Under the pieces are notes generated by a model. It made no database searches, was not told the origin of the DNA, and saw only the letters and a program-made list of their open reading frames with translations. The translations under genes were made by a program, and so were the position numbers. A stretch of 46,554 nucleotides of DNA from a virus (Duplodnaviria; Caudoviricetes): IMG/VR virus record IMGVR_UViG_3300020045_006090, positions 1 to 46,554 of that record, one strand, 5' to 3'. Below are positions 1 through 46,554 of this stretch, in pieces (the stretch's first letter is position 1; each line of letters starts with the position of its first letter).

Positions 1-121
1 ATGCGGGCGTATCAGATTATAAGCTTTACAGCGCGTCGACCGATGGCGAGGCCGACAGCTTGCTAAAAATGGAGGCCTACCGCATTCCGCCAAGCCTTGG
101 CACTTCGGAGGTCGATAAAGA
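1..121. repeat. Terminal direct repeat, copy 1 (circular assembly overlap)
   Basis: 1..121 is identical to 46434..46554, and an ORF reads in frame across the join. Confidence 0.97.
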
Positions 122-539
122 ATTGAATAAGCAGCTGGCGCAATCTTGCAAGCTTTCCGTCGAAAATCTTCGCGCTATCATCCGGGCTTGCCTTTTTAAT
201 GAGGGCGAAAATACTGATGCCGCCTTGATTGGAACAGGCGCAATTGTCCGAATGGGTTTTCATCCTGATCGAGTAAAAGAAAATCGGGAAAAGATCAGGG
301 AATTACTTTCTGATTTGCCGAATGAATTTCATACATCACTTGGCGGCGGGTGGTCATTTCTAATTGGCTGCATGACGATTTATGGCGATCAGTGGGGCGA
401 GCATACCGATGTCGATGAATTGTTCGCAATTGGCGGCGCAGCGGGATTTGTCACGCTGACTATGCCCCGCGAAATGTGGCCGACGCTGCCCGGCGGAATG
501 CCTTATTATTCTGTAGATCTGAATGCAGGTGAAGCATGA
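1..539 (+). CDS. 3' part of junction-spanning hypothetical phage protein (GGGWSFL...LPGGMPYY domain)
   Basis: ORF 60..539 extends upstream through the overlap; its stop overlaps the next ATG (ATGA). Confidence 0.8.
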   Translation, partial: AGVSDYKLYSASTDGEADSLLKMEAYRIPPSLGTSEVDKELNKQLAQSCKLSVENLRAIIRACLFNEGENTDAALIGTGAIVRMGFHPDRVKENREKIRELLSDLPNEFHTSLGGGWSFLIGCMTIYGDQWGEHTDVDELFAIGGAAGFVTLTMPREMWPTLPGGMPYYSVDLNAGEA

Positions 540-865
540 GCAATCAGCAAATCCGCATTATTATCGACGGTGAAATCGATATCGAAAAAGACGCATCAAA
601 TCTTGAAAGAAAAATCAGGCTTGCGATGACGCGATTTGATCTTCCGCAAGTCGAAATTCATGCCATTCGCATCATGGAGGAAGCGGATATCTACGCCAAT
701 TCAGAAAATGAAACGGGCATCGCTCGCGGCTTGCTTCATGCTTTGAAAGCCCTAAACGAAAAAGCAAAATCGGAGCGATGGCTTATCGTAAAAAATGGAA
801 CTGAAATGGTTACGCTATCAACAACAATAATTAAGCGGGCGGAGGCTTTTTATGGCGATGAATAA
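536..865 (+). CDS. Hypothetical protein
   Basis: ATGA coupling to the upstream gene; AGGTG RBS. Confidence 0.7.
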   Translation: MSNQQIRIIIDGEIDIEKDASNLERKIRLAMTRFDLPQVEIHAIRIMEEADIYANSENETGIARGLLHALKALNEKAKSERWLIVKNGTEMVTLSTTIIKRAEAFYGDE

Positions 866-1097
866 ATATTACGCGACATTCATGCAGCATCAGGCTTTTA
901 AAAATCACTATGTCGAAATCATAGCTGAAAATGAAAGCATCGCCCGCGCTGTTATGTTCGACCATTTCGGGCGTAAATGGTTCACGACTTACTCGGAGGA
1001 AAAATTCGCCGGGCAAATCGAGCAATTCAATCTCGACCGCTTACTGAGTATCACCGCAATCGATCATAAATCATCAATCGAATATATTTTAACTTAA
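858..1097 (+). CDS. Hypothetical phage protein
   Basis: GGAGG RBS upstream; start is 852 or 858; tightly packed operon. Confidence 0.7.
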   Translation: MNKYYATFMQHQAFKNHYVEIIAENESIARAVMFDHFGRKWFTTYSEEKFAGQIEQFNLDRLLSITAIDHKSSIEYILT

Positions 1098-1111
1098 AAG
1101 GAAAATCTGAA

Positions 1112-2356
1112 ATGAAATCTAATGACAACGCCGCGCTTTCGGTTATCGATCGCGCTGAATCTCGCGCCAACTTTCTTGTATTCAGGAATAAAGGCGTCAT
1201 AAATTTGCGGGCCGTGACAACTTTCGGCATATCCGCAAAAGACCCGGCGAACAGCAATCCGATTGGCTATTTTGGCACAGGCTTAAAATATGCGATCGCG
1301 GTTCTTGTTCGGCATGGCATCCCGATCAGCATTCACGCCGGAAGCGAAAAATATGAATTCGCTTTCAAGGAAGAATTTGTCCGGGAAAAAGCTTTCAAGA
1401 TTGTCACGATTAATGGCGAGCCGATGTCTTTCACCACTGACCTCGGCAAAAATTGGGAACTGTGGCAAGCCTTCCGCGAATTGTATTCAAATTGCGTTGA
1501 TGAATTCGGGCAATCATCATCCGAAATCGATGCGCCTGAACCGATGGTGGGAATGACGCACATAGTTGTTGAAAGCGAAAAGATGATTGAGCTTTTTGAA
1601 AACCGCCGGGAGATATTCCTGGAAGGTCAACCAATCGCTGAAACATCAGTAGCGGCAATTCATGGCGGGGAATCAAACAACGTATTTTATCGCGGCATCA
1701 AAATCGCATCGGTAAAAAATCCGCTGATGTATCGATACAATATCAAAAAGCACATGGACCTGACCGAGGACAGAACGCTTGCCTATTCATGGCAAATAAA
1801 CGACAGCATTGTTGACGCTGTAATGCAAAGCAATGACCCAAAATTTATTGAAAGCATTCTGACAGCCCCAGAATCGGCGCATGAGCATTCTCTAAATTTC
1901 CTGGATAATCGGGCCGAAATGTCGGACGCATTTAAATCAGTTGTTTCAGAATTGCGTCGCAACAAGCCGGAGAAAACAAACAAGGCCGCGCTTGAATTGT
2001 TTGATAGAAATTTACCCGCACAAGCAAGGTTCGAAATCTATAAGCCAAATCAGGCGGAGCAATCGCAATACATCAGGGCGGTCGATTTTCTTACCGCGCT
2101 TGGATATCCAATTGATAAATTCAAGGTTGTTTTTGTTGTAAATCTAGGTGAAAGCACGATGGCTTATGTCGAAGCCGGGGCAATGTATTTATCATCGGTT
2201 CTTTTTGACAAAGGCACAAAATATCTTGCCGCCACAATTTTCGAGGAATATGTGCATTTGCAATACGGCTTTGAAGATTGCAGCCGGGGAATGCAAAATT
2301 TCCTTTTTGAAAAGTTCATCAGCCTTGCTGAAACCATGAAAGGAGAAACCCTGTAA
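1112..2356 (+). CDS. GHKL (HATPase_c-like) ATPase-domain protein with C-terminal degenerate zincin-like motif
   Basis: FGISAK...IGYFGTGLK lid/G2 motif; FRELYSNCVDE N-box; C-terminal TIFEEYVH; AAGGA RBS. Confidence 0.65.
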   Translation: MKSNDNAALSVIDRAESRANFLVFRNKGVINLRAVTTFGISAKDPANSNPIGYFGTGLKYAIAVLVRHGIPISIHAGSEKYEFAFKEEFVREKAFKIVTINGEPMSFTTDLGKNWELWQAFRELYSNCVDEFGQSSSEIDAPEPMVGMTHIVVESEKMIELFENRREIFLEGQPIAETSVAAIHGGESNNVFYRGIKIASVKNPLMYRYNIKKHMDLTEDRTLAYSWQINDSIVDAVMQSNDPKFIESILTAPESAHEHSLNFLDNRAEMSDAFKSVVSELRRNKPEKTNKAALELFDRNLPAQARFEIYKPNQAEQSQYIRAVDFLTALGYPIDKFKVVFVVNLGESTMAYVEAGAMYLSSVLFDKGTKYLAATIFEEYVHLQYGFEDCSRGMQNFLFEKFISLAETMKGETL

Positions 2357-2559
2357 TGGCGCACGTTCATGTAATGCTTGATCTAATGACGGGCAAATTG
2401 TCTAAAATTGAAATCCATCCTGATCGTAAATTAATCCTCGAAGAAGTCGGCCCGGCAATAGAAAAAGAGGCTGTCATGCAGCTGCGAGATCATGCCCGGA
2501 AAATCGGCTGGGACGTAGATAAAATTCATGGCGGCAATAATTTCTTAACTAAAAATTAA
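2356..2559 (+). CDS. Hypothetical protein
   Basis: TAATG coupling; AAGGAG RBS. Confidence 0.65.
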   Translation: MAHVHVMLDLMTGKLSKIEIHPDRKLILEEVGPAIEKEAVMQLRDHARKIGWDVDKIHGGNNFLTKN

Positions 2560-2568
2560 GGATTTTAC

Positions 2569-2700
2569 ATGAAGATCACGATGGAAATTTTGGACCGCTT
2601 AATCGAATACGCTGATATGGCGTACGACCGGGCGATGCAAAAAGAAGATTTCGAAAAAGCCGGAGAGATCCGAAAAACATTAGAGGAAATAAATCAATGA
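2569..2700 (+). CDS. Small hypothetical protein (UVR-like coiled coil, 43 aa)
   Basis: Read manually: MKITMEILDRLIEYADMAYDRAMQKEDFEKAGEIRKTLEEINQ; TAAGGA RBS. Confidence 0.5.
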   Translation: MKITMEILDRLIEYADMAYDRAMQKEDFEKAGEIRKTLEEINQ

Positions 2701-2882
2701 TGGCTACACATCTTTCAGCTCAACCAAGCCAGCACCGCCTGGCATTGATCGAACAGCGCGGCGCGGTCGGTATATTTTTAGAATTGGATTGCAAGGAATA
2801 CAGCCGTATCACTTGCCCGATGAAGATTGTAACGCCTACTTTTGAAACCCTAAAGGAATGGAGAAAAGAAAATGGACTTTGA
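2697..2882 (+). CDS. Hypothetical protein
   Basis: GAGGA RBS; ATGA overlap. Confidence 0.55.
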   Translation: MMATHLSAQPSQHRLALIEQRGAVGIFLELDCKEYSRITCPMKIVTPTFETLKEWRKENGL

Positions 2883-3012
2883 TTTAAACGCGCATATTCA
2901 GGCGCAAGAAAAAAAGGAATTTTGGGAACACTTAAAAGCATGCGCGGAAATGGCAGGATATTACTGCCTGATCGCTTTAGCTTTCGGAGTATGCACATCA
3001 TGGCTTTGGTAA
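2872..3012 (+). CDS. Small membrane-anchored hypothetical protein (46 aa)
   Basis: Read manually: MDFDLNAHIQAQEKKEFWEHLKACAEMAGYYCLIALAFGVCTSWLW; GGAG RBS. Confidence 0.45.
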   Translation: MDFDLNAHIQAQEKKEFWEHLKACAEMAGYYCLIALAFGVCTSWLW

Positions 3013-3161
3013 AATTTGAAACCCGAGAGGCCCGGCTTAAGCGCGAAATCATGAATGCCGCAGATAAATATTCAAGCCGGGTTCGCTTTGGGGAATCCAA
3101 TTTCAAAATATTTGAGCGCGATACTGAAAAAGCAATAAAACGCTTTCAGGGGGCAAAATGA
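3000..3161 (+). CDS. Hypothetical protein
   Basis: Likely start MALVKFETREAR within ORF 2922..3161; GGAG upstream. Confidence 0.45.
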   Translation: MALVKFETREARLKREIMNAADKYSSRVRFGESNFKIFERDTEKAIKRFQGAK

Positions 3162-3249
3162 ACTGGCCTTATTTTTTCGGCTTAATATTTTGCGGCTTAA
3201 GCGGGGCTTGCGTGATGACAATCCTTTATCTTTTTTGGGAGGCAATGCA

Positions 3250-3561
3250 ATGAAACAGACAGGACTATGGCGCACAAAGATGGCTGTTATTTGGCGCATA
3301 ATAAAAGCAAAAGAGCTTCACATGATCATGTCCGATCAGCCAATAACTGTTTTTAGCTCGCCGCATCAAAAAGGAACTATATCATCCAACGGAAGCGATC
3401 ATGTTTCAATCATTGGAATTTGCGCCGCCGTCGGAATGATTTCTGATTACCCGATTAAGATCGTCCCGACGCCGCTTGTCACTGAGTGGTGCGGTTCTGG
3501 GATTGTTCCTGCTGATACTGTTAAGCCAATTTCTATCAAAATAGGGGGCAATAATGATTGA
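3250..3561 (+). CDS. Hypothetical protein
   Basis: GGAGG RBS before MKQTGLW. Confidence 0.55.
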   Translation: MKQTGLWRTKMAVIWRIIKAKELHMIMSDQPITVFSSPHQKGTISSNGSDHVSIIGICAAVGMISDYPIKIVPTPLVTEWCGSGIVPADTVKPISIKIGGNND

Positions 3562-3701
3562 AGATATTCGAATACTAAAAAGGAAAATTCCAATCGGCAA
3601 AAAAGGAATTTTTGGCGGTCGGGAATTCCGATATGAAAACGTAATCCAGAAAAAGATCGATGGAAAATGGATTGATGCAAAATGGGTGGATGAAGAAAAT
3701 C

Positions 3702-3965
3702 ATGGATGAATTCAAAAAAGATGACATACGCTTGGCGCGAAAAGTTCTGTCTGATCTTTGCAGCAATAAAGGAAGATATTTTCGCATGACTGTCCCGGTG
3801 CAAGACGATGACAGCGACATGGTTTTGAAGCGTGTCATTGATCAGGCCGAAAGATCTACCATTGATCTCGCGGCCCTGAAAGCGGTCGCCATGCGGCAAT
3901 CGGAAGATGTGCACGATTTTGAAACGGCTTGGAATGCTGAAATCGAAAGACAAAAAAATGCTTAA
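3702..3965 (+). CDS. Hypothetical phage protein
   Basis: Within ORF 3660..3965; start uncertain. Confidence 0.55.
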   Translation: MDEFKKDDIRLARKVLSDLCSNKGRYFRMTVPVQDDDSDMVLKRVIDQAERSTIDLAALKAVAMRQSEDVHDFETAWNAEIERQKNA

Positions 3966-4227
3966 GGTTCAGTCCCGCGCTTGTTCAACGTGCATTTATC
4001 GCAAGGATTCGCCGCTTGATCTAAATAAGCTTGAGGCCGATATCGCCGATAAATACATGCCCGGATATTTCAAAGGCCATAGAATATGCCATCATTCAAA
4101 AGATGTTTGTTGTCGGGGATTTTGGAACCGCCATAAAGATAAATTTACGCTCGGGCAAATCGCGCAACGCCTGGGCTTTGTTCAATTCGTAAATATCGAT
4201 ATTTTAAAAAGGAAAAATAATGGCTGA
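3958..4227 (+). CDS. Cys/His-rich putative zinc-binding phage protein (DUF6283-like)
   Basis: CSTCIYR...ICHH...CCRGF motif; likely start MLKVQ at 3958. Confidence 0.55.
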   Translation: MLKVQSRACSTCIYRKDSPLDLNKLEADIADKYMPGYFKGHRICHHSKDVCCRGFWNRHKDKFTLGQIAQRLGFVQFVNIDILKRKNNG

Positions 4228-5023
4228 AAATTCAGGAATAGAATGGACCCACCACACTTTCAATCCGTGGATAGGATGCACAAAAATATCGGAGGCTTGC
4301 GATCATTGCTACGCCGCTGAATGGGACAAGCGATATGAAGGCGGAAAACATTGGGGGCCGACAGCACCGCGCCGACGCACAAGCGATTCTAATTGGCGGA
4401 CGCCTCTGAAATGGAACCGCATCGCCGGGGAAAAGGGCATCAGGCTACGTGTATTTTGCGCGTCGCTGGCTGATGTTTTTGACAATAAGGTTGACCCGTC
4501 ATGGCGCGTCGATCTTTTCCGCCTGATATCAGAAACGCCGCACCTTGATTGGCTTCTTTTGACGAAACGGCCACAAAATATTCACAAGATGTTGCCGCCT
4601 GATTGGGGCTACGGATATCCGAATGTATGGCTCGGCACGACCGTAGAGCATCAGAAAGCCGCCGACAAAAATATCTTGCCTCTTTTGAACGTACCAGCGC
4701 GAATTAGATTCCTATCATGCGAACCTTTGCTCGGCCCGATATCTCTTTCTCATATCCACGCAGATTTAAGGCATATCGGCGGCCCGGATTATTTCGATGC
4801 CCTTAGATGGTCAGGCTCAAAAATCGATTGGGTCATCACAGGCGGCGAAAGCGGGAGCCATTTCCGGCCCGCTGACGCTGATTGGTTCAGAGCCTTGCGC
4901 GATCAGTGTGCCGCCGCCGGAACAGCCTTCCTATTTAAGCAATGGGAGGGCGCGACGCAGCCGATCATCAAAGCCAAGGGCCGAGAATTGGACGGGGTGG
5001 TGCATGATGGCTACCCGGCTTAA
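4220..5023 (+). CDS. DUF5131 / phage Gp37-Gp68 family radical-SAM-like protein
   Basis: IEWTHHTFNPWIGCTKISEACDHCYA (Cx6Cx2C), LLLTKRPQ, RFLSCEPLLG, WVITGGESG, FLFKQW. Confidence 0.92.
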   Translation: MAENSGIEWTHHTFNPWIGCTKISEACDHCYAAEWDKRYEGGKHWGPTAPRRRTSDSNWRTPLKWNRIAGEKGIRLRVFCASLADVFDNKVDPSWRVDLFRLISETPHLDWLLLTKRPQNIHKMLPPDWGYGYPNVWLGTTVEHQKAADKNILPLLNVPARIRFLSCEPLLGPISLSHIHADLRHIGGPDYFDALRWSGSKIDWVITGGESGSHFRPADADWFRALRDQCAAAGTAFLFKQWEGATQPIIKAKGRELDGVVHDGYPA

Positions 5024-5243
5024 ATGCTGCGTCGACCGTTGCAATCGCACCACGGGCGAATATCCGCCCGACAGCGAATGGATTTGTCCCTTACATTGGC
5101 AATGGGTGCCAAAGCTGAAACGCCGGGCTTACACGCGCGTTAAACGCCGCTTTCGGGCAAATCCATCAGATCAGAACCGGGATGCCGCACGGCGCATCTG
5201 GGAGCGCATGAAACGCCTGGCACATCGCGGAATGATGGCATGA
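5007..5243 (+). CDS. Small Cys/His zinc-finger-like basic protein
   Basis: MATRLKCCVDRC...WICPLHW; 3' part of ORF 4797..5243. Confidence 0.55.
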   Translation: MATRLKCCVDRCNRTTGEYPPDSEWICPLHWQWVPKLKRRAYTRVKRRFRANPSDQNRDAARRIWERMKRLAHRGMMA

Positions 5244-5270
5244 AAAAGCCCCGGTTTTTACGCCGGGGCT
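5243..5270 (-). terminator. Intrinsic terminator between convergent operons
   Basis: AGCCCCGG-N8-CCGGGGCT hairpin, with an A-run on + giving a U-tract on the minus strand. Confidence 0.75.
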
Positions 5271-5330
5271 CCACTCAAAGGAAATAATAAAGAATGAACA
5301 AGAAAAGTATCAGGCAAATTATCCTGATTG

Positions 5331-5534
5331 TCAAATCGCTTTTAGATTGACCGCTTCGACTTTTCCTTTTTTGGTTTCGAGTTCATAAGAAACGCGTTGA
5401 TTTTCATTCAGACCGCGCATGCCGGATCTTTCGACATTCGAAATATGGACAAAGACATCTTTTCCGCCATCATCAGGAACGATGAAGCCGAAACCTTTCT
5501 GTGAATTGAACCATTTAACAGTACCATTTAGCAT
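5331..5534 (-). CDS. cspA: Cold-shock protein (CSD), 67 aa
   Basis: MLNGTVKWFNSQKGFGFI...DVFVHIS (RNP1/RNP2); start at 5534. Confidence 0.95.
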   Translation of the reverse strand: MLNGTVKWFNSQKGFGFIVPDDGGKDVFVHISNVERSGMRGLNENQRVSYELETKKGKVEAVNLKAI

Positions 5535-5659
5535 AGATTTTATTCCTGATTTTAGAGGTTTGAACCGAGGCGGGATTGTCTCGATAGGAAACCGACGCTG
5601 CTTATAAAAAATCAATCCAATGTTGAAATTTAGTCGTCGGTTTCCATTCGAATCAACCG

Positions 5660-5971
5660 TTAGGCTGATGGAGCAGTTTTAGGCAATTCGCCCGCTTCCG
5701 CTTTTTCTGTATATTCTTCCTGCTTTTGCAATTCGATTTGTTCTTCGACATTTGCAACGCCGGATTGAGTTTCGCCGTTTGCATTGGCATTGACCGCGCC
5801 AGATTCAGATCCTTGGGTTTCCTTGTAAAGATCATCAAGGCTTCCATTTCTGATTTCTGCATTGTCAGAATTGAAAACAGTAAAAGAACCATCATCATTT
5901 TCTGCAATGCGAGCGCCGCCGTGGAATGCGTTCAAGGCATTGATTTTATCTTCTTTGGTTAATTCGGACAT
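5660..5971 (-). CDS. Acidic hypothetical protein
   Basis: AAGGA RBS; about 21 D/E against 8 K/R. Confidence 0.7.
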   Translation of the reverse strand: MSELTKEDKINALNAFHGGARIAENDDGSFTVFNSDNAEIRNGSLDDLYKETQGSESGAVNANANGETQSGVANVEEQIELQKQEEYTEKAEAGELPKTAPSA

Positions 5972-5980
5972 TTTTTTCCT

Positions 5981-6283
5981 TTAGGTTTGGGGTTGTGAAA
6001 ACTTTTTAGAATGCCAGGCATTGTGCATCAAATTCATATGCTCGGCAATCTTAGGATTTTTAACCACCGTCCCTTTGAAAGGTGGCCAATATTTTGACGG
6101 GCTCATGTTATGGCGGAGCGAACGCTTGGGTTGCTTACCGAAGCCGTGGCCTTTGGATTTAGTCATTATCCTGTCAAAGTCGCCTGGCCTTAAATTTGCC
6201 GGGCCATCATCAGGTAAAACTTTCATTAAACCAGCGATTGCTGCCATCAATGCAGCTTTCATCAATCCGGGTCTTTTCATCAT
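5981..6283 (-). CDS. Basic hypothetical protein
   Basis: AAGGA RBS; operon context. Confidence 0.65.
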   Translation of the reverse strand: MMKRPGLMKAALMAAIAGLMKVLPDDGPANLRPGDFDRIMTKSKGHGFGKQPKRSLRHNMSPSKYWPPFKGTVVKNPKIAEHMNLMHNAWHSKKFSQPQT

Positions 6284-6303
6284 TTTTAGATTTCCTTTCA
6301 GGT

Positions 6304-6759
6304 TTAGTTAAGCGGTTCGTTCATGATTTGCGCTTGTGTTTTTTCAGCTTTCTTTTCAGCCTTATTTTCAAGCTTGTCGATTTTCTTTTGCTCGCGCTCG
6401 GTTTTTTTGGCTTCGGCGGCAGCAGCTTTTTCGCGGTCCTTGCGTAAAACATGCTCAAAAAGATCTTCCATTTTCATCGTGCCGATTACGGAATCGACAA
6501 CAGCAGCGCCTTCGTCATATCCATCGCGCTTTTTAAGATCAGCTTTTGCCCTGTTCAGCCTGTCTTGGAATGCTTTTGTATCGATGCCAAGTGCCTCAAC
6601 TTCTTTTCTGATTTGTGTCCTGACTTCATTTAGCTTTTGGCTTTCTTCATCAGCCTTGGCATATCGGACAATCAATTCGCGCAATGTGTCCTGCATGTTG
6701 TGGTTCTTATGACCGTCGCTTTGGTTTTTAATTTTATTGTGGGTTGCTTCAAGTGCCAT
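6304..6759 (-). CDS. gapR: GapR/DUF2312-like nucleoid-associated protein with charged C-terminal tail
   Basis: LRELIVRYAKADEESQKLNEVRTQIRKEVEALGIDTKAF matches the GapR pattern LRsxIeRxxxLeEExxxxxxdixxvxxEaKxxGfDtKa. Confidence 0.6.
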   Translation of the reverse strand: MALEATHNKIKNQSDGHKNHNMQDTLRELIVRYAKADEESQKLNEVRTQIRKEVEALGIDTKAFQDRLNRAKADLKKRDGYDEGAAVVDSVIGTMKMEDLFEHVLRKDREKAAAAEAKKTEREQKKIDKLENKAEKKAEKTQAQIMNEPLN

Positions 6760-6778
6760 TTTTAATTTTCCTTTGAGT

Positions 6779-7222
6779 TTATGTTTTAGGGATTAGAACT
6801 TTTACACCGCGACTAGCTTCAAATATTGCGATTTTAATGCGGCTGACTTCTTCAATAAAGCTTCCAGCCTTGGTGTCCTCATAATGCAAGTCGCCGACAT
6901 GTGCCGGTCGTTTATATTGTGCATCAAGCGTGTATGTAATTGATTTTCCTTCGTGATCGAAAAGCGGTCTATTATTTACCATCAATTCGTATTTAACCTG
7001 AAAGCGTAAATCTGAAATTGTCCCGGCATCTTGCAAAAGCAAAAGCTTCATGCCTCGCTTGAATTCAACCTCGGACATAAAATATTGGCGATTTTTAGAA
7101 CCGCATTTCGGGCATTCAGTATAATTTTCTTTTTGATTGTGGCGGCAATCTAAACAAGCGTGACACTTTTTAGCGTTTTCGCGGCTTTTGCCATCAGATT
7201 TGTATTTAGGTTTTTTAGCCAT
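6779..7222 (-). CDS. DUF1064-family PD-(D/E)xK nuclease with N-terminal Zn ribbon
   Basis: FMSEVE...LQDAGTISDLRFQVKYEL...YTLDAQY...EDTK; CLDC...CPKC. Confidence 0.75.
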   Translation of the reverse strand: MAKKPKYKSDGKSRENAKKCHACLDCRHNQKENYTECPKCGSKNRQYFMSEVEFKRGMKLLLLQDAGTISDLRFQVKYELMVNNRPLFDHEGKSITYTLDAQYKRPAHVGDLHYEDTKAGSFIEEVSRIKIAIFEASRGVKVLIPKT

Positions 7223-7253
7223 CGAGAATCGTTCTTTTGTTAGATTTCCCGAA

Positions 7254-7282
7254 ACGGTATGTCATTATCTTTTTTTTGTCAA
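7254..7282 (-). promoter_or_regulatory. Sigma70-type promoter upstream of DUF1064/gapR/cspA
   Basis: TTGACA-N17-TACCGT on the minus strand. Confidence 0.7.
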
Positions 7283-7816
7283 TCAGGGGAAATAAATCTG
7301 GCTAGGCAAATCAAGGCCGTGGCAGAACCATGCACAATAAAACCATGCCCCGCCCTCTTTTCCTGATGGCGTTACGAATTCGCATCTTTCAGGCAACATG
7401 ACTAGCTGAATTCCGTATTTTTTGAATAGCTTAAAGCGGCCTTGCTCTCCCATTTTGGTAATTGGCATCAGCAGCGCGAAAGGCTTTCCGAGGTCGTAGC
7501 ATCTTTGAAGCCATTCATCGGCAAGGGAAAAAGGTGGATTAGTGATTATCATGTCGAATTCAGGCACCGCCATAAGGGGCGACATAAAATCAAAGCCCGC
7601 CAGGATATCTGTGCCTTCAACTTCATATCCCAATTGCTCAAGGTAATTTACAAGCCTCCCTGACCCGGCAGCGCATTCCCAAATTTTCCATTCTTTCGGC
7701 ACCGATCGGCAAAGGATCTCGACCGGGGATAAGTCCCTTGTCTGGAAATGGTTAGAACTCCCGGTTTTTTTGGGGGGCATTTTTGATTTGATATTCGAAG
7801 GGAGCTGATGGGACAC
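7283..7816 (-). CDS. Small DNA N6-adenine methyltransferase
   Basis: Motif I IWECAAGSG; motif IV IITNPPF; no obvious target-recognition domain. Confidence 0.85.
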   Translation of the reverse strand: MSHQLPSNIKSKMPPKKTGSSNHFQTRDLSPVEILCRSVPKEWKIWECAAGSGRLVNYLEQLGYEVEGTDILAGFDFMSPLMAVPEFDMIITNPPFSLADEWLQRCYDLGKPFALLMPITKMGEQGRFKLFKKYGIQLVMLPERCEFVTPSGKEGGAWFYCAWFCHGLDLPSQIYFP

Positions 7817-8015
7817 TTTTTTTCTTTCCGAATTGTGGATAACAAAGGCGGCTATGGCTTACACAATACGGGGATTTTATGCCGGAGCGTGGATCGTTGG
7901 CGCGGGGATTGCCGCAAAATGTAGCGTCGGGGGTTTTGGGATCGCCTGTGATATGTCGGCAACAATCAATATTTAGAACTTCAATAAAAGATTGTGGCTC
8001 AACCTTTTTTGGCAT
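7752..8015 (-). CDS. gcrA: GcrA-like protein, C-terminal (sigma70-interacting) domain only
   Basis: LNIDCCRHITGDP...FCG...SPYCVSHSRLCY matches the GcrA CTD pattern CRWPxGDP...FCG...PYCxxH; no N-terminal HTH. Confidence 0.75.
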   Translation of the reverse strand: MPKKVEPQSFIEVLNIDCCRHITGDPKTPDATFCGNPRANDPRSGIKSPYCVSHSRLCYPQFGKKKSVPSAPFEYQIKNAPQKNREF

Positions 8016-8277
8016 TCTTTTTTGCTTTCCGGGCAATCTTAATTTCTTCTTTTTTCAAAGCCTTGTCGATCAGATTGAGCGTTCTTTCAGTCGCGGTATT
8101 ATCGCGCTTTAAAAGCTTGGTCCGGTTAAAGAATGATTGCCCGATCTCATTATCAGCGCAAAACCGCGCCTCTGAAAATTCAGGATTTGCCGCAATGATC
8201 GCCGCCAAACGGGGGGCAATCTGAGCTTGCCTTGTGATTCGGTCCTGTAACGCCTTGAGTTTCTTATTTTCAATCAT
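7999..8277 (-). CDS. Cro/repressor-like HTH transcriptional regulator
   Basis: FSEARFCADNEIGQSFFNRTK...TLNLIDKAL HTH-like pattern; first gene from a divergent promoter region. Confidence 0.55.
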   Translation of the reverse strand: MIENKKLKALQDRITRQAQIAPRLAAIIAANPEFSEARFCADNEIGQSFFNRTKLLKRDNTATERTLNLIDKALKKEEIKIARKAKKNAKKG

Positions 8278-8283
8278 TTCCAA

Positions 8284-8355
8284 TTCATGCCGGATTGCCG
8301 GAAAAAAGGCAACATTAAAAAGGTGTTGGCCTTTTTTAGATAATGCCTTAACGTC
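8284..8355. promoter_or_regulatory. Divergent promoter pair with inverted repeat
   Basis: Rightward TTGGCC-N17-TAACGT (8326..8354); leftward TTGCCT-N17-CATGAA (8312..8284); AAAAAAGGCAACA / TGTTGGCCTTTTTT inverted repeat. Confidence 0.6.
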
Positions 8356-8384
8356 CCGGAAGCTAACAAATCATAGGAAAAATC

Positions 8385-8753
8385 ATGGAAAAACCAACGC
8401 GCCCGGCTCGCTATCAAGCCCCTAAATCTATATCCCTTTTGCCTGTTAAAAAGCCGATGCGCCGCCCTTATTGGGATTTACGCATTGATGGAATCGGGCA
8501 TCAGGTAAAAAACAAGGCGGAGGCTTTTGATGTAATCCGCCGCCGGTACGAGGCTGTATTTTTTACAGACGATCAGATCTGGGCCGAGCTTTCAAATTCA
8601 TGCGGCGATGTTTTGGCTTTCCCTTATTCCTACAATTGGGACAAGGAAACGGACACATTCACGGAATTCAGGGATAAGCACAACTGGCACCGAGGCGATG
8701 ATGTGCTTTACGCATTTTGGCTTGCCGATCAGCGCAAAAGGAAATCAGCATGA
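8385..8753 (+). CDS. Hypothetical early protein
   Basis: AGGA RBS; first gene of the rightward operon. Confidence 0.75.
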   Translation: MEKPTRPARYQAPKSISLLPVKKPMRRPYWDLRIDGIGHQVKNKAEAFDVIRRRYEAVFFTDDQIWAELSNSCGDVLAFPYSYNWDKETDTFTEFRDKHNWHRGDDVLYAFWLADQRKRKSA

Positions 8754-9055
8754 AACAAATTTTAACCCATAAATCCCGTTCAATAGCTGATGTTATAGAG
8801 CTTATAAAAAAGGGCTGTTTTTCATGTCCTAACTTGCCGCATTACAGATATTCCCAAACTCAGGCTGCGCGATCAGCTTTATCTAAAGCTGGAATGATCA
8901 GAGCAACCGGGAAAACAAACGTGGGAACAAATTACATTGCCACTGATAAATTTAAAAAATGGCAAAAGGAATTTGAAAGTGGGGAAACAAAGCTACAGCC
9001 TATTAAATGGGCTAAAGAACAAAAGAAACTGGAAAAAGCTAATGACGAAGGATGA
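8750..9055 (+). CDS. Hypothetical basic protein (possible winged helix)
   Basis: ATGA coupling at MKQIL; AAGGA RBS. Confidence 0.6.
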   Translation: MKQILTHKSRSIADVIELIKKGCFSCPNLPHYRYSQTQAARSALSKAGMIRATGKTNVGTNYIATDKFKKWQKEFESGETKLQPIKWAKEQKKLEKANDEG

Positions 9056-9350
9056 ATATTTCTCCTGGCTAAAAACTGAAGATGGCGGATTTTGCACGGA
9101 AGTAAAAGAAATAAGCCCCGGAATTTATGCGGCTGTCAAACCCTTGCTTTTCCATTGGACAATGATTATCGGGATGATAGGCGATACTTCAGGATATTCC
9201 GACCGCTATTGTTTTGCAAATAAGCCGCTTGCCGAAAACGCGCTTAAGCTTTGGGACGGGCAAGGCGAACCAATTGGCTGGCACAGGCACCCAGCATCAG
9301 GACGCCGACGCCCGGACGGAAACGTATCAAAGGAATATATAAATCCATGA
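9042..9350 (+). CDS. Conserved hypothetical phage protein
   Basis: GYSDRYCF...WDGQGEPIGWHRHPASGRRR; likely start MTKDEY. Confidence 0.7.
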   Translation: MTKDEYFSWLKTEDGGFCTEVKEISPGIYAAVKPLLFHWTMIIGMIGDTSGYSDRYCFANKPLAENALKLWDGQGEPIGWHRHPASGRRRPDGNVSKEYINP

Positions 9351-9838
9351 TGCAAGAAATTAAAAAAGAAAAATTCATCACATTTTTACGCACATCGGGC
9401 GCGGAAATCCTTGAGCCTACAAGCGAATTTGAGGTCGTGCGATTTCGAACCATCAATGGTGTTTCCGTTGTATATCAGGGTAAGCGTGGCATATCTTTCA
9501 CCGGGGAATCTAAATCGGCATACGATAAAATGCTTGCCGGGAACCTTTGGCAAATCGAGCCGGGACGCTTAAAAACCAAAAAAAGGTTACTTGCAGAAGT
9601 CATGGAACGTGATGGACTGGATTGCTTTTATTGTGGTGAACAAACCGACGATGATACGCGATCATTAGAACATATTTTATCAATAGCAAAAGGAGGAAAT
9701 AACGAAATCAGCAATCTTACAATAGCATGCGTAAGCTGCAATCAGGCGGCTGGCGACATGGCTATTGTCGATAAAATTAAACTGCGTGAAAAATATTTAT
9801 CTTTCAGACCAAAGGAAAAACAAAATGAACACCCCTGA
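9347..9838 (+). CDS. HNH endonuclease
   Basis: RDGLDCFYCG...SLEHILSIAKGGNNEISNLTIACVSCN. Confidence 0.88.
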   Translation: MMQEIKKEKFITFLRTSGAEILEPTSEFEVVRFRTINGVSVVYQGKRGISFTGESKSAYDKMLAGNLWQIEPGRLKTKKRLLAEVMERDGLDCFYCGEQTDDDTRSLEHILSIAKGGNNEISNLTIACVSCNQAAGDMAIVDKIKLREKYLSFRPKEKQNEHP

Positions 9839-10577
9839 AACCGTCGGTGATATCTTGTCGGCTTCCGACCCGAATGCGATGGCAATTCCGCCATACATAA
9901 AAATCTATCAAGACCTGATGCAAGGATCTGATGCGTGGCATCGGGCGCGTAATGGAATTCTGACCGCATCAAAAACAAGCAGTATCATCACAGCGGCAAA
10001 GCTTGATTATTCATCGAGCAAAGACGCAAAGGCGATTGTGTGCGAAACGGCGGTCGAGCGTATCACCGGATATATTCAGGATGAATATCAAAGCTATGCG
10101 ATGGCGAGGGGAAAGGATGAAGAAATTCTTGCTTACAATCTTTATCATGAAAAGATTGCGCCTTTGCATACAGTTGGATTTATTACCAACGCCCGGTATG
10201 GCGGCGGCATCCTGATCGGCTGTTCGCCTGATGGCCTGACGCAATGCGGGCAAGGCATGATCGAGGTGAAATCAAAAGCAAATCACCTGCATCTTAAAAT
10301 CGTTTGTGATGATGAAATGCCTTCTGAATTTTCGCTACAGGTTCAGACCGCGCTTTTAGTCACCGAAAGAAAATGGTGCGATTTCATCAGCTATTCGAAT
10401 GGCATGCCGATGTTCGTAAAGCGCGTTTTGCCTGACCTTAAAATTCAGGAAAAAATAGTTGAAGCCGCCATCAAATTCGACGCAGATGTTGAAGAAATGT
10501 GCGACAAATACGGCGACAAAATTGCCGAACATAAATTCATCCCGACGCCCCGTCGGATTGAAGACATATCAGCTTAA
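9825..10577 (+). CDS. YqaJ / lambda-exonuclease family recombination nuclease
   Basis: QGSDAWHRARNGILTAS, MARGKDEE, GCSPDGL, IEVKS, QVQTAL, WCDFISY. Confidence 0.92.
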   Translation: MNTPETVGDILSASDPNAMAIPPYIKIYQDLMQGSDAWHRARNGILTASKTSSIITAAKLDYSSSKDAKAIVCETAVERITGYIQDEYQSYAMARGKDEEILAYNLYHEKIAPLHTVGFITNARYGGGILIGCSPDGLTQCGQGMIEVKSKANHLHLKIVCDDEMPSEFSLQVQTALLVTERKWCDFISYSNGMPMFVKRVLPDLKIQEKIVEAAIKFDADVEEMCDKYGDKIAEHKFIPTPRRIEDISA

Positions 10578-10583
10578 AGGAGA

Positions 10584-11285
10584 ATGAACATGACAGCAGA
10601 TATCACAAAAACCGTAGCCCCTAAAACTGATCAGCTTAATGCCGATGATCTTTTTGCCGGAAAAACTATGGACGTTAAAATCACAGGCGTAAAAGAAACG
10701 GGCTCAAAGGAACAGCCTATCTCGATTTCATACGAAGGCGACAAAGGAAAGCCTTGGAAACCATCGCTCGGCATGCGTCGCGTCTTGCTAGAAGTGTGGG
10801 GGCAAGAAGCGGGAGAAAAAGCCGACACATATTATCGGGGCCGCACGGTAAGGCTATTCCGCGACCCTGATGTTAAATTCGGAAAAGATACGGTCGGCGG
10901 CATTCGCATCAGCCACGCGACCGATATCGATGGCGATAAAAAAATCGCCCTGACAGTCGCAAAAGGTCGCCGGGTTGAATTTGTTGTCAAGCCTTTAAAG
11001 CTTTTGCAATCCGCGCCGCCCAAAACAAATCAGGAATCCAATCCGCCACAAAATCAAGAAAAGGAACAGCCAAAGCCAAAAACTGAAAAGCCGCAAGGAG
11101 AGATTGAAACGCTTGCAGCTGAAGTAAAAGAATACCTGAAAGCTGCGGTCGATCCTGATGATCTTTATATCCGGTGGGGCGATAAAGAAGCGGATCTTGA
11201 AAAAATTAAATCCGCAAATCCGGGCTACCACGAAATCCTTGATAAGCTTTACAACGCATTGCGCGAAGATTTAAAGGAAAAATAA
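10584..11285 (+). CDS. Conserved phage protein adjacent to exonuclease (candidate ssDNA-annealing/binding protein)
   Basis: PKTDQLNADDL...KPWKPSLGMRRVL...DPDVKFGKDTVGGIRISH core, Pro/Gln linker and helical C-terminus; AAGGAG RBS. Confidence 0.6.
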   Translation: MNMTADITKTVAPKTDQLNADDLFAGKTMDVKITGVKETGSKEQPISISYEGDKGKPWKPSLGMRRVLLEVWGQEAGEKADTYYRGRTVRLFRDPDVKFGKDTVGGIRISHATDIDGDKKIALTVAKGRRVEFVVKPLKLLQSAPPKTNQESNPPQNQEKEQPKPKTEKPQGEIETLAAEVKEYLKAAVDPDDLYIRWGDKEADLEKIKSANPGYHEILDKLYNALREDLKEK

Positions 11286-11457
11286 ATTATGAACATAAGC
11301 CCCGATAAAATGCCCTACACAAACGGTATTATTGACGGGCTTATGCTCGCCGCCGAAATTTGCGATCAGAACACCAAAGGCCGAAAATCAATTCAGGCTG
11401 AACGTATTCGGGCCGCAATGATGAAATTTAAACTTAAAACCGAAAAGGAAAAATCTG

Positions 11458-11694
11458 ATGACTGAACGTAAAGAATTTTTAATGTCCGAGGCACAGCTTA
11501 AAAAGATTTTGGACGCTTGCAAGCCTGTCCCGTATATGGTTGTCGGCGGCGTCGAGCCATCATCGCCACAGGAAAATGCAAACCGAGCGTGGAAGGCTTT
11601 GGGTGATGAATTAGGCTTTGACCACATGACGGTAAAGCCGATATCGGGTAAAGATCAAAAATGGTTTTCAGCCGAGGTAAAAAATGTCGGCTGA
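11458..11694 (+). CDS. Hypothetical phage protein
   Basis: AAGGA RBS; operon context. Confidence 0.7.
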   Translation: MTERKEFLMSEAQLKKILDACKPVPYMVVGGVEPSSPQENANRAWKALGDELGFDHMTVKPISGKDQKWFSAEVKNVG

Positions 11695-11992
11695 TTACAA
11701 AAAAACCATCGATGATATTTTCACGAATAGAGAATATTTAATTTGTGCCATTTATGCGGCTGGAGGCACAAAGCCAAGAGGCTACGGATTTATTTCGGGC
11801 GGATATGGTGGGGGCGTCGACATCGATCAGTTTCACGCGCTTTTGTGGGCTGATGGAATTATTATCGGATTGACGCTAGGCGATAAAAAGAAAGGCCACA
11901 ATTTGATGAAAGCGATCAACACCGCGCTTGAAATCGAATGCGGTCTGGCTAATTCCGCCACGCCGTTTATCAATCTGACGGAGGCTGATTAA
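11684..11992 (+). CDS. Hypothetical protein
   Basis: GAGG RBS; overlaps the upstream gene. Confidence 0.65.
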   Translation: MSADYKKTIDDIFTNREYLICAIYAAGGTKPRGYGFISGGYGGGVDIDQFHALLWADGIIIGLTLGDKKKGHNLMKAINTALEIECGLANSATPFINLTEAD

Positions 11993-12134
11993 TGGTGCAG
12001 GACATGAATAATAAATTATTGATAGCCGGGGGCGATAAAATCCCCGGCAATAAATACCAAGGAAAGCGCATCACCTTCGATATGCTTTTCGCCGCCAATG
12101 ATCAGGAAGAAAAAAAATCTTCAAAGGCATCAAA

Positions 12135-12314
12135 ATGATCAATCTTATCCTTGTTTCAATTGTGCAGTTTATAGGTGCTTGGCAACTTTCAAAGCTGATG
12201 CGGGCAAAATATCCGCATTGGAATAACAAACAATTCTTTTGGCGTACATGGGGTATTTGGACGCTGATAGTAATAACCGTATCAATTTTATCAGCAATAA
12301 TCGAAAGGAATTAA
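12135..12314 (+). CDS. Small two-TM membrane protein (59 aa)
   Basis: Read manually: MINLILVSIVQFIGAWQLSKL...FFWRTWGIWTLIVITVSILSAIIERN. Confidence 0.45.
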   Translation: MINLILVSIVQFIGAWQLSKLMRAKYPHWNNKQFFWRTWGIWTLIVITVSILSAIIERN

Positions 12315-12315
12315 A

Positions 12316-12543
12316 ATGAAAAACTTATCTAAAATGCTTATCGCCTACAGACAAAAATACGATATCAACAGCAGTGAATTAGCGGCTGAAATCGGATTGC
12401 ACCCCTCAACAATGACGCGCCTTGAGCAAGGCCGGGCATTGGATTCCGAAGGCATGGTCAAAATAATATCATGGATATTTGCCCCGGCTGATGCGAAAGC
12501 AGAGAAAAAAGAACCGACGCAAAATTCTTTAGGCGTTGAATAG
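12316..12543 (+). CDS. XRE-family HTH DNA-binding protein
   Basis: YRQKYDINSSELAAEIGLHPSTMTRLEQG. Confidence 0.85.
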   Translation: MKNLSKMLIAYRQKYDINSSELAAEIGLHPSTMTRLEQGRALDSEGMVKIISWIFAPADAKAEKKEPTQNSLGVE

Positions 12544-12998
12544 TGCGAGACTTTCAGGCATTCAGGGAAAAAGTTGACGCGCACGTTAGCACCGACGACC
12601 CAAAGCATGAAAAGCTTATGGCTTGGGCGCATGGAGCCCGCATCGGAAAAAACGGATTGAATGAACATGGCATATTTACCGAGGGCGAGGAAATCCGCAT
12701 CGGGAAAAATTATACAGCCTACGTTGAAATCAATTTCATTCAGGCACCCGGCGGGCATTGGCTTTATGGTCTTTCATATTACGTCGGGAATGGCGGCGGC
12801 GGATATATGCCAGGCGTCTATAATCGTATTGGATATGAAAGCCGGGAGGCTGTTATAGAGGCCGCGATATCAGACATGCTTTCAAAGCTTCAGGATAAGT
12901 TAAAAAGCACCGATAATCCGACCGTCAAAGCCGCCAAAGCATTAAAGGATGAAATAGACGCCTTTCAGCTTTCACGCGCCCAGCCATCGTTATTTTGA
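12543..12998 (+). CDS. Hypothetical protein
   Basis: TAGTG coupling; ends in QPSLF (beta-clamp-motif-like). Confidence 0.65.
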   Translation: MRDFQAFREKVDAHVSTDDPKHEKLMAWAHGARIGKNGLNEHGIFTEGEEIRIGKNYTAYVEINFIQAPGGHWLYGLSYYVGNGGGGYMPGVYNRIGYESREAVIEAAISDMLSKLQDKLKSTDNPTVKAAKALKDEIDAFQLSRAQPSLF

Positions 12999-13008
12999 GG
13001 GCTGTGGC

Positions 13009-13179
13009 ATGGACGGGGGCATAGGATGGGAATGCGCTACAAATCAGGAAATTCACGCTTATTGGGATTTGTACCGCCGCCGGGTATTGAATAATCCTAA
13101 ATCGGCAATTGATCTTAAAGTATTTGAAGCAATCGAGGCTGAAATCCAAAAACGTAACCCGGGATTTTATTCAGACTAA
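13009..13179 (+). CDS. Small hypothetical protein (56 aa)
   Basis: Read manually: MDGGIGWECATNQEIHAYWDLYRRRV...; GAGG RBS. Confidence 0.45.
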   Translation: MDGGIGWECATNQEIHAYWDLYRRRVLNNPKSAIDLKVFEAIEAEIQKRNPGFYSD

Positions 13180-13377
13180 AAGCTTCCTACCCGGGTCGAA
13201 TGAGGATATATTTTTCATCCTGATAAATTGGAAATGGAAAAAAATCTTACAAGGGAGGCCAATCATGAAGCCGTAGATTAAAGCCCTACAATTATTTTTT
13301 GAGTTAAGATTTTGGTCGAAAGTCCCTGCCTTGTTTCTCCCTTGGCGGGGATTTTCTTTTTCTGGCATACTGATTTT

Positions 13378-13587
13378 ATGAAATGGCCTTGGGTTTCAAG
13401 ATACAGGCTTTATCAAGCCCTGATTTCTACCCTTGATGCGCGGGAAGAATCTCGCTGCTTACGTCGCTTTTTGGTCGATATGATCAAAGAAAATAAGTCA
13501 TTAAAAATTCAGCTTGATAAAGCCCTGCAAAATGACAGGCGCGACCCGGTGACAGGGCAATATATTTCCATCAAAAATAAGCCATAG
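13378..13587 (+). CDS. Hypothetical protein
   Basis: MKWPWVSRYRL...RRDPVTGQY; last gene before the terminator. Confidence 0.5.
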   Translation: MKWPWVSRYRLYQALISTLDAREESRCLRRFLVDMIKENKSLKIQLDKALQNDRRDPVTGQYISIKNKP

Positions 13588-13622
13588 AAAAAGCCCCCGG
13601 ATTTTAAGGTCCGAGGGCTTCC
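13588..13622. terminator. Intrinsic terminator between convergent early and late operons
   Basis: AAGCCCCCGGA-N8-TCCGAGGGCTT hairpin flanked by an A-run. Confidence 0.7.
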
Positions 13623-13660
13623 GTCTTTCTGGGGGGAGAAAGTTGAAATCATTTTATAGC

Positions 13661-13795
13661 TCAACTAATAATTACTTCCAACACCCAAAGTGCCAGGCCG
13701 ATTGGCAAAAAGCTTACTTTTGTGGATATGCCCGGAATGGCGGCAAGAATGAAACAGACCAAGGCTAGAATTAACAAAATTATTGAAATGGACAT
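13661..13795 (-). CDS. Small two-TM membrane protein (44 aa), possible pinholin
   Basis: MSISIILLILALVCFILAAIPGISTKVSFLPIGLALWVLEVIIS; AAGGA RBS; follows the spanins. Confidence 0.5.
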   Translation of the reverse strand: MSISIILLILALVCFILAAIPGISTKVSFLPIGLALWVLEVIIS

Positions 13796-13891
13796 GGGGA
13801 TATTTCCTTTGATCGCCAATGCTTCACGTGAAACAAAGTTCCAAAATTGCGAAATTGCGCCAAAACGCAAACTGATACTTAATGCTTGCGA

Positions 13892-14179
13892 TTAATCATA
13901 TCCCCGGCTTCGCCATGTATCGTTAATAAATTTCTGCAGGACAATGACCTGTTGCCGCAATGTTTCGCTTATAGCGGCCTGTCCAAGCAACCAATCTTCT
14001 TTAAGGCCCTGTGCGCCATCGGTAGCTTCTGCCATCGCTGTAAGCTGATTTTCAGCCGGGGGCGGGGTCATTACATTGACAGGTTTAGCGGGTAATCGGG
14101 ACACATCGGGGATTTGTTCGCACCCGCTTAAGATTAGCAAGCTGGCTAGCGACAGAATTAAAACGGTTTTCAGCATCAT
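13892..14179 (-). CDS. Rz1: Outer-membrane spanin (o-spanin lipoprotein)
   Basis: Signal peptide with lipobox LSGC; Pro-rich; overlaps the i-spanin. Confidence 0.8.
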   Translation of the reverse strand: MMLKTVLILSLASLLILSGCEQIPDVSRLPAKPVNVMTPPPAENQLTAMAEATDGAQGLKEDWLLGQAAISETLRQQVIVLQKFINDTWRSRGYD

Positions 14180-14357
14180 TCATAGCCTCCGATGTAATAG
14201 ATTTGTCTTTTTCGCACTGATCGGCTGTCGCTTTTGCCGCATCGCGCTCGATTTTCAATTCGGCCTTGTCGGAATAAAGCGATTTAATCCACAGGCTTTC
14301 GCCTCCAATTATCAAAGCCATGACGGAAATTATGATCAGCAAGGGTTTCATCGGCAT
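14085..14357 (-). CDS. Rz: Inner-membrane spanin
   Basis: N-terminal TM plus coiled coil, directly after the endolysin. Confidence 0.75.
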   Translation of the reverse strand: MPMKPLLIIISVMALIIGGESLWIKSLYSDKAELKIERDAAKATADQCEKDKSITSEAMNDAENRFNSVASQLANLKRVRTNPRCVPITR

Positions 14358-14950
14358 TTTACTCCTTCAGGAAGTTTTACGCCATCCCAAGGGGCAAGGC
14401 ATTTATCACGTTCACTTTCGCGGCGATTTATAAGCCCCTTAGATACGGCAAGATTTCCGGCCTTAGAATAGCATGGTTGGCCTCGGCGGGTTTCACCTTT
14501 TCCGTTTGGCGGCTTATAGCAGATGAATTTCATCAGGGAATTGCAGGCAAGCGTTACATTTCCCTTGTTGAATTCGCGTCGGGCGGTAGAGCCAAGCCAC
14601 GCGCCATATCCGGCGTTGTCGCTGAATGTCGCAAAGGCCCGGATCTGATTGCCGCCTATAGGACGGGAAACGCTGTCGCAAATCTTATTGGCCACCTGAA
14701 TTGACCGGGCAAGTGTGATGGCGTCGCATTCCTGATTTGTGAAAACCTTTTTCAGATATTGGGCTGCATTGAGCGTTTCGCCATCGCAATAGGTCCATAT
14801 CCCTGCGATGTCTTTGTATGGCTTAAGGCTGCGACCCTCATAGGATTTGATGTCGCCGAGGATAAGGCTACCGGCTGCGGCAGCGACGGTGATCATGGAT
14901 CCGCCAGCAACAGCAGCGGTTTTAGGTTTTGATTTAGTCCAGCCGAACAT
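14348..14950 (-). CDS. SAR endolysin, GH24 lysozyme
   Basis: E-x8-D-x5-T triad (YEGRSLKPYKDIAGIWTYCDGET); GLINRRESE; Ala/Gly-rich N-terminal SAR segment. Confidence 0.9.
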   Translation of the reverse strand: MFGWTKSKPKTAAVAGGSMITVAAAAGSLILGDIKSYEGRSLKPYKDIAGIWTYCDGETLNAAQYLKKVFTNQECDAITLARSIQVANKICDSVSRPIGGNQIRAFATFSDNAGYGAWLGSTARREFNKGNVTLACNSLMKFICYKPPNGKGETRRGQPCYSKAGNLAVSKGLINRRESERDKCLAPWDGVKLPEGVKCR

Positions 14951-14951
14951 T

Positions 14952-15545
14952 TTAGCTATTTAACCATTCAAAAAAATAAATCACCCCACCGATGATCGAG
15001 GCAGTAAAAGCAATTGTACCAGTTACAATTTTCCATGTCTTTGTCTTTAATTCTTCCGCGCCGGCTGCTTTAGTTTCTTTTTCTTTTGCCGCCTCATAAT
15101 TGGCCCACAAAGTTTTATGTTGCGCGCCCTCTCGATCATTGCGTTCTCTTTCCCGGTCCCTGAATTTTAAAAGTTCATCGATTTCGGTTCGCTGCTTTGT
15201 TTCTTCTATTTTTGCAGCTGTAGATTTATCGATGCACTCTTTTACAAGCTCCGCAAGCTTTAAACCGGACGATTTAATATCTAAAATATCGTGTTTATTA
15301 ATACGGATATCTTCTTTTTGCGCCGAAAGTTGCGCCTGAATATCTTTCAATTCAGTCATTTGCAAGGTAATCGTACCTACGACGCGCACCATTTCACGAA
15401 ATTCAAGGCGTTCTTCGACTTTGGCTTTTTCGGATTGTTCTTGCAGCGTCGCAACGCGAGTTATCAGATTGGACGCCTGATCGAGCTTTGCCGATAAATT
15501 ACTTACATCGGTTCTTAAGCGTTCGACTTCGGCGTCCATCAACAA
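14952..15545 (-). CDS. Coiled-coil protein with C-terminal TM (holin/antiholin candidate)
   Basis: Directly upstream of the endolysin; one C-terminal hydrophobic helix. Confidence 0.55.
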   Translation of the reverse strand: MLMDAEVERLRTDVSNLSAKLDQASNLITRVATLQEQSEKAKVEERLEFREMVRVVGTITLQMTELKDIQAQLSAQKEDIRINKHDILDIKSSGLKLAELVKECIDKSTAAKIEETKQRTEIDELLKFRDRERERNDREGAQHKTLWANYEAAKEKETKAAGAEELKTKTWKIVTGTIAFTASIIGGVIYFFEWLNS

Positions 15546-15555
15546 ATTCCCTGAT

Positions 15556-15849
15556 TTAGGATTCTAATACGTCGTGAATTTGAGAATAAGCTAGGGTCGA
15601 ACATCTTTCGCCGCATAGCTTCTTGATCATTATAAGATCGTCTGTTGTGATTTCAATATCGCCACCTTTGAAAATCTTTTTTGCAAGCAAAGCCCGCTTT
15701 AATTTTTCTTCACCGTTGATATGAACATCATCAGGAGCTGAAGAATAAAGTGCATCCACAACAATTCTTTTCAGCGGTGTCGGATTGCCATTTTCTAAAA
15801 TTTCTTTTCCTGAAACGTCAAGAATATTTGCATCAAAGTTTTTTATCAT
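15556..15849 (-). CDS. Conserved small tail-region protein (possible fibre chaperone)
   Basis: AAGGA RBS; EEKLKRALLAKKI...IKKL helical pattern; follows the fibre genes. Confidence 0.55.
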   Translation of the reverse strand: MIKNFDANILDVSGKEILENGNPTPLKRIVVDALYSSAPDDVHINGEEKLKRALLAKKIFKGGDIEITTDDLIMIKKLCGERCSTLAYSQIHDVLES

Positions 15850-15919
15850 TTTCGATTGTTCCTTTTGAGTAGTTTATTTCCCCAAAGGTACAGAAAATAT
15901 TCTCAAAGGTAAATATAAT

Positions 15920-16528
15920 TTAAAGACCCTCTGCCTTAAATATAACCGCTGTGCCTGATGGTGCGGCCCTTAAAGCAGTTATTACAGTTCCCGCGATGGC
16001 AACGAGTGTGCCAGCCAATGTTTGCGTGTTTCCTCTGGAAAAATAATAAGTCAGAGTTTTAAGATCGACTGAAAGGGATTTCCTGCAAGCCGTGATCACA
16101 TCGTTTGCATTTGATATGTTGGCGGTCGCCTCGCAATTTGTCGCAAGCACGTTTGAAAAAATGGCAGTACCGCCCGCCGTGCCATCCATCGTTAAATATA
16201 CGGAAGATTCTGAGCTGCCGTTGACAGTTCCAGCACCGTAGAATGTTTTAATTCCGCCATTATAACAAAGAATTCCATGAGGCAATTGTCTGACGCGCTG
16301 AAAGACCCTAACCCAACGGCCTGTTTCCGACATGCTAGAAACAACGGAATTCAAAAACTGATCCTCAGCAACTGCGCTTGTCGCATCCCAGCGATAAAAA
16401 CCGCCAAGGTTATCGTCCATTGAATTCATGCCGACCATGAGAATGGCGACATTTAAATCAACAGGCTGCAATCTAAGGTCTGATAAAAGGCCGACTTGAA
16501 GAATTTGACGAACTTCAAAAGGGGGCAT
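15920..16528 (-). CDS. Tail fibre/spike-associated protein with tailspike N-terminal-like domain
   Basis: GMNSMDDNLGGFYRWDATS...GRWVRV motif typical of tailspike head domains. Confidence 0.55.
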   Translation of the reverse strand: MPPFEVRQILQVGLLSDLRLQPVDLNVAILMVGMNSMDDNLGGFYRWDATSAVAEDQFLNSVVSSMSETGRWVRVFQRVRQLPHGILCYNGGIKTFYGAGTVNGSSESSVYLTMDGTAGGTAIFSNVLATNCEATANISNANDVITACRKSLSVDLKTLTYYFSRGNTQTLAGTLVAIAGTVITALRAAPSGTAVIFKAEGL

Positions 16529-16539
16529 TTACTACTCCA

Positions 16540-17625
16540 TTAAAATGTTGTTGCTACGCGAGCGCCCGCATTATCGACACCGACTTTCCACAAACCACCA
16601 TCCGGGGCTTTGAAAACAATACCGTCGCCAAAATAAGAAACGCCTGTTTTTGCATCAAACGCATAAGATCTGGTAATTGTAGCATTGGCCCCGGCAATCG
16701 GTGCGCCATCTACAGATAAAGTTGCAGCCTTTGCAATTGTTGATGTTCCCGAGAAAGCATGCGTCATTGGTGAAATACGGATATCACGCTGTTCCGTAAT
16801 GTTGCCTGTCGCGTGAGTGTTCGTCTGACCGAAGTTTATAAACATCTGAGTAAATTCAGTTGATGCAGTAAGTCCAGTATTTGCCGCGCCTGAAAAATTG
16901 TAACGAACAAAACCAGCTGATCCATCTATGCCAGCAGTAAAAGTATGAGAAACGTTTGTAGTTATAAGACGATCATTGCTTCCGATCCTGAAAACGCATT
17001 GATTGTTGGAAAGAAGTCTAGCCGCGCCGCTTCCCTTAGAAGAAAAATCAGCACCACAATTTGATGAAGGGCTAATTGCATACATCAGTGAAGGGCTGCT
17101 TGTGCCAGGAACAATTGCGAACCCGGTGTTTCCTCCAGAGGCTGAGCAATCAATAATAAGGGCGGGGTTTGTTGTGCCGTTTCTTCCGACAACAAAACCA
17201 TTGAATACGGTAGGGCTTACGATCATTGAACCGTCGTCAAGAATTCGGACTGTGCTGTCCTTTATCGTTTGTCCGTTTGCGCCATATCTTGCGACATTAT
17301 TTTCTGTCGATGTGACAGGCCCGGTAACATTTCCCGTTGCGACCGATGTTGCTGTCAAGGCTCCGCCTGTAACCGCCAAACCACTTCCTATAGTAATCGG
17401 AATAAAAGCCCCTGATGTCGTGCTGTAATAAAGCAAAGAATTTGCGCCGGGTGTTCCGATATTGCAAGAATCGAGCAACAGTTTTGACGGGCTCCAAGTT
17501 TTCATTCTCGTTGGAATGCCGCCATCTAAAGGCGCGACAAAGCTTCCGTCCGGGCTAAAGTAAGTAAAAACGTCAGTTGGAAGCAACACGCTCAATTTTT
17601 CGAAGCCATTAAAATCTTCAGACAT
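16540..17625 (-). CDS. Tail fibre protein
   Basis: Gly/Thr/Ser-rich beta sequence; GNVTGPVTSTENNVARY fibre motif; C-terminal FKAPDGGLWKVGVDNAG. Confidence 0.7.
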   Translation of the reverse strand: MSEDFNGFEKLSVLLPTDVFTYFSPDGSFVAPLDGGIPTRMKTWSPSKLLLDSCNIGTPGANSLLYYSTTSGAFIPITIGSGLAVTGGALTATSVATGNVTGPVTSTENNVARYGANGQTIKDSTVRILDDGSMIVSPTVFNGFVVGRNGTTNPALIIDCSASGGNTGFAIVPGTSSPSLMYAISPSSNCGADFSSKGSGAARLLSNNQCVFRIGSNDRLITTNVSHTFTAGIDGSAGFVRYNFSGAANTGLTASTEFTQMFINFGQTNTHATGNITEQRDIRISPMTHAFSGTSTIAKAATLSVDGAPIAGANATITRSYAFDAKTGVSYFGDGIVFKAPDGGLWKVGVDNAGARVATTF

Positions 17626-17633
17626 AAATTCTC

Positions 17634-19862
17634 CTATGGGATGATTGTTTCAAAAATTCTCTTTGAAGGCCAAATAGCCATGACAATAGATTTTGCCCCG
17701 TCTGATGTCCTTGTCGCGGTAACTTCTACGCTCATTTGAGCAGATTGATCGCTTGTAAGTCTATAAAGATCAATCGTATTAGATGTTAATGCCGGGATAG
17801 AAAATGACGGGTCATTAATATTATCAGCAATTGGCAAGCCGTTTATATAGCGTCGATAGCTGTATGTAATTCCGGGTTGAGGCGTCGTAAGACAAGTAAC
17901 CGTCACGCCATCTTGAGGATTTACGTCCATAGTCGGTCGAACGGCAAGCCTTGGACCTTCATTTGTTTGATAGAAATTCTCTGTCGTGTCAATCGCATTA
18001 CTATCCCAAAATTGGGTCATTGTGCATGTGCCTGTCGGGGCTGATGGCGTCCCTGGCATTGTCCATTGGAATTGAGTTTCGTTGATCGCGTTGCCAGACC
18101 AAACACCGTTATATTCGCTCTGCGCTTGACCTGAAATTGTGATGCGGGCTTTTCTTAAATTGTGAAATCCGCTTGATGTCGTAAATGTTGCTATATTTCC
18201 TGCAAGCGTGATTGTCCCGGTTTTTGTATTATTTGCAACGACAGAACCTTGACCGACAATCTCAGGGGCTTGCAATACACAATTTATCCCGAGGTTATAT
18301 TTAACCGCGCCTGTGTTTCTTTCGCTGCATCTATAAAGGGTATAGGCATTGATAATTGTATTGCCGAAATCATAGCCATCGCCACGATACCAAGTATAAT
18401 TTGTTTTCGGGAATCCGCCTCGATACAGACCGCGTGAAGTATCGAAGAAAGTATTGTGATGATTTTTCACGTTGTAGGAAATGAAATCGGCACTTTGTCC
18501 TACACCAAAGGTTGCTTGCCCGGCAAGGTTTGCTTTGTAGCCGTAATTATTTCTAACCGTCATAAAACGGCCCATTGATGTCACGTTAAAGAAAGCTAGA
18601 TTTCCGCAACAGAAATTGTTTTCAACGACGCAATTATTTACGCCCTCCATAACAATATTACCTTTGCCGCTATCCGTAGCTTCACTATGGCGGCAAATAT
18701 TGTCAGAAATTATGACGTTATTGTTTGTTTGGCTTAAATTATTTTCATCAGTAAATTCGATATGATCTCCGGCAGCACCGTTTCTTGGACCCCAATCATT
18801 GAATTTTGATTCGAAATTATTGCAAGCAGTACCATAAAGGCTGTCGCCAATCACCGCGCCTGATGTAGCGCACCATCTAACTTTATTTCCTGTTCCGCCA
18901 AAGAAATAAAAGCCTTGACCATTTGCGCCGCCAGCAGGATTTGACATCACCCTGACGCGCTTGAATGTAACGCTGTTAGTATTTAGCATAGATATTCCGC
19001 GTGATGTGCTTGTTCCGCCGTAAATATCAAAATCTGATACGACGACGTTGGTAATTCCTGATGCGGCCCGGACCATAGCGGCGGCGGCTGTGACGTTCAA
19101 TTTAACAGGTGGCAAAGACGGATCGCCATATGCGCCAAATTGCGCTTGCGTACTTCCGTTTGATAATCCGGGAATGTAAATTTGAGATTCGTTTAAAACT
19201 GTCCCTCGCTTAACTCTTGTTCTAAGCGCAAAGCCTGTTGATGATTGTAATGATGCCAATGTCTTTTTTGGCAAATGTGGTTGCCATCCTGAATTTGCAT
19301 CGTCGCCGTTATCAGGGTCAAGAAACCCGGTTCTTTGATCATATACCGCACCAGAATTATTTGGCCTAACCTGAATGGTAAAGGGGAAAGTTCCTAAATC
19401 TGAAACGACAAGATTGACGCTTTTGACTTGCTCAGTGTTCCAAGTGGAATTGTCTGTCAGTGTAATAACGCCTGAGCTGCTTACCGATAATCCAGCTGCG
19501 CCGGATCCTGTCAAAGAAAATGTTCTGCCTGATGCCGGGCCAATAAGCGTACCAAGCACATAGCCGTTTGGCGTCGTTGTGCCGACATACATGTCATTAA
19601 AATGGTCCCATTTATCGTTTACTTCTGGATCCGCGTAATTTTCGGCAGTTAGAGGAACATCAAAATCAAGCTGCTCTAAGCTTTCGGTATTCATCCAGCG
19701 ATTGTAGAAAGATTGAACCATCGGAAAAATAGTAAAGCCAGCGTCCGGGTCGCTTAAAGGCTCGCCGCTATCAGGGTCGAGCAAATTGTTTTTAGAGTCA
19801 GGATCAACAAGATATCCTAAAGCTGTTGTACTAAACAAAAAAGGATATAGAAAAAAACTCAT
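17634..19862 (-). CDS. Right-handed beta-helix receptor-binding protein / putative depolymerase
   Basis: FLDPDNGDDANSG...PKKTL entry motif; Asn-ladder repeats (NNVIISDNIC, NCVVENNFC); Ig-like flanks. Confidence 0.75.
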   Translation of the reverse strand: MSFFLYPFLFSTTALGYLVDPDSKNNLLDPDSGEPLSDPDAGFTIFPMVQSFYNRWMNTESLEQLDFDVPLTAENYADPEVNDKWDHFNDMYVGTTTPNGYVLGTLIGPASGRTFSLTGSGAAGLSVSSSGVITLTDNSTWNTEQVKSVNLVVSDLGTFPFTIQVRPNNSGAVYDQRTGFLDPDNGDDANSGWQPHLPKKTLASLQSSTGFALRTRVKRGTVLNESQIYIPGLSNGSTQAQFGAYGDPSLPPVKLNVTAAAAMVRAASGITNVVVSDFDIYGGTSTSRGISMLNTNSVTFKRVRVMSNPAGGANGQGFYFFGGTGNKVRWCATSGAVIGDSLYGTACNNFESKFNDWGPRNGAAGDHIEFTDENNLSQTNNNVIISDNICRHSEATDSGKGNIVMEGVNNCVVENNFCCGNLAFFNVTSMGRFMTVRNNYGYKANLAGQATFGVGQSADFISYNVKNHHNTFFDTSRGLYRGGFPKTNYTWYRGDGYDFGNTIINAYTLYRCSERNTGAVKYNLGINCVLQAPEIVGQGSVVANNTKTGTITLAGNIATFTTSSGFHNLRKARITISGQAQSEYNGVWSGNAINETQFQWTMPGTPSAPTGTCTMTQFWDSNAIDTTENFYQTNEGPRLAVRPTMDVNPQDGVTVTCLTTPQPGITYSYRRYINGLPIADNINDPSFSIPALTSNTIDLYRLTSDQSAQMSVEVTATRTSDGAKSIVMAIWPSKRIFETIIP

Positions 19863-20932
19863 GATTGACGCCCTATGAGATAAATTACCAATCCAACGCC
19901 GGGAACAAGAGAACCAACTTGATCAATATCAATCGTGATTTCGCTATCGCTCGAAAGCGTTGTATCAGATAAAACAGCCGGGACAGCAGCGGTTACGCTA
20001 GATTTTTCGCTTATATCGATTGAAAGCCTTGTTGAAAATATCGATGCGCCATTTTCATTTATATCAACAATGATTGTCGATCCTGTTGAAGCCGTTTTAA
20101 CACTAGCCCGAGGCAATTCGGTCAAAGTGAAATTATAAGGCATTCTAAAAGTAAGCTTTCCTGCCCCTGCTGTCAGGTTTGATGTCTGATCAGATACAGC
20201 TATCATCATGCTTTCTTTTACCAAAAGCCCAGATCCGACGGCATTGCCTGGCACAACGTAATCCGTACCGGCTACAGCTTGCGAGGTAACACCCGCGCCA
20301 TTAGCCTTTATGATACCGTTGATTGTTCCCGCGCCGCCCTGTGCCGATGATACGCCGCCTGATAGGTCGGAAAATGCGGGCTGGTCCCAAACGGGCGCGG
20401 CTGATGCGCTTCCGGTTCCTGTCTGTCTCAACCATCTTTTTGATGCGACGGTATTTCCTGCAAGCTTTGAAAGAACATTTGTCGCTGATGCGTAAAGAAT
20501 ATCACCAAGGGTATATGTCGTGATGCCCGTCCCGCCTGATGTCGGTGCTGATGTAGATCCAAAGGCCACCCAGTATGCCGGATCGGTCGGCAAGGCTGTA
20601 TTTGAATTTGTCAATGATCGATAAACAACGTCATTATATCGGACAATAGCATTTATTTCATAAGGGAAATCTACGCCATTGTTATCAGCAGCCGCAATCC
20701 AATCAGGCGTACCGCGAATTTGTAAAATTCTTATATTTTCCATGATAACGCTAAAGAGGTAATTCATCTTTGAGCGTTCAATTTTTTTAGTATCGGGATC
20801 AGTTGTCGGCAAAGAATACTTGTCGCCATATCCTTGTTCGTAAGATACCGCACCATCTGATTGCGTTGCTTCAGGGATGGTTACTTTTGTTCCGACAGAG
20901 GCGAAAGGTATGCGAAAAAATTTTTGTGCCAT
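19859..20932 (-). CDS. Tail fibre protein 2
   Basis: N-terminal FFRIPFA...VSYEQGYGDKY anchor; CBM-like YEINAIVRYNDVVYRSL; GGTG fibre repeats. Confidence 0.8.
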   Translation of the reverse strand: MAQKFFRIPFASVGTKVTIPEATQSDGAVSYEQGYGDKYSLPTTDPDTKKIERSKMNYLFSVIMENIRILQIRGTPDWIAAADNNGVDFPYEINAIVRYNDVVYRSLTNSNTALPTDPAYWVAFGSTSAPTSGGTGITTYTLGDILYASATNVLSKLAGNTVASKRWLRQTGTGSASAAPVWDQPAFSDLSGGVSSAQGGAGTINGIIKANGAGVTSQAVAGTDYVVPGNAVGSGLLVKESMMIAVSDQTSNLTAGAGKLTFRMPYNFTLTELPRASVKTASTGSTIIVDINENGASIFSTRLSIDISEKSSVTAAVPAVLSDTTLSSDSEITIDIDQVGSLVPGVGLVIYLIGRQS

Positions 20933-20944
20933 GTTTTAAAATCC

Positions 20945-22015
20945 TTAAAGCTTGATGATGTAATTGCAAACCAAAGATGGCTGCACATTGTTATGAGGTG
21001 TTCCACTACCTGAATTGCCAACGGTCCCGGTAAAATCATGAACATGCTCCCCGGCTGTTTGCGTCTGAACGATAAGACCGACCTGTGCTGTAGGTGCGTT
21101 GATACCGCCAGAGACATTACCGCCTCCGTTTTCATTCACATATCCATGACTGTGATTTCCCGCTGGAAGAATTGCCAATGTACCCGGACCGTGCGTATGA
21201 GTACCATTTTCAGCGTCAATGTTTGCATGAGATTGTTCTCCGCCAGAAGCGCCAAGGACAGAACCGTTGATGCCCTGAGGTGTGTCGGCTGTCAATCTAT
21301 TTGCAGCGGTTCCGCCTATATCATCTTTTCCAACAGAACCGCGACCGCGTTTATCAGGAACAGGGAGCCTTTTATTTGCCGCCCAATCAGCCGCCGCGCT
21401 TATTCCACGAACCGATGCCGCGCCTGTTGAAGATTGAATTGGAAGAACGGCATTCGATTGGCTTGACCAAAGGCTAACAAAAAGATTGTAGACATCTAGG
21501 TTAGCTCTATTTGTCGCGCCTGATGATGGCGAGCCAATCGTTTTACCGTCGGCCCATATCCACCCGCCATCAGGAATATTTAATAGGTGATAATCCATGC
21601 CTGATCCGGTTGGGATTCCTGAAACAGGACGGACCCGACGCCATTTAGTTTCGTCTGAAGGCAATGATGTATTTGCGTCTACAAGGCTTTCATATACATC
21701 TGCGCCCGCACCATCATCCCAGCGAACATACGAATGGATATCATAATCAAAAGGTGTCCCGCCATTTGCGGCTGTTGTAATAAAGTCTGGATAGCCATGG
21801 CGCTGCCAAAGGCCAATGTTTTCTGTTACATCAAAATAAAGCTGGTTCGATTGATCGCGTGGAACATCTTTTGCAAGCGGGTCTGATGTCTGATCTCTTT
21901 CGTAATCAAATCCAAATCCTTCTTCATATGAAACCTCACCGGATGGCTGTAAAGCTTCTGGAATTGCCGATTTATCACCGCTAATTGCAAAAGGCGTTTT
22001 AAAAAACTTAGGCAT
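20945..22015 (-). CDS. Tail fibre protein 1 with collar domain
   Basis: N-terminal FFKTPFA...VSYEEGFGFDY anchor; collar (IPTGS...GWIWADG...PDKRGR); HxH repeats; PHNNVQPSLVCNYIIKL. Confidence 0.88.
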   Translation of the reverse strand: MPKFFKTPFAISGDKSAIPEALQPSGEVSYEEGFGFDYERDQTSDPLAKDVPRDQSNQLYFDVTENIGLWQRHGYPDFITTAANGGTPFDYDIHSYVRWDDGAGADVYESLVDANTSLPSDETKWRRVRPVSGIPTGSGMDYHLLNIPDGGWIWADGKTIGSPSSGATNRANLDVYNLFVSLWSSQSNAVLPIQSSTGAASVRGISAAADWAANKRLPVPDKRGRGSVGKDDIGGTAANRLTADTPQGINGSVLGASGGEQSHANIDAENGTHTHGPGTLAILPAGNHSHGYVNENGGGNVSGGINAPTAQVGLIVQTQTAGEHVHDFTGTVGNSGSGTPHNNVQPSLVCNYIIKL

Positions 22016-22674
22016 TAACTTTCTCCAAAATTACCGTTGTCAAAGTTTTCGCGGAAAGGTTCAAAGCCCCAATATTGGATAAGCTCGACCACAGAATCGA
22101 CAGCAACACCAGCTGGTCGAGGCAGAATATCATACCTTTCTAACACGAACAGCAGTTGCGAACTAGGCTGAAATCCAAAAACGTAGGTCATAGTCATGTC
22201 AAGATTATCGCGCACATAGATCGGGCCAAGGTCTTTAAACAACAATTTCAAGAACCTATTGATTTCAGGAACCGTGCCGCGACTGGTAATTTGAAAGTAG
22301 CGAAGCCTTAAAACAGTTCTTGATTGTTCAACAGTTAATGATAAAGCCCCGCCCCGGCTTCTTGAAAAGTTACCATTTTCAAAATTCTTGTTAAATTCGC
22401 CATATCCCCATGTTGGCTTGTCGGGGGCTGATGGTCCAACTTGAACGGTGATCGGAATATCAAGAATGATCGCCCAAACTGAAAGCCCAAAAGCGTTTGC
22501 GGTCTTGAGATTAAATACATCGTTGTACCAATTTGACCAAAATTCAGTCTGGTTTTTAATATACCATTCGTTTTTAAGCTCTAATAATTTTTGCAAGTTC
22601 TCAGCGTCGTTGTATTGCCACAACAATGCTTTCATTAAATCGACGCTATAATCAAATTCTTGAATTCTGCTCAT
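22015..22674 (-). CDS. Baseplate wedge protein (DUF2612)
   Basis: LLWQYNDAENL...TANAFGLSVWAIILD...ILPRPAGV; follows baseplate J. Confidence 0.85.
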   Translation of the reverse strand: MSRIQEFDYSVDLMKALLWQYNDAENLQKLLELKNEWYIKNQTEFWSNWYNDVFNLKTANAFGLSVWAIILDIPITVQVGPSAPDKPTWGYGEFNKNFENGNFSRSRGGALSLTVEQSRTVLRLRYFQITSRGTVPEINRFLKLLFKDLGPIYVRDNLDMTMTYVFGFQPSSQLLFVLERYDILPRPAGVAVDSVVELIQYWGFEPFRENFDNGNFGES

Positions 22675-23865
22675 TTAAACCACGTTTACAGTTATTGAAG
22701 ATCCTGTAATTTTAGCAATCTCGAATATCTTTATCGGGATTTCTTCATTAGAAAATGTCCCGCCGGACTTTTTAATTTGTAAATCTTGAACATAAATTCC
22801 AGGCGCATATCTGTTTATTGCCCCCGAAAATTCAAAGGCTGATACAGAAGCTCCGACGACAAGACCGCGCTCGCCATCAAGCTCGCCATTAGCGTATTGT
22901 AATATTGCATTTCTTACAGCGGATTGGGGATCTATCAGTGATGTATTTACTTTAACTGTCACCTCGGCAAATATATCAATCACGGTAGGGCGGGAAAATT
23001 TTACCGCATAAGATTGACCGCTTGCGGGCTCTACAACATTGACAGTAACGCCGCCATTCCAATTTGCCCCTGCGCTTTTATTCTCAAGCAAAGAGGCCGC
23101 TATATCTTGGTCTGTGCCGCCATCTACGCAAGCATAAACGGAATGTGCAACCATTGAGACTTCATCGATTGTTTGAGTGCTATCAGTGACGTTTTCACGG
23201 AAAGTAAGGCTTCTTACTTCAGGCACTTTATACAAATCTGATATTTGCGCTTCGACTAGAGAAATCCCTTGCCCGGCTAAAGTCAATTTTCTCAATGCCC
23301 GATAACTTTGATCGGATTGAACAAGCTGTCCAACGATGGCGGATTGAGGATTACTAACCGTTTCCCAACCAAGGATAGCATCGACGATCTGATTAAGGGC
23401 TTCTATCGGTGCCGGGATAGGCCCAAATTCAACAGATTGAAAAGTGACTTGAGCTGTTCCACCAACGCCAATTAAAACTGCGTCAGTTGTTTCGAAAATA
23501 TCTTCGGCTGAAGTTTTTGCCCTTGAGCCTTGCGGAATTATAGTGCCGGAAACGCCTTCAACATCAGCAAGTACATATGACCTTGTGGCTTTATCTCTTT
23601 CAAATTCTGTTAGACCGCCGATTGCATCTAAAAATACACCGCCAGCAATATCGGGATTTATTTGATTTGCGAGGGCGGCATTATTTCTAATGACCGAATC
23701 CCGCGCTAAAACTTCCGCCGTTATTAAAACACCTTGAGGCGTCGAAGGATCGACAATTAAATCAGCACCGAAAGCGGCACGGAATTCTTCTTGAACCTCG
23801 GTTAAAAGATCCGATGTATCAGGCAATATAACTCCCGAATTATTCAGATATTCGTAATCAGCCAT
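22675..23865 (-). CDS. Baseplate J/gp47-like protein
   Basis: PSTPQGVLI, NQINPDIAGGVFLD, HSVYACVDGG, VKFSRP. Confidence 0.9.
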   Translation of the reverse strand: MADYEYLNNSGVILPDTSDLLTEVQEEFRAAFGADLIVDPSTPQGVLITAEVLARDSVIRNNAALANQINPDIAGGVFLDAIGGLTEFERDKATRSYVLADVEGVSGTIIPQGSRAKTSAEDIFETTDAVLIGVGGTAQVTFQSVEFGPIPAPIEALNQIVDAILGWETVSNPQSAIVGQLVQSDQSYRALRKLTLAGQGISLVEAQISDLYKVPEVRSLTFRENVTDSTQTIDEVSMVAHSVYACVDGGTDQDIAASLLENKSAGANWNGGVTVNVVEPASGQSYAVKFSRPTVIDIFAEVTVKVNTSLIDPQSAVRNAILQYANGELDGERGLVVGASVSAFEFSGAINRYAPGIYVQDLQIKKSGGTFSNEEIPIKIFEIAKITGSSITVNVV

Positions 23866-24205
23866 TTAATTGTGCCCTTCCAAAAGTTGTCAAAATGGTT
23901 GCCGAATAAGATATTTTGTTGTCAGAAACCTTTGAATTGAATTCTGATACCTCAAGGACATTTGTAACAGATTGGAGCGCCCGTCGTACATAGGCTTCAA
24001 ATTGAGCTACGTTTGCAGCATCGCGCCAAATTGTCTGAAAGTTAGGCACTCCCTGATCGATTGAAAGAACCATTTCTCCCAATTGCGCTTGAGCCGCTTG
24101 TTGGCATGCCTGCAAAACGGCGGAAAGGTCTGAGCTGATTGAAAGCTGTCCGTCAGGTGATATAAAAATATCGTTATTTGGATTCGTTGAAAAAGATTTT
24201 GTCAT
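23858..24205 (-). CDS. Baseplate wedge / sheath initiator (gp25-like)
   Basis: LGEMVLSIDQGVP; synteny between spike and J. Confidence 0.75.
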   Translation of the reverse strand: MTKSFSTNPNNDIFISPDGQLSISSDLSAVLQACQQAAQAQLGEMVLSIDQGVPNFQTIWRDAANVAQFEAYVRRALQSVTNVLEVSEFNSKVSDNKISYSATILTTFGRAQLNG

Positions 24206-24912
24206 GAATTCGGCTCCGCTGTATTTCCTGCGCCTGTCTGAACGCCGCCGTGGGTATGAGTTACTAAAGAAATATCCTGGGCGATCACATCACCCGTTGT
24301 GATGATGTTCCCTATTCCGGTTATTGTATCTTCATATTCAGGGTTTGTTCCCCAAATTATAGCCCCGGTAAATTCTGTAAGCGGGGCATCTACAATGACC
24401 CTTTGATCTGATGTAATCTTGACCTTATCAGGCCATATTGCAATTCTTTGTGTGCCATCAAGCGTTTGCAATACGACATTTTCTGCATCTTCATCATTAA
24501 TTACAAAATCGCGCATTATTTGCGGAAAGAAAACGCCATCCTCAAAACTCTTTTTTCTCATGGTGTTAGGCGGCGATTCTTTCATCGATTGCATGAAAAG
24601 AGAAATGTCGCGGTCATTGGCTTTTATCCAACCAAAGTCGCCTTTTTTAATGGGAAAATTTAACATGAAATTTCCGCCTCCTATCTGAAAGACAGGGACC
24701 GACGCAATTTGCGCCCGGCTTATTTGCTGCTTTTCAGTTGTCACAACCATAATCAAAGGCTGGACTTGCGCCCGATTGCTATCTCGATCATAGGCAACGA
24801 CCAAAGCGGGCAGCATATCATCAACATTTTGAAGCATTTTATTCAGGACAGAACGAAAAACACCCATCAAGGTGCCATTGTCTGCCGGGTCTAGTGATGG
24901 TTTATCGACCAT
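24202..24912 (-). CDS. Baseplate central spike (Gp138-like)
   Basis: OB-fold RAQVQPLI...FPIKKGDFG; C-terminal ISLVTHTHGGV iron-binding tip. Confidence 0.9.
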   Translation of the reverse strand: MVDKPSLDPADNGTLMGVFRSVLNKMLQNVDDMLPALVVAYDRDSNRAQVQPLIMVVTTEKQQISRAQIASVPVFQIGGGNFMLNFPIKKGDFGWIKANDRDISLFMQSMKESPPNTMRKKSFEDGVFFPQIMRDFVINDEDAENVVLQTLDGTQRIAIWPDKVKITSDQRVIVDAPLTEFTGAIIWGTNPEYEDTITGIGNIITTGDVIAQDISLVTHTHGGVQTGAGNTAEPNS

Positions 24913-25733
24913 TATTCATACCTTGTACATTCAGCGATCCAATAAAAAGGCACATCGCGGCTTGCAATATTAAAAGATAATTTATAAATAACATAAATCC
25001 CGTTGGCGGCTGGATTTATTTTACTTGTAACCTCAAGGCCGCTACCAAGCGTTGTTTGGTTATCGATAAAAAAAGTAACCTTTAATCCCTGTTCATCTAG
25101 ATCGGGAATTCCAATCATCCCGGTATCTAAATTTAGAATTCGGGTTTTTCCGGTAAGCGGGACATTGGTATCTTTTACAATCAGCGTGTTATCGTCTACA
25201 TAAGCATTTACAAGGCCGCTTTCGCCCAGCTTATCAACCTGTTTTAAAGCGGCTCCCGTATAGGAATAATTTGCAATATTCTTATCTGTGGCCTGAAAAT
25301 CTAAAGTAAGGCCGTTATCCTCGGCGACCTGTTTTGCAATGCGACGCAAGGCCATTTGAGAAGGTTGATTTCTTGCCAGGATCTTACCCTTAAGGCTTGC
25401 CCCGGTTTGGGCCTCGATGGTCAATGTTATATCCGGCGGCTGTGAGGGCTTTGCTTTTGTAATGTCGCCAATGTAAATCTGCGTATAGCCATACGATTTC
25501 CGGCCAGCCTCAATGATCAAGCGTTTTGGGCTTCTGTTTTTATTAAAGGGCGATGTTTCCGTTAAAATATAATCGCAGGTTTTTTTATCTAAATTTGCAA
25601 TTGTTACGGTAGCGCAATTCTGATTTGCGTTTGCGAATTTGGTCCCTGTGGCTGTAATAGCAAGACCTTCATAATATTTTATTTGTCCATCAATCTCGAT
25701 ACCAATGCGAACAATGCGATCATCTAATGCCAT
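24912..25733 (-). CDS. Baseplate hub protein
   Basis: TIANL, IEAGR...IYIGDI, TGMIGIP motifs; synteny. Confidence 0.82.
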   Translation of the reverse strand: MALDDRIVRIGIEIDGQIKYYEGLAITATGTKFANANQNCATVTIANLDKKTCDYILTETSPFNKNRSPKRLIIEAGRKSYGYTQIYIGDITKAKPSQPPDITLTIEAQTGASLKGKILARNQPSQMALRRIAKQVAEDNGLTLDFQATDKNIANYSYTGAALKQVDKLGESGLVNAYVDDNTLIVKDTNVPLTGKTRILNLDTGMIGIPDLDEQGLKVTFFIDNQTTLGSGLEVTSKINPAANGIYVIYKLSFNIASRDVPFYWIAECTRYE

Positions 25734-26044
25734 TATTCCGCCCTTAGTTCTGAAAGTTCCATCGTGGTAAAATAGTAAAGGAATTGGGAATCGTTGAAAT
25801 TTGTATAATAAGGAATTTCATCATTCTCGGTAAGGATTACGAAATTTCCGTTTTCTAAATATTGATAAGGAATGATACCGCGCCCGGCGACGATGCGCTG
25901 TCCTGATATGATCGGCACATTATTCCTGATAATATCCATCACCATTATTCCACGCGCTTCCTTGATCGTGAAATTATACCGCGCATTTTCTAAACGGGCG
26001 GAAAAAGATTGATTTGAAAGCTGTGCAATGGGTACGTTGATCAA
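25733..26044 (-). CDS. Baseplate plug-like small virion protein
   Basis: MINVPIAQLSNQSFSARL; synteny. Confidence 0.7.
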   Translation of the reverse strand: MINVPIAQLSNQSFSARLENARYNFTIKEARGIMVMDIIRNNVPIISGQRIVAGRGIIPYQYLENGNFVILTENDEIPYYTNFNDSQFLYYFTTMELSELRAE

Positions 26045-26577
26045 TCGAAAAATGTCCTATATAAAACGCTGCCTTTAGGCTGTTGAGTTTTGCCTTGCTG
26101 TTCGCCCCTGTCAACCGTCGATGTTTGTGTTTTATTTGCGACTTTGCGGGCTGGAAGCTTACCGTATTGAGCCTCTACAATAACAACTTCTTGCATCTTA
26201 ATGGCGACCGCAATCGCATTAAACATTGATTGATCTTCATCATGCGGCATTTCTGAAATAATTAGATTTGTATATGTCGAAGCTTTTGTTTGCATCGTAA
26301 GAATTGCGGCATCGAGAAATAGTTGAGCAATCTGTTGATAAGTGCTTCTGAAATCCTCCGCTTGCAAGACAACGGAAAGTTGAATTTTGATAGGATCTAT
26401 AACCCTGTGATCCGTGATCTGCTCACCTGTTTCGACGGGGTGTTGCATAACTGTCGCGGTCTTTGTCACGGCAACTTTAAAAGGCCGTGCGCGTGGAAAT
26501 ACCTGATTGAAATTTTCATCAAATACGGCTACGGCATCGGCTGAGGCTACGGGAACTGCGGCGTCCAATAATGGCAT
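26041..26577 (-). CDS. Dit-like baseplate / tube initiator protein
   Basis: HPVETGEQITDHRVIDP motif; follows the tape measure. Confidence 0.8.
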   Translation of the reverse strand: MPLLDAAVPVASADAVAVFDENFNQVFPRARPFKVAVTKTATVMQHPVETGEQITDHRVIDPIKIQLSVVLQAEDFRSTYQQIAQLFLDAAILTMQTKASTYTNLIISEMPHDEDQSMFNAIAVAIKMQEVVIVEAQYGKLPARKVANKTQTSTVDRGEQQGKTQQPKGSVLYRTFFD

Positions 26578-28002
26578 TTACATCAAAACTCCATCGTCAT
26601 TAGCATCGATTGTTTGGTTCATATGCTGTTGCAATGATGTCCCAATTGATTTTGAAATGCCCTCGGCATCCGTCGCTTGCGTTTGAATATTTATATCACC
26701 TGTGTTTACGGTCCTAGAATTGGTTTTTAATCCAATGCCCGAAGTAGCAACAGATCCGGCGGATTGTGCCGCAAGGCCGTTAGAAGCCGCGCCTTGAATA
26801 GCAGCAACGCCATTCATTACAAAATCTTTAATCCCACCGAAATTAAAGAATTCCTTAATCTTATCCATTAGCCAGATTAAATCGTCGCCAAAGCTTTTAA
26901 GCCATTCAATTGTCTTTCCAATTACCGAGGGACCGCCATTGAAAGCCGACCACAGATCATCAATTACAAGCGCGGCAATGGCTACAACAGCAATGACAAG
27001 TAGAATAGGCGATAAAAAGGCCCACACCGAGGCGGCGGCTATGCCTACAGCGGCTCCAAATCCGGCAATCGACGCAGTTGCAAGGAAAGCTAAAAGCGGC
27101 ACAGCGATGAATTCAAGGGCTACAGCGGCGATTGCCGGGGCAAGGCGATATAAAAGCGCACCTGATACCGCAATAAGGACGCTGGAAATTATCTGACCGT
27201 TTTCATTTGCAAATTTACCGACAGCGACAAAACCTTTTCCAAGCATTGTAAGCGGCGGGAGCAATACCCGTAATATAGACCCGGCAATTGTTCTAAATAC
27301 ATGGGAAAGATCGTCCATCGTGTCCTTCCATTGCGCGGCCTCTTTAGCTTGCTCGGCGGTGACAACGCCTAATTCCCTTTGTCTTTGAATAAGTTCATCA
27401 AGCCCGCGCCGCCCCTGTTGCAATAGCATGATTGTGCCTTGGCTTAAGCCAAGCTTTCGACCGAAACCAATAGATTCGGCTTTGCTCATTCCCTCAAAAG
27501 CACCTGAAATTTCTTTGAATAGTTCAAGCGGGTCTTTTGCTTTTCCTCCCGCCTCGGTCATTGAAATTCCAAGCTCTTTAAAGAACGGCTGAACTCGAGA
27601 CTTTCCAAGCGTATCGAGCTGCGCCATGTTTGCGCTTAATGTAGCGACATCGGCCCTAAAGCCTTCGGATGATCCGCCAGCCAATTTAGCGGCATCGCCC
27701 CACGCACTTAAATTCTCAACGCTAATTCCTAAAGCTTCACTTGCTTCATCAAGCTGATCGGCAAAATGAATTGTATCTGAAAACTTTGCAGCGACAGCCC
27801 CGGCGGATATGAATGCGGCAAGAAGCCCGGCGGCTGATTTTGCGGCACCGACAAGGGATCCGCCAAGCTTTGCTGTCGCGCTGTCTGTTTTGCCGATTGT
27901 ATCTTCAAGCTTTTTGACTGATTTGTCGGCCTGATCCGCGCCCTCCTTGACATCTTTGGAGTCGGATTCGAACAAGATAAGGAATGTTTCTAACAAAGAC
28001 AT
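26578..28002 (-). CDS. Tape measure protein (short, 474 aa)
   Basis: Ala/Gly-rich helical protein with a hydrophobic segment; follows the chaperones. Confidence 0.88.
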   Translation of the reverse strand: MSLLETFLILFESDSKDVKEGADQADKSVKKLEDTIGKTDSATAKLGGSLVGAAKSAAGLLAAFISAGAVAAKFSDTIHFADQLDEASEALGISVENLSAWGDAAKLAGGSSEGFRADVATLSANMAQLDTLGKSRVQPFFKELGISMTEAGGKAKDPLELFKEISGAFEGMSKAESIGFGRKLGLSQGTIMLLQQGRRGLDELIQRQRELGVVTAEQAKEAAQWKDTMDDLSHVFRTIAGSILRVLLPPLTMLGKGFVAVGKFANENGQIISSVLIAVSGALLYRLAPAIAAVALEFIAVPLLAFLATASIAGFGAAVGIAAASVWAFLSPILLVIAVVAIAALVIDDLWSAFNGGPSVIGKTIEWLKSFGDDLIWLMDKIKEFFNFGGIKDFVMNGVAAIQGAASNGLAAQSAGSVATSGIGLKTNSRTVNTGDINIQTQATDAEGISKSIGTSLQQHMNQTIDANDDGVLM

Positions 28003-28003
28003 T

Positions 28004-28243
28004 TTATTTATTTTTCCCTTTTGCGTGTTCGATGGCTAGGTGTTCGTTATATCGAGGAATAACGATAGTTTCCCACATCAAAAAGGCATCTTCGAGCGAA
28101 TAGATGGTCCTTAATTCGTGGAGGGTGGCGCGTCTTTCCGCGATGATTGGGCCGATAAGTCCGTCAACATTTTGGTAATCAACGCTGGGACTTTCTGGGC
28201 GATACCCTCGAAGAAAGTCGAGGCCCGCCCGTTCCCGAAAAAA
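28004..28243 (-). CDS. Tail assembly chaperone GT (-1 frameshift extension)
   Basis: ATLHELRTIYSLEDAFLMWE ORF lies in the -1 frame of the chaperone, entered at slippery T TTT TTC (28243..28237). Confidence 0.7.
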   Translation of the reverse strand, partial: FFRERAGLDFLRGYRPESPSVDYQNVDGLIGPIIAERRATLHELRTIYSLEDAFLMWETIVIPRYNEHLAIEHAKGKNK

Positions 28244-28554
28244 CTGCAATTATATTCTACCATTCCCGCTTCTATGCGAGCCAATGTTTCCCAATCAGGC
28301 ACATGGCTTTGAATGAGGGCTTCGGTTGTTAGCCTTTGCTGCGTACCGGCGTCGGTCGTTACCTCAACAAAGGATAATATTTTCAGCATCATTTCTTTAT
28401 TCGTTTTGTAATCACCAAGCTTAGGAATTGCGCTGATAGGATATTGAGTAAGAATTTCCCGACCTGAAATCGCATCGAATTTGGAAAGCGTATAAGTTTT
28501 TTCAACGCCTTCCTGAGTTTTAATTTGAACTTGCTTTGGCTGAATAAGAGACAT
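28111..28554 (-). CDS. Tail assembly chaperone G
   Basis: Lies between tube and tape measure; YTLSKFDAISGREI...HVPDWETL. Confidence 0.82.
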   Translation of the reverse strand: MSLIQPKQVQIKTQEGVEKTYTLSKFDAISGREILTQYPISAIPKLGDYKTNKEMMLKILSFVEVTTDAGTQQRLTTEALIQSHVPDWETLARIEAGMVEYNCSFFGNGRASTFFEGIAQKVPALITKMLTDLSAQSSRKDAPPSTN

Positions 28555-28558
28555 GATT

Positions 28559-29005
28559 TTATGAACCTACTTTGTTTTCAAAGACGAACATATAAGGCTT
28601 TGACTTCATACGCCCGGCTGATGCGACTGGATTGCCCGGAATACCTGAATAAATCTTTCCTTGGGTCAATGTCAATGTTTTACCTGAAGGATATATCGCT
28701 GTCATTGTAATGACGTCCCTTGCGCTTGTTTTGCCACGCGCTACCCGGTTGGCCTCATAAAGAACCGCAAGATTTTTATCATCTTCGCTTTCAGGAATAA
28801 CATTGATGGTGGCATCAAGCGGATTAGGCGTAGACCATGTAACAAGATCACCGTTTAAACCCATTTCACGGCCCATGATTTCGATTGCCGCAAAATCAAA
28901 CGGGTCGGCGTCGCTGGCAAATTGGGTAATATTAAAGCCCGCCGGAAAAGTGACCGACGCAACAATCTGAATTTTTAGGCCGAAGCCTGAGATATCATTT
29001 GCCAT
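28559..29005 (-). CDS. Tail tube protein
   Basis: DISGFGL...TFPAGFNITQFASDADP...GRMKSKPYMFVFE; follows the sheath. Confidence 0.88.
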   Translation of the reverse strand: MANDISGFGLKIQIVASVTFPAGFNITQFASDADPFDFAAIEIMGREMGLNGDLVTWSTPNPLDATINVIPESEDDKNLAVLYEANRVARGKTSARDVITMTAIYPSGKTLTLTQGKIYSGIPGNPVASAGRMKSKPYMFVFENKVGS

Positions 29006-29030
29006 TGATGGCCTCCTAAAATTGGGTTTA

Positions 29031-30530
29031 CTAGATCAGTGTATGAGTGCCTTCGACTTTGCGGATTGCATCGTCTTTTGAATAGATAAGCGTATAAACG
29101 GCTTTAAATTCAATCCCGCCATCTTCAGTTTGAATTTCCTGAATCTTGCAATCAAGCCAATATCCGATGTTTTGAACTTGGTGCCAGGCAAGATCGTCGC
29201 CAGTAATTTCACCGATGTATAATTTTTGGGTTGTATTAAGGGACTTGCCAATGCTGATCGTGCCATTAAACAAAGCGAGATCTATTACAGACTGAACGAT
29301 TGCGATTAATTGGCTTCGGCCTTCGTCGTTTGCCGATACCCTTGAAAGCGCAAGAAGCAATTGCATGATCGATGATCCGGCTTGATCTTTAAGCCATTGC
29401 TCGTTTGCATACACGTTCTGATCGCGTGGATTTACAGCAAGCCCGGTCAGCACGCCGCGCTGATAGAAATCGATAAATTGTCCGGCTGTCTGTGTTCGAC
29501 CGTAATAATTTATTCTCAGGCTGTCGTATAGATTTGAATCCGCAGTTTTTGTAACTTTCGGCGTCAAGTTAAATTGTTGGAACATATAATTTTGGACCGA
29601 ATTACGCTTTGTGTAATCGGTAGCCGCCTCGATCATCATCGGGACCATTTCATCAAACTCAGTTTCAATTGGTGCCAGCGTAAGCGCGTTACCGGGAATG
29701 CTAATCAAAGCATCATGCCAAGTTTGTGCAGTATCGGCCACAATCGGTACCATCATCATAAACTTATTATTTTGAGTGGCATTCCATGTCGCAAGCTCGA
29801 CATAGTTATCAATTGTAAGCTCGGGCATGAAAAGAAATGAACCGAAATTATCCGTAGCGTCTGAGGATAAGATCATTGTTTCAGTCAATGTTTCAACTGC
29901 TGAACCGTCTGAAAGAATTTCACCTGATAGCCAACCAAGCTGTCCTGCGATATCAGATCCCAACGTGCCGGCTGCAACTGAAATAACCGCATCACCTGTT
30001 GTGCCGCCGATAAGATTGAAGCTTTTTCTTGTCGCATCATAAGTCACAACAGCGGCGGTCCATTGCGTCCCTGTTTTTGTTCTGATCGCTGCTTGAATAA
30101 GCGCGGCAACATCGGCGAGCGAAGTCGCGGCAGAGAAATTCAATCCCGACATTACATTAGTATCAGCCCCCATTGTCAGGGAAAAAGAACCTGCTGTGAT
30201 TGGCGTCCAGCTTGCAAGGGCTTGATTAGATTTTGCACCATAAATTCTAGGCGCGACAGCCGCATTTACCCAACGGGCAAAAGAAAGTTTTTTCGGGCGA
30301 GAAATGTTTTTTGAAATCCATGAGAAGTAAAAAACAGCGCGGGCGTATTCTTCAGAGGTCGTGCCAAAATATTCGGCAACTTCTTCTATCGTCGTGAATT
30401 CGATTACAGTTTTAGTAGGCACAAGCGGATTTGTCGTGAAGATGCGACCTATTAAATCCCTTTGACGCACAGAAGAACCGCCGCCAACCCCCGAAATTAT
30501 GTCGATATATTTTTTAAAAGCAATTGCCAT
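29031..30530 (-). CDS. Tail sheath protein (DUF3383)
   Basis: YIDIISGVGG, VAEYFGTTSEEY, INYYGRTQTAG, YSKDDAIRKVEGTH. Confidence 0.93.
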   Translation of the reverse strand: MAIAFKKYIDIISGVGGGSSVRQRDLIGRIFTTNPLVPTKTVIEFTTIEEVAEYFGTTSEEYARAVFYFSWISKNISRPKKLSFARWVNAAVAPRIYGAKSNQALASWTPITAGSFSLTMGADTNVMSGLNFSAATSLADVAALIQAAIRTKTGTQWTAAVVTYDATRKSFNLIGGTTGDAVISVAAGTLGSDIAGQLGWLSGEILSDGSAVETLTETMILSSDATDNFGSFLFMPELTIDNYVELATWNATQNNKFMMMVPIVADTAQTWHDALISIPGNALTLAPIETEFDEMVPMMIEAATDYTKRNSVQNYMFQQFNLTPKVTKTADSNLYDSLRINYYGRTQTAGQFIDFYQRGVLTGLAVNPRDQNVYANEQWLKDQAGSSIMQLLLALSRVSANDEGRSQLIAIVQSVIDLALFNGTISIGKSLNTTQKLYIGEITGDDLAWHQVQNIGYWLDCKIQEIQTEDGGIEFKAVYTLIYSKDDAIRKVEGTHTLI

Positions 30531-30540
30531 TTGGCTCTCC

Positions 30541-31080
30541 TTAAACGCGTTTGATATTAAATTCGGTAGTTTCGACGACAGGACTTGCCAAAATTATGAC
30601 TTGTTCATGGGTCAATGTAAAATCAAAAGAGGGCTGGGCCTCAAAGCGCTCCCGGTCGTCTTTGAAGAAAGGGTTTCGAATTTGCGAAATTCGGTCAATG
30701 CCGATGCCTTTAGCTTTTAGCGCAAGCCTGCCTTTTTCGCCATTTAAAATTTGAACGCATATTGAGGCAAGGTCAAAAGCATTGATTTGACTGGTCATTT
30801 TAGGATCTGATATTTTTAACGTGCTGAGCTGGAATGTCCCCGCCATCCACTGAGATTCAGTATGGACCATTATTTCTTGATCTCGATCCCAAACGTCTTT
30901 TATTTTCGGATGCCCTATAAGATCATCATTTAACTTATAAATTTGGATTGATGGCGGCGTCGGCGTCCCTTGTTGGGTCGGCTGAAACGCTTGCTGAATT
31001 AAGGCATCATTTAACGATCGTGCTGCAAGCCCGGCTTTTAAAACAGTGATTGTTTCTCTAATAAGCTCAAAATCCTGCAT
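30541..31080 (-). CDS. Tail terminator / gateway protein
   Basis: QAFQPTQQGTP...IRNPFFKDDRERFEAQPSFD; likely start MQDFE. Confidence 0.8.
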   Translation of the reverse strand: MQDFELIRETITVLKAGLAARSLNDALIQQAFQPTQQGTPTPPSIQIYKLNDDLIGHPKIKDVWDRDQEIMVHTESQWMAGTFQLSTLKISDPKMTSQINAFDLASICVQILNGEKGRLALKAKGIGIDRISQIRNPFFKDDRERFEAQPSFDFTLTHEQVIILASPVVETTEFNIKRV

Positions 31081-31516
31081 AAAAATTCCCATTGTCGAAA
31101 TTAGCGTGATCAGCGTCAAAGCCCCAATTTGGCGATGAATATATTGTTTCCCCGCCAATATCTACGCATAAAATCTGGCTCCAGCCATCTAATGCAATCC
31201 AAGGATCTGTCGAAAGGCACTGATATTGCCGACCATTCCATGATATTTGATCGCCTGAAATATCCCTTTCGACGCCAATTAAATCATTGCTTGTATAGAA
31301 ATTTATGTAATTCTTTTCGAATTCTAAGCCATTTTTCTCATAAAGATTGCGAGGTACGGGCTGAACACTGCCCCTGATCATTTCAGGCGGATAATGGGTC
31401 GTGATCCAATTTCCCTCGTTATTTAAAGAACGTGAGAAAAATTTAAAATAGTTTACCGGCTGCGATTGGATAACTCGCAAGGCCATATTTAATAAATTCG
31501 ATCCTGGAATTATCAT
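31067..31516 (-). CDS. Head closure / neck (collar) protein
   Basis: IPGSNLLNMAL...GSVQPVPR...GDQISWNGRQY; synteny. Confidence 0.78.
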   Translation of the reverse strand: MIIPGSNLLNMALRVIQSQPVNYFKFFSRSLNNEGNWITTHYPPEMIRGSVQPVPRNLYEKNGLEFEKNYINFYTSNDLIGVERDISGDQISWNGRQYQCLSTDPWIALDGWSQILCVDIGGETIYSSPNWGFDADHANFDNGNFYAGF

Positions 31517-32004
31517 CGGTCCTCAACGGTGTTGTTTACTGTCGCAAGCATTAATCCCGAATCTACCAAAGGCTTTGTAAGATTGCCTACAGTTTTTTTA
31601 TCGGCGCGCTTCCGCATCCGGGCTTTAATTGTTCCCGGCTTAAGCGCGGGCTCCGTAATTGTCGAAATCTTTTTGCGGACATCGGCGGCGGCAAGAAGGC
31701 CTAAAGCTTCCATGACGTTCTGCGTGGTCGAATTGCCCGCCATGATCGCCTTTGCCCCTGATGTAACCAAAGCGATCCAAGCCGCCGATTGCTCATTAAT
31801 CGTTGATCTTAGCATCGGGCGGGGCGGAATTCCCCCGGCGGCATATCCGAACTCCTGAATTGCAGCTACATAAGCGACAGGCGTGCCGTCAGGATATTTA
31901 GCGGACTCGAACCAACCGACCTTGCCGACCTTATCATCCAATGCGGCAAGGGCGTTTTTAAGCTGTTCCATGCCCGGCCCCGGCTTTCGGACCACCCGAG
32001 CCAT
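31513..32004 (-). CDS. Neck / tail completion protein (HK97 gp10-like)
   Basis: VGWFESAKYPDG...VAAIQEFG...IPPRPMLR...KPLVDSG. Confidence 0.82.
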   Translation of the reverse strand: MARVVRKPGPGMEQLKNALAALDDKVGKVGWFESAKYPDGTPVAYVAAIQEFGYAAGGIPPRPMLRSTINEQSAAWIALVTSGAKAIMAGNSTTQNVMEALGLLAAADVRKKISTITEPALKPGTIKARMRKRADKKTVGNLTKPLVDSGLMLATVNNTVEDR

Positions 32005-32005
32005 T

Positions 32006-32365
32006 TTAAACGTCCTCTAGGTCAACCGTTTGCCCGGCTAGGTTGTGAGTGCAATCGCCGAGAAATTCTATTTTGCCATCAGTCACAAAAGAATGGCAGA
32101 TCGTCGGACGTTTAGGGATTTTTTCTCCTGACATGACGCGCTGATATTCTTCCTCGGTCAATTCCTGTGTCCCGGTTACAAGCATGGATGCGCGAAAGGT
32201 AGGATTTTCGAAATCACCATTAAAAGTCCATACATCTTTAAAGCCGCCCATTCCGTTTGGATTTTGAGGCGTCGTATTGAAAACATGTCCGCATTGGCAA
32301 GCCGGGCAAAATATCAGAAATTCTCCGGTCTTTTTATCATCGCGTATAATCTCGCCGACTTTCAT
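32006..32365 (-). CDS. DUF6527-family protein
   Basis: FCPACQCGH...WTFNGDFENPTFRASML...CHSFVTDGKIEFLGDCTH; TAATG coupling gives start 32365. Confidence 0.75.
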   Translation of the reverse strand: MKVGEIIRDDKKTGEFLIFCPACQCGHVFNTTPQNPNGMGGFKDVWTFNGDFENPTFRASMLVTGTQELTEEEYQRVMSGEKIPKRPTICHSFVTDGKIEFLGDCTHNLAGQTVDLEDV

Positions 32366-32802
32366 TAAAAGATGCCCCCGACTTTTCTGAATGCTGATCG
32401 CTCCGGAAGCCCGCCGATATACATGCCGCCGACGCTTTCGATCTGCAGCAAGGCTAAAAGCTGCTGTCCGTACGGGGATAGGTTTAGCCAATATTGAAAA
32501 GAATTCGCGGCGGTCGGAATATCCATCGACACCGATACTTGCCCGATGCTCGATTGCGATACATTGCCGAGCGCTCCGCCTGATGCAATTGTATCTGAAA
32601 TGAAGGTAAGGTGGGCTGTTAGCAGCCAAAGAACGCGGGTTTGCGACGCCCCTAAAAGGCTTTCATTTACATTTGTCGTTGTGTAAATCGCGGCTGTATC
32701 GAAATAGGCGTTTAATGTCGCGTCTGAATATTTCGATGAACTTGCATAGGCGGGGAAAGCAGCGCGAAAGGCCGACGGGTCAAAAACTATTACGTCGGCC
32801 AT
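32365..32802 (-). CDS. Head-tail adaptor (DUF4054)
   Basis: FRAAFPAY...LLTAHL...IGQVSVS...LSPYGQQLLALL. Confidence 0.88.
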   Translation of the reverse strand: MADVIVFDPSAFRAAFPAYASSSKYSDATLNAYFDTAAIYTTTNVNESLLGASQTRVLWLLTAHLTFISDTIASGGALGNVSQSSIGQVSVSMDIPTAANSFQYWLNLSPYGQQLLALLQIESVGGMYIGGLPERSAFRKVGGIF

Positions 32803-32814
32803 TTCGCTACCTCA

Positions 32815-33180
32815 TTATTTTTTATCGTTAGAATTTACTACTGGTGGCTTATCTTTAAAATCTGCATCGACAAGCGGTGCGGATTCATCGCGGGTTTCCT
32901 GATCGGCTGCAATATTTTCAGGGTCGTATTTAGCATCAAGGACTTTGATAAAACCATTCTCGCAATGAAGCTTGAAATCGTAATTGTCCTTAATCGCTTC
33001 ATACTGAGCGTCGGTGATTTGAGTAAGAACACCGATTTTCGTCATGAAATGCTTATCAGCTACATTGGATCCGCCATCGATATGCACGGTAGCATCGCGG
33101 ATAGGCAAATCACCGCCACCTTTTTTATATGTGGTGTATGCCTGTCCGCTTGTAAGGGTAGAGTAAATAAATTTAGCCAT
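32815..33180 (-). CDS. Conserved head-region protein
   Basis: Follows the MCP; IYSTLT...IDGGSNVA...FKLHCENGFI. Confidence 0.7.
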   Translation of the reverse strand: MAKFIYSTLTSGQAYTTYKKGGGDLPIRDATVHIDGGSNVADKHFMTKIGVLTQITDAQYEAIKDNYDFKLHCENGFIKVLDAKYDPENIAADQETRDESAPLVDADFKDKPPVVNSNDKK

Positions 33181-33199
33181 TGTTCAATTTTCCTTCTGA

Positions 33200-34303
33200 T
33201 TAAATACCTGAATAGCGACGGACAGCCCACGGACGCTTAAGCATTACACCGCCAAGCGCATTTGAGTAATCTTCAACCATTGCTTTAGCTTGCTGTTCTG
33301 TACCAACAAGGAAAAAGCGGGCCGCTACGACTTGGACGAATGTCGCGCCACCATCGGTTGATGTGCCAGCAGTTTTTTCAGCGTAGGCATAGAATACGTT
33401 TGAACCGCCGTTTGCACCATTAAGCTCAGGTGCGGAAACAACGCGTGTCAAAGGATAGTTTTCTTCCAACCATTCATTTACCGAATTGCCGTATGTCGAA
33501 GTCACTGTCAGGTAATCAACAGAGTTCGAAGCAATTGCCAAAGTGACAGGCGTTTTTTTCGGGTCGATGATGGCATTAGATGATACGCGAAGATCCCGGA
33601 AAGCTGTTCGTATATCAGCGACGATTTCAAGGAAAGTTTTGGTGGCCCAAGTCGGTGTGCCGCCCGCGCCGTTTGGAACAGTCACATATGATGGCAAGCC
33701 CGGATCATTCAGGAAACCATATGTGCGATTTGCTCCGCCGTTATAGCCAAGGAAACCGAGGCGATTGCGCTCGATATCCAAAGCGATTTGCGCGGCTTCA
33801 CGCTTTTCGGCTGCGGCATTGATATTTTGCTTCGCCATGCGTTTTTCTTCAAGCTTGCCAACTCGCAAACCTTCTTCGAAACGAACGATTGTGCGACGCT
33901 CATAAGTATCTACAAAGCTTGAAAGAGGAATGTTTGAATAATCGCCGTAAGGTTGAGCCTTCCCGGTATATTCTAAAACGCCTTGGACGATTTCTTCATC
34001 TTCCCATGATCCGGCGGTTTGAACGCCAATCAAATCATCAATCAAGCGAGGCTGTGTCGCGACATGGACAAGGCCCGGCAAAAAAGATTGGAGGAATTGA
34101 TTGATGGTAGAACCTGCACCGGAAACGGTCGGGCTGATAAGCGCGTCCATTCCTACAGATTGCATCAATTTGCTGATGTCTGAACTATCGAGGCAAATAC
34201 CAACTTTTCTAAGCGCGGCATAATCTTCGACTTTTGTAAAGTTCATCGGTTGCGCTGTTTGGCGCGGGCCGATGTAGGAATGTTGTTTTGAAACTGCGGG
34301 CAT
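33200..34303 (-). CDS. Major capsid protein (DUF2184, HK97 fold)
   Basis: PYGDYSNIP...RRTIVRFEEGL...YGFLNDPGLP...GVMLKRPWAV. Confidence 0.93.
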   Translation of the reverse strand: MPAVSKQHSYIGPRQTAQPMNFTKVEDYAALRKVGICLDSSDISKLMQSVGMDALISPTVSGAGSTINQFLQSFLPGLVHVATQPRLIDDLIGVQTAGSWEDEEIVQGVLEYTGKAQPYGDYSNIPLSSFVDTYERRTIVRFEEGLRVGKLEEKRMAKQNINAAAEKREAAQIALDIERNRLGFLGYNGGANRTYGFLNDPGLPSYVTVPNGAGGTPTWATKTFLEIVADIRTAFRDLRVSSNAIIDPKKTPVTLAIASNSVDYLTVTSTYGNSVNEWLEENYPLTRVVSAPELNGANGGSNVFYAYAEKTAGTSTDGGATFVQVVAARFFLVGTEQQAKAMVEDYSNALGGVMLKRPWAVRRYSGI

Positions 34304-34314
34304 TTAATCTCTCC

Positions 34315-35016
34315 TTAATTGGTCATTGTGATTACAGCGAGCCCGGCAGCTGCGACATCGAAGTGCGATACGCGAGCGTTAGGAATCAGTGTTTTGCCGG
34401 ATGGTGTAACCGCATTTGCTTTTACTTGACCCGATGCGGCTGTTTGCGATTGATTGACTGTATAAGTCCCAGTGCCGCCTGTACCTGTGCCAAGCGCGGT
34501 GATGTAAGTTCCCGGCAGAATGTTAGGGCCTGTGATTTGAGAACCGACGCCTAGATTTCCCGAAATTGCATCAACGGCTGAAACAGTCAGCGTGGTTGTA
34601 GTAATTGAACCTGTACCGCTGAAATCACCAGCTGTGCCAAGGATCCCAGTCACGTTATCATAGAAAACGCGATCATGAATTTTTGCGGCAGCAGCCAATG
34701 TCACGTACATGATACCCATATCAGCGATATCTTGAACCGCACCGTTTGGCAAAACATTCGATGGAGCCAATGGACCGCCAGCGGCTGTACCAAAAGATAC
34801 CGCTGTTTTAGGATTGGCAAGAATACCAGCGAAAGGTCCGGTGCCGCCAGCTTGAGCAACGCCTTCTGATTTCGTGGTAAATGCGCGTCCGAATACGTTG
34901 TAAGCCGCATCAGCCGAATCTAAAATCATGGCTTTTGCGCGAAGTGGGCCTTCAAAAGCAAGCTCGCCGGGAATTCCGTAAGCTTGCGCTGTATTTACTG
35001 TGGTTGGAAAAGCCAT
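34315..35016 (-). CDS. Capsid cement/decoration protein with inserted beta domain
   Basis: [11 protein letters not shown]...FGRAFT...FAGILANPK; insert [15 protein letters not shown]. Confidence 0.8.
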
Positions 35017-35019
35017 CGG

Positions 35020-36150
35020 TTATGCTCCTGCTTTTTGGTTGATGTAAGAATCGACTTCATCAGACTTCGGCGCGGCATCTTCGGCGGCTGAAATCTTTCT
35101 TGTGTCGGGTGTGCGATTGTGGAAAAAGCCGTCGAGTGCGATTTTTTCCGTACCGGCTGGCACTTCCTTAAGGCCAAGTTTCTCGATGCCGTATTTTGCG
35201 ACTTCATCAAGGGTCATTTCGGAATGATCGAATGAACCGATTACGAATGAAAGCTTTTCAGCCAGGCGGTTCTTTTCAGCAGCGCGCTTCATGAAGGTTT
35301 TTTCGCCATCTTGAACTGCTGTTGAAAGCTTTTTAATTTCAGCGTCCATAGCATCCATAGCTTTTTTATCTTCGGCCTTTTTTTCTTCGTCAGTTTTTTT
35401 GCCTTCTTCTTCGGCATCTTTGGCAGATTTATCGGCGGCGGCTTTATCAGCAGCTTCCTTATCGGCCTTTTCTTTTTCTTCCGCATCTTTAGCGGCTTTG
35501 TCTTTTGCGGCCTGATCTGAGGTCGCGGCAAGCTTTGCTTCCAGTTCTTTGATCTTTTCTAGGGCTTCTTCGAGAGTCATGGTTGGTTCCTTTTTTTCGG
35601 TTTCAGAAATATCGAGGTTGTCAAAAGTAAATTGCTTATGGTCAAGAACAGAAACATCACAGCGGGCCTTATCAACAAGCGCAATGTGATTGCCTCTTAG
35701 GTCGCGTTGGACATACTCGTATGCCTGTCCGTCGAAAATGCCGCTTTGTTTTTCATACCGACATCTATAGCCAAGGGAAAGATCTTTTTTACCGGATTCG
35801 ATTTCGTCAACGAGGCTTTCGCTGAAGATCTTAAGATTAGCGTACATAATCCCGTCACGAAAAGCAACGCCATCGGCAATGATGCCATGAACGCCCTTTT
35901 GTTCCGCCGGGGTCAATCCCTCTCCGGACGGCCCTAACATTGTATGATCGTTGATGAACGGGAGGTGCTTAAAGCTTTCAATTGTTTCAGCATTTTCTAG
36001 TTCTGATGCGGGGCGATAGACGTTATAAATTCGGTCAGGTTCCTCCGCGCCGGGCAAATTGGAGCCCAGATACTGGAAAACCCCACTTCGACTGATGGGG
36101 TTGTTTAGGATTATTACAAAACCGTTTTCATCGACTTTTCTTGAAGTCAT
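35020..36150 (-). CDS. Prohead protease/scaffold (DUF2213)
   Basis: PISRSGVFQYLG, VYRPASEL, DLSLGYRC, NHIALVDKARC; charged scaffold C-terminus. Confidence 0.92.
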   Translation of the reverse strand: MTSRKVDENGFVIILNNPISRSGVFQYLGSNLPGAEEPDRIYNVYRPASELENAETIESFKHLPFINDHTMLGPSGEGLTPAEQKGVHGIIADGVAFRDGIMYANLKIFSESLVDEIESGKKDLSLGYRCRYEKQSGIFDGQAYEYVQRDLRGNHIALVDKARCDVSVLDHKQFTFDNLDISETEKKEPTMTLEEALEKIKELEAKLAATSDQAAKDKAAKDAEEKEKADKEAADKAAADKSAKDAEEEGKKTDEEKKAEDKKAMDAMDAEIKKLSTAVQDGEKTFMKRAAEKNRLAEKLSFVIGSFDHSEMTLDEVAKYGIEKLGLKEVPAGTEKIALDGFFHNRTPDTRKISAAEDAAPKSDEVDSYINQKAGA

Positions 36151-36296
36151 TTCCTGCCTTTTTTAGCTTCTTTCCGTGCCTTTTTGACACATTCAGCTTC
36201 GCCACCGCATGGACAGCATTCCGTTCGAATTGAATAAGAGAATATCCCGATCATGGTTTCGCCACAAGAGAAACAATCAAAACCCTTATTGATCAC
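36147..36296 (-). CDS. Small zinc-finger protein
   Basis: CFSC...CCPC; fills the gap between minor head and protease genes; GTG start inferred. Confidence 0.45.
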   Translation of the reverse strand: MINKGFDCFSCGETMIGIFSYSIRTECCPCGGEAECVKKARKEAKKGRK

Positions 36297-37194
36297 CGGA
36301 ATTGGCACCGCTTTGATCCCCTTCATCAAATCTTACTATTGGTCGCATTGTACAACGGCAATTGATGGCTTGCCCCGGAATTCCTGTCTCCCCGGTATCT
36401 AAATCTATCACAGGCGGGTCGTCGAAACGATAAATATTTCCTGACATTGAAATATGCAACGGTCGGGGATGCTGCCCGCCGCCTGAATGGATCCACTCGT
36501 ATTCCTGAACCCCGATTGCTTCCATCCGGCCCTTGTTTAAATTCGAATAAGCTTTCCGGGTCTGATCGAGCGCAATGTTAGTGGCACGGCGGCTGGTGAC
36601 TCCCTGATATTTATCAAGGAAAGGAATTAAATCTTCGAGGCCATTTCCTGTCGTTATCGATCTCATGACCGCGCCTTCAACTTGGGCCATGTAATTTTGC
36701 GGGATGGATTTTATAAGCGATACATTTTCCTGAACCGATGCGGATAGAATTTGTTTCATCGGTGCGGTGATTGCTTTTGTGTTTAAACTTAAACCGCCGG
36801 ACAATTGCTTTAGCGAAGCGCCGAGGTTTGTTGCACTCGATCTATCAGCATCACTTATCATTCCACGCGCAAGGCCATTTGCTTTGCTATTAAAAAGCTG
36901 ATCGAAGCGTGATTTTAATTTATCGATTACCTTTTTTGCATCTGCTGATACAGCGGCATCTTGCGAAAAGAATTTTTCAGCCGATTGGGTTTCAAATATT
37001 TTAGCCAATTCTTTTTTTGCTTCACGCGACATTTGCCGCACAAGCTTTTTAATGGCGTTCGAATACCGGACTTCAATCGCGGCGTTGTAATTAAGCGGCG
37101 TCCCTTTGATCGCTTTGCCGGGGCGGGCTTTCGCCCACTTTTCCCGATTTGGCTTAAGCGGCGGCTTCTTCGTCGTCTTTTGGTTCGTCGCCAT
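36286..37194 (-). CDS. Minor head protein (Mu gpF / SPP1 gp7 family)
   Basis: ENVSLIKSIP, IALDQTRK, YEWIHSGG...RPLH, PGQAINCRC. Confidence 0.92.
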   Translation of the reverse strand: MATNQKTTKKPPLKPNREKWAKARPGKAIKGTPLNYNAAIEVRYSNAIKKLVRQMSREAKKELAKIFETQSAEKFFSQDAAVSADAKKVIDKLKSRFDQLFNSKANGLARGMISDADRSSATNLGASLKQLSGGLSLNTKAITAPMKQILSASVQENVSLIKSIPQNYMAQVEGAVMRSITTGNGLEDLIPFLDKYQGVTSRRATNIALDQTRKAYSNLNKGRMEAIGVQEYEWIHSGGGQHPRPLHISMSGNIYRFDDPPVIDLDTGETGIPGQAINCRCTMRPIVRFDEGDQSGANSGDQ

Positions 37195-38695
37195 TTAATT
37201 CTTCATCCTCTAGATTTTCATCAATCAAATCATCTTCGTCCATTTCGGGCAAATTTGCGTAGCCGCTTTCGGGATCACGGCGCAAGCGCTCCCGTTCTTC
37301 GTATGCGTTGATGGCACCTGAATTGATAAGCGTTTGTCCGGTCGTCGCGTTTGTAGAATTGATTGTCGCCCGTTCTTGAGCTGATGGTTTCTTAAGCGGG
37401 TTCCAAACAACTTCGGTTTCAAAAGGAGCTTTAGGCGATACCTCTGATCTGATCAGCATCATGTGATGTCGATTAAGCAAAGGCGTCATATCGTTAGCTT
37501 GAATTGTTTCCAGTTCCTGATTGTAGGAATCGATTTCAAATTCGCCCGATGCGTTGAAACCTTTAGGGCTTGTGCCTAATAATTTTGTAGCCGGTACGCC
37601 CGCGACGCCACAGACAATTTGATATTGCGTCATGATAACCGCATCAAGATCAGCAAGGCTTGTATCGAATTGCTGAATTGTTTCATCGCCGCCGACAATC
37701 TTGACGCCATAGTTATCGCGGAAATAAGCCCAATTCATAATTTTTTCTACAAAGCTTTTTCCTCTCAACATCGCTTTTTCGACATCAAGCGAAAGAACGG
37801 TCAAGCGTTTTGTCATGGCGAGCATTGGCGCTTCATTCGTTGTGCGCTCGGCACCATAGACGCGCTCGTAAATCTTTTGCGGAATCGAAAGACCGCCAAA
37901 ATTATATGATGGCTTAAGATTATCTGCGACCGGATCAGGGATAGAAATTATCAAGTGCGATTTGTGATATCTCTTTCCGCCGATGTTCCAATATGTCGGG
38001 ACATAAAAATCAATCGATGCCGGGTCGCTCGTAGATTCCGCCGTAAGCTCCGGTACGCACCACATCGGGTCTATCTGTGAAATGCCTTTATAAGATCCTG
38101 GCGTAATGCCATCGGGATTAAAAGGCTTCTCGTAATAAAGGGGATCTTTGCTTTCTACACGGAACAAGGTAACGCGCAATCCGAAAACTCGGCTCATGCG
38201 GACATATTCGACTAAGTTTTCACGGACCTTGAATTTCTTATCTAGCTTTTTTATTAGATCGAAAGTTTCTGCAGGGACATTTTTACCGTCGGTCACATTG
38301 ATTTCATATCCGACGCGAACAGCATCGCGGGCGGGCATCGTACAAGCTTTATTGACAAGCCAATGCTGCGCGATCATGGCGGATATTTGATAGCCGATGA
38401 AGCCTTGCCCCGCATACCATTCGATCTGAGCATCAGGCAAAGTATTTCTAAAATGATTTAAGGCTGATTTTGCGCTCCTTGATGGATCACCGTTAGCGGC
38501 ATCAAATACAATCGCGCTGTCCATCGTATGACCTTTTGCGGTCGGCATTGGGACTTGAAAGCTTCTTTTCATCGAGGCGTGAAGCTGATCAATGCGCTCC
38601 GGGCCTGATCGATTATAAACATCGGTCGTAAAAAAGCCGCCGGGCTTGCGGGCGGGCTTTGGAGTTGCAGGCTTTTTGCCGAATATATTAATCAT
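37154..38695 (-). CDS. Portal protein (DUF1073)
   Basis: QHWLVNKACTMPARDA, GVPATKLLGTSPKGFNASGE; follows TerL. Confidence 0.92.
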   Translation of the reverse strand: MINIFGKKPATPKPARKPGGFFTTDVYNRSGPERIDQLHASMKRSFQVPMPTAKGHTMDSAIVFDAANGDPSRSAKSALNHFRNTLPDAQIEWYAGQGFIGYQISAMIAQHWLVNKACTMPARDAVRVGYEINVTDGKNVPAETFDLIKKLDKKFKVRENLVEYVRMSRVFGLRVTLFRVESKDPLYYEKPFNPDGITPGSYKGISQIDPMWCVPELTAESTSDPASIDFYVPTYWNIGGKRYHKSHLIISIPDPVADNLKPSYNFGGLSIPQKIYERVYGAERTTNEAPMLAMTKRLTVLSLDVEKAMLRGKSFVEKIMNWAYFRDNYGVKIVGGDETIQQFDTSLADLDAVIMTQYQIVCGVAGVPATKLLGTSPKGFNASGEFEIDSYNQELETIQANDMTPLLNRHHMMLIRSEVSPKAPFETEVVWNPLKKPSAQERATINSTNATTGQTLINSGAINAYEERERLRRDPESGYANLPEMDEDDLIDENLEDEELNGDEPKDDEEAAA

Positions 38696-40013
38696 CGAAA
38701 AATCCCTTTTTCTTGCGTTTGATGAAACTTGCAAGCGCGTAACGGATAGCGTCCCACCCGTGGTTGAATTTATCTACGATATCAGGCGTCACCTTTTTTG
38801 TCACTCTATCGATTTTGTAGGAATAGAGGCGGGCCTCGGCTTGCATTTCCGAACAACGGGTATGGATATAGATTTTGACAAAGGATTTAAGAACGGTAAT
38901 TCCATCCTCGACAGATCCCGGCCATTTTTCAGCCGCATCAATATCGAAGCCTTGCTTGCTTACATGGCTGATTGTTTCCGGGCGCGAACTGTCGGCCTGA
39001 ATGTTATATTTATCGGCATCGGGAACACCGTCCCATGTTCGGCCCTCGCCATCTTTCCCGCCTGAATAAAAGAATTTATAATCATCAAGTTCGACCTTTT
39101 GACCGAATTCAGCATATTCGACATAAAGGTTTTTCTTTGCGACCGTTATATCTCGATCAGGCTCAAGCACCTCAATCCATAATTTAACAAGGGTCGACGG
39201 ATCGAGGGAAAAGCCCCAATCGGCTCCAAAGTATGGACCCTCCCAATGCGGCTGCGGGTCGAATGTTTTGATTTCGTATTTCCCAGCGAATATGATGGCG
39301 TCTGCAATTCCGGTCGCGTGACCCATGTATTCATGATCGTAAGCAAGCGGGTTATTTTCTTTAAGCCATTGCGCTTCGTTGATAAATTCTTCGCCTAACC
39401 AATCGGGCGGAACATCGAGATATGTAGATTCATGCAAATATTTACCGGGCTTTATAATTTCAGCTTCGGCATTGACCCATGCTTGCGGATCTATAGGCGG
39501 GTTGTAGCTGAAGAATTCGACAAAGCTTTCACCGCCGCGCTTTACGGATTGGCCTACCGAGCGCAATTCCTCCGGGCCACCGAATTCCGCCGTTTCTTCA
39601 TACCATGAATATTTGAAATATCCGCGCTTAAGCCTGATGGATTTTAATTTTAGCGGGCTGTCTAAACCTTTGAATACGATTTTCTGCCCGGTCGGTTTAT
39701 AGACAATCGATGCGGGGCTTACGGTCGACCTGAATAAATGCCCGACCTCTAATTTTTCAATCGCCCACTCAAGCGTTGTCAAAACAGAATCGCGGATCGT
39801 ATCGCCGACCTTTCTGAATACGATGGCGTTGGCGTTTGGATCCTTCATCATGCCGAGAATAATCTCGATGGCTACGAATGATGATTTCGTAGATCCCCGA
39901 CCGCCCTTTAGCCAAAAGGACGAATGCGTTTGGTTCTTGATGGCATTGTGAACTTTATGAAAGGCCGGGGCGATATTGTCGGTAAGCCGGACCCTTACAG
40001 GCGCTTCGATCAT
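38688..40013 (-). CDS. terL: Terminase large subunit (PBSX family)
   Basis: LKGGRGSTKS Walker A, WYEE Walker B, SYNPP, GADWGFSLDP, NHGWDAIRY. Confidence 0.96.
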   Translation of the reverse strand: MIEAPVRVRLTDNIAPAFHKVHNAIKNQTHSSFWLKGGRGSTKSSFVAIEIILGMMKDPNANAIVFRKVGDTIRDSVLTTLEWAIEKLEVGHLFRSTVSPASIVYKPTGQKIVFKGLDSPLKLKSIRLKRGYFKYSWYEETAEFGGPEELRSVGQSVKRGGESFVEFFSYNPPIDPQAWVNAEAEIIKPGKYLHESTYLDVPPDWLGEEFINEAQWLKENNPLAYDHEYMGHATGIADAIIFAGKYEIKTFDPQPHWEGPYFGADWGFSLDPSTLVKLWIEVLEPDRDITVAKKNLYVEYAEFGQKVELDDYKFFYSGGKDGEGRTWDGVPDADKYNIQADSSRPETISHVSKQGFDIDAAEKWPGSVEDGITVLKSFVKIYIHTRCSEMQAEARLYSYKIDRVTKKVTPDIVDKFNHGWDAIRYALASFIKRKKKGFFDD

Positions 40014-40465
40014 TCATCAATCGTTTCTTCGTCGTCGCCTTCATCGCCATTCGGATCGTCGTCCGGGATATCATCATCAGGAATGTCGTCAAATATCTGA
40101 ACAGGGACAGCCGGGAAGCCGCCAGGAAATTCGTGCTTTTCCGCATTCTTGCCGAAATATCCATCAGCGATGAATTGTGCCGCCGCCGTATTACCTTGAG
40201 CAGCTTTGACCGCTTGGCCTAAAATTACTTTATCGATCACGCGCTGTTTACCACCGATGTTGAACGGCATATCCTCGGTAATGATCGCACCGCCATCAGG
40301 ATTGACCTTTGAATAAATTGCTTCGACGATGCGGGCAAATTCATTTTGACGATTTGGCCCTGTGCGGCCTTGCGGATTTCCTGATTGACCGGGTTGCCAC
40401 ATCTTGCGGTGTTTATCCAATGCGGCGCGTTGAGCTTCGTTAGGTGGTTCGCCTTTTTTCGGCAT
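40010..40465 (-). CDS. terS: Terminase small subunit (DUF5681-like)
   Basis: WQPGQSGNPQGR; KAAQGNTAAA; directly upstream of TerL. Confidence 0.78.
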   Translation of the reverse strand: MPKKGEPPNEAQRAALDKHRKMWQPGQSGNPQGRTGPNRQNEFARIVEAIYSKVNPDGGAIITEDMPFNIGGKQRVIDKVILGQAVKAAQGNTAAAQFIADGYFGKNAEKHEFPGGFPAVPVQIFDDIPDDDIPDDDPNGDEGDDEETIDE

Positions 40466-40477
40466 AGCAATTCTCCA

Positions 40478-41191
40478 TCAGTTTAAGGCCGGGCCTGTTA
40501 CGTTCCAGAATAACACATTGCCACCACCTTTGTGCAAGCGGCAAATATCCCAAGCTTTAGCGTCGTAATGAGGATCTGATGGAAATGGTTGTGAATGTTC
40601 GGCGCGATAAAGTGGCTGGCTAAATTTTAAAGGGCTGATATGAATTTCCGCGCCATCTACATCAGCCTTGGAAAGAGTTCGCCCGATTTGCACAGCGTGG
40701 CGTTTCGCATGTGGAAAAGCTTTACCGAGCGCGCGGATTAAAACGCCTGAACCGGCTGCACACCAAATTTCATCGGGTTCGACATCGATCTGTCTTGCTG
40801 CATTGGCGATGATATCCAAAGCCTCGGGGACGTCCATGCCGAAAGGGGCAAGCTTCGCGCCTGTATCATCGCAATATTTCTTTGCCCGCGCCTGGCATAC
40901 GGTCATGTAGCCGGGCGATACCTGATAGATTTTCGCGCCAAGGCTTCGGGCCATAATTGCGCGGTCGTGGGGCTTGGCACGTTTGGCGATGAATATGGTC
41001 GCTTTCTTGCCCGCTTGTTGAGCGCAATGTGCAAGGGCTGTCTGTGCGCCACCTTCGGGCGGGGATGCGTAGACAATTTCATCGTGATTTTCGAAAAGGA
41101 TATTCAGGAAGCGGGCTTTGGTACCGCCGGGGAAAAGATCGTCGCGGACGACATGGACGCCTTTATGGATTTCGACGATAGGCTTAATCAT
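40478..41191 (-). CDS. Fold-type II PLP-dependent enzyme (ACC deaminase / D-cysteine desulfhydrase-like)
   Basis: VVRDDL...GGTKAR Schiff-base lysine; IWCAAGSG phosphate loop; DPHYDAKAW; VLFWNV. Confidence 0.85.
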   Translation of the reverse strand: MIKPIVEIHKGVHVVRDDLFPGGTKARFLNILFENHDEIVYASPPEGGAQTALAHCAQQAGKKATIFIAKRAKPHDRAIMARSLGAKIYQVSPGYMTVCQARAKKYCDDTGAKLAPFGMDVPEALDIIANAARQIDVEPDEIWCAAGSGVLIRALGKAFPHAKRHAVQIGRTLSKADVDGAEIHISPLKFSQPLYRAEHSQPFPSDPHYDAKAWDICRLHKGGGNVLFWNVTGPALN

Positions 41192-41282
41192 AAATTATCA
41201 AACCGAAAAAAGCGACAACGTTGCCTACGCGCTCATAAATCCTTTTATTAAAAAATCTAAGGCTTTCAACCTGATCAACTCG

Positions 41283-41310
41283 ATTATAAGTTAAGCCGCA
41301 AAATTGCCAG
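41283..41310 (-). promoter_or_regulatory. Possible promoter for the PLP-enzyme/terminase late operon
   Basis: CTGGCA-N16-TATAAT in the 148-bp intergenic gap. Confidence 0.4.
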
Positions 41311-41339
41311 CTTTTATAAATAATCATTTCCAACCTCCA

Positions 41340-42764
41340 TTAGGCCATTTCCTCCCCGTATTCGCTTGCGGGCTTTTCGGCATCATCAGCGATATATATT
41401 TCAACATCGCCGCATGCTTCCGCCGCTTTCTTTCCATCGCCTTTGACGAAGATCAAAACATTCTGGTGAGTTTTTCCAAGCTTTCTAGACGATGAAAATT
41501 GTTTTCCGGCGCGGATAGGTAGCGACCCGGCTGATGTGATAAGGATGGCCTCATTGTAGAATTCGAGCCCGGCATCGCGGAAAGCTTGGACCGTATCGCC
41601 GACGAAATCATAATAGTTGCCTTGCTTATCACGAACCTCGCCGACAACAAAAGCAGCAAAGCGATTATCGCGCAACAGGCTGCAAGATTTTTTGATAATT
41701 TCGAAATAAGCGTTTTTGAACTCGGGATATGAAAGCGTGGAAAGGTCTTGTGGATCATCGGAATAAACTTCTAAATCAGCATAGGGTGGACAGGAAAATA
41801 CAAAATCGAATTCGCGGGATTGGACGTGATCGATAATATCTCGGGAATCCCCGACAATCCATTCAGGTGCAATTTCAAAATTGATTTCTTTAGCCTGGGA
41901 GGAATTTGCTTCGACCTGTTCGGCGCGTAAATCGACGCCTGTATATTTGCGACCAAGGAAAGCCGCTACCATGCCGCGCACAGATCCGCCCGCAAAGGGG
42001 TCGAGTATTGAACCGCCCGGCGGACAAAACCAGCTGTAATTTAATTCGCAAAGAACCGGGTCAAATATCGATGTGCCTGTTCCGGTAGGACCGTCGCCCG
42101 CTAATCCGGTGAGCCCTTTGGATTTTACCCAATCAGTTGTATTCGTTGCCTTGGCAAGATTTTTCTTTTTGTAGCCTTTATTCGCCTGTTCGGAAAACTT
42201 GAGCAAATTTTCGCCCCGGCCTAATTCGGATTGAATGCCTTTCGATATCCAAGCGCGTTTGCGAGATTGCCACCAGCCATCGCGGGCATTCAGGACGGAA
42301 AACGGCGCGACAAGGAATTTTTCGACAAGCGATCCCGCCTTGCCTGTAACCTGCATTTTTTCCTCAGGCTTTAAAAAGCTGTCGATATCAGCTGCCGCAA
42401 ATCCTGTCAGATCCATATCGAAATTCATATCGCTCAAGCCTTGAAGCTCGATCTTAAGCATATCCATGTCCCAACCGGACTTCAGGGCGATTTGGTTATC
42501 AGCAAGCATGTAGGCCCGCTTTTCTTCCGGCGTCAGGTGGTCGGCTAATATCGCCGGGACCATTTCCATTTCTAATTGCCTTGCAGCCTCAATCCGACCA
42601 TGCCCGGCAATCAGGACGCCATCGGCATCGATTATGACCGGATTTAGAAAACCAAATTTCTTGATCGATTTGACAATCAGGGCGATTTGGTCGGCTGGAT
42701 GCGTCCTAGCATTTTTCGGGTTGGCTGTAATTTCGTTGATAGATTTTAGCAAAAACTTGTCCAC
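41340..42764 (-). CDS. ParB/Srx N-terminal domain fused to DNA methyltransferase-like SAM-dependent transferase
   Basis: NPKNARTH...SIKKFGFLNPV...IAGHGR (ParB); SIFDPVLCE; ILDPFAGGSVRG (motif I); FSCPPY (motif IV). Confidence 0.88.
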   Translation of the reverse strand: MDKFLLKSINEITANPKNARTHPADQIALIVKSIKKFGFLNPVIIDADGVLIAGHGRIEAARQLEMEMVPAILADHLTPEEKRAYMLADNQIALKSGWDMDMLKIELQGLSDMNFDMDLTGFAAADIDSFLKPEEKMQVTGKAGSLVEKFLVAPFSVLNARDGWWQSRKRAWISKGIQSELGRGENLLKFSEQANKGYKKKNLAKATNTTDWVKSKGLTGLAGDGPTGTGTSIFDPVLCELNYSWFCPPGGSILDPFAGGSVRGMVAAFLGRKYTGVDLRAEQVEANSSQAKEINFEIAPEWIVGDSRDIIDHVQSREFDFVFSCPPYADLEVYSDDPQDLSTLSYPEFKNAYFEIIKKSCSLLRDNRFAAFVVGEVRDKQGNYYDFVGDTVQAFRDAGLEFYNEAILITSAGSLPIRAGKQFSSSRKLGKTHQNVLIFVKGDGKKAAEACGDVEIYIADDAEKPASEYGEEMA

Positions 42765-42829
42765 TACGATGTCCTTTGTTGATTATCCAAAATAAGCTTA
42801 TTCGTTTCAGAATTGCAAGGGTGATGATT

Positions 42830-43021
42830 TTAGGCTGTTTTGCTCCCGTCAATAAATTTGACAGATTGATATTTGCCGTTTGTTTCCATCAGCTTAAGCG
42901 ATCTTTGGTGAAAGCTTTCGGCTGCTGGCTTTGATGCAAAGGCGAAGGAATGCTCGGTTAGATCATCAGCATGGACGACATTGACCCTGTGGATTATGCC
43001 CGCTTGAAATTTATTCGCCAT
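42830..43021 (-). CDS. Hypothetical protein (63 aa)
   Basis: GGAGG RBS; TAATG coupling at MANKFQ. Confidence 0.6.
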   Translation of the reverse strand: MANKFQAGIIHRVNVVHADDLTEHSFAFASKPAAESFHQRSLKLMETNGKYQSVKFIDGSKTA

Positions 43022-43590
43022 TAGAAAACCTCCTGACTTGGGACGTGCTGAAGCCTGAAATTCTCGGGAAAACCGCAATGTCCTACGAGATATTTGGCGT
43101 AATCCGCCCGCTTTGGTCCAAGATTTGCCATGTGGGTTGTTAGCATATCCCAAAGGTTAAGATCTTGCGTGATTTCCGAATAGTGCATATTGGCCCAAGG
43201 GACGGGCTCGACCTCGATGCGGGGAGCCGGCAGATTTTTGACGTTTGATTTTAATGCCAGGCGTTCTTCCCGTCGAATTTCAATTTCGATACAGAGGTTT
43301 CGGATATTTGCAGGGGTGGGGATTTCCTCTTTAGTTTTAAGCCATTCTGTAAATGCGGACTGAATGTCGCCTGAAGAGCAATCATCGAGAACAAGGCAAA
43401 AAGCTTTTACGGCTGTTTCAAGATTTTCGGGCTCTTTGCCAAAGGTTTTTTGTAATTCATAGCATTGCTGCAGAAAGGCGGCTATTTGAGCTGCTCGAAT
43501 TTTATCAGTCTTCGAAACTTTCGAGTGCCCGCTTGATGGCTGCATCAGCTCTTTCGGATTTTGTGGGCCTTGTATTGGATTGAGGGACAT
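43021..43590 (-). CDS. Putative helicase loader / replication protein P-like
   Basis: LDDCSSGDIQSAFTEWLKTKEEIPTPANIR motif; directly after the initiator. Confidence 0.6.
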   Translation of the reverse strand: MSLNPIQGPQNPKELMQPSSGHSKVSKTDKIRAAQIAAFLQQCYELQKTFGKEPENLETAVKAFCLVLDDCSSGDIQSAFTEWLKTKEEIPTPANIRNLCIEIEIRREERLALKSNVKNLPAPRIEVEPVPWANMHYSEITQDLNLWDMLTTHMANLGPKRADYAKYLVGHCGFPENFRLQHVPSQEVF

Positions 43591-44398
43591 TCGGTTTTCC
43601 TTCCGGGGTTGGTGAATTATTGAAAGCGTGGGCGTCGGCTATCGCCGCCTCGAAATATTTAAGATTTTTAGGGGTCTTTCCTGATGCGATGATGCGTTTG
43701 ACGGTCGGGATGATATCTCGATCAGGATGCCACCCTGATTTTAGCCACATTTCAATTCTGGAATAATCCCCGAACCAATTTGGATTTTGGTCCCAGCCTG
43801 TGATTTTGGCGATTTCTTGTCCGATATCGACATGATGCCTTTTTTGGCCCGCGCCTAGAGCAGCAGCTTCTTTCTTTCTAGCTTCTGGAATATGGCTTCT
43901 GGCTTCTGGGAACCTAGTAAGGTTATCCCAAGGCTGAATTTCGCTTTCATTTCCGTGGGTTATCGGCAACTCTAAGTCCGATTTATCTTCGATTTTGCTT
44001 CGATTTATCTCTGATTTATCTTTCTTTTTCAATTCGGGATTGCCGCCTTTGCCGCCGTTGGACCGGGATATTTCGGCCTTCTTTTCGGCCTTGACCATGC
44101 GTCGGGAATAAATTACGCCCCGGCGATCTCTGGAAAATACGTTGTGGCTTTCAAGCTCAAAAAGGCAATCGCGGATCTTTTGCGGCGTGGCCTTGGAAAT
44201 CAATTCGACAAGTTCATCCTCGGTAAATGGCCTCCCGGCTTTGACAAGAAAGCCGCGCTGCTCGGTGCCGTGCATGATGTGCAATAATTCAAGCCAAAGA
44301 TATCGGGCTTCCCAGCTACAAAATTTAAGCTCGTCTGATGATTTCCAATCAGAGGGAAACCATTTTATGAAGGGGAGCTTATCGGATGGCTTTGGCAT
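43505..44398 (-). CDS. Phage replication initiator protein
   Basis: FIKWFPSDWKSS...CSWEARYLWLELL...IYSRRMV...GGKGGNP winged-helix N-terminus; DnaD-like C-terminus (LKYFEAAI). Confidence 0.78.
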   Translation of the reverse strand: MPKPSDKLPFIKWFPSDWKSSDELKFCSWEARYLWLELLHIMHGTEQRGFLVKAGRPFTEDELVELISKATPQKIRDCLFELESHNVFSRDRRGVIYSRRMVKAEKKAEISRSNGGKGGNPELKKKDKSEINRSKIEDKSDLELPITHGNESEIQPWDNLTRFPEARSHIPEARKKEAAALGAGQKRHHVDIGQEIAKITGWDQNPNWFGDYSRIEMWLKSGWHPDRDIIPTVKRIIASGKTPKNLKYFEAAIADAHAFNNSPTPEGKPNVPQSNTRPTKSERADAAIKRALESFED

Positions 44399-44703
44399 CA
44401 GGCTGATTGTTCCGATTTGTTCTTATTGGTCAAATCGAATTGGACCCAATATTCGGTAAGGGTCTGATATGAATATTCAGCCAAAAATTCAGGTTCTACG
44501 ATATTTTGCTGTTTTTCGAAAAATATCTTAAATTCAAGCGCATCAGCCAGATTATTGAAAAAAGCCTCGGCGACGACGAAATCAAAGGTAAACCATGAAA
44601 TTCGGATCCTGGCTTGATTGGAGCGCTCGATTCGGGGCTTTGAATATTTCAGATAAGGGTGGGTCGGATATAGAACAATCATGATTTTTCCTATGCTTCC
44701 CAT
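44398..44703 (-). CDS. Hypothetical protein
   Basis: TGATG coupling to the initiator; start uncertain (44703 or 44682). Confidence 0.5.
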   Translation of the reverse strand: MGSIGKIMIVLYPTHPYLKYSKPRIERSNQARIRISWFTFDFVVAEAFFNNLADALEFKIFFEKQQNIVEPEFLAEYSYQTLTEYWVQFDLTNKNKSEQSA

Positions 44704-44771
44704 GAAAAAAAGAAAATAGCCGCCCCGCCATAGGAAACGGGCAAGCCGGAGCAACCCGGACGGCATGGCCC

Positions 44772-44878
44772 ACGATAAGCGCAAATCGGCGAATATTGCA
44801 ACTCCCTTAATAATTAAGAAATTATCTGAAAAAAGATGAATAAAGGAGTTGGAGCGTTATCTTTTTTTGGCTAACGTC
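44772..44878. promoter_or_regulatory. Second divergent promoter pair
   Basis: Rightward TTGGAG-N17-TAACGT (44849..44877); leftward TTGCAA-N18-TATCGT; CAACTCC...GGAGTTG inverted repeat. Confidence 0.6.
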
Positions 44879-44926
44879 GGACCAAGCTGAGAAATCAGCG
44901 AACAAGCGACAAAGGAAAAATATAGA

Positions 44927-45106
44927 ATGTTTGCAATTTTAGGCACAGATCCCCGCGATAAAAACGAGCTTTTAATTCCGGCTCTTTATGCAACGACTGA
45001 TGATGCTCAATTTCGAATTGATAAGCTGAATGCGGTCAAAGAAAAATTCCCTGCAAAAGATCATTACGAATACGAAATCGTAGAAATCAAAAAACTTTCC
45101 GCCTGA
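44927..45106 (+). CDS. Small early hypothetical protein (59 aa)
   Basis: Read manually: MFAILGTDPRDKNELLIPALY...; AAGGA RBS. Confidence 0.55.
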   Translation: MFAILGTDPRDKNELLIPALYATTDDAQFRIDKLNAVKEKFPAKDHYEYEIVEIKKLSA

Positions 45107-45181
45107 TAATATCGCAGGGGGCCGGGCCATCCGGCTTCCGACGATGCAATCAAGCATCAATCCAAGCGACGGAGCTAAAAA

Positions 45182-46231
45182 ATGAAATCTGAACTATCAC
45201 TTACCCAACTTGCACAAGAACTAGAACGCCGCCAATCGGCAAAAAAGGATCTGATCGTCCCTACATCAGAATTATCGATGTGCCCGGAAACAATCAAGCT
45301 TTTCACAAATAGCGGTGAATTGAATATGGTCGCTAATGAAATCGCGCACGGTCAAATTGCGGCCCGCCTTGATATTCCGCAAAAATATTACAACCGCATG
45401 AAAGCGACGCAGCCTGATTTGCTTGCCCGCAATGTAAATACTTGGTTTAAAGCGCAGCCTGAAAATCGCATGGTCCGCACCCTTGATGGAAATATCCGCG
45501 CTTTCCTTTCTGATCGATATGCCCGCATAGAAAATGAGGAAATCGCATCGATGGTCTTGCCCGCGCTTTTAGAACAGGATGGCGTCAAAATTCAATCAGC
45601 CGCCATCACAGAAAGCCGCATGTATATCAAAGCGGTCTTTACGCACATTCAAGCTGAAATCCGGGTCGGCGATATCGTCCAAAGCGGCGTATCGATATCG
45701 AATTCAGAGGTCGGCACAGGCGCGGTAAAGATTGAGCCTTTTGTTGAACGCCTTGTTTGCACGAATGGCATGGTCATAAACGATGGCAAATTCACCGCCC
45801 GGCACCTTGGCGGTCGCGCACAGGCCGGGGATGGCGTCTACGAAATGCTTACCGATGAAGCGCACAAAGCTGATGATCGCGCCATATTGCTGAAAGTCCG
45901 CGATGTTGTCAGGGCCTCATTCGATCAGGTTAAATTTCAGGAGCGCGTCGATCTTATGCGTGCATCTACGGAAGATAAGATCACAGGCAATCCGGTCGAA
46001 AGCGTCAAGGTGCTTGCGAAAAAAGCCAGCCTTTCAGAATTTGAAAGCGGCAATATTTTACGCCACTTGATTGAGGGCGCGGACCTATCGCGTTGGGGAA
46101 TCCTGAACGCTGTAACGCGCACCGCGCAAGATGTCGAAACCTATGATCGATCACATGAATTAGAAACCCTCGGGGGTTCTATACTGACTTTGCCAAAATC
46201 TGAATGGAAGGTTTTGGCTGAGGCATCCTAG
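45182..46231 (+). CDS. DUF932-family protein
   Basis: RMVRTLDGNIRAFLSDRY, ISNSEVGTGAV, RLVCTNGM, WGILNAVTRTAQ. Confidence 0.85.
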   Translation: MKSELSLTQLAQELERRQSAKKDLIVPTSELSMCPETIKLFTNSGELNMVANEIAHGQIAARLDIPQKYYNRMKATQPDLLARNVNTWFKAQPENRMVRTLDGNIRAFLSDRYARIENEEIASMVLPALLEQDGVKIQSAAITESRMYIKAVFTHIQAEIRVGDIVQSGVSISNSEVGTGAVKIEPFVERLVCTNGMVINDGKFTARHLGGRAQAGDGVYEMLTDEAHKADDRAILLKVRDVVRASFDQVKFQERVDLMRASTEDKITGNPVESVKVLAKKASLSEFESGNILRHLIEGADLSRWGILNAVTRTAQDVETYDRSHELETLGGSILTLPKSEWKVLAEAS

Positions 46232-46243
46232 TCGCTTGGGAAC

Positions 46244-46282
46244 ATGCGGGCGGGGTCGATTAAGCCCGGCCCTTGCCCGCAT
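46244..46282 (+). other. GC-rich intergenic stem-loop (attenuator or processing site)
   Basis: ATGCGGGC...GCCCGCAT outer stem with inner pairing; no clear U-tract. Confidence 0.45.
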
Positions 46283-46327
46283 CGCCTGGCACAAAATTCA
46301 ATCTAATTCCTTAAGGAAAAAATCGAC

Positions 46328-46554
46328 ATGAAAAAAATTCTATTAAAATATCATTCATCGGAGCCCGGCTATTGCCAGGAATTCTATACCCGCGCTGACG
46401 GCAAGGGCTTTTACTGTATGCAGGACGACGGATATGCGGGCGTATCAGATTATAAGCTTTACAGCGCGTCGACCGATGGCGAGGCCGACAGCTTGCTAAA
46501 AATGGAGGCCTACCGCATTCCGCCAAGCCTTGGCACTTCGGAGGTCGATAAAGA
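46328..46554 (+). CDS. 5' part of hypothetical phage protein spanning the circular junction (join 46328..46433,1..539; 214 aa)
   Basis: ATG at 46328 after TAAGGA. MKKILLKYHSSEPGYCQEFY...DSLLKMEAY reads open into the 60..539 ORF frame. Confidence 0.8.
   Translation, partial: MKKILLKYHSSEPGYCQEFYTRADGKGFYCMQDDGYAGVSDYKLYSASTDGEADSLLKMEAYRIPPSLGTSEVDK
46434..46554. repeat. Terminal direct repeat, copy 2 (circular assembly overlap)
   Basis: Exact copy of 1..121. Confidence 0.97.

Follow-up and report, generated by a model that had tools for sequence, protein, structure and literature searches.

The window analysed here, a whole stretch of 46,554 nucleotides (IMGVR_UViG_3300020045_006090), is a complete circular phage genome (121-nt terminal repeat; completeness 100) with contractile-tail genes among its ORFs. 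On its minus strand the gene for a ParB-fused Rossmann enzyme with the motif CPPY is followed by a 47-codon ORF, the gene for a fold-II PLP enzyme, terS and terL:

41340..42764, minus strand: ParB-fused amino-methyltransferase-fold enzyme, 474 aa (phrog_498, E 1e-133; Pfam ParB_N and N6_N4_Mtase)
42540..42743, minus strand: its ParB/Srx N-terminal domain, aa 8-75, with a GHGR motif (PF02195, E 6e-6)
42045..42071, minus strand: its motif-X-like SIFDPVLCE, aa 232-240 (aligns to PAPFPAILAE of the N4C methyltransferase 8s9n)
41973..42002, minus strand: its motif I DPFAGGSVRG, aa 255-264, with G260 and R263 (by motif position and column counts)
41781..41798, minus strand: its motif IV FSCPPY, aa 323-328 (aligns to VTSPPY of 2zie and 8s9n)
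41184..41327, minus strand: 47-codon ORF (GGAGG ribosome site; its stop overlaps the PLP start)
40478..41191, minus strand: fold-type II PLP enzyme, 237 aa, lysine K25 (PALP above cut-off; phrog_7093, E 9e-55)
40010..40465, minus strand: terminase small subunit, terS (by position; DUF5681 below cut-off)
38688..40013, minus strand: terminase large subunit, terL (Terminase_3, E 1e-34; PHROGs)

Both enzyme ORFs and all the motifs quoted in the original prediction are present in the window. The PLP gene lies, as predicted, on the same strand as the gene of the CPPY enzyme, but not directly behind it: the 47-codon ORF in between had been missed. This ORF, which has no homologue in the fetched loci, is possibly a translational coupler; the gene of the CPPY enzyme has its own ribosome site (AAAGGA), and the PLP gene has no clear one. 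Terminase genes predominate among the neighbour clusters, and with its ParB domain and its adjacency to terS and terL the locus is of the ParB-Tls kind. Iyer et al. 2013 is said to be the source on ParB-terminase loci and may already mention PLP or SAM decarboxylase (SAMDC) partners.

The genes for 5hmU synthesis, a kinase and aGPT had been predicted to be missing from the complete genome, and this proved right. A tblastn search with six M6 proteins revealed no relative of the M6 aGPT, kinase, rSAM or thymidylate synthase in the window, the sole match at E < 0.2 being to the PLP enzyme gp52, and among the 63 + 9 ORFs scanned there was no 5hmU-synthesis, 5-HMUDK or aGPT family. A SAMDC was not found in the window genome, and no match to an integrase or a DNA polymerase was found among the ORFs scanned.

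Elsewhere the window encodes a second, small NPPF-type DNA methyltransferase (7283-7816, minus strand; phrog_799), which may be an ordinary methylase of the phage, a DUF5131 (phage Gp37/Gp68) protein with a cysteine cluster (4220-5023, plus strand; E 2e-82), which could bear on DNA chemistry, and a cold-shock protein (5331-5615, minus strand; phrog_729). GGCC, CTGC/GCAG, CCAG/CTGG and 6-mer palindromes are strongly depleted throughout the window; since the hypermodified phage M6 likewise avoids palindromes, this depletion says nothing on an anti-restriction role.

That the 237-aa protein is a fold-II PLP enzyme was borne out by its PALP score (PF00291; 43.7 bits vs. a cut-off of 35) and by its model (pLDDT 90.6), which has the tryptophan-synthase-beta fold and a TM of 0.83 to 1j0a, an ACC deaminase homologue; D-cysteine desulfhydrase and ACC deaminase are the nearest solved folds. 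It contains the motifs GGTKAR, CAAGSG and DPHYDAKAW, and by motif position the Schiff-base lysine is K25 rather than K24 as first given. Among 158 PLP relatives G(G/T/S)xKxR is present in 155 and GSG in 150. The best PHROG of the enzyme, phrog_7093, is the family of M6 gp52, with which it shares 24% identity over 215 aa (E 2e-9), whereas it matches ViI gp226 weakly; the profile E values of 1e-13 to gp52 and 1e-5 to gp226 are single-target values, and the kinship is distant. According to Lee et al. (PMC8989533), who threaded gp226 on the template 1j0a, gp52 and gp226 decarboxylate amino acids that are attached to DNA. A fold-II enzyme can thus be a DNA decarboxylase, but an identity of 24% alone is insufficient to carry this function over to the PLP enzyme of the window.

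In the 474-aa enzyme the predicted fusion of a ParB/Srx domain with a methyltransferase domain whose catalytic motif IV reads CPPY was confirmed by the Pfam domains (ParB_N with 26.6 bits vs. a cut-off of 26.3) and by the motif positions. The enzyme has the motif I DPFxG of class I Rossmann folds (DPFAG, 255-259), followed by GGSVR in place of the GSGT of amino-methyltransferases, a departure found family-wide. In motif IV it has CPPY instead of the (D/N/S)PP(Y/F/W) of DNA amino-methyltransferases. CPPY was found in all 139 called motifs of loci that had been selected, independently of this motif, for their PLP gene, and SPPY in 17 of 454 loci overall. In a profile of 145 aligned sequences, in which PPY is unvarying, both halves of the enzyme match solved DNA amino-methyltransferases best, with the halves permuted (2zie, E 6e-14; 8s9n, CcrM, MboIIA and PvuII). 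PPY is described as the base-amine motif of amino-methyltransferases, and Ser at the position of the Cys in CPPY as the mark of N4-cytosine enzymes (PMC4738411); the alignment of CPPY to SPPY therefore tips the putative target slightly towards cytosine N4 rather than adenine N6.

The AF2 model of aa 140-474 (pLDDT 82.9) is a class I Rossmann fold, but because its fold matches are generic (TM about 0.4), the fold leaves the acceptor undecided. RNA methyltransferases lead these matches, among them the tRNA enzymes Trm11 and Trm14, and neither an acp (3-amino-3-carboxypropyl) transferase nor a spermidine synthase is among the 35 fold matches listed. The patterns of the enzyme occur in an estimated 3,000 or so viral stretches of IMG/VR, the hosts including haloarchaea and bacteria of different phyla.

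How tightly the two genes belong together was seen in two sets of loci, one selected by the PLP enzyme (6 loci plus the best 80 of 213 and the best 80 of 377 confirmed) and one by the CPPY enzyme (160 loci, being the best 80 of 563 and the best 80 of 395 confirmed, of which 9 with short flanks were dropped); some contigs are present in both collections. A CPPY enzyme is encoded in 153 of the 163 PLP-selected loci, the other 10 having less than 600 nt upstream, so that no locus with full flank is without it; after removal of identical PLP sequences there remained 112 loci with the enzyme and 10 with short upstream sequence. The two genes are not more than 500 nt apart in 136 of 139 scored pairs. 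Starting from the CPPY enzyme, only 39 of 151 loci have a PLP gene and 112 have neither a PLP nor a SAMDC partner; a SAMDC gene is absent from all 151 loci and likewise from all 163 PLP-selected ones.

The pairing of PLP with the CPPY enzyme is therefore far beyond chance, but it is one-way: the PLP gene comes with the CPPY enzyme, which mostly does without PLP. Of the original prediction the co-occurrence thus holds in the first direction and fails in the second, and the two genes do not form an obligate system. Nor can CPPY be taken as a hint at new chemistry, since it runs through the family and a PLP partner is missing from about three quarters of the nearest relatives (the same 112 of 151).

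In the phages Mae-JY30 and Vincenzo the PLP and CPPY genes are adjacent. In Pam4 gp70 and ZS04_7 a PLP domain is inserted into the CPPY enzyme between motifs I-III and motif IV, and in P0199 it is fused to the C-terminus; among the fetched loci only the two insertion proteins are fused. The insertions of Pam4 and ZS04_7 stem from different PLP subfamilies, phrog_3650 and phrog_7093, which are those of ViI gp226 (to whose PHROG Vincenzo gp2 also belongs) and of M6 gp52, respectively.

In P2559S, ZRG1 and many contigs the slot of the PLP gene is occupied by a SAMDC gene, the ES(H/S) motif being kept in 59 of 61 SAMDC matches, and in these relatives G-x-x-R in motif I of the Rossmann enzyme is changed to D-x-x-F. 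From 445 enzyme cores 248 clusters were formed at 90%, of which 8 incomplete ones were dropped; the sampling had been steered towards relatives of the SAMDC type (P2559S, ZRG1). Where residue 263 is not basic, SAMDC is present in 45 of 46 clusters; where it is basic, in none of 194. By the residues at 260 and 263, there were 44 D-F clusters and 1 D-M cluster with SAMDC, 1 D-T and 5 D-K clusters without partner, 8 E-K clusters with another conserved partner gene, 73 G-R clusters with PLP (a number inflated by the PLP-directed sampling) and 108 G-R clusters alone. F234L (Leu in 26 of the 26 aligned), R263F, G260D, W302Y and Y274F, with scores of 1.8-2.0, set 26 SAMDC-linked enzymes apart from 99 others most clearly, whereas 18 PLP-linked enzymes could not be told from 81 stand-alone ones by any column (best score 0.44).

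The SAMDC link is confined to one clade of single origin (34 rows, support 99, in a quick tree), which is why Fisher p-values for its association with motif I are overstated. A DTQK group, with Lys and without SAMDC and so apparently a reversal, is nested in the D clade at 97/90 in an alignment that included the motif columns, but monophyly of the SAMDC-linked enzymes was not rejected in the AU test (p 0.08); one locus (L224) has neither SAMDC nor the basic residue. If F257 is put on the first glycine of the loop, as we assume by motif convention and not by structural alignment, residue 260 falls on Asp131 of the spermidine synthase AtSPDS. This aspartate, in the loop Gly128-Gly133, is reported to bind the amine of decarboxylated SAM (dcSAM) (PMC6514230). 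The spermidine-synthase combination of a loop Asp with SAMDC is thus found, by position, in 45 clusters of the sister clade, but not in the window, where residue 260 is Gly and SAMDC is absent. R263 would bind the carboxylate of SAM, and a changed SAM pocket is confined to enzymes whose cofactor would be a different one.

A methyl group offers a PLP or SAMDC partner nothing to act on. We proposed that the CPPY enzyme (41340-42764) is an acp transferase which transfers the amino-acid arm of SAM to the amine of a DNA base and that the PLP enzyme (40478-41191) decarboxylates the acp-base to an aminopropyl base; we give this reaction an even chance. The arm would lose its carboxyl either before the transfer, by SAMDC, or after it, by PLP. 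Stand-alone enzymes with the G-x-x-R pocket would leave acp-DNA, PLP-linked enzymes with the same pocket would yield aminopropyl-DNA in two steps on DNA, and SAMDC-linked enzymes with the D-x-x-F pocket would form the aminopropyl base in one step from dcSAM. That no column parts PLP-linked from stand-alone enzymes suggests that PLP likely acts after the transfer. The ParB domain would couple the modification to packaging, and the modification might serve to protect the DNA from nucleases or to neutralise charge inside the capsid.

The idea of acp transfer followed by PLP processing, already part of the original prediction, has gained from the linkage of PLP to the enzyme, the fusions, the kinship to gp52 and gp226 and the swap for SAMDC with a changed pocket, and has lost by the stand-alone majority. 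Where that prediction had left decarboxylation or deamination as equals, the replacement by SAMDC points to CO2 loss as the shared step and favours the former.

The strongest counterpoint is the stand-alone majority of the family, for which plain methylation accounts just as well. If the CPPY enzyme were an ordinary m4C or m6A DNA methyltransferase and the PLP and SAMDC enzymes had a separate job, e.g., adjusting the pools of SAM or polyamines while DNA is packaged, one would also understand the sequence matches to N4C/N6A methyltransferases, the name DNA methylase carried by the Atlas clusters of the family and the naming of R6L ORF1 as a CcrM-like methylase, the latter by prediction only (PMC5463345). 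We nevertheless consider this unlikely, as it leaves unexplained both the insertion of PLP domains from two subfamilies within the catalytic domain and the variation of the SAM pocket with the presence of SAMDC; moreover, destruction of SAM beside a methylase would be counterproductive, and motif I departs from GSGT in the whole family.

Mutual exclusion of the PLP and SAMDC genes in a common slot would also be expected if the PLP enzyme itself were a SAM decarboxylase, with dcSAM formed first and the aminopropyl group then transferred directly, which would reverse the order and leave the end product unchanged; for MccD/MccE such a sequence is, according to a review (PMC10491745), not fully excluded. 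The PLP-linked enzymes, however, share G260 and R263 with the stand-alone ones and are without the D/F pocket of the SAMDC-linked ones, and the characterised relatives of the PLP enzyme work on DNA-bound amino acids (PMC8989533), which makes this order rather improbable.

A group transferred to something other than DNA appears more doubtful still, whether the acceptor were a tRNA, a protein of the virion or a polyamine, the last giving packaging a compact route of the spermidine type. SAMDC together with an Asp-bearing Rossmann fold is indeed the arrangement of spermidine synthase (PMC6514230), and Trm11 and Trm14 are among the top fold matches; against this stand the invariance of PPY, a base-amine motif (PMC4738411), the DNA enzymes as best sequence matches, the ParB fusion, the terminase position and the absence of spermidine synthases among the matches listed for the sequence profile and the fold. 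Equally hard to credit is that acp reaches DNA but that PLP catalyzes an elimination or a deamination to the oxo-acid or is itself an acp transferase of the Mur24 type, since, although eliminases are the nearest solved folds and PLP-dependent enzymes that transfer acp from SAM are known (PMC10491745), SAMDC replacement points to CO2 loss, the Mur24 type looks like ACC synthases and is found with no methyltransferase homologue (PMC10491745) and gp52 and gp226 are fold-II decarboxylases (PMC8989533).

The module is real and conserved and lies outside the 5hmU pathways; most likely it works like MccD/MccE but on DNA, and it would represent a variant of phage DNA hypermodification. The wider reading, that the whole "DNA methylase" family never methylates and generates acp-DNA alone or aminopropyl-DNA by two convergent routes (PLP, dcSAM), with the state readable from two motif I residues, is, taken as a whole, a tentative one for which the chances are slightly below even.

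Several variants were observed among the relatives. An SPPY subclade with the residues E-Q-T-K has a conserved partner of about 170 aa with a VPTGSGET motif, which follows the enzyme in 8 of 8 clusters (e.g., L016:4851-5366, phiCTP1 gp52; also L258-L272) and whose identity as a PLP enzyme is unconfirmed. Some CPPY enzymes end in a cysteine-rich domain (L080, L110, L197) or have one encoded beside them (L016:3358-3969; L316); no Pfam family reached its cut-off there. SAM synthetase and a PP-loop-like gene with an SGGKD motif are found beside some members (L206, L214, L219, also L191, L199, L200, L035 and L259); of the DTQK loci two have the SAM synthetase and two the PP-loop-like gene, the latter recognised by eye and without Pfam match. 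These neighbours hint at a high SAM demand and at further tailoring of a retained carboxylate. In the halovirus HCTV-2 the slot after the CPPY enzyme contains a second, permuted methyltransferase-like gene (gp12, L013:5063-5704) with TSLP replacing PPY, and in L175 the CPPY enzyme is apparently fused to a terS-like C-terminus (659-aa frame).

If the proposal is true, acp- and aminopropyl-bases join the DNA alphabet via one or two small genes and without a special nucleotide pool, a large family of phage "methylases" has to be re-assigned, some phage SAMDC genes now read as polyamine metabolism are explained, and there is an enzyme by which DNA can be given a primary amine handle from plain SAM. 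Cultured phages are available for the PLP state (Mae-JY30, ZS04/R6L, Pam4, Vincenzo) and for the SAMDC state (ZRG1, P2559S).

A full-text literature search of mostly open papers (among them PMC12783734, PMC13458397, PMC8256090, PMC5463345, PMC11780129 and PMC12704722), yielded no description of the module or of aminopropyl- or acp-bases in phage DNA. Closest in its setting are the methyltransferases of ParB-Tls loci, which share with the window enzyme the ParB fusion, the unpermuted amino-methyltransferase domain and the position before terS/terL (PMC4738411; PMC12704722); CPPY, GGSVRG and the PLP or SAMDC partners set the window enzyme and its relatives apart, such partners having no mention in the main texts of the two papers on these ParB fusions.

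CmoX from phage S-B43, which forms carboxymethylcytosine, is also a methyltransferase fold by which DNA receives a non-methyl group from a SAM derivative, and ParB genes are often close by, but it has SPPC, uses carboxy-SAM and works by C5-cytosine chemistry (PMC12783734). Its main text mentions neither PLP nor aminopropyl nor decarboxylation.

The RNA acp transferases Tyw2, Tsr3 and TapT transfer acp from SAM to a nucleobase, Tyw2 with a Rossmann fold, but act on RNA and have no decarboxylase partner (PMC10491745); they are absent among the matches listed for the window enzyme. Spermidine synthase with SAMDC (PMC6514230) resembles the sister clade in its SAMDC and in the Asp of the glycine loop, and differs from the window enzyme, which has Gly there, a PPY motif, no SAMDC and, presumably, a DNA base as acceptor.

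M6 gp52 and ViI gp226, from thymidine hypermodification (PMC8989533), have the fold-II PLP enzyme in common with the window, whose protein belongs to the gp52 PHROG. Their phages, however, possess 5hmU, kinase and aGPT genes, of which the window has none, and use free Gly or Ser as the source of the amino acid, where here SAM would serve via the Rossmann enzyme.

The two-step logic proposed for the window pair is that of MccD and MccE, although MccD is not among the sequence or fold matches listed for the window enzyme. On microcin C a methyltransferase fold transfers acp and a PLP enzyme then decarboxylates it to aminopropyl, as reviewed in PMC10491745; there the acceptor is a peptide-nucleotide phosphate, whereas the window enzyme has the PPY motif, the ParB fusion and the terminase context.
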